Shown one piece after another: positions 1 through 64,000 of a stretch of 64,000 bases of DNA (positions within the stretch are counted from its first letter, which is position 1; each line of letters begins with the position of its first letter). The translations under genes and the position numbers were made by a program. The DNA comes from Octopus vulgaris (lineage: Eukaryota): assembly GCA_951406725.2 (NCBI GenBank), contig OX597825.1:64728001-64792000 (forward strand), given 5' to 3'. Under the pieces are notes generated by a model that was given only the letters and a program-made list of their open reading frames with translations, ran no database searches and was not told the DNA's origin.

Positions 1-300
1 ATACCAAGCGAAATGCTGAGCGGAATTTCGTCTGCCGTTACGTTCTGAGTTCAAAATCCGCCGAGGTTGACTTTGCCTTTTATATACTTTCGGGGTCAAT
101 TAAATAAGTACCATTTACACACAGGGGTCGATGTAATCGACTTAATCTCTTTGTCTGTCCTGGTTGGTACCCTCTATGTTTAGCCCCCCACCCCTGTGGG
201 CAATAAAGAAATCGATATGAACCAGTACAGCACTGGGGGTCGATGTTTTCTTCCGACTCCCATCAAAAACTACTGGCACGACGCCTATATTTGAAACTAT
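1..300 (+). mobile_element. SINE family B (tRNA-like head cut by window edge, tail type B1), followed by the tail of a B2-type copy
   Basis: Matches copies at 2426, 11706 and 33455 (gaaatgct.agcgg.atttcgtctgccgttacgttctgagttcaaa..ccgccgagg; tail ttagcccc..gtggg.aataaagaaat). 213-300 matches the B2 tail (cactgggg.tcgatg...tttgaaac). Confidence 0.85.
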
Positions 301-728
301 TGTTATTATCATAGTAATCATGTAATGCTCTTAGCGACGGACAAAATTAATTTATCTTAACGGAGTCGATTAAATAAAGCACAAGTCAAATATTGTTATC
401 GAATATATCGACAAATCCCCTCCCCTCAAAAATACTGCCATTTTGCCTAAATTACAAGCCATTATTGTATTATTGCTATTTTAGTGCCTCCTTTTACTGT
501 GTTAACACTATTTTGATTTTAGATGATACTGTTCGCGACCTCTCGTCAATAAGATTATCCCGGCTCAGAATAGAATTAACACTTTAACCACAAAGGAAAT
601 AAAAATATTACACTCTTTACATATTAATTATTGTGCATTATTCCGCGTAAAAGTCTTGTTTTTACCGACAAGTGGAAAAGAATACACACACAAAGCTTTC
701 ACGCACACCACAAAAAGATCTCTCTCGC

Positions 729-1142
<414 letters not shown>

Positions 1143-1479
1143 CTGTTTGTGTGTGCATTTGTGCCTATTTCTTTACATGTATGAATATATAACTGAAATG
1201 GTTATGCGAGATATACTGTATACGCACAAACACGACTGCGAATATATCGATATATCTAGAAAATTTGATTATTCTCATATCAGTATAGCATTTCTTAGTT
1301 ATGTAAAAATATTCACATTTATATAAGTTTGATAAGAATGTAAAACTCATCAAATATAGAATGTATCAATTTGTATATATGCATACAATCGTTCACACAC
1401 GCTCACGCATGCACATACATACGCACACACACATACTTATATACACATATATATTACATACGTATAACGTATATTTGCT

Positions 1480-1539
<60 letters not shown>

Positions 1540-1585
1540 CATATGTATGTATATGCTTTATACAGATTTATAGATGTAGTCACAA

Positions 1586-1618
<33 letters not shown>

Positions 1619-2370
1619 CACACATACACACACACACAGATATATATATTATACACACATATTATATATAGCATATACACATATTATGCATAAATATAAA
1701 AATGAGAAACGCTGTTTGTGTGTGTCAGTTCGTGAGTATTATTATGAATAGATGTACATGTGTATATTTTGTATTAAATTGTGTGTCGATAGATTTGGAG
1801 ACTGGCTGAATTGAAATAAAGTCTAAATATGATGTCTGAACTCCTAAAAATCAATAGCAATGTGCCCAATGAGAAATTAACTTAATTATGTCACTGAAAT
1901 TACCATTTTTATTTCCCATAAGATTTCATCCTCTAAAACAGTGCATCCAATTTACATCCTTCACCATGGTAACCAGATCGATGTGGACCTTGTTAGTGGC
2001 AGATTTATATAATATAGGATTTATTTTCGAAACATCTGCAAACCATGCGTGTAACGTGGGTTTTATTTATTAGGAGCATCCTCCGCAGAGGTTTCGCAGA
2101 CAGAGAGCAACGCCTCACTCTTTTTATCTATTGAATAAACACCATATATTTCGGTATGAGGATTCACGTTACCTCGTCTTGTGGATTTCAGATGAGCACG
2201 CAAAGAATGTTTTTCTATCTTCTTTTATTTTTATGATCTTCAGATTCATGTTAATGCTTTTTTGTTACTGATGTCAATATTGTTGATATTGTTCCTACAA
2301 TTACTATTGTTGATGATGATGATCAACTGTTATGCTCCGATTTAGGCAAATACAGGCATTTCAGTATTAC

Positions 2371-2425
<55 letters not shown>

Positions 2426-2426
<1 letters not shown>

Positions 2427-2812
2427 GGGAGGTGAGCTGGCAGAATCGTTAGCGCTCCGAACGAAATGCTTAGCGGTATTTCGCCCGCCGCTACGTTCTG
2501 AGTTCAAATTCTGCCTTTCATCCTTTCGGGATTGATTAAATAAGTACCAGTTATGCACTTGGGTCGATATAATCAGCTTAATACGTTTGTTTGTCCATGT
2601 TTGTCCTCTCTGTGTTTAGCCCCCCCTTGTGTGTAGTAAAGAAATAGGTATTTCGCCTGTCGCTACGTTCTGAGTTCAAAATCCGCCGAAGTCGATTTTA
2701 CCTTTCATCTTTTCCGAGTCGATAAAAACAAATACCAGTTTAGCACTGGGGTCGATGTTATCGACTTATCCTTTCCTCCGAAATGGCTTTCCTTGTGGCA
2801 AAATTTGAAACC

Positions 2813-2813
<1 letters not shown>
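2426..2813 (+). mobile_element. SINE family B dimer: head + B1 unit + B2 unit, flanked by (TTA)n
   Basis: Head ggtgagctggcagaatcgttagc. The core ggtatttcg..ctacgttctgagttcaaa occurs twice (about 2475 and 2647) with two different tails. Confidence 0.88.
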
Positions 2814-2868
<55 letters not shown>

Positions 2869-2875
2869 CATTATT

Positions 2876-3160
2876 CAGTAGTTTTATTTTTTATAGCGTG
2901 CTTTCAGTTCACTACCGAGCGCAGTATGTGCTGTGATTTGTTGTGATGCTCTGATGGTTATTGTATGGAAAGTGTTCTGCGTAGGATGTGTGCAGTGCCT
3001 AGTAGTGCAATTTTCTGTATGTTATATGTATTTGTAAGTCCTGGTGTTTTTGTTATGTATTTGTCTGAATATTTTTTATCATGCCTAATGCACCTACTAT
3101 GATAGGAATTGTTTCTGTTTTTAGATTCCACATTCTGGTTACCTCTATTTCCAGGTCTTT

Positions 3161-3163
<3 letters not shown>
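2876..3163 (-). mobile_element. 3' fragment of an RLE-type non-LTR retrotransposon (R4/Dong-like), inserted in (TAA)n
   Basis: Minus strand, with one frameshift, reads YKDLEIEVTRMWNLKTETIPIIVGALGMIK/KYSDKYITKTPGLTNTYNIQKIALLGTAHILRRTLSIQ*. This fits the C-terminus of restriction-like-endonuclease LINE ORFs. A short 3' UTR follows, and (TTA)n lies on both sides. Confidence 0.8.
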
Positions 3164-3219
<56 letters not shown>

Positions 3220-3221
3220 AA

Positions 3222-3420
3222 CGGAAATCGTTAACATATACAAAATGCTTAACGGTTCTTCTCTAGGCGTTCTGTTCAAATTCCGCCAACCTCAACTTTA
3301 CGTTTCATTCTTTCGATGTCGATAAAATAATTAATCCTCAGGTACTGGGAGTTGAAATAATAGAATCGCCCCCGCCCCCTTGCTATTGCTGGTCTTGTAC
3401 CAAAGTAAAAAAGAATTATT
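3222..3420 (+). mobile_element. Degenerate SINE family B (B2 tail)
   Basis: aaatgcttaacgg...gttcaaattccgcc...tttcattctttcgatgtcgataaaa...tgctggtcttgtaccaaa. Confidence 0.6.
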
Positions 3421-3483
3421 ATTTTCAGTGATAGAGTATTCATTAATGGCTACCCCTGACAATATACTGATATCATTTCGTAA

Positions 3484-3868
3484 GTGGAAGCGCAATGGCC
3501 CAGTGGTAAGGACAGCGGACTCGCGGTCGTAAGATCGCGGTTTCCATTCCCAGACCGGGCGTTGTGAGTGTTTATTGAGCGAAAACACCTAAAACTCCAT
3601 GAGCCTCCGGCAGGGGTTGGTGGTGATCCCTGCTGTACTCTTTCACCACAACTTTCTCTCACTCTTTCTTCCTGTTTCTGTTGTACCTGTATTTCAAAGG
3701 GCCGGCCTTGTCACTCTCTGTGTCACGCTGAATATCTCCGAGAACTACGTTAAGGGTGCACGTGTCTGTGGAGTGCTCAGCCACTTATACGTTAATTTCA
3801 CGAGCAGGCTGTTCCGTTGATCGGATCAACCGGAACCCTCGTCGTCGTGACCGACGGAGTGTTTCCCC
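3484..3868 (+). mobile_element. tRNA-derived SINE family C, full length, 12-bp TSD
   Basis: A-box TGGCCCAGTGG and B-box-like GGTTTCCATTCC. TSD atcatttcgtaa at 3472-3483 and 3869-3880. Head and body are shared with 38439-38763. Confidence 0.92.
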
Positions 3869-4313
3869 ATCATTTCGTAAAATGATCGGGTATAATTTGA
3901 AATATATTTTCTTAGTGTTTCTGTATTCGATAGTTTGAGTGATAATCGATTTGTATTATTCATATGAGCAATGGTTATTTCGATTATGTTCGTAATACCG
4001 CTTAGCAGAGCAGTAAAACTACAAATGTATAAGTTGCTATGGTTATGCACGGAGTATCTACTTCAGAGATAGACGAAGACTCGTACATTTCATTTATGGA
4101 ATAATGCAAGGTGTCTTCCACTTTGGTTTCAGCTTACGAATTTTAAGGCCAATGTTTGTAGATAAGTACTATAGCCATTGGTAAGAAATTTAATTAGTTT
4201 TGCAGTCTTTGTGCCGAAGTTAGTAAGTATTATTGTTTGCAGTCATAGTTATTGAAACAAGGTTGTAAAAGTTTTATCGCAGTTACAGTTTGTTTCAGAA
4301 AAATTCTGACTAT

Positions 4314-4730
4314 AGGCGCAGGAGTGGCTGTGTGGTAAGTAGCTTGCTTACCAACCACATGTTCCCGGGTTCGTTCCCTCTGCGTGGCACCTTGGGCTAG
4401 TGTCTTCTACTATAGCCTCGGGCCGACCAATACCTTGTGAGTAGATTTGGTGGACGAAAACTGAAAGAAGCTTGTCGTATATATGTGTATAAATGTGTGT
4501 GTGTGTGTGTGTATGTTTGTGTGCCTGTGTTTGTTCCCCCAAACATCGCTTCACAACCGATGGCGGTGTGTTTACGTCCCCGTAACCTAGCGGTGCAGCA
4601 AAAGAGGTCGATAGAATAAGTACCAAGCTTCCAAAGAATAAGTCCTAGCGTAGATTTGCTCGACTAAAGGTGGTGCTCCAGCATGGCTGCAGTCAGATGA
4701 CTGAAACAAGTAAAAGGGAGAAGAGAGAGA
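4314..4730 (+). mobile_element. tRNA-derived SINE family A, full length, with internal microsatellite
   Basis: aggcgcaggagtggctgtgtggtaag head (A-box TGGCTGTGTGG, B-box GGTTCGTTCCC) and tail gactgaaacaagtaaaag. More than 12 related copies in the window. Confidence 0.93.
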
Positions 4731-5079
4731 CTTAATTACCAAAAGTAAGTTCATCTTCACCGCTACTCTTCATGATGCTTTGAAAGATATTTAGTTGTTT
4801 TCTTTTATAAATTTCAGCTGAGCCCAGATGAGATTTATAATCAAAGGCGTTTCAGCAATGACCCTCAAATCTCTGAGTGTGTGTATATTTGTGTGTGTGT
4901 GTGTGGAAAGCCTGGAGTCGGGAAGGTCAGAGTTAAAATGAAGACTCAGTACACAGTTATTTAGAGTATATGTATTTTGATAAGAGGCTCTAATATTGAA
5001 GTCTTCCTTACAGGCTCCGACTCAGAAAATTTAAATGTGCTCGTTTATATACATTTATAATTGCATGTGAGTATGCGGC

Positions 5080-5110
<31 letters not shown>

Positions 5111-6204
5111 TGGGAGTGAGAGATGGGGGTATATATGCATGTGAGTATGTATGTGTGTATCATATATCATATTGGTGCTTTCTTATATTTGAGATTTGAC
5201 CGTTTTATCTAGCAGGTTAAGAAATCGGAAAAGCCTTTTCTCTTGACTAAGAATGTCTGAAAAAAATAAATCTGACAGTAAACGATCAGTGGAGATCAGA
5301 CGAATTTCATGCATACTAATCAGATATTTAATTAGCTATTTTCACTGTAAACATTCCATAGGATATTTGATTACAAGTACATAACATCAGTCGTATTTAC
5401 ACATTATACTATGAAACTAGAAACATGAAAGTGGCTAAAACGTCTTTGATCATTTGACCAACGTGACTCGTGGCTTAACAACAACAAAAGCCGTAGAAGT
5501 AGCAACAGAAAGGAAAAAATAAAACAATTAATATTGGTTAAAATTATTAGAGCAAAGATCCTTGAATCATTTAGTTAATTATATCGGATGTTTGTTTCTT
5601 GTAACACAGCTCTTACGTTCTTCATAGTGGAAAGGATGTGGAAAGCCTTTTAAGGAGACATTGCTCCAATTTCATCGCTAACTTTAGCAAACCCGCGGAA
5701 AATACACTGACTTCTCAATTCTTAAAATACAGTGTGTAATTACCATATGAATCAGATGTAATATAAGAAAGCATTAATTACAATAACAGATATTCGTAAT
5801 CCTGTCTATGCATATAGTATTTCTCACACAAACACTTCAGTGATATATGCGTACACGTGAAGAAAGAGGCACAAATGCACACACACACAAACGTACACAT
5901 ACACTCACGCACGCACACACAAACATACATACACAGATATTAATTCAATTGCAAATAATTTTTGAAGGAGCAATTTTTGCTACAAATAACGCATGGTACT
6001 TAAGTGGTTATTCTTCGATTATATCTATTTTGATATTAGAGACTGCGATCACAAATCGACCACAGTATATTTCTGAAAAGTCTTACTTAATCGTTTGGTG
6101 TTTTAGATCAAAGAGATAGGTTACAGACGGAAAGAAACCAACACCACTTGTCAAGGGTTGATGTGAGGCAATGATAAGGTTACGCGTAGGTGTGCACATG
6201 TAGA

Positions 6205-6235
<31 letters not shown>

Positions 6236-6591
6236 AGTATACAGGTATATCTTTCATGGCTTACTAACCCACACTCTGATGGTGTCATAGATACGTCTGT
6301 CCAACAGAATAAAACGTGCCGTGATCATTATAAAACTGGTGAAGATCGCCTCAATCTTGGTCTGAACACAGCCGATATCAAATTCTTTTACAAGAAAACA
6401 AAGATATAGAGAGACAAAGGGGTAGAAAAGAAAGAAATCAACCCTTATTCCGGACTGGCACTTTATTTGTCGATTTCGGAAGTATGGAAGGCGAAATTGA
6501 TGACATTGGCGGATTTTGAACACAGACAACAGAGAGGTTCCAGTAGGAATAACGCAAAAGGCAATATATCTGAATCTATTATGACCCTACT

Positions 6592-6772
6592 AATATATAT
6601 ATATATATATATATCTATATATATATATATATACGTGTGTGTGTATTTGTGTATGCATGCATGTATACATATATATATGTATATGTGTGTGTGTATGTTA
6701 ATGTAAATGTATATATATTCTTGTATATAAGTACATGTATATGTATATATATCTATATGCATATACAAATAC

Positions 6773-6805
<33 letters not shown>

Positions 6806-6908
6806 AGCAATAAAGGGTTTAGCAACTAGTTGCCTTACCACATACCGAATTTAGAAATAGCAGTCAAAGAGTTATAGCTATTTCTTCTACTAAAGGGAGA
6901 TCTCAGTA

Positions 6909-6966
<58 letters not shown>

Positions 6967-7029
6967 CATGTATATATATATATGTATATACATATATGTA
7001 TATATATATACATATATGTATATATATAT

Positions 7030-7084
<55 letters not shown>

Positions 7085-7085
7085 C

Positions 7086-7119
<34 letters not shown>

Positions 7120-7154
7120 GTGTATGTATATATATACATATATATTTATATATG

Positions 7155-7191
<37 letters not shown>

Positions 7192-7192
7192 G

Positions 7193-7233
<41 letters not shown>

Positions 7234-7366
7234 ATATATGCATATACATATATACATATATACATATATATATATATATACATATATACATATATGTATA
7301 TATATATATATATATGCATATATATACATATATACATATATATATATATGCATATACATATATACA

Positions 7367-7420
<54 letters not shown>

Positions 7421-7438
7421 TATACATATATACATATA
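6592..7438. repeat. (TA)n/(TACA)n microsatellite block, interrupted at about 6805-6910
   Basis: Directly visible. Confidence 0.95.
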
Positions 7439-8489
7439 TTTGCCTTTGATCGATGATACTGTCATCAACTTTGATCTCTAAATGCGACGTCTATCATTCG
7501 CTTTTTCAAACATCCTTCTTTCCTCTCTCCCTCCCTTCCCCTCTCTCTCTCTCTCTTAGATATCTCTGTACGTCTATATGTATATGTTTATATGTTAGCG
7601 TTTGGGCAGACATAGTTTTAAAAGCACTCAAACACATAGGCTCCTACTTGTATACACATACAAAGATATACATGTCTAGGCATTACGCGCGTGTGTGTGT
7701 ATGTGTGTCTGTATGTGTGTGTTCGTGATATCCAAGCCACACGTCCACACATTCACACCAGACAAGCAGATAAGTTCATGTTCACAATAGGTACACTAAT
7801 TTTACCTATAAAGAAAAAGGAGAAAAATTCCGCCTCTGTGGTTACTGAACTATAGAATATTTAGTATTGATTATAGTTCTTAGAGCTAATTATAATGATA
7901 TGCAAATATATACATATTGGACATTTATTTATGTTGCTGATGTATCTACACGTACTATATACTTAAGTTTTGCAGTCGCTTACAGAGGTTTATAGGTAAT
8001 ATCTCAGAAGTACTAAGGCTACGTTAAAATTATGTATATTCCATCATACATATGCGCGTCGACAGACACTCCTACACAGTCAAACATATACACGCTACAC
8101 GCATATGTATGTAAAAAATAATAATATTCAGACTTTTTTTTTTACTATTGTCTTGTAAATCAAAGGGAATAGTATCACATTATATTTTAACTTCAAATGC
8201 AATTTAACAAGAAAAACGATTTTTTTTTTTTCTTTTTTTATCAAAACGGAAGTAAAACTATATCATTTACATTTTCCTTTCACGGTATGATCATCATCAT
8301 CACAATCATTAATCTCATTAACTTTGTAATTATCACCCTTGTCCTCATTAAAATCATCATCGTCACAAGCATTTTTATCTTCATCATGCCGAGTATTAAT
8401 AACATTATTATCATTCTTACCAAGATTGGTGTCGCCATAGTCGCTGTTTTCACTGTCGTCATAATTATCGTCATCGCCATCATTAATAA

Positions 8490-8631
8490 TGGCTTCAAAT
8501 TTTGGTACACGGCCAACAAGTTCGTGGGATGGGGGGAGTCAGTCGATTACGTCAGCTGGTACTTATTTTGTTGACCCTGAAAAGATGAAAACCAAGATCG
8601 ATTTCGGCGGAATTTAAACTCAGAACGTAAG
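8490..8631 (-). mobile_element. SINE family B (B2 tail), 5'-truncated
   Basis: ttcaaattttggtacacggcc...agtcgattac...ctggtacttattttgttgaccc...cggcggaatttaaactcagaacgta is the reverse complement of the B core and tail. Confidence 0.75.
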
Positions 8632-8716
8632 TTCTATATTTAAGAGAAGAGGAATTATATGCATTATTTACATTATTTACAATTGACGGATATTTGTCCT
8701 CATCTTGTTTGTTGTT

Positions 8717-8762
8717 AACACAACGCTTCGGTTGATATACTCTTCGGCCTTTATCAGGTCTC
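8717..8762 (-). ncRNA. Degenerate minimal hammerhead-like motif in a putative Penelope pLTR-like repeat (about 8632-8810)
   Basis: Minus strand gac CTGATAA aggccgaagagtatatcaacc GAAG CGTT gtgtt. It has two substitutions from the CUGAUGA/GAAA consensus and is probably inactive. Confidence 0.4.
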
Positions 8763-8896
8763 TTGGGGAAATTTCAAACCTGGGTTCTCATTCCTAAGGT
8801 ATTTTTCGATGTTGTTGTTGTTGTTGTTCTCTACATGTTTCTATGGTATTCAAAATGAATCTCGGTTTGGAAAATTTTCTTGTGTTTTTTCATATA

Positions 8897-9461
8897 TTGG
8901 GTTGTCCGGAAAGTTCGTGCCGATTTTTAAAGGAAAGAAATACGTCAATAAATACTTGCCATTACATTTTTAATCAACCAAATATGAACCATTTTGTTGC
9001 ACAATGCATCTCCATCTTTCCTTTAACTTGAAAATACCCTCTTCCAAGAATTGAGGTGGTTTCATGGCAAAGAAGTCATCAAGGTATCTTTATACGTCAT
9101 CGAAGGAATTGAAATTTTTACAATTAAGACTATTCTGCAGAGACCTGAATAAGTGGAAATCCGAAGCACCAATATCTGGTGAATATGGAGGGTGGGATAA
9201 CACATCCCAGCCGAGCTGCTGCAATTTTTGTCTGGTTCCCAAAGCGTCAAGTAACGAAAATGAACTTTCTTATCTTCCATTTTAAAGGGTTATAGAATTA
9301 ACACAGGTTATAGGAACACAAACCTTTCTTCCACGAAAAGATAGCTTAAACTGCTCTAAATGGAGGTATAGTCAAATCCTATTTTATGGACTCAACCATG
9401 TTCTAAAATAAGTCCAAATGTAAGCTACTATAAATCGGCACGAACTTTCCGGACAACCCAA
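8897..9461 (-). mobile_element. Internally deleted mariner (Tc1/mariner) DNA transposon with perfect TIRs and TA TSD
   Basis: TIR TTGGGTTGTCCGGAAAGTTCGTGCCGATTT from 8897, exact reverse complement ending 9461, and TA on both sides. Minus strand gives the N-terminus MEDKKVHFRYL joined to LGWDVLSHPPYSPDIGASDFHLFRSLQN..ERWRCIVQQNGSY, the mariner YSPD motif region, with a stop. Confidence 0.95.
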
Positions 9462-9759
9462 TATATTGCCCTGACTTTATTTTGCTGACATACCAACCAC
9501 TCTCCCATTTTTCTTCATATGTCTCAACCAGCGTGATTCGTATAAAATATCTCTGTTAAACACACGTTAAATTGAATCTTACGTGTTAATGTGAATGAAG
9601 ATGATTTTTTTTATTTTAGAGGGGTTAGTCCGTATACAAAAGAAATGTTTCTGTCTTTGATAATTATATTCGGAATATGAATAACCTGGAATACTAATCT
9701 TTTATGTAGATGCTAAAAGTTCCTTTTATAACATCTGATATTCTACTATGTGTATTCAT

Positions 9760-9797
<38 letters not shown>

Positions 9798-10481
9798 ATA
9801 ATTGCCTTTAACATGTCTTCTGTAATGTTTAGCGATCCACTGCAAAGAGCGCTACCAACATGTCATTGTTACCTTCACTCCATCTAATGAACACACTGGG
9901 CTTATCAAAATACTAACTGGGAGATGCAGGTAGATTATTACACTATACAGGAAAAATAATTACAAAAGATTACAGTCGTGTCTACAGTATAACCTATTTG
10001 AAAGAAATTTATTCCGACTGAAAATTGGTTACAGGGAGTCTCTGTCTTTTAAATTTTATACAATGACCTAGAGATTTGTTTCATAGCAAGACTGTTTTCA
10101 AATTCTTCATGACTTACTTTGAAATGAAGGACGGGTATTTCAAACTGTAAAGACTTGCCTTAGACACTCTTCATGGAAACGAAATCATCAAGTCAGTATC
10201 TCAAGTCAGTATCCCGAAAGATGCGAATTTCGAGTTTTATCTCACCTACCCTTTCTTTCAGTTATATTCTCTCTTTTTCTTTAACTTTCGTATATTTCAG
10301 AATTTGGCTTCATACGAAGTGATATCCAATAAAATTGCACGTTATACGAATTACATTCCGTAACGCTTAAAGCAAAATGTCTGAACCTCTGTAACCACTA
10401 AAGAATTTATCCTGGCTATTGTAGATCATAATGTAATTATCTAAATGTCAAAAGATCATTCAATAATAACCATAAATAATA

Positions 10482-10523
<42 letters not shown>

Positions 10524-11469
10524 GTAACAACATAGGTCCAAGTAAACCAACTATATACAATGTACTTTTGTATTCTATGGATCGTGTATTGGAGATAAAG
10601 AAGACATTTTTCTTTAAGCTAGATTTAAAGTTATCCAACTAATATTCTACTTGACCCTTAATGTCCCCATTTCATATAAATAAACTGCACCGCGATCTTT
10701 ATTGTCTTCTCTTTTAGAATCCGTGAAAATTTTCTTAAATTAGCGAAAGAAATAAAGAAAATTGCCGGTTTATATATTGTTTTTATGTGTTATTTCGACC
10801 CAGTGTTAGAGAACTTAGATTGATATCATCATGTTCTATAAATAACTAGAAAAAAAAGGCATAGACAATTTAAACGATCTATAACACATTCGTACGCCGC
10901 CATAAACATGATACGGCCGTGCGTACGTGCGTGCGTGCATGCGTGTGTGTGCGCGTGTGTATGTGTTTGTTCGTGTGTGTATGTGTGTGTAAGACAATTA
11001 CGATGAAATAAATTTACAACAGTCTTACATACACATACAAATATATACTAACATTACACCACCACGCAAGTACACTCACTTATGTATGACGGTGATTATT
11101 AGGAGGAGGGGTAGGACATTTTTCACGTAGTTGTTAGTGCTCATATTTCAGAAAATATACATATAGATATATTATTGGCATGTGTCAGTCTTCAGACGCT
11201 CTAAGTGGTTTTCGCTTTTCAAAGTGAATTGTTGATACTAGTCATCGGTACGATAGTAATAACCTGGTGTAATAGTGTTATGTAATATAGTCGTGACATT
11301 CCTAGTAAGATGGTATTGTGTAATGAGGTAATATTTCAAGAACTATGTTCCTCAAACATCGAACTAAGTATCTTATGTTTCTGAAATCGATATTGTTGAA
11401 ATTGAGATCAATGATGCCAGTGAGGTAATTGTGAAGCAATAAAGAATGAAATGCTGATAAAATAATATT

Positions 11470-11670
11470 TTGCACAAGGCCAGCAATTTCGGAGGCGGGG
11501 GTAAATTGATTACATCAACCCCAGTTCTCGACTGGTATTTATTTTATCGCCCCCTAATGTATACCAAACAAAGTCGACCTCAGTGGACCCTGAACACAGA
11601 GGGTAAAGCGGGACGAAATCCCGTTGAGATTTTTGCCATGAGTAGTAAGAATTCTACCGGCTCACCACCA
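11470..11670 (-). mobile_element. Old SINE family B (B2) copy, partly tandem-duplicated at 11940-12122
   Basis: gcacaaggccagcaatttc...aaagtcgacctc...ccggctcaccacc. The segment of about 11514-11696 recurs at about 11940-12122 including the unique flank tttaagatgctagtaaaataatggta. Confidence 0.75.
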
Positions 11671-11705
11671 TTTAAGATGCTAGTAAAATAATGGTATCAA
11701 CCCCA

Positions 11706-11936
11706 GGCGGAGAGCTGGCAGAAACCTTAGCACGTCAGGCGAAATGCTTAGCGGTATTTCGTCTGCCGTTACATTCTGAGTTCAAATTCCACCGAGGTCG
11801 ACTTTACCTTTCATCCTTTCGGGGTCGATAAATTAAGTACCAGTTACGCACTGGCGTCGATATAATCGACTTAATACCTATGTCTGTCCTTGTCTGTCCC
11901 CTCTACGTTTAGCCCCTTGTGGGTAATAAAGAAATA
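11706..11936 (+). mobile_element. SINE family B (B1) full-length monomer, 13-bp TSD
   Basis: ggcggagagctggcagaaac...gggtaataaagaaata. TSD ggtatcaacccca at 11693-11705 and 11937-11949. Confidence 0.92.
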
Positions 11937-13207
11937 GGTATCAACCCCAGTTCTCAACTGGTATTTATTTCATCGGCCCATAATGTATACCAAACAAAGT
12001 CAACCTCAGTGGACTTTGAACTCAGAGCGTAAAGAGGGACGCAATGCCGCTGAGATTTTTGCCATGAGTGGTAAGGATTCTCCCGGCTCACCACCATTTA
12101 AGATGCTAGTAAAATAATGGTATGCAGTGTAAGTAGACTGAAAATATTCCAGAGAGAAATTAGGATAATTACCAATCTCCAACACAGATATTAGCTTCAC
12201 AAGCTGCTTCTCTTTATTTGTAATTAATTCCGTGACAAAATGTCGAGAAAGGGAAAATATTGTGAAAGAAAATATAAAAAAATGTAAATACCGAACAACA
12301 GCTAAAAAAAAAGTAATAAATATTTAAAACAAATCATGTTTTGACCAAAGTTCTCTATTAAATTTGTTCTATTTCTTTACATCTTTTAAAACACTTTATT
12401 CTTTGATTTTCTGTTATTATTAATATTTTATGTGAGAGTGTACATAATTATGTGTTTTAGGGAGACTGTATTTTGTCAAGTAGCCAGGACAATGTAATTA
12501 GAATTATCTACAGTAACAGCACTAACTTTGTTATATATTCCTAAACCATAAAAATTAAGAAATCGCGATTAAAAAAATATTTGTTGTTAATTTACAGTTA
12601 GGATAATTATGTATGAACAACGCAGAGTAGAGACAGTGTTAGCCATGGTATTTACCAAGGGGCTCAGCATTATAAAAAATATGAGTTACAAAAATCGTAA
12701 TTCAATGACATGTTAAAATTAGAATAATTGCAAAGGGAATTGCTGTTTATTATTTGCGTAGCTAAGTCTGCTTTTCGAAATGTATTACTATAAAGTAGGA
12801 TTTGAATAAAAGACATGAACGATTTCAACTGCTAAAATTCATCTAAAACACACAAAAATGCTCCTTGCTTTGTCTTGACTATTTTATTCCATGTAAATTG
12901 TCAGCATCGATGAAAATATTGCAGAAGTATCTTCGGTAACAGAAGTCATCACTGCACCATCTGCAAAAAAATAATGATAAAATTAGATGACAAATATACC
13001 ATCTCGTGATGAATACAGCCTTGTAATCTTAAAAATACAACTAACTACCAACGTCATTATTTCATCATGCCGTAAAAGAGGAAAGCAATTGTTTGTAATT
13101 AAATTTCTAAAGGATGATTTGAATCATAAGGTTTCTTTATCTTTAATGAAATAAATGAATATTAATGAAATAAAACTTTAAAATGACAAACAATGAGATT
13201 ATTCAGT

Positions 13208-13550
13208 AGGCACAGGAGTGACTACCTTGGGCAAGTGTCTTCTACTATAGCCTCTGGCCGACCGAAGCCTTGTGAGTAGATTTGATAGAAGGAAACTGAA
13301 AGAAGCTCGTCGTATATATGTATATATACATGTATGTGTGTATATGTTTGTGTGTGTTTGTTCCCCCAACATCGCTTGACAACTGATGTTGGGTTTGTTT
13401 ACGTCCCCGTAACTTAGCGGTTCGGCATAAGAGACCAATAGAATAGGTACTAGGCTTACAAAAAATAAATCCTGGGGTCAATTTGCTCGACTAAAGGCGA
13501 TGCTTCCGCATGGCTGCAGTCAAATCACTGAAACAAGTAAAAAAGTAAAA
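13208..13550 (+). mobile_element. SINE family A with most of the tRNA head deleted
   Basis: aggcacaggagtgact is joined directly to accttgggcaagtgtcttc. The rest matches family A. Confidence 0.88.
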
Positions 13551-14479
13551 GGTTTTTTTTTTTACTTTTTCACATATCTTCTAAAGAGAAACTTTTCTAC
13601 GCAACAGAGTTCATTCTTAAAGAATGATATTTGGGTTCATTTCATATTTTGTTAGGGCAGCTGATGAAACTTGGCATCGTGATTACTGCATAAATCAATT
13701 AATGGTTTTCTTTTCTTTCGAAGTATTCAAGCCCAAACAAATTTTTTGAAGAAACTTCTACAACCAACACTGGATGGTATGCTCCGCTTTGGTAAATGGA
13801 ATAGTATTTTAGAGCAAAAACGCTCATTGATGACGAGAGAAGACTATAGTCAAAAAGGAGAAAATGTCTACGGTCATGTCGAAAGAGTTAAATGTCAAAT
13901 ATCTGTCAAAAAGGAGCAAAGACCACGCTATGTTTGAAAGGGAGAAGTCTATACTGATTTCGAAAGATATCTATCAGTCTCAAATTAAGTAGAGTTTGTA
14001 CAGTCGATTGATATATTGATGACTATATTTGGATCTGATGGATCTGTTCTGAACATCTACCACATAATTGTAGTCGTTAGCTACGGAATTTTATTTAAAA
14101 AACTTATGAAAAAAACTTCACTGCATAACACAGTAGGTTTTTCATGGTCACCAAAACATGGCTATTGTAAGTCTCAACTCCATCAGAGCTAGGCATTACT
14201 GGCCTGCAAAAAGCAAAAAGAAAAGGCAAAAAGCAAGACTATGTTAATTCTTATTCTAAATCTTGCCTGGAAAACATTTCCAATGTAAAAGGCATCCAAA
14301 TTAATGTTAATTTATTCAGATACATTACTATGTCATTAATTAAGGATTCAGAGTTTAATAAGAGCTACTTATGTTGGCATATTGTTCATCAAACCGGAAA
14401 TGCTATATCTGATGGAAAATTAAGCAGTTTAAAGAACTTTATTAGATTAATGTAATTGTTCAAAGTAAAATGATGAAGC

Positions 14480-15200
14480 AGCATTTATGGTGACGCTAAA
14501 GTTGTTGGCGAAAACATTGGAGCCCCAAAAGAATTCGCTAACAAGAGGAGAGAGAGAGACAGACAGAGTGAGACAAAGAGAGAGAAGGAAAATGAGATCC
14601 TTTGATGAATATGAGAGAAGTGATGCATATATTAATTCTGCCGACGAGGATAGGCTGAAGATAGAAGTATTTTACGCCATATTTCATTCGGCCATTTCAA
14701 ATAATGCAGGACGGTTCAATACTGCATCACATTTCAATAATTTATTTATATTCATTTGGGAATATCCTAAAATAGCAAATGGTTAGATTGAGCTCAATGT
14801 TAATCAATTGTGTTAAATATACATTATCGATATAATGAAAGTTGAAATATTCCATTTAAAATCAATACATAAATAAAATGTTTATCCAACCCCGATTCCA
14901 ACAATTAAATTATTAAACAAACTTACTGAGCTGCATCTTCAAGCAGCATTCCCTAATGAATTTATAGCATTTCATATACATATATATATATATATCCTTT
15001 TTTATGCGGCCTAGCAGTCATAATTGCACAGACGGAAAGATCTGTCAGAGCTTTGGCTTCTATAAAAATGTTACAAGATCAATGATGTGCCAAATAACAT
15101 CATCTCCCTGGAGATCTTTGCAATCAAAACCTGTCTTGCACGTTAACTCAATTGGATTTAATTAATGTCATTGCTAGTCACAAGACTCAAAAAACTTCCT
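14480..15200 (+). pseudogene. Decayed hAT-superfamily transposase (ZMYM1-like), C-terminal part; may extend upstream to about 13600
   Basis: Fragments KIEVFYAIFHSAISNNAGRF, AAFPNEFIAFHI, AVIIAQTERSVRALASIK/VTRSMMCQ and DLINVIASHKTQK match the hAT dimerisation-domain pattern (FPN..IAL...A..ERSFS.L..IK..LRS.M.Q). Many stops and frameshifts. Confidence 0.7.
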
Positions 15201-15411
15201 TTGTAATTAACGTTATAAATATTTTATTTCTTATTTGGTATAATACACACACACACACAACCACACACTCACACACACACTCACACATGCATACAAACAC
15301 ATACACACACTATAATGCTAGGAGATTCTGCTTGAGTATGCACGATGTTCTTTAAGGCTTTAGTAAATTGTAGTCAATGTATTATTGGTGTCCAAACGTA
15401 GAAATAAATAT

Positions 15412-15689
15412 GGGCTCAGGCGTGACTGTGAGTAGGTGCTTGTGTGGCTGTGACTAGGCGCATGCGTGGCAGGGGATAGGCGTATACGTGGCTCTGTTGA
15501 CTGGCACAAGCGTGGCTGGCTGGTAAGAAGCTTTCTTCCCAACCACATTGTTCTGGGTTCAGTCCCACTCCCTGTAATGTTGACCAAGCATCTGCAACTA
15601 TAGCTTCGGGCTCTCCAAAACGTTGTGAATGGATTTGCTACACGGGATAGAAAGAAGCCCGTATATATAATTATATATATGTATTTATG

Positions 15690-15752
<63 letters not shown>

Positions 15753-16050
15753 GTGTGTGTGTGTATGTATGTATATATGTGTGTGTATGTATGTATATAT
15801 GTGTGTGTGTATGTATATATATATATGTGTGTGTGTGTTTATGTATGTATATAAATGTATATATCTATGTGCGTGTCTTTGTGTTTGTGTTTATCCTCCA
15901 CTGGTGCCGGTATGCTTACGCTCCCATAACCCGGCGGTTCGTCAAAATAACCTATAGAACTATCAAGCTTTAAAATATTAAGACCGCCCTGGAGTCGATT
16001 AAATCCTTCAAGGAAGTGCCTCGGCATCACCGCAGTCTGACGACGGAAAT
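15412..16050 (+). mobile_element. Diverged SINE family A preceded by four extra tandem copies of its 5' ~22 bp
   Basis: Body 15503-16050 matches family A. 15412-15502 is four units resembling aggcgcaggcgtggctgtgact. Confidence 0.8.
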
Positions 16051-16615
16051 ACTCAATGCGTAGAAGATGTAAATAGTTATTGCTATGGCGAGGTAATGTG
16101 CAGTAAGTTTAAATTGAAACATTTTAGACTGAATAATTTATTAGCTGACTGGTCTAGTTGTTTGTGGTCGCACGTCAAGTATGGCTGTTGTACGAATATA
16201 AACTTAACACAACTATCAAATAGATATATTATTAAATAGATTATAGAGGGTCAAAGAAGAATATATATATTTAATCAGAGAATGTAACTGATACATATAA
16301 AGAAAGATAATAGATAAAAATTTAGAAATATGGATAGATTTTTCTGAAAATGGTAATTGTATTATATGTCCATTCATATATTTGTTGTCATTGTCTACAA
16401 ATGTGTGCGTAACCTACAGAACACAACATACGTAAAAGAATATCGTTGGAGAATGAAATTCGAGTTAAACGTATTCAGTTTAAATAAACCATATTTAACA
16501 TACGCCAAGTACTCTCTTCCTCACTGATATAATGTACATCAGTAATTGTGTGCATATGTGTGTGTGCTTGTGTGTGTGTGCGATGTACATACGTGAATAC
16601 ATAAGCTTAAAAAGC

Positions 16616-17017
16616 ATGCGCAGTCGTGGTTGTAGTAAGAAGCTTGCTTCCCAATCACATGGTCCCGGATTCTGTCCCACTGCGTGGTAACTTGATAATA
16701 TGTCTTCTACTATAGCCTCGGGCCGACCAATGCCTTGTGAATAGATTTGGTAGACGGAAACTGAAAGAAGCCCGTCTTATATATATATATATATTTATGT
16801 GTCTATGTTTGTCCTGTCGCCATTACTTGACAACCTATGTTGGAGTATTTATGTCCATGTATCTTAGCGGTTCGGGAAAAGAGACCAATAGAATAAGTAA
16901 TAGGCTTACAAAAAATAATTCCTGGTGTCGATTTCTTCGACTAAAATATTTTAAGACGGTGCTCCAGCATGGCTGCAGTGAAATGGTGAAACAAGTAAGA
17001 GAATAAAAGAATAAAAG
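16616..17017 (+). mobile_element. SINE family A
   Basis: gtaagaagcttgcttcccaatcacatgg...gacggaaactgaaagaagcccgtc...gctccagcatggctgcagt...gaaacaagtaagagaataaaag. Confidence 0.9.
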
Positions 17018-18212
17018 TATTCACTTATAGATATGAAGACAGGATCATATCAACATTGACTTTTTTAAATGAGAAGAAACATTATTGTGAAGTAGTAATG
17101 GCCGCGGAAATCATAATAAAGCGTGTCATTGTATAATCATTTTTCCTATTACTTAAGACTAATCTATAACGTTCAAGCTATACTCTCGGAAATTGCGATA
17201 ATTATGAAAGTGTTCCATCACATAACAACCCATTTTTATAGTACAAATAAAATTCTAGAAAGGAAGTTGCAAAAAATTAAAAACCTTTCACCTCATTAAA
17301 TTTTGACCTGTTGTACAACGAGGGCGCCTGTATCTGGACATACGATTCGTTAGAAAACAAGAACCAAATTTTACTGGAGTAAGACTACCGTTTTGAGAAT
17401 AAAGAGATTTTTTGATCGCTTAGAAATAGATTAGGCCTGACATGTCTGAACAAAAGAAGAGATGGACTTGAAACAACTGATGAACAGGATGCTGATGATG
17501 GATTGCTGGATGGACTACTGGATCGCTTTAGATATAGAGACACAGATAATTGGATAGAGAGCCACAGAGAGATGCATAGACACAAAGTATTGAGAAAACG
17601 GATGAGCAGACAAGCAAAATATAGTGTTATTATAACACTAAGTTTTATAGACTTTATGTGGTGGTCACGGTTAGGAGATTTTACATTATTTAACTGGTTT
17701 CTCGGTTGGAGCAGCGAGTGAGCCAAACACTAACTCCATTAACACCATCAGCGCAATACCACCTCAAACACAAACGAATACAGCAAGCGAGAATATTCTA
17801 TTCGAATTTACATAAGAGATTATAAATAATGGAGCTGCGAATGACAAAGCGTATTCAACCAACAAATATACAATATTAAACTCATATCATTGGTGTCTTC
17901 CATGGATTTTATACTTGTCTGAAACAATTTTCAAACGTAAAAGAAAGTCTGAAGTACTTCGACTGTAGTAATCTACTTATTTAAGAGGTTATAACTTGGA
18001 AATTGCAATTGCATATTCATTTATGCATACTATAACATTATGCACATTCTAATACAAATTTATGCATACACAATTACGCATACATCTGTGGTGTACTCGT
18101 GAATATGTGCAATGATGTAAATGTGTATGAAACCTATATATGAATATATGTATATATGTATTATCACATATATATAAATCTCATACACATTTACATCATT
18201 ATATGATGTGTA

Positions 18213-18261
<49 letters not shown>

Positions 18262-18280
18262 TATACAGAGATGTATATCC

Positions 18281-18354
<74 letters not shown>

Positions 18355-18369
18355 CTATGTATATGAAGG

Positions 18370-18727
18370 AAAAGTTAAATTCTGGTCAGAGAGTTAGCAA
18401 AGGTTTCGTATTAACGAAAGCCACAGCCTCGTTAGACTCTGTACAAAGACAAACGAATTTAGAGTTTCTACCATGAGAACCTGAGAAATCGTTTAGATAT
18501 CGAGATTTAAACGCTAACGTATAAAACCGTTAATGAGAACGGGTTTTTATGAGATAAATCTTTTATAGTTTTAGCCGATAAATCTTGATATTAGAGCGTT
18601 TCCTTATGTGCGCGTCGGACAATTTTTTTCTTCTGTCTTTGTATAGAGTCTGACGACTTGTCCACAAGTTTGTGGCTTTCGAGGATACGAAACCTGCGGC
18701 AAATCTACGACCAAAATTTAAATTTTT
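18370..18727. mobile_element. Diverged fold-back element; each inverted arm carries a degenerate hammerhead-like motif
   Basis: 18370-18450 is an imperfect reverse complement of 18635-18727. The plus arm reads tagagt CTGACGA...GAAAC ctgcggc aaatcta and the minus arm reads agagt CTAACGA...GAAAC ctttgcta actct. Confidence 0.6.
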
Positions 18728-18838
18728 GTTTTAATAATTGCAGCTCTATACTTTAAAGTGTGCTTCTTTCCTGATATATGTTTTATTGACTATATATGTA
18801 TGTATATATGTACACACACACACACACACACATACATA

Positions 18839-18888
<50 letters not shown>

Positions 18889-18985
18889 ACGGGAAGCTTT
18901 ATGAAAATAAACAAACGACGAAGGCAGGTGGAATACAAACAAACATTTGTATTAGTATGGCGCTCAGGAATATAAATAAAACAAG

Positions 18986-19023
18986 TCTTTTACGTTTCGA
19001 GCCTACGCTCTTCAACAGAAAGA
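18986..19023 (-). ncRNA. Minimal type-I hammerhead ribozyme motif (A6U variant) in a repeat spanning about 18890-19060
   Basis: Minus strand tcttt CTGTTGA a GAGC gtag GCTC GAAA CG TA aaaga. Stem I is 5 bp, stem II is 4 bp, stem III is the palindrome ACGT, and the triplet is GUA. Confidence 0.65.
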
Positions 19024-19090
19024 TACACAGAAAAGAAACACGGAGAGAAACAAGAGAAACAATATATATATATATACAGACATGTATATT

Positions 19091-19142
<52 letters not shown>

Positions 19143-19337
19143 GGCTGTCACGCATATACAAATACATATACGCACACAACTGCACACGCATATATTTGAT
19201 TTTTTTTTATCTGTACAGAGAGACAAACAGACAAACAACGAAAACATGGTAGAGGAAAGGATGCAAACAAACGTGGAACAAGAGCAATTATATGCATATA
19301 TATACAATTTGTAAACACAGTTGCGTACAAGTGTATC

Positions 19338-19369
<32 letters not shown>

Positions 19370-20319
19370 ATTCCATACACACATGAATACGTTTATAAGC
19401 TCTGACACATACACCTATATAAACATACGTACATATATAGCTACGTACTCAAAACAAAAGCGAGAACTTATCAAACGCGATATATACAAACACATTCCAA
19501 CACTAGCGATGTTTATAAATCTCCATGTTTATTTATCTCAATGTCCATCAATGAAATATTGCCTTTTGTACAACCGATTCTCTTCCAAATTAGCTACCTA
19601 TTCATTTCAATCTAAAAAAGTTTTAACAGCTAACCTTTTTAAGGATTTTCGTTGAATACTTCGTTAATTGGTGTCATATAATCATACGCATATATATTTG
19701 TGTGTTTGTGTATGTATATATAAACATTTGTGTGTGTTCGTTAATGTATATTTGCATGTTTGTAATCATATTTATATATATATATATATATATATTTTTA
19801 TATATATATATATACTAACATATGTATATGTATGAATGTGTGTATGTATACATACATATATATATATATATCTGTAATATATATATATCTGTAATATATA
19901 TTCACACGCATATATATATACATAATATATAATATATGTATAATATATATATATAATACATATAATATAAATATATATATATATGTGTGTGTGTGTGTAA
20001 AATGTCCCCGTGTATGCATCTTTGAAGACACGAACACAGAAATATAATGACATGTGTACGCGTAATAGGCAGAGCTCACATATCTGCTTTTAATTTAACA
20101 TTTGAGAGTCAAATATTACTCTGTGGATGCTGTCGTGTCTATTTACTTGTACAAGCTCTTGAATCATTTTGCCCTTCTCAGATTTTATAAGCAATTATCA
20201 TTTCCGATCGTCGTCGCCTCAAGGTAGAACCTCAAAAAGTATTTTTGATCTAGATACTTCGAATAATTTTACTGCATTGTGTTTTCTACTGATCTACTGA
20301 TCTAATTTTTGGTTTGTAA

Positions 20320-20470
20320 CTTCAATAATAATCTCTGTTACTCGAAGTTGTGTCCCTACAGCACTGCATTTGTGAAAGCCTTTTCACAGATGTATGTAAG
20401 GGAATTAGTGCGGTCACGCTTCATTTCTGAAAAGAATGGAAATTTTGAAGCAAGTATGTGTCTAGAATAT
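20320..20470 (-). pseudogene. Possible hAT transposase C-terminal remnant
   Basis: Minus strand SKFPFFSEMKR..LTYICEKAFT resembles the TYLCE..FS dimerisation motif. Short and degenerate. Confidence 0.35.
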
Positions 20471-21807
20471 ATGCGGAATCGTGTACAACAGTCAGTTGGT
20501 TGTAATGAAATGAATGATATTTGAAGAGTAATATGTTGAAGACCAAATAACGTTAAACTGTAGCATGTTTTATTGCTTGTTGGGTTTATCAGAAAATTCA
20601 ATATTGACTGATCATCGAACCCTTCACCCACAGACCATTCATTATTACATGTCACATCTCATCCATGGTAAATATTGTACGGCCAGTTAAATGACGTTGC
20701 TATTTGGGTACATCACCCAATTTTGTTTTTATTCCGTCTAATTTCTAAAATGGATAAAAACATAATATATTTCAAACATAATTGAGTATTTACCCAGAAT
20801 CAAGCATTTGTAATACATAGTCTAACAGCCAACGTAATATATTAAATCAATTATTAGACACAACATGCATTCACTTGGGGTACTTTTTGCCCTCAACTTA
20901 AATACGAGGCGTTGTAAATGTGAAAACCAACAGATGTGGAGATAGGTAAGAAACGCATACAGGGGAGCCAATAAACAAGGATCACCTATGCAGCGCAGAT
21001 GAACAAGAAAACTCAAGATAACGATGCCATAAGACAAGGAAACAATATAGAGATAGTAACATCTACTAAATCCACAGAACAGCGATGGTTTACTGAAAAT
21101 GTTCATCAAATATACATTATATCCTCACCAACAATACTTTTTATAGGAATGTATTGTGGTTTTATGTCATCAATTTTTATATATTTTGCCGAGTTTCCGT
21201 AAGATCGGTATAAGAAGCGGTAACTGGAAATTAGTGGTCATTATTAAAAATTCCTTTAAGTTCGTAATTTCGTAACTGGTGTTTCCTCGATGAAGAATAT
21301 CCCTCTAATATATTTGAAATTTTGCGATTATGGGAATCAATATATTTAGGTATGTGATCCGTATGAGATTTTATTACATTACTTTATGTTATTTCAATAA
21401 ATCTCAAGGTTAACTACATACAGATAGACAGAAATGCAAATAAAGTCGATAGATTATTCATTAGCAAGTTATATACCAGCGCAGGAATGATTATATATAT
21501 ATATGTGTGTGTGTGTGCGTATGTGCGTGTGTATGTATGCGTCTGTGTGTTTGGATATTTACGTTTCTTTTGGCTGCATGAGCGTCTGATTAGAAGCGAG
21601 ACACCAGGAGGGGAGAAGAGAAAATTTCCACTGAAATTAATATATAGATTGGGTTACATTTATATATATATATATATACACATAGACATATATATATATG
21701 GCATATATATGTATATATATGCTATATGTATGTATATATATATATACATCGTACATATGTATATATATATATGTATGTATAGAAATATATATATATATGT
21801 ATGTATG

Positions 21808-21838
<31 letters not shown>

Positions 21839-21839
21839 G

Positions 21840-21891
<52 letters not shown>

Positions 21892-22504
21892 GTTGAGAGA
21901 CACAGACGTTGAGAGGAATGAGGTGGAGCTAAGTAGAAATGTGCACACAGTATGCGCAAATTCATAAGCAGATAGGAAGTTTGATTATGTGCCAGATGGA
22001 TTGTCAAAGTTTATATAACTTATAAAAACATTGAAAATACTGGTAATAGCAATGTATACAAATACTGCGAGAAATTTTTTAACAAAGAATTCGAGATGTA
22101 GAGAAAGATATATAGGATCATAAGTTGAAAGTAATAACATTATATATTGTCATGAACACAGTTGTAAAGACATGAAGCCATTTTGTTTTTCATTTTTATG
22201 TCTTTGCGGTTTTATGTAAATATCTAGTGGACATGCCATGCAATAAAGTTGTATACTGTAAGTAAGTATAGTTTGGTTTAAGTTTTAGTGGGATGGGCTC
22301 CAATCATAAGGTCTTTGTTTTACAATAGTGGATCGGAACGAATGTATTATCTTTGAATATGACACATCATTTCGACCTACGCCATTTATGCATCTGTAAA
22401 CGAAGGCAAGACTATTTCATGCACAGCTCTCCCCATTTGCTCTGTCTCTGTCAGTCTCTTTCTCTCTCTCTCTGTTTGTCCGCCTCCCTCTGTCTGTCTG
22501 TCTG

Positions 22505-22574
<70 letters not shown>

Positions 22575-24002
22575 GTGTCATTGTGTTAGTTCAAGTGGCG
22601 AAAGCATTCCCATATATTCTCACAAATACATGAATACCTATGCAATTAAATTCACGAAGACACGGTAAAATCTATCAGTGCATGCATTTTACATACATTA
22701 ACACACACACAGAACACGCACAAACGCATTTATGCACCTACTTAAACACCGAACGCACGCACACACGTATATACACATATATAACCACTTACTGATACTT
22801 AAATACTTACATACAGTTACATCCGCTTGTCTAACATGTATCTAATCATGTATTTCTTATGTATATTAAAGTACAGATAGGCATAAGTAAGTATGCCTTT
22901 ATTACATGCACACATACATGTATGCCTGTCTGTTTTTGTGTTTGGTGGATTGTCTGTCGCGAATCTAAGCACTAGAATCCTTATTTAAAAATGTCAACTA
23001 CTTAATCAGTAATGGCTGACAAGAACTGTACTGTTAGCTATTGCTATGGCATTGTATTTGAGAATTAAGCTATCGGAAAAGATAGGTCTTAAATATACAA
23101 AATATAGAAGCTATAAAACATTGATTATATGATACATCGAAGGATATTTAGCTGTTCTATTACATAAAATTTTTCCAAAAATACAAAAGAAGTGTTGACA
23201 TCGCGCGAATGGTTGGAATAACAAATCGACTTGGATCCAAGCAGTCATTCGCATATGACCGAAAATCATGACTCTTAGAAAGATAGAGAAACTGCCTTAT
23301 GTATTGCTAAGTGGTATGTTATATACATGCATGTATGTGTGTGTAGTTGTGTGTGTGTGAGTATCTGATATAAGGTTTGTGCATGTATATGCTATTTATA
23401 TATCGAAACTTGAAAAAGATGCACGCGTACGGGTGTAATGTGTACGCATGAATTTATCCTAGTGAGTTATCGTATTTTGATGTATGTAAACCATGATGCA
23501 TGTAAAGCGTGGGGAAGAAGGAAAAGTTATGTAAATCACGCAACAAAAAAAACATATCGAATAAATAAAATAAAGGTAATAAAATTCTAAAATAGATACA
23601 AAAAAACCCAAAATAAAACAGAAAAGCCACGCCAATAAAGAGTCATACGTTGAAGAGACATTTTGGTAAACATCCAAAATGCTAATGTAACTGCAGCTTA
23701 CACATTGTCAATATTGATTACATAGCATTGATGTATTCCTGTAGAAGAGAATCTCAGAGAAAGCAAAAGACAAGGACAGAATTGATGGGAAAGTAGCAAA
23801 GGAATAATTGATTAGTGTAAACTACAAGATGGCCCTTGACTACATTTTCTTCCTTTAATATGCCAACAGCACGCTGCCTGCAGACATTTTGAGTGACAGT
23901 ATACATGTATGGGGTACATACATAGAATTTCTTCTTTATGCAAGAATATAAATATAAATTTGTGCGTGTGTAAATGTATGGATATATATATATATATGAA
24001 AA

Positions 24003-24125
24003 AATAAGTCAAAATAGAAAATGCTAAAATAATTTTATAAAAAAACATTTCAGTACCGGTTTCAGTCATTTTGAGACCTTTTCAACTGTAACGATTAAAT
24101 AATTAAATTTAGAAAAATTAAAAGA
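24003..24125 (-). mobile_element. Solo end fragment of the 45836-46525 fold-back family, including its hammerhead (24051-24088)
   Basis: Near-identical to 45836-45955 (aagtcaaaatagaaaatgctaaaataattttata...cagtaccggtttc.gtcattttgagaccttttcaactg). Flanked by (TA)n. Confidence 0.9.
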
Positions 24126-24296
24126 ATTATATATATATATATATATAGAAAAGGATAACTAAAAAACAAGTGGTACCCAGCGTTACCCGGGTCTATACAC
24201 TGTATTATAAAAAGTTATATACATATATGATCACATGCGTATCGTTGGCGATGTTCTTTCTCCGTCTTCCCTTCCTTGGACCTTTCCTTTTTCTTT

Positions 24297-24331
24297 GTTT
24301 CTGAAGAAGAGCTCTGTTCGAAACGTTAAAT
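24297..24331 (+). ncRNA. Minimal type-I hammerhead ribozyme motif in a repeat spanning about 24240-24380 (related to 18890-19060)
   Basis: gttt CTGAAGA a GAGC tct GTTC GAAA CG TT aaat. The core is canonical, stem II has one G-U pair, and stem III is palindromic AACGTT. The downstream cctgagcg is shared with the 18986 copy. Confidence 0.65.
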
Positions 24332-24594
24332 CCTCCTTTCTTTCCTCTCCTGAGCGTCCAGTAACACTATACTTTGCTAAATGCCTACTACCGTGCCAAA
24401 TCACACTCTGAGTTTTGGAAAATTACTTGGTACAAAACTCTAGGCACTCGAGTGGCTCCTACAGCAATCTCAGTGAATATAAAATATTACATGTCCTTTA
24501 CGTGGTGATCTACTTCTCTTGTTTCTAAAATGAAACATACTAACACTCATATGACTATATATAGATGCATTCCAAGTCTGGTTTGTTTATTCCT

Positions 24595-25394
24595 TTATAC
24601 TTTTATATTTTTACGCGTTTCAGTCATTTGACTGCGGTCATGCTGTAGCACTGCTTTAAAGAAATTAATCCATGACTTATTCTTAGTAAGCCTGGTACTT
24701 ATTCTATCAGCCTCTTTTGCGGATTCGCTAAGTAGCGGGGACATAGACACACAAACATCGGTTATCAAGCGATGGTGAGAGGACAAACACAGACACTCAC
24801 ACATAAACATATGCCTATGAATATAGGAGTGGCTGTGTGGTAAGTAGCTTGTTTACCAACCACATGGTTCCGGTTTCAGTCCCATTGAGTGGCACCTTGG
24901 GCAAGTGTCTTCTACTATAGCCACGGGCCGACCAAAGCCTTGTGAGTGGATTTGGTAGACGGAAACTGAAAAGAAGTCCGTCGTATATATGTACATATAT
25001 ATATATATATATATGCGTGTGTGTTTATCCTCCTAGCATTGCTTGACAACCGATGCTGGTCTGTTTATGTCCCCGTTTACTTAACGGTTCGGCAAAAGTA
25101 CCGATAGAATAAGTACTGGGCTTACAAAAAGAATAAGTCCCGAGGTCGAGTTGCTCGATTAAAGGTGGTGCTCCAGCATGGCCGCAGTCAAATGACTGAA
25201 ACAAATAAAAGAGTAAAAGAGTATATATACGATGGGCCTCATTCAGTTTCCGTCTACCAAATCCACTTACAAGGCTTTAGTCAACTCTAGGTTATAGTGG
25301 AAGACATTTGCCCAAGTTATCACAAAATAGGACTGAACCCGAAACAACGTGGCTGGGTAGTAAACCTATTATCACACAACTACTCGTTCGTCTA
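24595..25394 (-). mobile_element. Older SINE family A copy, split by an antisense family A insertion
   Basis: The 3' half lies at 24595-24812 and the 5' half at 25223-25394. Together they give one complete minus-strand copy. Confidence 0.85.
24825..25222 (+). mobile_element. SINE family A nested in the microsatellite of an opposite-strand copy
   Basis: aggagtggctgtgtggtaag...gactgaaacaaataaaagagtaaaagag. Confidence 0.92.
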
Positions 25395-25605
25395 TATTCA
25401 TGTGTAACGAATGTTTTACGCAGTCAATTGATTAGAGTTGCCAAAAATTGGAGAATATCTCTTTCATTTGTTAATAATTTTCATGACTAATCCATTTCCA
25501 AGATAGCGTTTCAATTAAGGCTAATATGGCTGGTATTTTTACCAATTTGATTCACCATGTACACTTTCTGTCGCTGGGTCGTATTTGTGTGTGTGTATAC
25601 ATACA

Positions 25606-25672
<67 letters not shown>

Positions 25673-25714
25673 ATGTATGTATGTATGTATGTATGTATGT
25701 ATGTATATATATAT

Positions 25715-25997
25715 AGCCTTGTGAACGTATTTAGTTGTCGCAAACTGAAAGAAGCCCGTCATATATTATATATACGTGTGTGTTTCGGTATGTGTTTGTC
25801 CCAGCACTTTCACCACCATCACTTGACAAACGATATTGGTGTGCTTACGTTGCCGTAACTTAGCGGTTTGGCAAAGGAGACCGATAAAACAAGTACTAGG
25901 CTTACAAAGTATATGTCCTGGCGTCGATTTATTCGACTAAAGGCGGTGCTCCAGCATGGACGCAACGCAGTCAGATGATTGAAACAAGTAAAAGAAT
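25715..25997 (+). mobile_element. SINE family A, 5'-truncated
   Basis: gccttgtga...aaactgaaagaagcccgtc...aaggcggtgctccagcatgg...gaaacaagtaaaag. Confidence 0.85.
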
Positions 25998-26076
25998 ATA
26001 TGTATGTGTGTGTGTATGTTTCTGTATATGTGTGTGGGCGTGTGTATGTATATGTACATATGTGTGTTAAAAATAT

Positions 26077-26260
26077 GGCTGTCAGTCTCGTGATGACTAC
26101 GACTGTTGCTGAGACATTAAGACCCATTTCTTTTGCTATTCGTAGCTGCACTTCCTAGACGGAACTGAGAAAGGTCGTGACAGATTGAGCAATCTTCCAC
26201 TGCAGTGGCTGGCCGAAAGACATTACTTTGTGAACTGTTGCATCTGCCTCTGGCATTTGT
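26077..26260 (-). mobile_element. Possible degenerate 3' end of an RTE-clade LINE
   Basis: The minus strand has a Cys-rich stretch ending tctaggaagtgcagc (SRKCS-like), followed by gtagtcatcacgagactgacagcc, which is reminiscent of RTE termini. Recollection only. Confidence 0.3.
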
Positions 26261-26568
26261 TAGTTGAAATCTGTTTCTAGGCAACTACGGAACGTCTATC
26301 AAAGAGATAATTTTCGAAACACTGATACAGAGACAAAGAGGCCAGCCAACCCAGCTAGCCAACCAAATAAATAGACATTGACACAAAGATATATGTGTGT
26401 GATTGTATGTGTTCGTGTGTTTGTGTGTGTTTGTGTGTGTGTAGTTAAGACACAATAATTTCGCCCTGGGTTGGGAGGTTTTACACCAGTTGTAAACATA
26501 TGTCAGCTACACTATGACCGCACCGTCTGATTAGATAAGTAGACAGACATACAGACAGACAGATAGAC

Positions 26569-26644
<76 letters not shown>

Positions 26645-27431
26645 GGGATTACGTAATGACATAATCATAACCTCGGAGTTCTTGTGTGCGTTTATACGAA
26701 GAAATCCTTTGTTCATGTTAAACGTAGCTAGCAACTATTTTATATTCATTATAAGGCAGCCATGTTTATTTTTGCCTTCTAATCTACAGAGACAGCAAAC
26801 ATCAAACTTTCCTGCTATATATATATATTTCTGACAAGCACAGCAAATACGAAATGAAAAAGAGAAAAAAGAAAATTGAAATTTACAAACAAACCTGTAA
26901 AACAAAGCAAGCGAAAACAAACCAAAAAAAAAAAAAAAAACTATTCGAATCTTGTTTTGTTACAACTTTAGAAAATCACAATGGAATACAAACAAACCAG
27001 GGTCAAACGTTATTGGAAACTGTGAAGGTGAATGTTGAAACATAATATTATATAAGGATAACACATGATGTTATATTGTTTGATATTTACTCGGTCTGGT
27101 TGTGATTCTGATTTAGCATGTATGATATGAAGCATTTCATGTCCAGCTGTTCATCAACTGTATTATTTAGAAGTCCAGTGGTTACATACTACCCAGTCAT
27201 ATTATGTGTGTGTGCGTATTGTATGTGTATCAAATATAAGAAAACGTTTGCGTGTAACTCTTTACTGGAAAGCCAGTACAGCACTACCGTTCTCAATAGT
27301 CTGTTACGTTGTGAAACTAATTTTTATATAGAAGGCGCCTCTTAATGCGAATGGTAGGACACATTTTATATTTCGGCATGATACATTTTCCTTAATAAAT
27401 GGAATTGTATTATTTCAATCTGTCATTCAGA

Positions 27432-27509
<78 letters not shown>

Positions 27510-27510
27510 T

Positions 27511-27573
<63 letters not shown>

Positions 27574-27576
27574 AGT

Positions 27577-27632
27577 TAAGGTGGTGCCCCAGCATAGCCA
27601 CAGTCTAATGACTGAAACAAGTAAAAAGAAAA
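27577..27632 (+). mobile_element. SINE family A 3' fragment
   Basis: aaggtggtgccccagcatagccacagtctaatgactgaaacaagtaaaaag. Confidence 0.8.
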
Positions 27633-28856
27633 GCAAAAAAGACATAAAACGTCATTAAAATAGCATGACCGGAACATTAGGTTTTGGAAGGAATATTTCG
27701 TTATATACTAAGCAGTTTCGCTGTTAAAAGCTTTTCGAACGCACGAGTAAATTTTTTACTAAAACATATAAACGAATACATGTAAATTGTTATAGAATCA
27801 AACCATAAAATGTATGTCTCTTTTGTTTTTGCAGTAACTGATATAATATCTCATTTGTAAATATCGTCAAAGTATTATCTTTATTCTGATTTTTACATGT
27901 CCATTTCCATAAATGCGTGTCAGAAAATATTCACTTTTCACTCTGCAGTTCTTCACAGGCACCACTCGAGAAATATTTTTGCTCAATAGGAGTTCTGCTG
28001 ACAAAGATGATATATCGCAGTGAAATATCATTACGCTCAAAGCCACACCACACTAACATGTACAAAAACTCACATTCGCAACCACATGCATAAAATAAAA
28101 AGAATTTCGATTCTAAAAATGTATTATGAGTTTATTATTTTAAGTACTGTCTGATCAAAAACATAGGTTATAGAAAATTATGGGTACATCAATATAATGA
28201 GAATATATTTCGAAAGATGAAAACTTATGACATTTATACTGAAATACACTGTTATGATGTATATATATACATATATAGACTGATAGCATATCCCTTAAAA
28301 ATGAACGCATTTCAGGACACTTTTCATGAGTTGTTTCATGTTTTCCTGTATCTTGAAAAACACCATCACGCCTGCACACAGGCATTTGCATAAACGCGCG
28401 TGTGCGCTTGCACACACACACATACACACACACACATATATACACATACCATTCGTTAATCGCATAAAGTATAACACCCGACTATTCCTATTGGCTGTAT
28501 GTCATGCGCCTAGAGAAACATTATTCCTCATAATTATTTCACGTTCTCTCAAAAGTTTCTAAAATGCTTCAGACCTATTATTGTCATGGTAAGAGTAAAG
28601 ATCCTAAAATTGATCAAGAATTTCGAAAGATTCCTTTGACCCAAATCCACTAGTCTTGTCATGTCCACTGGAGCTAAGCATTCGTGTCCCACGCTCAACC
28701 TCAACCTTTTTCAATCTCAGCATGTTTTCAGCCTAATATTTATATGATGTCATTTATAACTGTACGTAATGTACTTCGAGAAACTTTATTCCGTAATATA
28801 TTTGCTCCACGTTCCCAAATTTTTATGATATATCTATGATATACGTAGATAGATAA

Positions 28857-28925
<69 letters not shown>

Positions 28926-29125
28926 AAGCGGAAAATACAGATAGATGCAATGCGAGTTACATAGGGAAGTCTATATGTGTGTGGCGTGTGTGAGTGTGTG
29001 TATGTACGCATACACACGCAAATGTATATATACTTACATATAAGTACATATACATTTGTGCGTGTATACGTACATACCCGCCATATATATATGTATATAT
29101 ACATATATATATATACATATGTATG

Positions 29126-29157
<32 letters not shown>

Positions 29158-29205
29158 CATATGTATATATATGTATATCTATATATATACATATATACAT
29201 ATATG

Positions 29206-29240
<35 letters not shown>

Positions 29241-29621
29241 GTATATATGTGTGTATATATATGTATATATATATATACATACACACACACACACACACAT
29301 ATATATATATGTATATATATATCATTATGGAAACGCACAAAATGTTGCAAACAAATAGATGGATAGAATGATACGTGTTTATTATAAAATTATTCATAAA
29401 AATAAATAAAATAATTTTTGTCTTGTTAAACAGTTTTCGACCACGTTTTCGACTCCATTCCTTTGCTAATTCCAACAAAAACAAAATGGACGCTTGTTTA
29501 CTTGAAACAAAATATGGCTGGTAACTTTGCTACAAACATATGTAAATATATATATACATACACATATACATATATGTGTGTGTGTCTATGTGTGCATGCA
29601 AAAACATTCACATACAGACAC

Positions 29622-29669
<48 letters not shown>

Positions 29670-29716
29670 CATACATATATATATATAAATAGATAAATAA
29701 ATAGATAAATAAATAA

Positions 29717-29766
<50 letters not shown>

Positions 29767-30297
29767 TTTAAAATATATATATATACCAATTGTTCTAGGT
29801 TTGTGAATGCACATTTGTCTTCATAGCAATATACATAAATACATCCGTCCATGCTTGCATACACATACACGCATTCGCATAATTCTTTCAAAAAATATAC
29901 ACGCATGAAAAGACAGAGAAAATATCAAAATTGATAATGATACTGTTGATGTTGCTGACGATTGTAGTGATGGCGATGAAGTTGTTGCGCCGGTATTGGA
30001 GATGGCGCTTGTGCTGTTGTTGCTGTTGTTTTTGTTTTTAGAGATGGTGGCGATGTTGGCGTCGGTAACGGTAATGGCGATGGTTAAAACGGTTATGAAG
30101 ATATGAGAGATGCGAACGTAGTGATGCTTCCACAATGAAAACAGCATTAGTATTTCCTGTTTCCTGTTCTTTAATGTTACAAATGACTATTTGTTATTTC
30201 AGCAGATACAAACAACATATTTATTTTCAATACAGATCTTTTTCCTTCTAGCACCACTCCCCATATATACATACATACATACACAATTTTATATATA

Positions 30298-30363
<66 letters not shown>

Positions 30364-30365
30364 TG

Positions 30366-30397
<32 letters not shown>

Positions 30398-31436
30398 TAT
30401 ATAGAGAGAGAGTGAGAGGGGGGTGGGGGGAAGAGAAAGAGAAGGAGACAGATAGAGATACACGCACATATGCATATATATATGTATATATTTTAGTCAG
30501 CATATATATACGTGTGTTACACATATATATATACACACCTATACACTCACACACACACACACACACAGACACTCACACTTATAGGGTAAGACGGAGAAGA
30601 ATAGGGACCTAATAATACATAATTATATATGTTATATTCCCATTGTTTATATACACATGAAGCTATAGTGTTTTGTAACGGTTTATACATTTCATTAGTA
30701 ACGGTCGGCATGTGAATTTTTATTATATGACATAATGCGTATATTTAACGGTCATGGGCCGGCTGCTGCGTTTCTATTAGAAGAGTATTAGAAAAAACGT
30801 TTCTGAGACCTACCCAGCTTACAAGACCGGACTTACGGTTTTTTGGCTACTTGTGAAATATGTTGTAGAGACAAATTGTTCCTATTTGCTATTCGGTGCA
30901 CTGGTGCAAAGAGAAATAATCGATCTGCCTATGTGCAACTAGCATTGATGAAGTTCAAATGTGAAGAGTAACATTCTGAACAATTCTATATTATATAATT
31001 CCTAATTTAGAGAACACAAACGTTGTATTTGGGATATATATTTTGGAAAAATAAATACAACCGCATTTTATCGACGCGATTTACTGGAAAACATTGCGAA
31101 AATTTTTCCTTATATAAATACCTGAATACCCAGTTCGAAACACACAAGAGGGGAGAATGCAATATAGTAGTTATATGATATTTGAATTATCGTAGAAGAG
31201 TACCTTCGAATAATATGGTTATCATTTGCAATTTTTGCACCAGAAATGAACAGGACTTTGTGCGTAATCAACATGTCATTAGTTGACGAGGGTAATCCAA
31301 GGAACTGCATGTTCATCTAAATGTAAGCGATTTTACATATGTCCATATACATCTATATGCTTAGCTACATGTGCTCAGTATAATAAACATGTGGTAGTGC
31401 TCAAGTGAATTTTAATTTAAGAGGATTAAGTGTTTG

Positions 31437-31466
<30 letters not shown>

Positions 31467-31467
<1 letters not shown>

Positions 31468-31815
31468 TGGTTCCGTGTTTAGTTCCGTGTGTGGAACCTT
31501 AGGCAAATGTTCTCTACTATAGCCGCAGGTCGACCGAAGCCTCATGATTGGATTTGGTAGGAGGAAACTGAAAGAAGCCAATCGTGTATATATATATGTG
31601 TGTGTGTGTGTGTGTTTGTGTCTGTGCTTATCCTCCTATTATCGATTGACATCCGATGTCGGTGTGTTTACGTCCCCGTAAACGGGTGGTTCGGCAAAAC
31701 AGACCGATAGAATAGAATAAGTACTAGGCTTACAAAGAATAAGTCTTGGTGTCAATTTCTTCGACTAAAGTCGGTGCTCCTGTATGGCCACAGTCAAATG
31801 ACTGAAATAAGTAGA
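31467..31815 (+). mobile_element. SINE family A, head truncated
   Basis: ggaaactgaaagaagcc...tttacgtccccgtaa...agaataagtactaggcttacaaagaataagtc...gtcaaatgactgaaataagta. Confidence 0.87.
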
Positions 31816-31866
31816 TAATGTCTATGAATGATGGCAATGTTTAGAAGTATTTCTGTATAAACAGAA

Positions 31867-31872
<6 letters not shown>

Positions 31873-31901
<29 letters not shown>

Positions 31902-32650
31902 CATACAAAAATAAAATGAAGGCACCTTGGATCTAGGTTAGAAACCAGTTCTTTCTGTATTGGCAAGAAATCTAGAAATTAATTGAATAATGCATACTCA
32001 CATACATACATACATACAAACATACATACATACAAACATAAAACATACAAACTACATACATATGTACATACATACATACATACATACATACATACATACA
32101 AACATACATACATACATACAAACATACATACATACAAACATACTACATACATATACATACATACATACATACATACATACATACATACATACATACAAAA
32201 ATAACATGTTGTTAATGTTGAAATTCCAATGAAGGCACCTTGGATCTAGGTTAGAAACCAGTTCTTTCTGTATTGGCAAGAAATCTAGAAATTAATTGAA
32301 TAATGACATACTCACATACATACATACATACAAACATACATACATACAAACATACATACATACATACATACATACATACATACAAACATACATACATACA
32401 TACAAACATACATACATACAAACATACAAACATACATACATATGTACATACATACATACATACATACATACATACATACATACATACATACATACATACA
32501 TACATACATACATACAAAAATAACCTGTTGTTAATGTTGAAATTCCAATGAAGGAACCTTGGATGTAGGTTAGAAACCGTTTCTTTCTCTATTGGCAAGA
32601 AATCTAGAAATTAACTGAATGACATACATACAAATATACATACATACAAA
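31873..32650 (+). repeat. Tandem trimer (periods 313 and 319 bp) of a ~110-bp conserved unit plus a (TACA)n tract
   Basis: aatgaagg.accttggat.taggttagaaacc..ttctttct.tattggcaagaaatctagaaattaa at 31915, 32228 and 32547. Confidence 0.92.
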
Positions 32651-33277
32651 TATACACACATACGTACCTGCGTGCTTGTGTGTTTGAAGTTTTAGTGGCT
32701 TTTAGTGTACCATTAGTTCCTTAATGCAATCAAAGGGTGCAGTGTTTACTTATTCTCTTTCTTTTTCAATTTATTAAGTTCTACCTTTTTGGTATCTATT
32801 TCGCTACTTATCTACTTCGTATTTCTCTATTCTTTAACGATTTAATTTGGTTTTCACGAGTGCATTTGTGCTTAACAATCGGTATGTTTTTGCCTCCCTT
32901 GAACATAAGGTTGCTGCGTGTTTGTTTAATCTGATATTCATCGGCTTTGTTCATGGAATTTTTTTCTTGCATTGTTTGTTTGACGTCATCTTGCTTGCGT
33001 GGAAAACACGTTTCTGATTACAATTGTTCTTAACTTTAACTAAATTGCATACGAGTGTGTTTTGAATGCTTAAATAGCAAACAAATTCACTAAAATTATT
33101 TCGGGACGCCCACAGACTTTAAAATAACCTCAGTCTTTGGCGTTTTTTTTTTTATGCAGTTAACGGCTCTTCGATTCATGTCCTCTTTGAGGCGCTTTTC
33201 AGTGAGACAATTTTGTTTTTAGCTTAGCTGCTTCTTTTAGATTCAGACTTGTCCGGTACTATTATTAAAACACTGCT

Positions 33278-33398
33278 AGTGCTCAACTAGTACTTAATTT
33301 ATCAACCCCTAAAGGATGAACGGCAAAGTCGACCTAGGCCGAATTTGAACTCAAGACGTAGCAATGGGCGTGCTAATGGTTATACCTGCTCGCCGCCT
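33278..33398 (-). mobile_element. SINE family B fragment
   Basis: aaaggatgaacggcaaagtcgacc...gaatttgaactc...gcgtgctaa...gctcgccgcct. Confidence 0.75.
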
Positions 33399-33454
33399 AT
33401 AATGATGATGATGATAATAATAACAACAACAACAACAACAATAAGAAGAATAAT

Positions 33455-34013
33455 CTCTTCTGCTGTAGGCACAAGGCCTAAAATTTGGTAGGAGGGGACT
33501 AGTCGATTACATCGACATCAGTACTCAACTGGTATTTAGTTTATTGACCACGAAAGGATGAAAGGCAAAGTCGACTCGGCTGAATTTGAACTCTGAACGT
33601 TGCGGCAGACGAAATACCTGTTTCTTTATTACCCACAAGGGGCTAAACATATAGGGGACAAACAAGGGCAAACAAACGGATTAATTCGATTACATCGACC
33701 CCAGTGCGTAACTGGTACTGAATTTATCGACACCGAAAGGATGAAACGCAAAGTCGACCTCGGCGGAATTTTGAACTCAGAACGTTGCGGCAGACGAAAT
33801 ACCTGTTTCTTTATTACCCACAAGGGGCTAAACATAGAGGGGACAAACAAGGGCAAACAAACGGATTAATTCGATTACATCGACCTCAGTGCGTAACTGG
33901 TACTTAATTTATCGACACCGAAAGGATGAAAGGCAAAGTCGACCTCGGCGGAATTTTGAACTCAGAACGTAGCGGGAGACGAAATACCGCTAAGCATTTC
34001 GTCCGGCGTGCTA
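33455..34013 (-). mobile_element. SINE family B trimer: head + B1 + B1 + B2, 185-bp period
   Basis: gcgg.agacgaaatacc recurs at 33602, 33787 and 33972. There are two B1 tails and one B2 tail. Confidence 0.92.
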
Positions 34014-35005
34014 ATAATAACAACGATAATATTAATAAAGATAATATTAACGATAATAATTATGTTGATTAGGATGATATTAATATTTTCCTTTCTGATC
34101 ATTTTAAACGTATTATTAGATGAGAAATATTTTCGTATGGAAGAACTTCCTCCTATCTGGTGCATTTTGTGTTTACATATTTGTGAAGATGTGTATATGT
34201 GCTCGTAAGTGCCTTTGCATATATATATATGTTTGTTTTCTTGTTATATATTTTTAATCATCACCGAGTCCTAAATCAGTAAGAAATTTGCTGGAACCCC
34301 TCAATGATCTAACATTACAGCATGCACATTATAATTACCTCCCGCTAATTACGTTGTATTCTCTCTTTCAATGTGTAATACTCCTATATATTATTTCTTT
34401 TCTCCTTATTGGATTTCTACTGTTTGTATATAATTCGAGTATTGTTCCATTACACCGAAACACAATTAGGTAGAATAGGAGAAGAGAAATGATGCTGCAT
34501 AAATAAATGCGAACTAAGCATGATTTAAAACATTGTTATGACAAAACGTAAACTCATTTCAAGTCAGTTCGTTGTGGTATACATTAGAGAACGGAAAGAA
34601 TAGAAGAAAAGCAGAAATTGAATGGGATTTTAATATGAAAATAGCATCTAAGTAACAAAGAGAAACCTCACAATGGGGATTGTAGTGTTGGTGTTGGTGG
34701 CATAGAGCACTACATGGTCCAGTTCTTGTATAGTTAAGTGTCAGATTAATGAATCATACACCCAGCACCCCAACGCTGTAGCCTTTTGCTAAAATCACAC
34801 AGATTAAACTTCATTCGTAATCAACGTACTGCTATGGTACGAAATCGTTAGGGTGTTTGTATAAACCGTACTTGCATGATTTACTAAGACTGCGTCAGAT
34901 TGTCAATCACTCAGAGCACAGGAAATGAAGGAATACGCTATTTTAAGCAAAATTAAACTAAGAAAAAAATCGCCTAATAATAAAGGTCAATTTTGCAGCA
35001 ATTTA

Positions 35006-35330
35006 AGGCGGTGAGCATGCAGTAACGTTAGCACGCCATGCGAAATGCTTAGCTGCAATTTGTCATTTTTTACGTTCTGAGTTCATATTCCGCTGAGGCT
35101 GTCTTTGTTTTTCATTCTTTCCGGATCGATGACATATGAACCAGTTGAGCAATGGGGTCGATTTACACGACCTACTCCCTTTCCCCAAAATGGCCAACTT
35201 TGTGGGAAAATTTGAAACCAATATTGCAGCATTTTCAGGCATGCTGAGCGGTATTTTGTGCGTCTTTACAGTCTAAATTCGAATTCTGCCGAGGTTTGAG
35301 TTTGCCTGTAATTCTTCGAGCAAGAATAGA
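35006..35330 (+). mobile_element. Diverged SINE family B (B2) plus a second partial copy from about 35240
   Basis: aggcggtgagc...gttagcacgcc..gcgaaatgcttagc...tacgttctgagttc...tttgaaacca. Confidence 0.75.
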
Positions 35331-35415
35331 TACTGATGATGCTGTTAGTTATGGCGAAAAGAACATACCAGTTAATAAATTCACATGAAGACCTTATTCG
35401 TGTTATAATGTATGC

Positions 35416-35487
<72 letters not shown>

Positions 35488-35642
35488 TTTATTGTTGTTG
35501 TAGTTGTTGTTTTTGTTGTTGTTGTTATCATTATGATGATGATCATCATGATAATCATCAAACTGAGAAATATATATTGTTAATTCTAGAGACATTTTAC
35601 AAAACAAACGTAAACATAAACATATATATATATATATATATA

Positions 35643-35694
<52 letters not shown>

Positions 35695-36044
35695 TGTAGA
35701 CAGGTGCACATGTGCAGTAAAAATAACCACTACACGTACTTATAGATTCCAGAGCAGGTAAATACGTACATAGTCACATATATTTATTTCGGGCGATAGC
35801 TTACTTGCGACGCACATACGCATTTTGATAGATATCATACTTAGATATATTCATTTACAAAAAATTATTCATAGAGAATCTAATGTACAGGTATGAAGAT
35901 GTACAATAGTATGTTCTTATCTACAAACTTTTTTGAGTAACATTAAGTAAAGTAGCTCAAATATACTTAGAATAAGAAATGAGGTGTAATATTCGGGGAA
36001 GTAGCATAGGCATCGATGGTGAGGTGCGTGAGAGAAAGACTCAG

Positions 36045-36082
<38 letters not shown>

Positions 36083-36439
36083 TGAGAGAGACACAAGGGA
36101 ATAATATCAACATGCAGCCAAATCTATAACGTCAACCACAACTTTATTTCAATTTTCTTCTGTCTCTCTATCCTTCCTTTCTTTCCGTAGTGTATTTATA
36201 TAATCACATTTTGCCTACACACACAATGCCATCTTGCCTACCTGACACTCTCTCACACCCACGTATGTTCACTCACAAGCATATATATATGGATGAGAGG
36301 CATATATTCTCAGTATAGAATACACTTCGTAGTGCTCAAGAGATTTAAATTTCAGCAGGTAGAGGAGTAATTGTAAGGATAAGCAAATTAGGCCAGTTGA
36401 TATAGAAAAAATACTAATATATTTAATACAAAAAATGTA

Positions 36440-37400
36440 CATATGTTTGCATATAAATATGTCCGACTTACACAGAATAGAAATGATATCAGAAATTAAA
36501 GGAGTTCAGTAAGAGTTTTAGGAGTCTAGCAGCTGTTTCTGGAGGCTTGGTGTTACAAAATAATGATTGGAAATTGATTCCATTATCGGATAATACTAGC
36601 TTCCGTCTTTAGGGAAGAATTTTACATTAGAGGTGTTGATAGAAAGGAGATTAAAGATGGAGTGATTTTGTGGAGAACTAAGTGTATCAGGAGGGTTGGG
36701 AAGTAGCTAGATAGAGTAGTGTGAAAAGAAAAGAAATTTCCGGGTTAGAGATATCTAATGAGGCTAGTGTTAATAGTAGAGGTGGAAGGTGGGAGGAACA
36801 GGAAAGGGTTGTTTACGGAGTATGTGAATGATAACCTTTGTCTTAGTTTATATGAAGGCTATAGGGTTTAAGGTTGAGGTAGTAAAAATGGAAATGTCTT
36901 TTATTTAAGGGAAATAAGTTGAATGGTTCAGTGGCTGAATGAGAGGTTAGTAAGGTATGTAGAGAGGAATGAGTGACTGGGTGCGAGTAGTTGGTCATAA
37001 TAGTAGGCGTTAGTGGGACAAAGAATTTTGGGTTGGTATTGGAGGGGATGTTATGGTATGTAGAGGTGTATGAAATTGAATAGAGGTATGTGGATAGGGA
37101 GGGAGTAGAGGTAGATTGGTTAGGTTTCAAAGGAGTGGTTTTGTGTTAAGTGCTTCTTGAAAATGAATAGTGAATTTGAAGAATTTGGATCAAACTGCAA
37201 ATATGTGCATGAGAAAGAATGAGTATGAGTAATATTTGTAAAGTGGTAGGTTGCTAGGCTTACTTTGTTATAGTGTTAGGTTGTTTTGGGTATGGATACC
37301 AAAAGTTATAGGATTACATAGATATAGGGGAATGAGGGTTTTTGTAGGCTTACATAGTGTTTCTGGCCACTACGTTTCACTCACGGTGCTAGTTATCTCG
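36440..37400 (-). mobile_element. Decayed Penelope-like element 3' region (possible GIY-YIG remnant plus pLTR with a degenerate hammerhead at about 36524-36592)
   Basis: Strong strand bias. Minus-strand peptides HSFSCT.. and ..KRHFHFYYLNLKPYSLH resemble the ends of Penelope GIY-YIG domains. Downstream motif CCGATAA TGGA..35 nt..TCCA GAAAC AGCT GCT. Confidence 0.45.
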
Positions 37401-38326
37401 AGGCTACTGTAGAGATTCTACGCAATGGGACAGAATCAAGAAAACGAGGCAAACGTTTTAAAAAGCCATATTCGTGTCAAAATTAGCATTAAAGTTGTCT
37501 GGAGATTTCACGGCACAGTGGTGCTGATAATACATTTCATTCAGTGCGATTGAGGGTTCAAATCTACACAGTGGAACATGTTTTATCAAGATACGTATGC
37601 AATAAACCGTATGAAGATTTCCGGTTTGGCCAACGTAATTTTGCAAGAACAAGATATTGATATAGATAGATAAAAGCTTGACATAAAATGAAGTACATTG
37701 TCTAATAGCTTTCAAGGTGAAAGAGGTGACAGGTATATAACAAGAATTATAATATCCATCCACTTCATCTCCTACGTTTGCATATATAATTCCACCAACG
37801 GCTACTTTTACACCATCGAAAGAATCAAACGTTTCAAAGAAGCCAAAATTTCAAGTGAAGTTGTATAGCCTGTTAAATTCACTTAACCATATATTATTCG
37901 GGGTCAAAATTTTCATCGCACCAACAGCAACCTAGTCAATGACATAATTCCCCTATAGTGGAATGTTTAAGTCAAGTGAACATTCTTTGTGCTTTTTTTC
38001 AATGGCTAACGTGTTATCCACGCTGCAAGAATCTTAGTTTCAACACACTGATTCATAATAAGCCACTTGTTTGTAAATTACACTTCCGAAATATCTTTGA
38101 TGGTTTTCCATAACTTGCAACCTTCCTAAAGTTATCATGGATTTTTCTTGTATACTAGTACTATAAATAAATACATTATTTTATATGTCATGCATATAAA
38201 ATTAAATATTTATTATACTAGCAGCACTCGTGTGAATACATCGGTTCAGAAGTGTTACGCATTTTCATTTATAGAAAAGCTTCAAAACTAATTGATAGTT
38301 AGCCATACATACATACATACACATCG

Positions 38327-38840
38327 TTTTAACTCCTTTTATTTACTCCAGTCATTGAACTACAATTATGCTGGACATCACCTTGAAAAGTTTAGTCGAA
38401 CGACTCAAGCCCTGTCCTTATTTTTTCAATGTTTGGTAATTAAATTTTATTTTTATGCGCTCTTTTCAAGCCTAGCCAGGCTCATGGGCCCGGTTTCCCG
38501 GTTTCTGTGGCGTGTGTCCCCCCCCCCCCAGCTGGACGGGACGCCAGTCCATCGCAGCGTTACTCAAGAAACAGGAAGAAAAAGTGCGAGAAAGTTGGGA
38601 CGAAAGTGTATAACAGTGGTCGCCGCCAACCCCTGCCGGAGCCTCATGGAGCTTTTAGGTGTTTTCGCTCAATAATCACACACAACGCCCGGTCTGGGAA
38701 TCGGAACCGCGATCCTCTCACCGAGAGTTCGCTGCCCTAACCACTGGATCATTGCGCCTCCACGGTACTTATATTACTGATCGGTTTTTTTGAACCGCTA
38801 CTGCAGTTGTCAATCGAAGGAAGGGGGAAAAGAGAGCACG

Positions 38841-38889
<49 letters not shown>

Positions 38890-39075
38890 TCACACACACG
38901 TATGAAATATGTACACACATACGTATGAAGTATGGGGTTATGCCCATTTTCCGGCCACCACGTTCATTGGCAACGCATTGGTCGGCCAGAGGCTACAGTT
39001 AAAGACGCTTGTTCAGGCTGTCGTGCATTGGGGCTACACTCAAAATCACGTATTTGCTAAGATACATGGAAACAC
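38327..39075 (-). mobile_element. Old diverged SINE family A copy, split by a family C insertion
   Basis: The tail at 38327-38438 continues at 38764 (ggtacttat..gaaccgcta...ttggtcggccagaggcta). Confidence 0.65.
38439..38763 (-). mobile_element. Chimeric SINE: family C head and body with the family D tail
   Basis: Head gtggaggcgcaatgatccagtggttagggcagcg and body as in 3484. Tail gagtaacgctgcgatggactggcgtcccgtccagctgggg...cccatgagcctggctaggctt as in 60968. Flanked by ggta/ggta. Confidence 0.9.
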
Positions 39076-39133
39076 ATACAGATTCACAAACACACACACA
39101 CATACATAAAATTCATTATTTTTTCCTCGATAT

Positions 39134-39289
39134 GGAGTGGCTGTGTGGTAAGTAGCTTGCTTACCAACCACATCGTTCCGGGTTCATTCCCACTGCGTGG
39201 CATCTTGAGCAAGTGTCTTCTGCTATAGCCTCGGCCCGACCAATGCCTTGTGAGTGGATTGGGTAGACGGAAACTGAAAGAAGTCTGTC

Positions 39290-39341
<52 letters not shown>

Positions 39342-39570
39342 GTATGTGTGCGTATGTGTTTGTGTGTCTGTGTTTGTCCCCCTAGCATTGCTTGACAACC
39401 GATGCTGGTGTGTTTACGTCCCCGTCACTTAGCGGTTCGGCAAAAGAGACCGATAGAATAAGTACTGTGCTTACAAAGAATAAGTCCCGGGGTCGATTTG
39501 CTCGACTAAAGGCGGTGCTCCAGCATGGTCGCAGTCAAATGACTGAAACAAGTAAAAATAGTAAAGAGTA
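39134..39570 (+). mobile_element. SINE family A, near full length
   Basis: ggagtggctgtgtggtaagtagc...gactgaaacaagtaaaaatag. Confidence 0.93.
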
Positions 39571-40206
39571 ATATATATATATATGTATATACACACGCGC
39601 ATACACACACACATACACACATACATACACACACATACATATATATACATAAACACGCTCACACACATACTACACACATATACGTATATCTATTTTACCA
39701 TTTCCATCAGTTTAATGGGAAATAACGAGATAACGTGTAGATTTAATCTAAGCCAGTGGCTAGCCTGATTGCTGTCTGGCCGGCTGGACGTCCGGATGCC
39801 GATCTGGTTCTCTGAGTGGCAGATTGACCGTCTATATTGCTAAATGGCTGGCTAAAATGGTGGCTAGAATATATCAGCCTGGCCTAAAGAGTAATATATT
39901 TAAAACTACTCATTTATAGTACGTAAAGATGGACAGAATAGTCGAGAGAGGAAAGAGATACAATAATCAATACACATCTGATAGACGCTGTTTTGTTGAC
40001 TTCACGTGAAATAGTCTCTTTTGATGTAATTTCCTTTACTTATCCAATCAGTCGACAAAATGAAACAAAACTGTTAGTTTCCAAATTCCATCAGAGAATT
40101 CTAAGTGGTTCTCTATCATAACAACTATTTTCTTGATATGAAGCAATTTCCTTTCTATGTTTCATTTTTTTTTGTATCAGCTAACTTTATTGTTGTTGTT
40201 GTTAGT

Positions 40207-40279
<73 letters not shown>

Positions 40280-40781
40280 CATTATTATTATTATTAACAT
40301 CGTCACTACCACCATCGTCGTCATTATCATCATCATTTCTATTATGTTTTTATCATCACTATTGTTTTTAAGTAAAAAAAGTTATTGAACTAAAATGCAA
40401 TATTTTTTTTTTAGTAAAAAAGCACCAAAACAAGATAATTTGCATTTATTCGAACACATACACACACATATACAAATGTAAGCAGACACACACGTAAATT
40501 TATATATATATATGTGTGTGTGTTTGTGTATATATGTCTGTGTGCGATGGATACGTGCATTCATATGTACACACCCAGCCATCAACTCCACACAAGCATA
40601 CACACACACAAACACACACACACACACACACACACATGATATATACATGATATAAACACACACACACACGCACACACACACACACATAATATCTACATAT
40701 GTATGTAAAGCTTTCATGCTTTGGTTAGTCTGAAATTTAATAACTACACGAAACTTTGAATACGAGAATAAATTCCATTCT

Positions 40782-40843
<62 letters not shown>

Positions 40844-41071
40844 CAGAAGAATTCTGCTTACACACGAACAAGCATAGATATGCATGCTCGTGTATATACA
40901 TATGTATATGCACGCAAAAAACATCGCCATATCTTCGAATATTTAGTGGAACTACTGGACCTCTTTTGTAAACGTTCACCATACCATTCTCTTGGAGAGG
41001 ACTTGAAAACTGATAAGCATATCAACACACACACAAACACCCACACGCACATATACACACGTACACAAACA

Positions 41072-41114
<43 letters not shown>

Positions 41115-41210
41115 GTATACATATTTGTATGATAATTTTATTTTGTATGTTTAGATTTTATATATACATACATATAAAATGTAAGAATAATATCTATATG
41201 ATATGCACAT

Positions 41211-41368
41211 GCGCAAATGTCTCCTACTATAGTCCAGGGTCGACCTATGCCTTGTGAGGGGATTTGATGGACGGAAACTTAAAGAAGCCAGCCGTATATA
41301 TGTATATATGCATGTATGTATGTGTGTGTGTCATGTATCTTTGTGTGTCTGTGTGTGTATTCTAGCAA
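41211..41368 (+). mobile_element. SINE family A internal fragment
   Basis: gcaaatgtctcctactatag...gccttgtgaggggatttgatggacggaaacttaaagaagcc. Confidence 0.75.
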
Positions 41369-42078
41369 TATGAGTAATTGAATTTGCTTCATGCCATATT
41401 TTTCTGTACTTGTACCAACTCTAAATTTCTGTGTGTTAGTATAAACGCACACAGACACTCACAAAGACATACACACATAATGTATTTATCTATGCAGACG
41501 TACATACGTACGTGCCTATGTTCATATATAGAAAAATGCCTACAAATACGCATAAATGCATTGGCATTTGAGTACTCTCATAGAAGAGAAAGCGAAGTAT
41601 ATAGGCTTTTATTGTCACAGATTACTAAGTGAAGTACTTAAATGATGTGATTGGTAGCAATTGTGAAGCAAACATCTCTATTGAGATGGCCAAAACATAA
41701 TATATTATTGCCAAGATATTACATTATCTGGTAAATGGTACCTTAATCTATAGTTGATACACCAATAAATATGAGAATGTTGCAAATTATTTGGAACTAT
41801 GATAAATAAAATAACAATATCTGGACGGATACTATCGTGTACAAACACAAACACATACACACAAACACACAAACAAACAAACAAACAAACAAACAAGCAT
41901 CACACAAATACATAGTTAGGTAGTTAGGTATGTAGATATACAAGTATTTAGACAGGTATGTTTGTATTTTATTAAGTGTATACACATATATATGAATGTG
42001 TGTGTATGTGTGTGTGTCTAGGTGTATGTATATATGTGCAGGTGTGGATATATATAGATATATGTACAAACATGTATG

Positions 42079-42121
<43 letters not shown>

Positions 42122-42413
42122 AATGACACGATCTGAAACATCGGATTTTCACTCCTCATCGTACGTTCAGAGTACATATTTTTTGCCGAATTTATTCTAT
42201 AATAATAGCCTTGCCGATGTAGACCAACACAAGCCTCTTTAAAATTTTTTGGATCATCAATATTCTTATGTATGTCTATCTACCCCTCTCTCTCTCTGTC
42301 TCTCTCTCTCTCACTCTGTGTGTATATATATGTGTGTGTGTATCATATATATATATATATATCCATCTATCTATCTGTCTCTCTATCCATTTATCTAGCC
42401 ATCTATTTGTCAG

Positions 42414-42464
<51 letters not shown>

Positions 42465-42839
42465 GTCTAATATATGTGTGTGTATACACAAGAGTGTTTG
42501 CCCGTGAACTCGCGTGTAAGTATCATTATGCCATTTTTAAACTTGTAAATATGTGCATAACTTTCTTTCGGAGATATATTTTTCTGGCAAATAGTTTAAC
42601 CCTAAATCGAAAAATAATCATAAAATGAAAACTCAAAAAATAAAAGTTGTTAATTGCACTTAATTTGATATCTTAAAAAAGGTTGTGAACTGCACTTAAT
42701 TTGATATTTTAATATTCGTCGCACTTTCTTACAATCTGGCTGCAAAACACAGCTGCATTGCAACTCCGCAGTATGCCGTCTGCGAACAGTTCGCATTTAG
42801 TGCGACGAAAATTTAGACACCAAATGGTAAATGTTTAAG

Positions 42840-43171
42840 ATGGCTCAGTGGTTAGAGCATCGAGCTTACAATCGTGAGGTTGTGAGCTCGAATCCCGGAC
42901 CGGGCTGTGTGTTGTGTTCTTGAGCAAGACACTTTATTTCACGTTGCTCCAGCTCACTCGGCTGTAGAAATGAATTGCGACGTCACAGGTGCCAAGCTGT
43001 ATCGGCCCCTTTGCCTTTCCCTTGGATAACACTGGTGGCGTGGAGAGGGGAGGCTGGTATGCATGGGCGACTGCTGGTCTTCCATAAACAATCTTCCATA
43101 AATAGACTTGTGCCTGGGAGGGTAACTTTCTAGGTGCAACCCCACGGTCAGTCATGACCGAAGGGGGTCCT
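42840..43171 (+). mobile_element. tRNA-derived SINE family E (body shared with family D, distinct tail)
   Basis: A-box TGGCTCAGTGG and B-box AGCTCGAATCC. Body gttgtgttcttgagcaagacactttatttcacgttgctccag resembles 61049-61100. Confidence 0.85.
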
Positions 43172-44349
43172 AAAAATGTGTTCTTTACAATGGCTAATAC
43201 GCGACTTCCGCGATGGAATTACTTGTACATATGTACATCTTAATATGTAACAGAGTTAATTTTGCAGACATTTCTATAATAGTCTTTCATTTGAAAGAGA
43301 ATTCCGCTAATTTATTTGTCTCTCAATTTGAATCTAATTAGCTTTGTGTTTCTCAATTTCGGTATGTCTTTAACTGCATTCATTGCATCCTTCTCGTTTT
43401 CCTCACACACGCGCACGCGCGCTTCCTATTTCTCCCCACACTCTCTCTCTCTTCTTCTTCTTCTTCTTCTCCCTGTCTCCACATTTCTACTCCGGTGTCC
43501 GTTTTCGTTTTATGTACTTATCTTTAATTCAATACTTTCTCAATTTCTCTCAGGCCATTGTATCAACACCTCTCATAGAAAACTTGAAATCCAATTAATT
43601 ATTCACATTTATTCGAAACCCATATCAAGGTATATTTTCGTTAAAGTCTTACCCATTTCGCACTTTCATCCGTTATCATTCCGCTCCGCAACAGCTTTGG
43701 TCATTTGCATATAGGTCATAGAGTATGAAAACTCGAATACTCAAGCTCTAAATGAATGTAATCGAATCTTTCAACACTATGTTAATGGACTTCAAGAAAT
43801 ATGTATTTTTCAAAGTTTTGCAACTGTCTGGTCACACAAATGGGCAGTACTTCAGATGTTAGATAATTATTATTAATTAATTATATATAGATATTTCTCC
43901 ACGACATTGTTGCAGGATAATGAATCTGGTCTTCATAGTTTGTAAACACATGATTACAAACTAAATATTATGCATAAGCCTTGATACCCAGAACATCATC
44001 CCACTGAAATCTTTTCTCAGATCATGTCTTTCCTGACCAGTAACAATTTAAACAGAACATTAACTGCATCGATCTCATCAGCTTCGACGGTCTTCAAGAG
44101 CTATGCCCTTTGTCACTTTACCGTAGAATCATCATGAATGAATGGCGTTTGTTAGTATAAAACGATATACATTTCCCATCATAGTTCACACTACATTGCA
44201 AAAGTATGCGTAACCCATTTATTCAAGTATTCTCATTTCTGCTCTCACATATATGGTTGTAAACATGAATACTACTACGTCTGCCGCAAGTTGTCCCGAA
44301 TTTATTTCCAGCGGTTGTTTCAATGGATCATCATTTGTGACAGTCATTG

Positions 44350-44784
44350 TTTTTACTCTTTTTACTCTTTACTCTTTACTCTTTTACTTGTTTCAGTCAT
44401 TTGACTGCGGCCATGCTGAGGCACCACCTTAATCGAGCAACTCGACCCCGGGACTTATTCTTTGTAAGCTCAGTACTTATTCTATCGGTCTCTTTTGCCG
44501 AACCGCTAAGTGACGAGGACGTAAACACACCAGCATCGGTTGTCAAGTAATGCTAGGGGGACAAACACAGACACACAAACATACACGCACACATATATAT
44601 ATATACATATACATATATACGACGGGCTTCTTTCAGTTTCCGTCTACCAAATCCACTCACAAGGCCTTGGTCGGCCCGATGCTATAGTAGAAGACACTTG
44701 CCCAAGGTGCCACGCAGTGGGACTGAACCCGAAACCATGTGGTTGGTAAGCAAGCTACTTACCACACAGCCACTCCTGCGCCTA
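44350..44784 (-). mobile_element. SINE family A, full length, young
   Basis: Reverse complement of the full consensus, ending cacagccactcctgcgccta, with a (TTTACTC)n tail. Confidence 0.94.
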
Positions 44785-45594
44785 CTCGGGATTTTATTTG
44801 AAAGACTACATCTCCAGATTAAAACTTTCTCTGCAGATAGAAATTTCTGAAACTACTGTATTGTTTACAGAATAATTGAACTCTCTCTAATGTCGAAGTT
44901 ATGTTTTTAGTACATTCTGTTGCATTATTTCCTCACTCAAATCCGCTCCATAAGAGAAGTTGTGTGCATTCAACAGTTACCATGTTATCGTGGCCTGCTA
45001 TGGCAACAAAACTAATGTTTACAAGGCAAACATTATCTGCAAACTGAAGCGAAATAAATATAAAAGCTAGCCAACTAAAGCAAAGTGGAATAAATGACAA
45101 GCTGCATTTCCCAAAGTGCGTACAACTCCTAAAAAATATTTCATATAGAAAAGCATTTAGTGTGGAATAACCAAAATATTTACTGCCCTGTGGACTGGTC
45201 TTACGACTAAGTGAACACACAGCTTAAGAGCTGGAAGCAGTACGCGATCGATGAACGATTGAACTTTAGTGATTATGCTTGTACTCTGGATAGATATGCT
45301 GGATGTCACACCCCTCATAATGCCACATCGCTTTCGTTTCCCTTTTTTTTTCGTTCCCCCCCTTTTTTTTTTCGTTCGCGCTCAAATATATTTTATGGTC
45401 TGATTATATAAACTAAAGCAAAAATATACACCAGTGTTATTGGAACTTGTTTTACATCTGTGCAAGTAAATGATTCTACGCACACACGTATAAATCCACA
45501 CGTAAATATTTATATGCATATACTCAGATACACACACACGCACAATTATATATACAGACAAACACACACATAAATACACGTGAGTGTATCAATC

Positions 45595-45626
<32 letters not shown>

Positions 45627-45725
45627 TACATATATATATATATATACATATATATATACACACATATATATATATACATATATATATATACATATATATA
45701 TATATACACACATATATACATACAC

Positions 45726-45776
<51 letters not shown>

Positions 45777-45781
45777 CATAC

Positions 45782-45835
<54 letters not shown>

Positions 45836-45880
45836 AAGTCAAAAATAGAAAATGCTAAAATAATTTTATAGTGAACATTT

Positions 45881-45918
45881 CAGTACCGGTTTCGGTCATT
45901 TTGAGACCTTTTCAACTG
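45881..45918 (-). ncRNA. Type-I hammerhead ribozyme motif, U3-A8 core variant (left arm)
   Basis: Exact reverse complement of 46443-46480. Confidence 0.7.
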
Positions 45919-46442
45919 TAACGATTAAATAATTAAATTTAGAAAAATTAGAAGAAAAGTTTTTTTAAAAGAATATTTCTATGGTAGTGTTCAGATTTAA
46001 GTGGCATTCTGCCTTTCTCTGACTCCCTTGTTTGCACTTGTGTGTCGGAGGTCGTTGTGAGTTCTTGGAAGGGTAGTAGAGGAAGAAGGCTGGTGGGGAA
46101 AGGGGGATGGGAGAATCTGGGAGTGCCCTGATGGTCGTATTTTGAATGGTCAGTGGCGGCTGGCAGTCTCAGTTCAATTCAGGAGAACTGAGACTGCCAG
46201 CCGCCACTGACCATTCAAAATACGACCATCAGGGCACTCCCAGATTCTCCCATCCCCCTTTCCCCACCAGCCTTCTTCCTCTACTCACCCTTCCAAGAAC
46301 TCACAACGACCTCCGACACACAAGTGCAAACAAGGGAGTCAGAGAAAGACAGAATGCCACTTAAATCTGAACACTACTATAGAAATATTCTTTTAAAAAA
46401 ACTTTTCTTCTAATTTTTCTAAATTTAATTATTTAATCGTTA

Positions 46443-46480
46443 CAGTTGAAAAGGTCTCAAAATGACCGAAACCGGTACTG
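46443..46480 (+). ncRNA. Type-I hammerhead ribozyme motif, U3-A8 core variant (right arm)
   Basis: CAG TTGAAAA GGTC tcaaaat GACC GAAA C CG G TA CTG. Stem I is CAG/CTG, the core is 7 nt, stem II is GGTC/GACC, and stem III is palindromic ACCGGT. Predicted cut after GUA at 46477. Confidence 0.7.
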
Positions 46481-46563
46481 AAATGTTCACTATAAAATTA
46501 TTTTAGCATTTTCTATTTTTGACTTGTTTTTTCATATATATCAACTCGTGTGTTCCTTTTCAC

Positions 46564-46608
<45 letters not shown>

Positions 46609-49106
46609 CACATGCACATATGTACACATGTATTGCTTTCTAGCCTTCTCCATTCTGTTTTCTCTCGATATCGAAAACCGCTTTATAATCACCAACAATG
46701 TGCTGAAATGGCGATATTCTAACAACCTCAATGAACGCATAAATTGTCTTTTTACTAGGCTTATTTATTTAACAGGTGAAGTGGATGTAAAATAATTTCG
46801 TTGCATTTCTAAGCCTCTTTCCACTCCAACTGACTCTCTCTCCCTTTTTCGTGTTTCTCTATTTCTATCTTTCAGCCTGTCTGTTTTTCTGTCTCTGTCT
46901 CTCTCACAACAACAAATTTCACTAAAACATCTATTTGTATTAGAGCACGAACAAAATAACATTTTTCATGTCAAGTGATTTCCTATAGTTATTTATACAT
47001 GCAAATAATAATAATAATAATAATGCTAATAATAATAATATTGTTAACGAAAATACCAGAAACAGTAGCAACAACACGAACAGCAACAAGGAACAATAAG
47101 GCTGACAAAAACCTTTAAGTTTAGATAGAACCGCATGGAATTAATTGAATGCGCCAAGAGAAAATGGAAAGCAAATATCATTACAATGAACAATTATTCG
47201 ATATTCCAACAATAACAAAAACAACACGTATAACAACTACAACAACAAAACCAAAGACAAACAAGAACGGTTGTAGTATGAGGAATAAGTAGAACGCGAA
47301 TAATAATATTAATAATGTTGATGAAAATAATAATAATAATAATGATAATAATGGCTAGATCAGAAAACAGTTTTGCTTCCTCTTTTCATATAAATTCTAA
47401 AGCAAATCTTAAATAAATAAGCTTTGTTCGTATTAAGGTTCATGCTTGAATTAATGGGCTAATTTTATATAAGATGGAATATATTTAAATATATTATTCC
47501 ATCACATATGATGTGATTGTTTTACATAGTGAGCAAAAAGGTGAATGTATGTGAGTGTCTGTGTGTATTTGTGTATGTGTTTGCGTGTTTCTGTTTGTGT
47601 GTGTGTAGTGGTAGAGAGAAAGATAAACGCTGAATGGAAAATCAGAAACAGAGACAGATAAATTGGCAAACAAAAACACGTATGCATGTATGTATGTATG
47701 TATGTATGCATGTATTATATGTACGTATGAATTTTTCACGTGTACGTACACGTATTATCTGAGCGTGTGTATGTGGACTTGTGTGTACTTATTTCTGATA
47801 AACGAAAATTGATTATGTTCCTTCGTTCAATAAAAATATAATTCGATGAAATATGAAGTTTATCGTTCGTATTTATGGTGAGTGATATTTGTAGTGTCTT
47901 AACTGAATCGTATATTATGGGTAAACATGAAACTCACAGCAAACAGGTGTTAATATATAAATATGTCTGTAAGCGTATGTGTTTCTGAGCGTGTATGAGA
48001 CAGAGAGAGACAGAGAGAGAGAGTGAGAGAAGGGGACTAGAGGTCCAGGTGTTGCAATTATGGTTGCAAAATTATTATTTCCATTCACTAAATGATTGAC
48101 ATGTATTCTTGACTTGAGTAAAACATCTTTTCGTGTTAATCAGTGAGCACTTCGACATCTGATATATATTAAACCATGCACCTTTACATGTGATGTCGAT
48201 TTCATGAATGAAGTGAACGCTAAAACACAGCACAAAGAGTTGATCACTACAGCCAAATCATCTGTGCAGGTGACTCAACAAGTAGTGAAGTATCACTCAT
48301 TATTGCCTACGGCAGGAAAGCCCTCGATATATACGTATACATTTATGTATATCCATGAGTAGGCGTATAAGATAATATAACGGCATATGAATGCAGACAT
48401 TTGCATATATACATACACAAAACAGAAATGCTCAAAGGATAGGATATCAGACCTCGATTTTGCAAATTCGGAAGGCATTTTACACATGACATTTGACAAA
48501 TGTTCATTTAAATTATAAATTATTTGAACCTTAGATACTAAAATAAGCTTGAATATATATCGTAACACCCCCCAAAAAATCCAAATATATCGTAATACCC
48601 AAAGAAAGCTAATAGTGCTGATGTTGACAAAGCCCTTACCCATTAATGGTTAGTGTCGTCTGGCTTAAAATCAGAAGTACAAGGGTTAAGATGAGCATGG
48701 CAGCTGAAATTGCTCTAGGTGGCTATGGTTGATAAGAGAGTGCAAATGAAATATTTACATTGGTAAGTACTACTTTAGTCTTCACTGCCCAACTCAGGCG
48801 ATACAGTCTGGGAACTGAATCATTTCTGATACGGAGATACAGAAACATTTCTGGGATTGCGATGGATGCAGAAGACCTTGCAAAATTTCTGAGTAGCGCT
48901 TGCTGTTTCTGTGAAAGACAAAGCAGCTCTGATGCTTAGTTCAACATTCACCCCACCTCTACACACACACACCACACAAATACACACAGAGATAAATATT
49001 TATATGTATGTGTATATATATATATATATCATAATAAATAATATATATAAACACACACGCATAGACATACACACACACACTCACACACACACACACACAC
49101 ACACAC

Positions 49107-49239
<133 letters not shown>

Positions 49240-49788
49240 ATATATATATATATATATGGATACCAACTGTGCAACAACATGAAATACGTCAAAACAGTAA
49301 AATAGCTGTCCTCATTTCGAGCATTCAACGACAATATGAGACTTCAAAGACAGCTGCTCCCATAAATTCTAAAATAAATTTAAGATTTATGGAGTGTTCA
49401 AAGTTGGGAACAAAAACAGAACAGTGAAGACATACAAGTAAACCGAAGGAAAACAAACATGTGTGTACACATATCTGCAAATGTGTTCCTACATTCTGTC
49501 TACAAATGAAATTGAATGACTGGAGAATCGCAAGTCTACGTCTTGTCCTGATAATATAAACATACCAATAAGTTTTATGCCGTAAGCAAGAACAGTATTC
49601 TAGAGTTTCGGAGAGAAAGATTCACGGCGTAAAGAATACTAGAAGGATAAATTGAAGTTAATGAGATTGAGAAAGAATGCAGAAGGGAGATAATAAACTT
49701 ACAAATCTAAACAGATTTACTAATCTGTTAGTAAACATGCGGAAAAAATATATAGACATGTGTGTATCTGTGCATATGTGTGTTTATG

Positions 49789-49842
<54 letters not shown>

Positions 49843-50241
49843 ATATGGGGAGAACACTAATACATACATACATATTTATGTGTGTGTAAGCAGGAGAATG
49901 ACAGAGAATTAAATGTCTATATATAGAAATATAGGTATGTTCGTATATATACGGATGCGTGAAGGTAAGTTGGTATGAATATCGCTGATTTTCCTTTCTG
50001 CTTCCTCCAATTTATTTCTCCCAATTTACAACCATTTCTCTCTATCACATAATCAAATTCTATAAAATAACAGCCAAAATGGAATAAATTATTGATGAGA
50101 AAAAATTGCATTGAATAGAAATAGCTTCTGAAATAGCACTAATAAAAGGCAAATTCACATATCTGGATATGCATATGTGTACTTGTATATGTGTGTATAT
50201 TGCTATATGTATAAGTGTAAATATATGTGTATTAATGTGAA

Positions 50242-50272
<31 letters not shown>

Positions 50273-50615
50273 GTATGCATGTGCATACATACATATTTAG
50301 ACACATATATGCAGCTGTATATTTACATTTATACTATATAAATCATATATATGAAACATCTTGTTTGAACTTAAATGTCCTTCACGGATATTGATATGAA
50401 TTTTACTGTCACACTCTCACACAAATACACAGGGCTGGAAGTGTGTGTGTATGTGTGAATTTGTGTGAGAGAGAGGGAGAGAGGAGAAATAAGAATAAAA
50501 ACGAGTTTCTGCCGTTTATTAGATGTTCGAAGTGCAGTTAGTGCAATTAGATACTCAGCAGCAAACGATCATCGGGTATGAACGTCTTTCTATGTTTCTC
50601 TCAGCAAAACGTCCC

Positions 50616-50681
50616 CCACTGTAGGTCTACCACTGTAGTCTACCACTTTATGTCTACCACTGTAGGTCGACCACTGTAGTC
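50616..50681 (+). repeat. 13-14 bp minisatellite, 5 copies (ccactgtaggtcta)
   Basis: Directly visible. Confidence 0.85.
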
Positions 50682-50719
50682 GGGTTTTGGTCAACTTCAC
50701 CATGCCAAACGCAAGTTTA

Positions 50720-51044
50720 ATATAAATATTTTTACATGGAGCTCAAAAAATAAAGCTTCAAGTAATGAAAAATATGAAGAATATGTCAAAGTTGACTCGA
50801 CAGCTGTTTCGGGAAACCCGGAGAAACGTAATAGTGATAATAATCATAATTTGTAGAAGAAATCTGCGAAAAGCTATTGGTATGCAACCGGCCATTAAAA
50901 TATATTCTATTAAGTTCACAAGTGAGAAACCTGTCTAGAAGAGTGGAGCCGGACATCCTGAAACAGCTGTCGTGTTAGGAAATTAAATATTTTCTTCATA
51001 TTTTATTTTGTTTGTTTTCTGATCCATGTAAATATATTTATATA
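50720..51044. mobile_element. Diverged fold-back element; each arm has the 3' half of a hammerhead (GAAAC AGCT GTC)
   Basis: tataaatatttttacatgga..aaaatatgaaga..cgacagctgtttcggga (50720-50814) is inverted relative to tcctgaaacagctgtcg..tcttcatatttt..tccatgtaaatatatttata (50956-51044). Confidence 0.6.
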
Positions 51045-51219
51045 TATTTGACTGCACGGGCCTTAACTTGGAAGAACAATTCAGCGTTTAATTTTATATT
51101 CTTCTGTTGGGCATCACTATATGTTTTCTATACTAAGCACACCCAGCTCTCATCTACTGCCCGTATATAAATTTATATATGTACATGCATATGAATCTAT
51201 CTATCTATCATTTCATATA

Positions 51220-52017
51220 TCTATATCTATATATGTAAATATATAAAATTCAGTTTGTGAGTGTTTGTATGTATCTGTATCTGTGTGTGTGTCTGTGTAT
51301 GATTCTGTGGTGCGTATGCTCCTTATGGATTTGAAAACTGAATCGATGATTTTGATTTATGAGTTATGGAAAGATTCAATAATCTTTCGGTTACCAAATG
51401 AAGTATGTTTTTTTGATAACAACTCTGTTTAACTAAATAAATGACATCGAAAATGAGGTCGGGTCGCACAATTTTAAGGTTATTTTGGGGCAATATTTCG
51501 ATTTGATTCTAATCTACGTTACCAATTTTAATGTTTTCTGTGTCACAAAATGCAGCAATATACAAGAAGTGTTATGAGTGCATTTTTGATACACAAAATG
51601 CTATTTGTCAACAGAAAATGACTAAGAAACCTGCTTTTTGTGAACAATTATTGGCACATTTTCCGTCAATAATGGCTTTTGTGCCACAAATACACTTCCC
51701 ATGTGAACGTCTTGAGTATTTAAGGATTGAACAATGTCTTTGAAGTATTGAGGTACCATTTCTTTGCGCAACAGAAACTTGACTAACAAACCGTGTTTCT
51801 GGCTTAATTGTGATCGCTTCTGGAATTACTACAGAAAGTAATTTCTCCATGAAGATTATCTTAGTAACATTCGACTCACGAATGCTAAACGAACGCTCTC
51901 AGGTTTAAATTCAATAAGATTTCCACAAGGATTAAGCACAGTAACAGCCTATATTCGTGTAAGTGTGGTAAGGACGTGTGGTAATTATTGCAAGTGTGGT
52001 AAGAACTCGGAAATTGA

Positions 52018-52068
<51 letters not shown>

Positions 52069-52085
52069 TATATATATGTACACAC

Positions 52086-52136
<51 letters not shown>

Positions 52137-52190
52137 ATACAATATGGGTGTATGTTATAACATCCGGGCAACGCCAGGGTGTATTGCTTG
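51220..52190 (+). mobile_element. Putative non-autonomous Helitron
   Basis: The 5' end TCtata..tataaaattcagtttgtgagtgt resembles the 59530 start. The 3' end ccgggcaacgccagggtgtattgCTTG resembles the hairpin plus CTAG end at 59923. Confidence 0.55.
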
Positions 52191-52196
52191 TGTGTA

Positions 52197-52256
<60 letters not shown>

Positions 52257-52864
52257 CATATATGTATATTTGTATATGCAACTGTATATGTGTAAAAATG
52301 AATATATATGTGTATGGGTAGGTGTGTTTGTGTCCCATTTCAAACTAAGAATATATGCACACACACACACACGCACATATATACAGTTATATAGCAAATT
52401 CCGCACCACAAAACACAAACAGCAAATAATCAAGAACAAACCACAACTCTCTACAATGAGCAATATAAACGAACAATAAATTTAAACATGCTTCACAGCA
52501 CTACATCACTGCTTTTTCCATTCAATTTATAATAAGCTTTTGAATATTCATAAAACATCGTTCTGGCGTGCTTAATTTATTAATTTATTTTATTCTATTT
52601 ATTATTTTATTTTCATTATAGTTCTGTTCCTAGACTTTTCAATTTTATAAATACTCACCATTGTTATTATTCGTATGAATTTCTGGGTAGATTAAGCACA
52701 TTTTCTAAAGTATGCAGATTGCAGCGTGTGGTTTGTTAACGAAAGTATCAGAACTAACGAAAGACCTTATGTCAAAATATAATTTTATGCATAAAAAATA
52801 TCGATATCGCCCTCTGGCTCTCTCCCTCTCTCTATCACTCCTTTCTATATTCCTCACTTTATGT

Positions 52865-53510
<646 letters not shown>

Positions 53511-53943
53511 TGCAGGATTGATAGAAACACAAAATGTAAATGGTTCTAAAACATAGGTGTATATTATGTTCATTCCTTAATCAGCAACATTTAGTAAGTG
53601 ACGAAATAGTCCTGAGGTTGGTGTGTGCCCATATCAAACTGAATTAAATCTGAGATTATGCACACATGTATGCATGCATATATATCTTTATATGCATGTA
53701 CAAAGAGAAAAATACACAAGTTTGTTAGCGAGCATGTATATATATATATATATATATATCAATTCATTTATATTTGCTTACATGACTATGCATATAAGTG
53801 TTTATACATTTGTAATTATATATTTATAAAATATATAGTATGTATCCATTATGTCCATGCATGAATGTATGAAAACGTGTGTGTGTAGATATACACTCCT
53901 GCATCTACGTGCGCATACACAAATGCACGCGCGTACGCACACA

Positions 53944-54011
<68 letters not shown>

Positions 54012-54171
54012 CACACGTACAGAGAACGGAGAAACTCGAAGTTAAATCTATAGAGAATAGCATTTAGATAATTGAGAGGAAAGAGCCACTGATAGAAAAA
54101 AATGGATGGTGCTCGTGATCATTCATATGTGAAAAAGTATGCATGTCTGTTTCTTTGTATGTATGTAAAGG

Positions 54172-54205
<34 letters not shown>

Positions 54206-54964
54206 TATAAACCATATGTCATATCGTATATAAATATATATATATATATATACTATATGACTGTTTTAATTTAGTCTCTTCTTTGTTCGGTAGCTGATTC
54301 TGTGAAATGATCTAAAAAATCAATAAAGCAGTTATTATTAGAATCTTGATTAAAAAATAAATAAATCAACCAAAATTTGTACAATATTATTTACATGTTG
54401 CTTTATTTTAATGACATTTTAAAAATATGAGTATAAATTTCAACGTATTTCTATTGTATCTGCTTCTTTTCCGAATATTTATTCTGAAGTGAATTTGCTG
54501 TTAAGCTATATCTATTTCGATAAGTAACAGTTCTCTAAGCAATGTAGCTTTCTTGTATTTGATATTTTTCTGAAACTCATTTTAACTTCATTGTTTTCAC
54601 CCGTCTTTATCGTTTTCACACTTTGTAGAACAGAAATTTATATTAATGTAGAATATTTTCATTGCAAATATCATTTTAGTAATAATAGTTTCCAATTTCG
54701 GATATTTCCAACGAATCCACGTATTCAGACCCACCCATCACGTTCTTTTAAGAGGATTTGAATACCACTTTTTAACTACAGATTTGTATTTGTAGTTACA
54801 ATGAATAATGTGCTATCGTGAAACAAGAACTTGTTAAAAACTTTTGAAAACGCTTTCGCGTATTCCGAGCTCTCTTTTGAATTATAATTTTTGTCGTTTA
54901 ATAATATAGAATCGTTGTGACGTTCCGGTTTCAATATTTATTGCAGCTGTAATATTTTTGTCAT

Positions 54965-55382
54965 TTTCGTTTTTGGTTCTTTTTGTACATACCCGCCGAG
55001 GCTGATTTCGCCTTCCATCTTTATGGAATAGATAGGATACGTACCAGTTGTATATCGGGATCGATTTAATCAATCGGCTGGTACATATTTCATCGATCCA
55101 TAAAAGGATGCAAAGCAAGTTTTTCATCGACGGAATTTGAACTTAGAACAAAAAGACGGACGAATCGAAAGTCGCATATTCATTTGAAATTTTGGCACGA
55201 TGCCAGCAATTTCGAGGGAGGTGTTTAGTCGATTACATCGCCCCCAGTGATCAACTGATATACTTCCTTTATCTACCCTGAAAGGGAGGAAAAGCAAAGT
55301 CGACCTCAGGGAATTAAAGGCGGATGAAATGCATCTAAGCATTTTTCCCGGCGTGCTAACGATTCTATCAGCACGCCGCCTT
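54965..55382. mobile_element. Cluster of three degenerate SINE family B pieces (+ 54965-55075, - 55078-55165, - 55182-55382)
   Basis: ccgccgaggctgatttcgccttccatc; ggaatttgaacttagaac; aaagtcgacctc...ctaagcatttttcccggcgtgctaacgattc...cgccgcctt. Confidence 0.7.
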
Positions 55383-55915
55383 ATGGAAATTGTATATTAA
55401 CAGCTATAATGCTGTTCCTTATTGATCAATTCAGTTAGGGTTGACTTGGTGGTAAAACAATCAAAATTATAAATATTTAAAAAGAGTCATACCAATTTAA
55501 ACAGAATATTTTTTCAGTGATATCCAGCTATACTGTGACTTGTGTTTCAAAAAGCTAATGTTACCATTTTTACAATAATATAGAGCTAATAAGTAACAAT
55601 GAGATTGCGTTAAAACAATAATCGACAATTAACATTAATAAAAGTGAACTGCTGCCAGTTAACGATGTTAAGTTTCTAGAATGATTTTTATCTCACAAGA
55701 AGAAATTGGATTTACTTGTAAGATATGAAAAAATTACAGGAACTCTGCGCAAAACCTTTCATATGCGAGAACAGTACAGAAAGTATTAGACGTTTGAGTA
55801 CAGTTTTGGTTCCTATTACATACATCTAAGATATTTGCCGCCTCACATGCACATATGTGTATGATTGTATGCGAATATATATATATATATATATGTGTGT
55901 ATGTGTGTGTGTATG

Positions 55916-56010
<95 letters not shown>

Positions 56011-56169
56011 GTATGTATATATATATGGCGTGCACGTGTATGCGTCTTTGTATGTGGAGGGTTACTAAGTATTGTGCTTCATGTACGTATTTGTATGTGA
56101 GTATGATACTAGATAAGAGCGAATATCTGAGACAGGCGAAGTGGTATATGAACCTCGATATATGTGTGA

Positions 56170-56246
<77 letters not shown>

Positions 56247-56292
56247 CCTAGGTATAATTGAGTGTATGTGTGTATATATATATATTATATAT

Positions 56293-57110
56293 ACAAAGGA
56301 TGCGATAGGTAAATTGTTGCCACATTATATTTTCAATTTTGCACATGGGCACTTTTAAATTTTAATTTTTTCGGCAACACAGTGCAGTAGTTTCGGTTGA
56401 GTACCGTCTATGAGGAAAACAACACAATTACGCAATTCACCTTGCCAGAAATTTGAAGACGACATGCTGTAGGGCTTGGCATTCGCACCGGTAGTTACAA
56501 CACGAACATTTCAGAATGTTTGGGTATCAGTCTGAGAACAGATTATCACCAAAACATATACCGAGTGTGATAAAAATCAATCATCCAATGAACATAATGG
56601 TGTTTGGAGTGATCACTTGTGATGGCGACGTTATGTCTACATTCATCTTGTCACACGGCCTGAGACTGATCATGGAGACTACATCAAGTGCCTGGAGGAG
56701 GTAGATCTGCCTGAGTCAAGGCAGTAGCTACTGGAGGACCCTATGTCTGGCAACAGGATTCTGCACCATGCCACATAAGCAGGACAACCCAGTTCATGGC
56801 TGTCAGAAAATTTCCGCGAACACATCACTCCTAAAAATTGGCCACCTAACTTCCCAGGCTGCGACTCCCTTGCCTAGTACGTGTGGGGCGCAGTTGAGCG
56901 AGAGACCAACAAACTCTTTGTAATACTAAAGATGAACTGAATACCAGGATTATGGCAGCATTCACCAACTTAAACAGAAGAGTTGCAAGAGATTCCGTAG
57001 TCCTCCCGAGGCCTTGGTTGAAGCCAATGGCCATTTTATTTAATAGATTTACTCTTAAGTATTTCAAGATATTTATGCAATGTTGGTAAATATATCTATT
57101 AAAATGAGTT
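56293..57110 (+). mobile_element. Decayed Tc1/mariner-superfamily transposon, maT (DD37D)-like transposase pseudogene
   Basis: Across frameshifts: KINHPMNIMVFGVITCDGDVM, YIKCLEEV, PYVWQQDSAPCH, WLSENF..HITPKNWPPNFPGCDSLA*YVWGAVERETN. These match the catalytic-domain motifs QQD.AP.H and WPPNSPD.NPLD..VWG. Confidence 0.85.
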
Positions 57111-57770
57111 GTCAATGTTATTTCCATTATATATATATATATATATATACATACACGCATACTCACACACACACAAACACACATACACAAACATATATAT
57201 ATGTATTTAATGCTTGCTCTGTATAAGCATGTATGTTTAAAGACTTGTTATTGCATCATTTATTTGCGAACGCACACGCACACACACAAACCACGTGTAC
57301 ATATACATAATATATACTTAACTGTATCTGTTATGTCTCTTTATTATTAGTAATTCTGTTCCAGCAATCTGACATGAGAATCTTAGCTATTTCTTTCAGT
57401 GCGAAAGATGGGAATCATTTGATCTCTGTCAGCTGAAACCCCTTAGATGCTTGGCAGAGTTCTAGATAACAAACAAGCTAAGCAGAATATCTGTAATAAA
57501 TCTTCTTACGCAGAGGAGTCAGGTTTAACCTGCTGTGTGAAGAATACTGTATGGAACTTATTAGCGAATAAGAAAATTGCGTCATTGCTAAAAAGTTAGC
57601 TGTTGGGAAATCATTGAAAACTGAACGATATTATCTTCTACCTGCATTTATAGTCCGTTGTGAGATCTATGAATACCCAATTAAGTAAGCCTAAAACCCG
57701 TATTGTATAGTGTAAAACGAAATAATAAAATCCCGAATTGCAGTCATCCAGTTCTTCTTTCTCTAGTTGT

Positions 57771-58433
<663 letters not shown>

Positions 58434-58691
58434 GAGGGAGAAAGTGAGCAAGAAAGGAGAGAGAGAGTGTTAGACAGGCAGAGAACGAGGGAGAGATTTT
58501 TAATGCATAACATGGAATCCTAAACAAGGGTATTTTGTTTCGCCCTAGGTGATCAGAGTCACGTCTGTGGAGGAAAAATGTAGGCTTGCAGTATACTCGC
58601 TTTAAGATTATTATCCTAATTGGTATTGCAAAATTCTGTTGAGATTATTATCATTTACGCGTGTTCGCACACGCACCACACACACACGATT

Positions 58692-58739
<48 letters not shown>

Positions 58740-59529
58740 TTTTACTCCCTTACAATATCTTGTATTTGTTTATCTTCTTTAACATAAATTATACATAGTG
58801 AAATTGCTTTTCTGATACTTTTATGAACTGAGATCCCATTTGGTAGGCTGCTGGTTTTAATGAATGCGACCCTGATTCGTAAGAATTCTAATTTAGACGG
58901 CTGATGAAGTGGGGTCACTTCGTAGTACTGTCTCACTGTTTACAGCAGTCGCGGATTTCATATACTTACAGAGATTTCCATCGTTTATATATCCACACAC
59001 ACGTACACTTTAGTCAAAACAACTTCATGCTCTTGGAGAGTATTTAAATACTTATCTGCAATTGCAACCGACACCGAACGAGGTGCAAAAACAATGTTCT
59101 GTTCCTACAGGCTTCAACAGTACAGTAATTGTTCTACTTCGATTCTTAGTTGCATATAATCATTGCTTTAATATCATCGACTGGATTCTACCAGGTCCTT
59201 AATTTATCTTCTTGAACCACTGTCATGATGTAAACATTCAACTTTATAGAAAAAAAATCTATCCTATCCATTCTCTTCTTTTTCATTGCCTCCGCCTCTC
59301 TATTCTTTATCCTACATTTCCTCCTTTCGCTCCCTTTTTTCCCTCTCTTTCTCTCTCTCACCCTGTCTCTTCTGTGTCCCTCCTTGTCTCATTTCTATAC
59401 ATCCCGATCTCTGTTCGTATATTTCTTACTGTTTTACCATCTGGCGTATCATATTTTTTATCCTTAAGAAGACGTGGCACAAACTGCGACACTGCAACAT
59501 ATATGAAAACTTGCAGCGTAAGAGCTGTA

Positions 59530-59923
59530 TCTTTATATATAAAACTGTAGTTGTGTGAGTGTCTGTCCCCTTCAATTTAGATTCCTAACTACTCCCACAT
59601 TTTGCGGTGCAATTCAACCAAAACCGGGTATCTTGTAGTCGTGATTCATATCGAGCCCTTCTGGGTATTAGTACGCGTCTACGATGAGTCTACGATTTTA
59701 AAAATAATTTACCATCATTTTTTTCCATTTTCATGCATATTTTTTTAAAGGGAAGTAACTCTCTAAAAATGTCTACGATGAGTCAACGATTTTTTAAAAA
59801 AATTACCATCATATTTTTTCCCTTTTTAATGCATTTTTTTGCTATTTTTTGGCTATAACTCTCTAAAAATGCTGTATAGTTATTTCCCTTACAAACCCGA
59901 GCAACGTCCGGTGATACTGCTAG
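59530..59923 (+). mobile_element. Non-autonomous Helitron
   Basis: Termini a|TCtttatatataaaactgtag ... cccgagcaacgtccggtgatactgCTAG|t: TC start, subterminal GC-rich hairpin, CTAG end, A|T target and no TSD. Internal duplication of gtctacgatgagtc.acgatttt at about 59677 and 59771. Confidence 0.85.
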
Positions 59924-60391
59924 TATAATATAAAAAGAACGTTCTACAAACCTTTCTAGAATATACAGTCGTAAGTTCTACCTTTACCCTTTATTTTGAA
60001 AATCAGAAACTATTCCCCATTATAAAGCTTGAAGGAAAAAGGTTGAAATGCTTTTGAAAGTAGTTTCGTTGATTGCAATGTTCCAAAAATCAATTCCTTG
60101 CGTAGCTCATATTGAAGATGTTGGACGTTTAATGAAGATGTAGGACGTTTCTGTATACAGTCACTGAAGCACATATAAATCGTAGCTAAATCTTCCTTAA
60201 ATCACAATTTTCTTTGAAATAAAGTGGGGATATACTGGATAATGAAATGTCATGTTTCCGAAACAAGCTTCCGGTTGGGGAACCTGAATATTTCATCAAT
60301 TTTATCCCCACTGCCAGTTTCGGGAGTTCGCTCTGTGACTCCTATCGTCCTGCTTTTTCGTAAAGGATGTGAACTATACTACCTCGAGGAT

Positions 60392-60660
60392 AGAAATACA
60401 TATTAATGTAACTTCCAATCAATTAGTTTCTTTGGTTTTGTCATTTTAATTGTGCTGTCTTCTCTCTTGTGTCTTTGGCATTTAAGCAGCTCATTCATCT
60501 CTCATACGTTCTTACATATTTTAATTAGAGAAATACATATTAATGCAACTTCTATCTAAGTTTCATTTAGCTTGGCCATTTTAGTTTCACCCGTATCATC
60601 CCATGTGCCTTTCGCACCCGAGGCACTCATTCATCTCTCAAATATTCTTTAATTTTAATC
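60392..60660 (+). repeat. Diverged tandem duplication, about 137-bp unit x2
   Basis: agaaatacatattaatg.aactt...ctcattcatctctca...attttaat occurs twice. Confidence 0.75.
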
Positions 60661-60967
60661 CGGCTTGGGAACCACTCCGAATTTTCACCGCATAAGTGCA
60701 GTAGCTGTCAGATTAGTCTCAGCTAATGCAATTAAAGATAAATGGGATTGCCACGGTTAGAATGGCCTTTATCCTGAACCTCCTACATGAAAGATATTCT
60801 GTAGTTAAATATTAGTCTCGCTTTTGCAAGAACACATTTACTGCTGTAAAACTATACACTCTACGAATTTAATGCATTCTCTTCGAACTGGCATTTTTTT
60901 TTTATCGGAGATTTGTTTCTTTTTAATTTGCAAACGTATCAGTTATGTAAATCTTATATGGTTCAAA

Positions 60968-61226
60968 GTGGAGGCGCGTGGTTTAGTGGTTAGGGTGTCA
61001 GCATCCTGATCGTAAGATTGTAGTTTCGATTCCTGGACCGGGCGACGCGTTATGTTCCTGAGTAAAACACTTTCATGTTGCTCCAGTCCACTCAGCTAGC
61101 AAAAATGAGTAACGCTGCGATGAACTGGCGTCTAGTCCGGCTGGGGAACGCATACGCCATTGAAACCGGGAAACCGGGCCCATGAGCCTGGCTAGGCTTT
61201 AAATGAGCGCATTTACTTTTATTTTC
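60968..61226 (+). mobile_element. tRNA-derived SINE family D, full length, 12-bp TSD
   Basis: gtggaggcgcgtggtttagtggttaggg with B-box AGTTTCGATTCC. TSD atatggttcaaa at 60956-60967 and 61227-61238. Confidence 0.92.
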
Positions 61227-62954
61227 ATATGGTTCAAAATGATCAATTTTACATTGTCACTAATTTCGTTTATTCTATTTGATGTTCACAAGAAAATATT
61301 TAAAAGTAGTCAGGCGGTTTGTTTTGCATTTTATCTTGTGTATAATCCAAACATTTCAAAAGTTTTTATTGCATTGAGATTGTTAGCTGAGTTAAGAGCA
61401 AGCGTTGAAATTACATAAAACATTAGCTCCGTTGATTATGGATTAGTGACTTGAGAATTATGAGTTCCAGCGAAGTCGTACAGCAGCACCTGTTCAACTC
61501 TTTTGGCCAGTTTTGGCTGTCTTGATTTGATTTGCCTACGTCGATTCCTTGGCTTGTTGCAAATTTTTAATATTCGTTAACATTCTTCCGAGGAGAGGGT
61601 TCAGGGAACGTTGGTGAAGAACATTTGCTATGTAATATGCATTATATTTTCAGATAAGATTCTATTGATGTCAATGAAGCTGTTGATCATTCCGGCAATC
61701 TGTAAAATAAGTAAAAATTAATTGCTGGGAACATTTTAACAGACAACATACTCTTCAAAGTTATGTAGCATAAAAAGAATACAGACTTTATCTGGTATGG
61801 ATATTTTTTTTATAATAAGGGATATTTGGGAATCAAATATATTTTTTTTGTCTTTTTGAAATTTATTCTATCAATTAGTAAAACTAATATTGATCTGTTT
61901 TATTATTTGTCCTCATATTTAATTTTGAAAACTGAATCAGTTTACTAAACAGCAGTACATGAACTGTTTTCAATTATCTTCCTATGTATTTTAGTAATTA
62001 TTATCAGCTAATATCACTCATTAATCAATAAAAGAATTGATACCGACAATCAGAAAACAAAACAAAAAATCCTTTAATTTCATCCGATATACTTTCATTT
62101 CCTTTCTAATCTGTATCAATAGTCTTCACCTCTACCCACTCCAACCTCCATCACTTTTCCATATCATATAGAAGTCATCGTTTTCAGAGACGACTATATA
62201 ATTTTCGTTAGCAACAACAACGATTGGCGCACCTGTAAAAAAAAGTGTCTGATAATTAATCTTATCTTCCTATTGACATGCATGTCATTTGAGGAGGATA
62301 TTTAATACTTTATATATTTATTTGATTTCCAATTCCATTAATTATAGAATGCACATCTCTGTTTTATTATCTCCCGTTAACTATATCACTATATCGCATT
62401 TCCTTCCAATATCTCACCCATAATGGAAGCCTTATGTAAATACACACAAACAGAGAGAAGGAGAGAGAGGGAGACAAGGAGAGAGAGGGAGAGAAACGCA
62501 CAACGTTATACGTGTGTGAGTGAATTTTCATCAGTGATGGTGGTGAGCAAACCAATTGTGCGGTGAAGTGAACTGCCTACTCTTTGAAGTCACGTATAGA
62601 TGGAGTATCCTATAGACGCGTAAAATCTTAACGTAAATCTCAGACTGGAGTAAGTATGATGCAGTGTGTAACAAAGCTGGTACTTCTGAATTACAAGTCA
62701 AAGTCATTGTATGGGTTACCAACTTCCATACAATTTCTGCCTCTGAAATTTAATCCTGAGGCATATAAATTTAATCTGAGCATATGGTGGTGGAGACTTG
62801 GCCAAGGCGCTTCTCAGAGTAACTGAACACGATATCCTATAGTAGACCACATACGGCTTGCCTTTTTGAGTGTCTGTGTGTCTCTCTCTTCCACTCTCCA
62901 TATATGTATATGTGTGTGTTTGTGAGTGTGTGTGCGTGTGTGTCTGTTTAGCAG

Positions 62955-63055
62955 AAGCAACGCAGTAACTCAAGGACCGAGAGTTTCAGGAGTTGGCACT
63001 TATTTGATAAATGCCAACGCACGAAACTCCCCGCCGCCGAGTTGCTGTGTTGCTT
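62955..63055. repeat. ~100-bp imperfect palindrome / long hairpin (MITE-like or structured RNA)
   Basis: aagcaacgcagtaactc pairs with gagttgctgtgttgctt, gagtttc with gaaactc, gttggca with tgccaac, and ttat with ataa. Confidence 0.75.
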
Positions 63056-63280
63056 TTACTCTCTTCTACTCTTTTACTTGTTTCAGTCATTTGACTGCAG
63101 CCATGTTGGAGCACCGCCTTTAGTCGAGCACATTGACCACGGGACTTATTCTTTGTAAGCCTAATACTTATTCTATCAGTCTCTTTTGCCGAACAGCTAA
63201 GTTACGGGGACATAAACACATCAGCAGCGGTTGTTAAGCAATGCCAGGGGGAAAAAACACACACAGACACACACACATAC

Positions 63281-63316
<36 letters not shown>

Positions 63317-63490
63317 ACATATATACGACGAGCTTCTTTCAGTTTCCGTCTACCAAATCCACTCGCAAGGCTTTGGTCAGCCCGAGGCTATAGTAGAAAA
63401 CCCTTGCCCAAGATGTCACGCAGTGGAACAGAACCCGGAACCATGTGGTTGGTAAGCAAGCCACTTACCACACAGCCACTCCTGCGCCTA
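63054..63490 (-). mobile_element. SINE family A, full length
   Basis: ttttacttgtttcagtcatttgactgc...cacagccactcctgcgccta. Confidence 0.93.
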
Positions 63491-63746
63491 AACATTATTA
63501 TATACGTTCTCATATTTTGTGTTCTATTTTCCTGTTTCCATCACCATACCTATGCACACACACACACACACACACGCGTATATATATATATACATACCTA
63601 TATATATACATACATATATATACATATATATATATATATATCATACGTATATACATACATATATATATATACATACATACATATATCTACATACATATAT
63701 ATATATACATACATACATATATACATACATATATATATGTATATAC

Positions 63747-63803
<57 letters not shown>

Positions 63804-64000
63804 CTATAACATAATATAATGTAATATAAGCGCGCACACAAACAGAGGAATAGACAGTAAGATAAACAAACGGATAGGAGAAGAGCAAACATATAAGATT
63901 AGTTCATAGATTTCTTGCAAGTAATCTCTATTCTGTTTCTCATATTTTACCATATTGTCTCTGCCTCACACCTACTACACCATACGTTAACAAACAACCC

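Follow-up and report, generated by a model that had tools for sequence, protein, structure and literature searches.

Structure of the palindromic locus

The window, as we call the whole 64,000-nucleotide stretch of Octopus vulgaris DNA that was analysed, contains a long and nearly perfect palindrome whose left arm lies at 45836-46175 (340 nt) and whose right arm lies at 46185-46525 (341 nt) when only the exact mirror part is counted. MAFFT alignment of one arm with the other gave two substitutions and one 1-nt indel, which bears out the original prediction, made from the letters alone, of two arms of about 340 bp that differ at three positions and flank a 9-nt spacer. The spacer (46176-46184, minus strand) is itself element sequence that continues the left arm; 9 of its 9 nucleotides are explained by that arm, which is tailless, and none by the tailed right arm. 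The 3 nt at the junction (46185-46187) are common to both arms and form a microhomology.

The left arm as a whole (45830-46175, sense on the minus strand) is a tailless, 5'-truncated copy of the 3' UTR/pseudo-LTR (pLTR) end of a Penelope-like element (PLE; below), and at its outer end a run of A's (45830-45835) departs from the family end. The right arm (46185-46541, sense on the plus strand) is a 5'-truncated copy of the same 3' end up to an internal TA run, and it alone is followed by a 24-nt PLE tail (46542-46565, plus strand). The element had been described as lying between (TA)n tracts; this is correct on the left, where the target tract at 45781-45829 is the inner end of a longer TA/CA array, but on the right the nearest TA run (46534-46541) is element sequence rather than target, and the true (TA)n begins only near 46567 (46567-46604). 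Because both the short right TA run and the 24-nt tail belong to the element, the insertion is asymmetric and about 730 bp long, and the 690 bp first proposed is too small. It lies inside (TA)n, which masks any target-site duplication. The three differences over 340 bp amount to about 0.4% per arm, a figure that reverse transcription errors or gene conversion could shift and that agrees with a recent insertion.

The claim that the element has no coding capacity held up, as there is no ORF of ≥90 aa within the arms and a tblastn search of the 64-kb window with the parental reverse transcriptase-endonuclease (RT-EN) protein gave no match. The solo copy of the end that had also been noted was found at 24001-24126 (minus strand), between TA runs; it is a separate, older, tailless 3'-end fragment of the same family (93.7% identity over 127 nt), whose hammerhead (below) has a single change, at the pair that closes helix II. 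A repeat search of the whole window was dominated by microsatellites, and (TA)n/(CATA)n arrays longer than 500 nt are present at 6907-7439 and 57775-58424.

The parent, a probable Neptune-type PLE

A search of the 2.8-Gb genome (227 contigs) with the arm returned 1295 candidates, and the 40 that were scored gave 43 matches at 98-100% identity. In other copies the inner end of the arm continues through the spacer sequence into a ~820-nt 3' UTR and from there into a 784-codon frame with RVT_1 and GIY-YIG domains, which substantiates the predicted PLE origin. For example, in the ORF of locus L047 RVT_1 scored above its cut-off (E 5.5e-9) and GIY-YIG just under its own (E 3.9e-4, 21.1 bits with a cut-off of 22.6), and many of the 509 homologues are annotated with both domains. 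The full unit, as defined by head-to-tail copies (locus L134), is 4,386 bp long; both arms of the palindrome are the last ~350 nt of this element, and in the head-to-tail tandems the tail leads into ORF1, whose ATG is 36 nt further on. The arms are ~99% identical to the ends of coding copies. Over the first 373 residues the best 110 scored matches are 94-100% identical and many lie in an open 784-codon frame, values that point to a young parent family that is probably still mobile.

Exact motif counts across the whole genome gave at least 804 tailless and at least 556 tailed ends, with counts of 0 for the reversed-motif controls. The junction 30-mer of this palindrome has a single match in the 2.8-Gb genome, which means that there has been no spread of the 690-bp unit as such, and the proposed non-autonomous status is contradicted by this unique junction and by fold points that vary among copies (below). 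The locus is almost certainly a 5'-truncated insertion of an autonomous Neptune-type PLE and, as such, is an ordinary truncated insertion of a known kind.

The parent has the RT and C-terminal GIY-YIG domains of EN+ PLEs, a pLTR that derives from head-to-tail tandems, an inverted truncated copy with a one-sided tail and a hammerhead motif in the pLTR, but it has two overlapping ORFs where EN+ PLEs are described as having one. Two cysteines lie inside its GIY-YIG domain and two histidines after it, and the RT-EN linker carries C-x4-C-x2-C followed by a 24-residue spacer, which, compared by eye, resembles the Neptune rows and not the short Nematis rows in Fig. S2 of PMC8557442. These motifs would place the parent in the Neptune clade, from which it differs in its 411-aa ORF1 (no Pfam match above cut-off) and in an overlapping RT-EN ORF in the −1 frame. 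Recently active Penelope-like families have been described in an octopus, and the accessible text of that report (PMC13282606) mentions neither palindromes nor hammerheads. Animal-type PLE RT-EN genes (L308-L324, and named homologues in bivalve-symbiont assemblies) also occur in contigs that are filed under bacterial MAGs; these are likely host DNA binned with symbionts.

Hammerhead motifs in the arms

Each arm carries one outward-reading hammerhead motif, with its core at 46446 on the plus strand and at 45915 on the minus strand, and the motif scan put the predicted cut 48 nt from the arm end, in good accord with the ~45 nt given originally. The plus-strand motif (46443-46480) has its core at 46446-46452, helix II at 46453-46467, helix III at 46471-46476 and its predicted cut after 46477, and the minus-strand motif (45881-45918) has its predicted cut after 45884. 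Both are minimal type I motifs built of a 3-bp inner helix I, a U3 and A8 core (the U3-A8 variant and not C3-G8), a 4-bp helix II with GAAA, and a 6-nt palindromic helix III; the core nucleotides, helices I and II and a palindromic helix III that allows a dimer are all present. A relaxed motif scan of the window found three matches, and the same scan of 20 shuffles found none in any of them. The Rfam HH9 match was sub-threshold on each strand (19.7 bits with a gathering score of 52, E 0.27), and Rfam matches to miRNA families, which were below their gathering scores, proved to be generic hairpin or TA-repeat matches.

The accessible sections of PMC4209133 describe minimal PLE hammerheads as type I motifs with U3-A8 and a small palindromic helix III that needs a dimer, as is the case here, with weak activity and in pairs 100-700 bp apart on opposite strands. 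Weak cleavage, or a need for protein, is reported for similar motifs in the available parts of PMC11167929 and PMC4209133. Two copies of the present motif are predicted to co-fold through the 6-nt palindrome of helix III. In head-to-tail tandems, where the hammerhead would, as a dimer, free unit-length RNA, 88 nt separate the predicted cut from the tail end downstream and 124 nt separate it from the ORF1 ATG.

The palindrome is predicted to fold from either strand into a hairpin of −630 kcal/mol in which the hammerhead is fully paired. A given transcript would contain a single sense motif, base-paired to its complement in the other arm. We therefore predict an inactive ribozyme, and the original suggestion that full pairing would sequester it agrees with the modelled fold. 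Across 97 related loci there are 24 motifs of this type (in 21 of the loci, 23 of the motifs on the coding strand), whose cores are C3-G8 or U3-A8 and whose helix sequences differ. That the architecture is kept while the helices vary suggests that selection has acted on the motif in the PLE lineage and not at this locus, where the hammerhead came along as cargo from the parent.

Another minimal hammerhead motif, unrelated to the first, is present in the window at 24216-24374 (plus strand, core at 24301), about 90 nt from the solo copy. It has a C3-G8 core, an extra base before helix II and a 4-nt palindromic helix III, and the repeat that holds it occurs in 18 of the retrieved loci (some overlapping) at 76-87% identity and is probably the 3' end of another PLE family.

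Census of insertions of the family

Is the arrangement at this locus peculiar to it? We took all 94 tail-motif matches on two contigs (C1 and C2), of 573 in the genome, with ~7 kb of inward sequence for each; 85 of these tails are terminal and 9 run on into an element body. An inverted arm was found within 70 nt of the 5' end for 62 of the 94, and this arm is tailless in 57 of the 62, so a palindrome is the family's usual product. The other five matches represent three insertions that are tailed on both sides (L134, L135 and L141, the exceptions to the one-tail rule), and the remaining 32 of the 94 are solos, tandems and a few complex or out-of-range cases. Seen from the opposite side, 30 tailless ends comprised 8 that are paired, 11 solo and 11 that were not resolved within 1.5 kb.

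Among the 57 pairs with one tail, 28 lie wholly within the 3' UTR, like the present copy. The tailless arm is longer by >20 nt in 24 and the tailed arm in 17, so that 41 pairs differ by >20 nt, in both directions and by up to kilobases. The other 16 are equal within 20 nt, compared with a permutation mean of 3.1 (maximum of 10 in 5000 permutations). Six of these 16 near-equal pairs fold exactly at a short palindromic word and have no loop; of the remaining 10, 4 have a loop that leans to the tailless arm and 6 one that leans to the tailed arm. Copies vary in their fold point, and the sole exact repeat among the 57 is that of L098 and L107, at a 6-nt palindromic word. Apparent extra bases were seen at 26 of the 57 junctions, in part from subfamily mismatch to the eight reference copies. 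Microhomology of ≥2 nt was present in 15 of the 31 junctions that have no extra bases (15% expected); choosing the best of eight references inflates this figure and we give it little weight.

The junction of L156 folds exactly at the 6-nt palindrome of hammerhead helix III, and several other copies end within the motif. Many arms stop ~240-270 nt from the tail end (L083, L098, L103, L104, L107, L109, L111, L119, L122, L125, L144, L146, L161 and L162), a possible truncation hot spot in the 3' UTR.

Origin of the palindrome

The locus is very likely a single recent insertion of a 5'-truncated Neptune-type PLE in which the 3' end is present twice, head to head, a product likely of dual-strand priming. 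The element endonuclease would cut both strands of the (TA)n tract and reverse transcription would be primed on both, with one cDNA initiated at the end of the tail and its partner at the internal TA run, some 24-32 nt inward. Each would extend for about 350 nt and then stop, and their 3' ends would be joined via the 3-nt microhomology; in an alternative ending the tailless cDNA would snap back at the microhomology and then be captured by the tailed cDNA. Fold-back of a tailed cDNA cannot give a loop or longer arm of the tailless kind and fold-back of a tailless cDNA cannot give the tail, so two cDNAs are the simplest account, and since the spacer belongs to the tailless arm we favour two cDNAs joined at the microhomology over one that folds back. 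We consider this two-cDNA step fairly probable.

A comparable outcome is familiar from LINE-1 twin priming, in which a cDNA is primed on each of the target strands and an inversion results when the pair is joined at a microhomology. The inverted segment in LINE-1 derives from another, upstream region of the RNA, whereas here both cDNAs would copy the same 3' end and the product is thus a palindrome.

Within PLEs, inverted 5'-truncated copies with a one-sided tail are a described layout, and the parts of PMC8557442 and PMC3846280 accessible to us give the canonical EN+ unit as a pLTR, an adjacent inverted 5'-truncated copy and a one-sided tail of 30-40 bp. The present insertion resembles it in its head-to-head 3' ends, one-sided tail and truncation, in the tandems (partial and full) elsewhere in the genome, in its microsatellite target and in the junction palindromes; it differs in that both halves are truncated inside the 3' UTR and nothing coding is left, and its tail measures 24 nt beyond the internal TA run, or 33 nt with the run included. 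In vitro, according to the accessible text of PMC11167929, a Poseidon PLE cleaves each of the two strands, extends them, and initiates at two positions that set the limits of the tail, although Poseidon belongs to another clade than this Neptune-type family.

Three census results count against our explanation: the excess of near-equal arms is not given by a pure two-cDNA model, which needs an added step (for these pairs both cDNAs might stop at the same RNA end, or one might snap back and the other capture it), solo arms are common (11 of the 30 tailless ends), and 26 of the 57 junctions show the apparent extra bases that stem in part from subfamily mismatch. The near-equal pairs instead suit a mechanism in which one strand, or an antisense RNA, folds back and primes itself to make the mirror arm, and in which the tail comes with resolution of the intermediate, as the available portion of PMC3846280 proposes for bdelloid Penelopes. 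The loopless folds at short palindromes in 6 of the 16 near-equal pairs fit this mechanism as well, and in the present copy the fold has a native stem of 3 bp and a loop of 9 nt. We nevertheless think self-priming unlikely, since most pairs (41 of 57) differ in arm length by >20 nt and do so in both directions, three insertions are tailed on both sides, and the loop at the present locus comes from the tailless arm, so that the tail needs a second template.

Among other readings, the palindrome might be a 690-bp unit that multiplies as such, non-autonomous and akin to a retrozyme or MITE. Its lack of an ORF and its hammerhead motifs would then be expected, 28 of the 57 inverted pairs are likewise non-coding, and the accessible portion of bioRxiv 10.64898/2026.07.22.740005 derives retrozymes from PLE pLTRs. 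Non-LTR retrozymes (as described in the accessible part of that preprint; see also PMC7229834) are indeed non-coding, hammerhead-bearing and PLE-derived, but they are direct tandem arrays of short units, and here we found no tandem array of short units and one inverted pair; with its genomically unique junction, arms ~99% identical to the ends of coding copies, and fold points that vary such that only one exact repeat pair occurs among 57, a unit element is hardly credible. An equally poor candidate is an artefact, either of assembly or as a chimera that folds back. Assembly is difficult for a long palindrome with microsatellites on both sides, and among the listed pieces of four public runs examined over 46140-46900, all short contigs of a high-copy repeat that carry no weight either way, none bridges the centre or the join of tail, (TA)n and flank. 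However, the flanks of the palindrome are not mirror images, the tail is one-sided, each arm has a rare letter of its own (at 46349 in the right arm, in 1 of 141 counted copies, and at 45983 in the left arm, in 0 of 119), and the same one-tail layout is present at 57 other loci. Finally, the strong hairpin predicted from either strand (above) might suggest a functional host dsRNA gene that serves as an ADAR or Dicer substrate; this is very improbable, because the arms are young (<1% apart), the locus is one of many such insertions, and Pfam recognised no host exon in the 145 of 449 ORFs tested from the window plus 10 kb on either side, a search in which short exons would be missed. An A>G difference at 46349 that was considered as RNA editing was discarded, as the letter is the family letter and is present in DNA runs too, and low right-flank cover in a presumed-RNA run was rejected as a sign of transcription, for which it is no evidence.

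The ORF1/ORF2 overlap of the parent element

In the parental 4,386-bp unit the RT-EN ORF overlaps ORF1 in the −1 frame, and its first Met comes after a conserved N-terminal motif. All 45 junction matches in the family's loci (some of which overlap) have the same T6A stretch. Among the closest elements with a visible junction, 8 of 8 have T TTT TT(A/G) in ORF1 phase at the −1 overlap; these eight are this family (L134:5082-5142 on contig C2), a further family of this genome and six contigs from public data that are 40-46% identical (the other heptamer loci being L325, L228-L231, L235 and L308). ORF1 stops 12-21 codons after the heptamer and the −1 frame opens 0-12 codons before it, and about 0.02 such heptamer sites are expected by chance per overlap. 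Among six of the eight, ORF1 identity is 18-27%. The heptamer is absent or different in three more distant elements, and most other loci have no scorable junction. At L326:1933-4956 one extra (seventh) T in the slippery run fuses ORF1 and ORF2 into a 1008-codon frame. With pseudoknot-free folding, no downstream stimulatory stem-loop was found in this family (0 to −2.9 kcal/mol), and relatives have modest hairpins (−2.9 to −17.4 kcal/mol). ORF1 gave no Pfam match above cut-off and no usable Atlas match.

From these sequence comparisons, a programmed −1 frameshift appears a reasonably likely means by which RT-EN is made. A splice acceptor at the ORF1/ORF2 junction is the second choice: six of the eight junctions do read T6-AG, but two have no AG and the heptamer phase is kept in all eight, so we rank it below frameshifting. 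The two-ORF or frameshift layout of Neptune elements is not obviously new. According to the legend to Fig. 1 of PMC8557442, a frameshift can set ORF1 apart in some PLE type, and the accessible parts of PMC12602865 and PMC5408684 describe, respectively, two ORFs in a fish Neptune and Neptune-like esterases; in the openly available literature we found no publication that names this heptamer in Neptune elements.

Implications

Taken by itself this locus has little weight, being one of many, and the value of the analysis lies mostly in the family-wide census and the conserved −1 overlap. We rate it an even chance that each insertion of a Neptune element involves two rounds of copying of the RNA, one primed by either cut strand and with two fixed points of initiation, and that the RT-endonuclease of these elements is translated through a conserved −1 ribosomal frameshift, of the gag-pol type, at U UUU UUA. 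If this is true, fossil insertions such as these are an in vivo test of the PLE mechanism, and the description "single ORF" fails for this subclade. Each insertion records the side of the tail, the lengths of the arms and the way in which the centre was joined, and many copies keep the 784-codon RT-EN frame; such records bear on the origin of PLE inverted repeats, which PMC8557442 and PMC11167929 leave open in their accessible parts. This family also supplies near-perfect long hairpins in large number, a point of relevance should they be edited or diced by the host. The −1 overlap, being conserved, indicates the likely route of expression of the enzyme and which protein is suited to the biochemistry of this clade.
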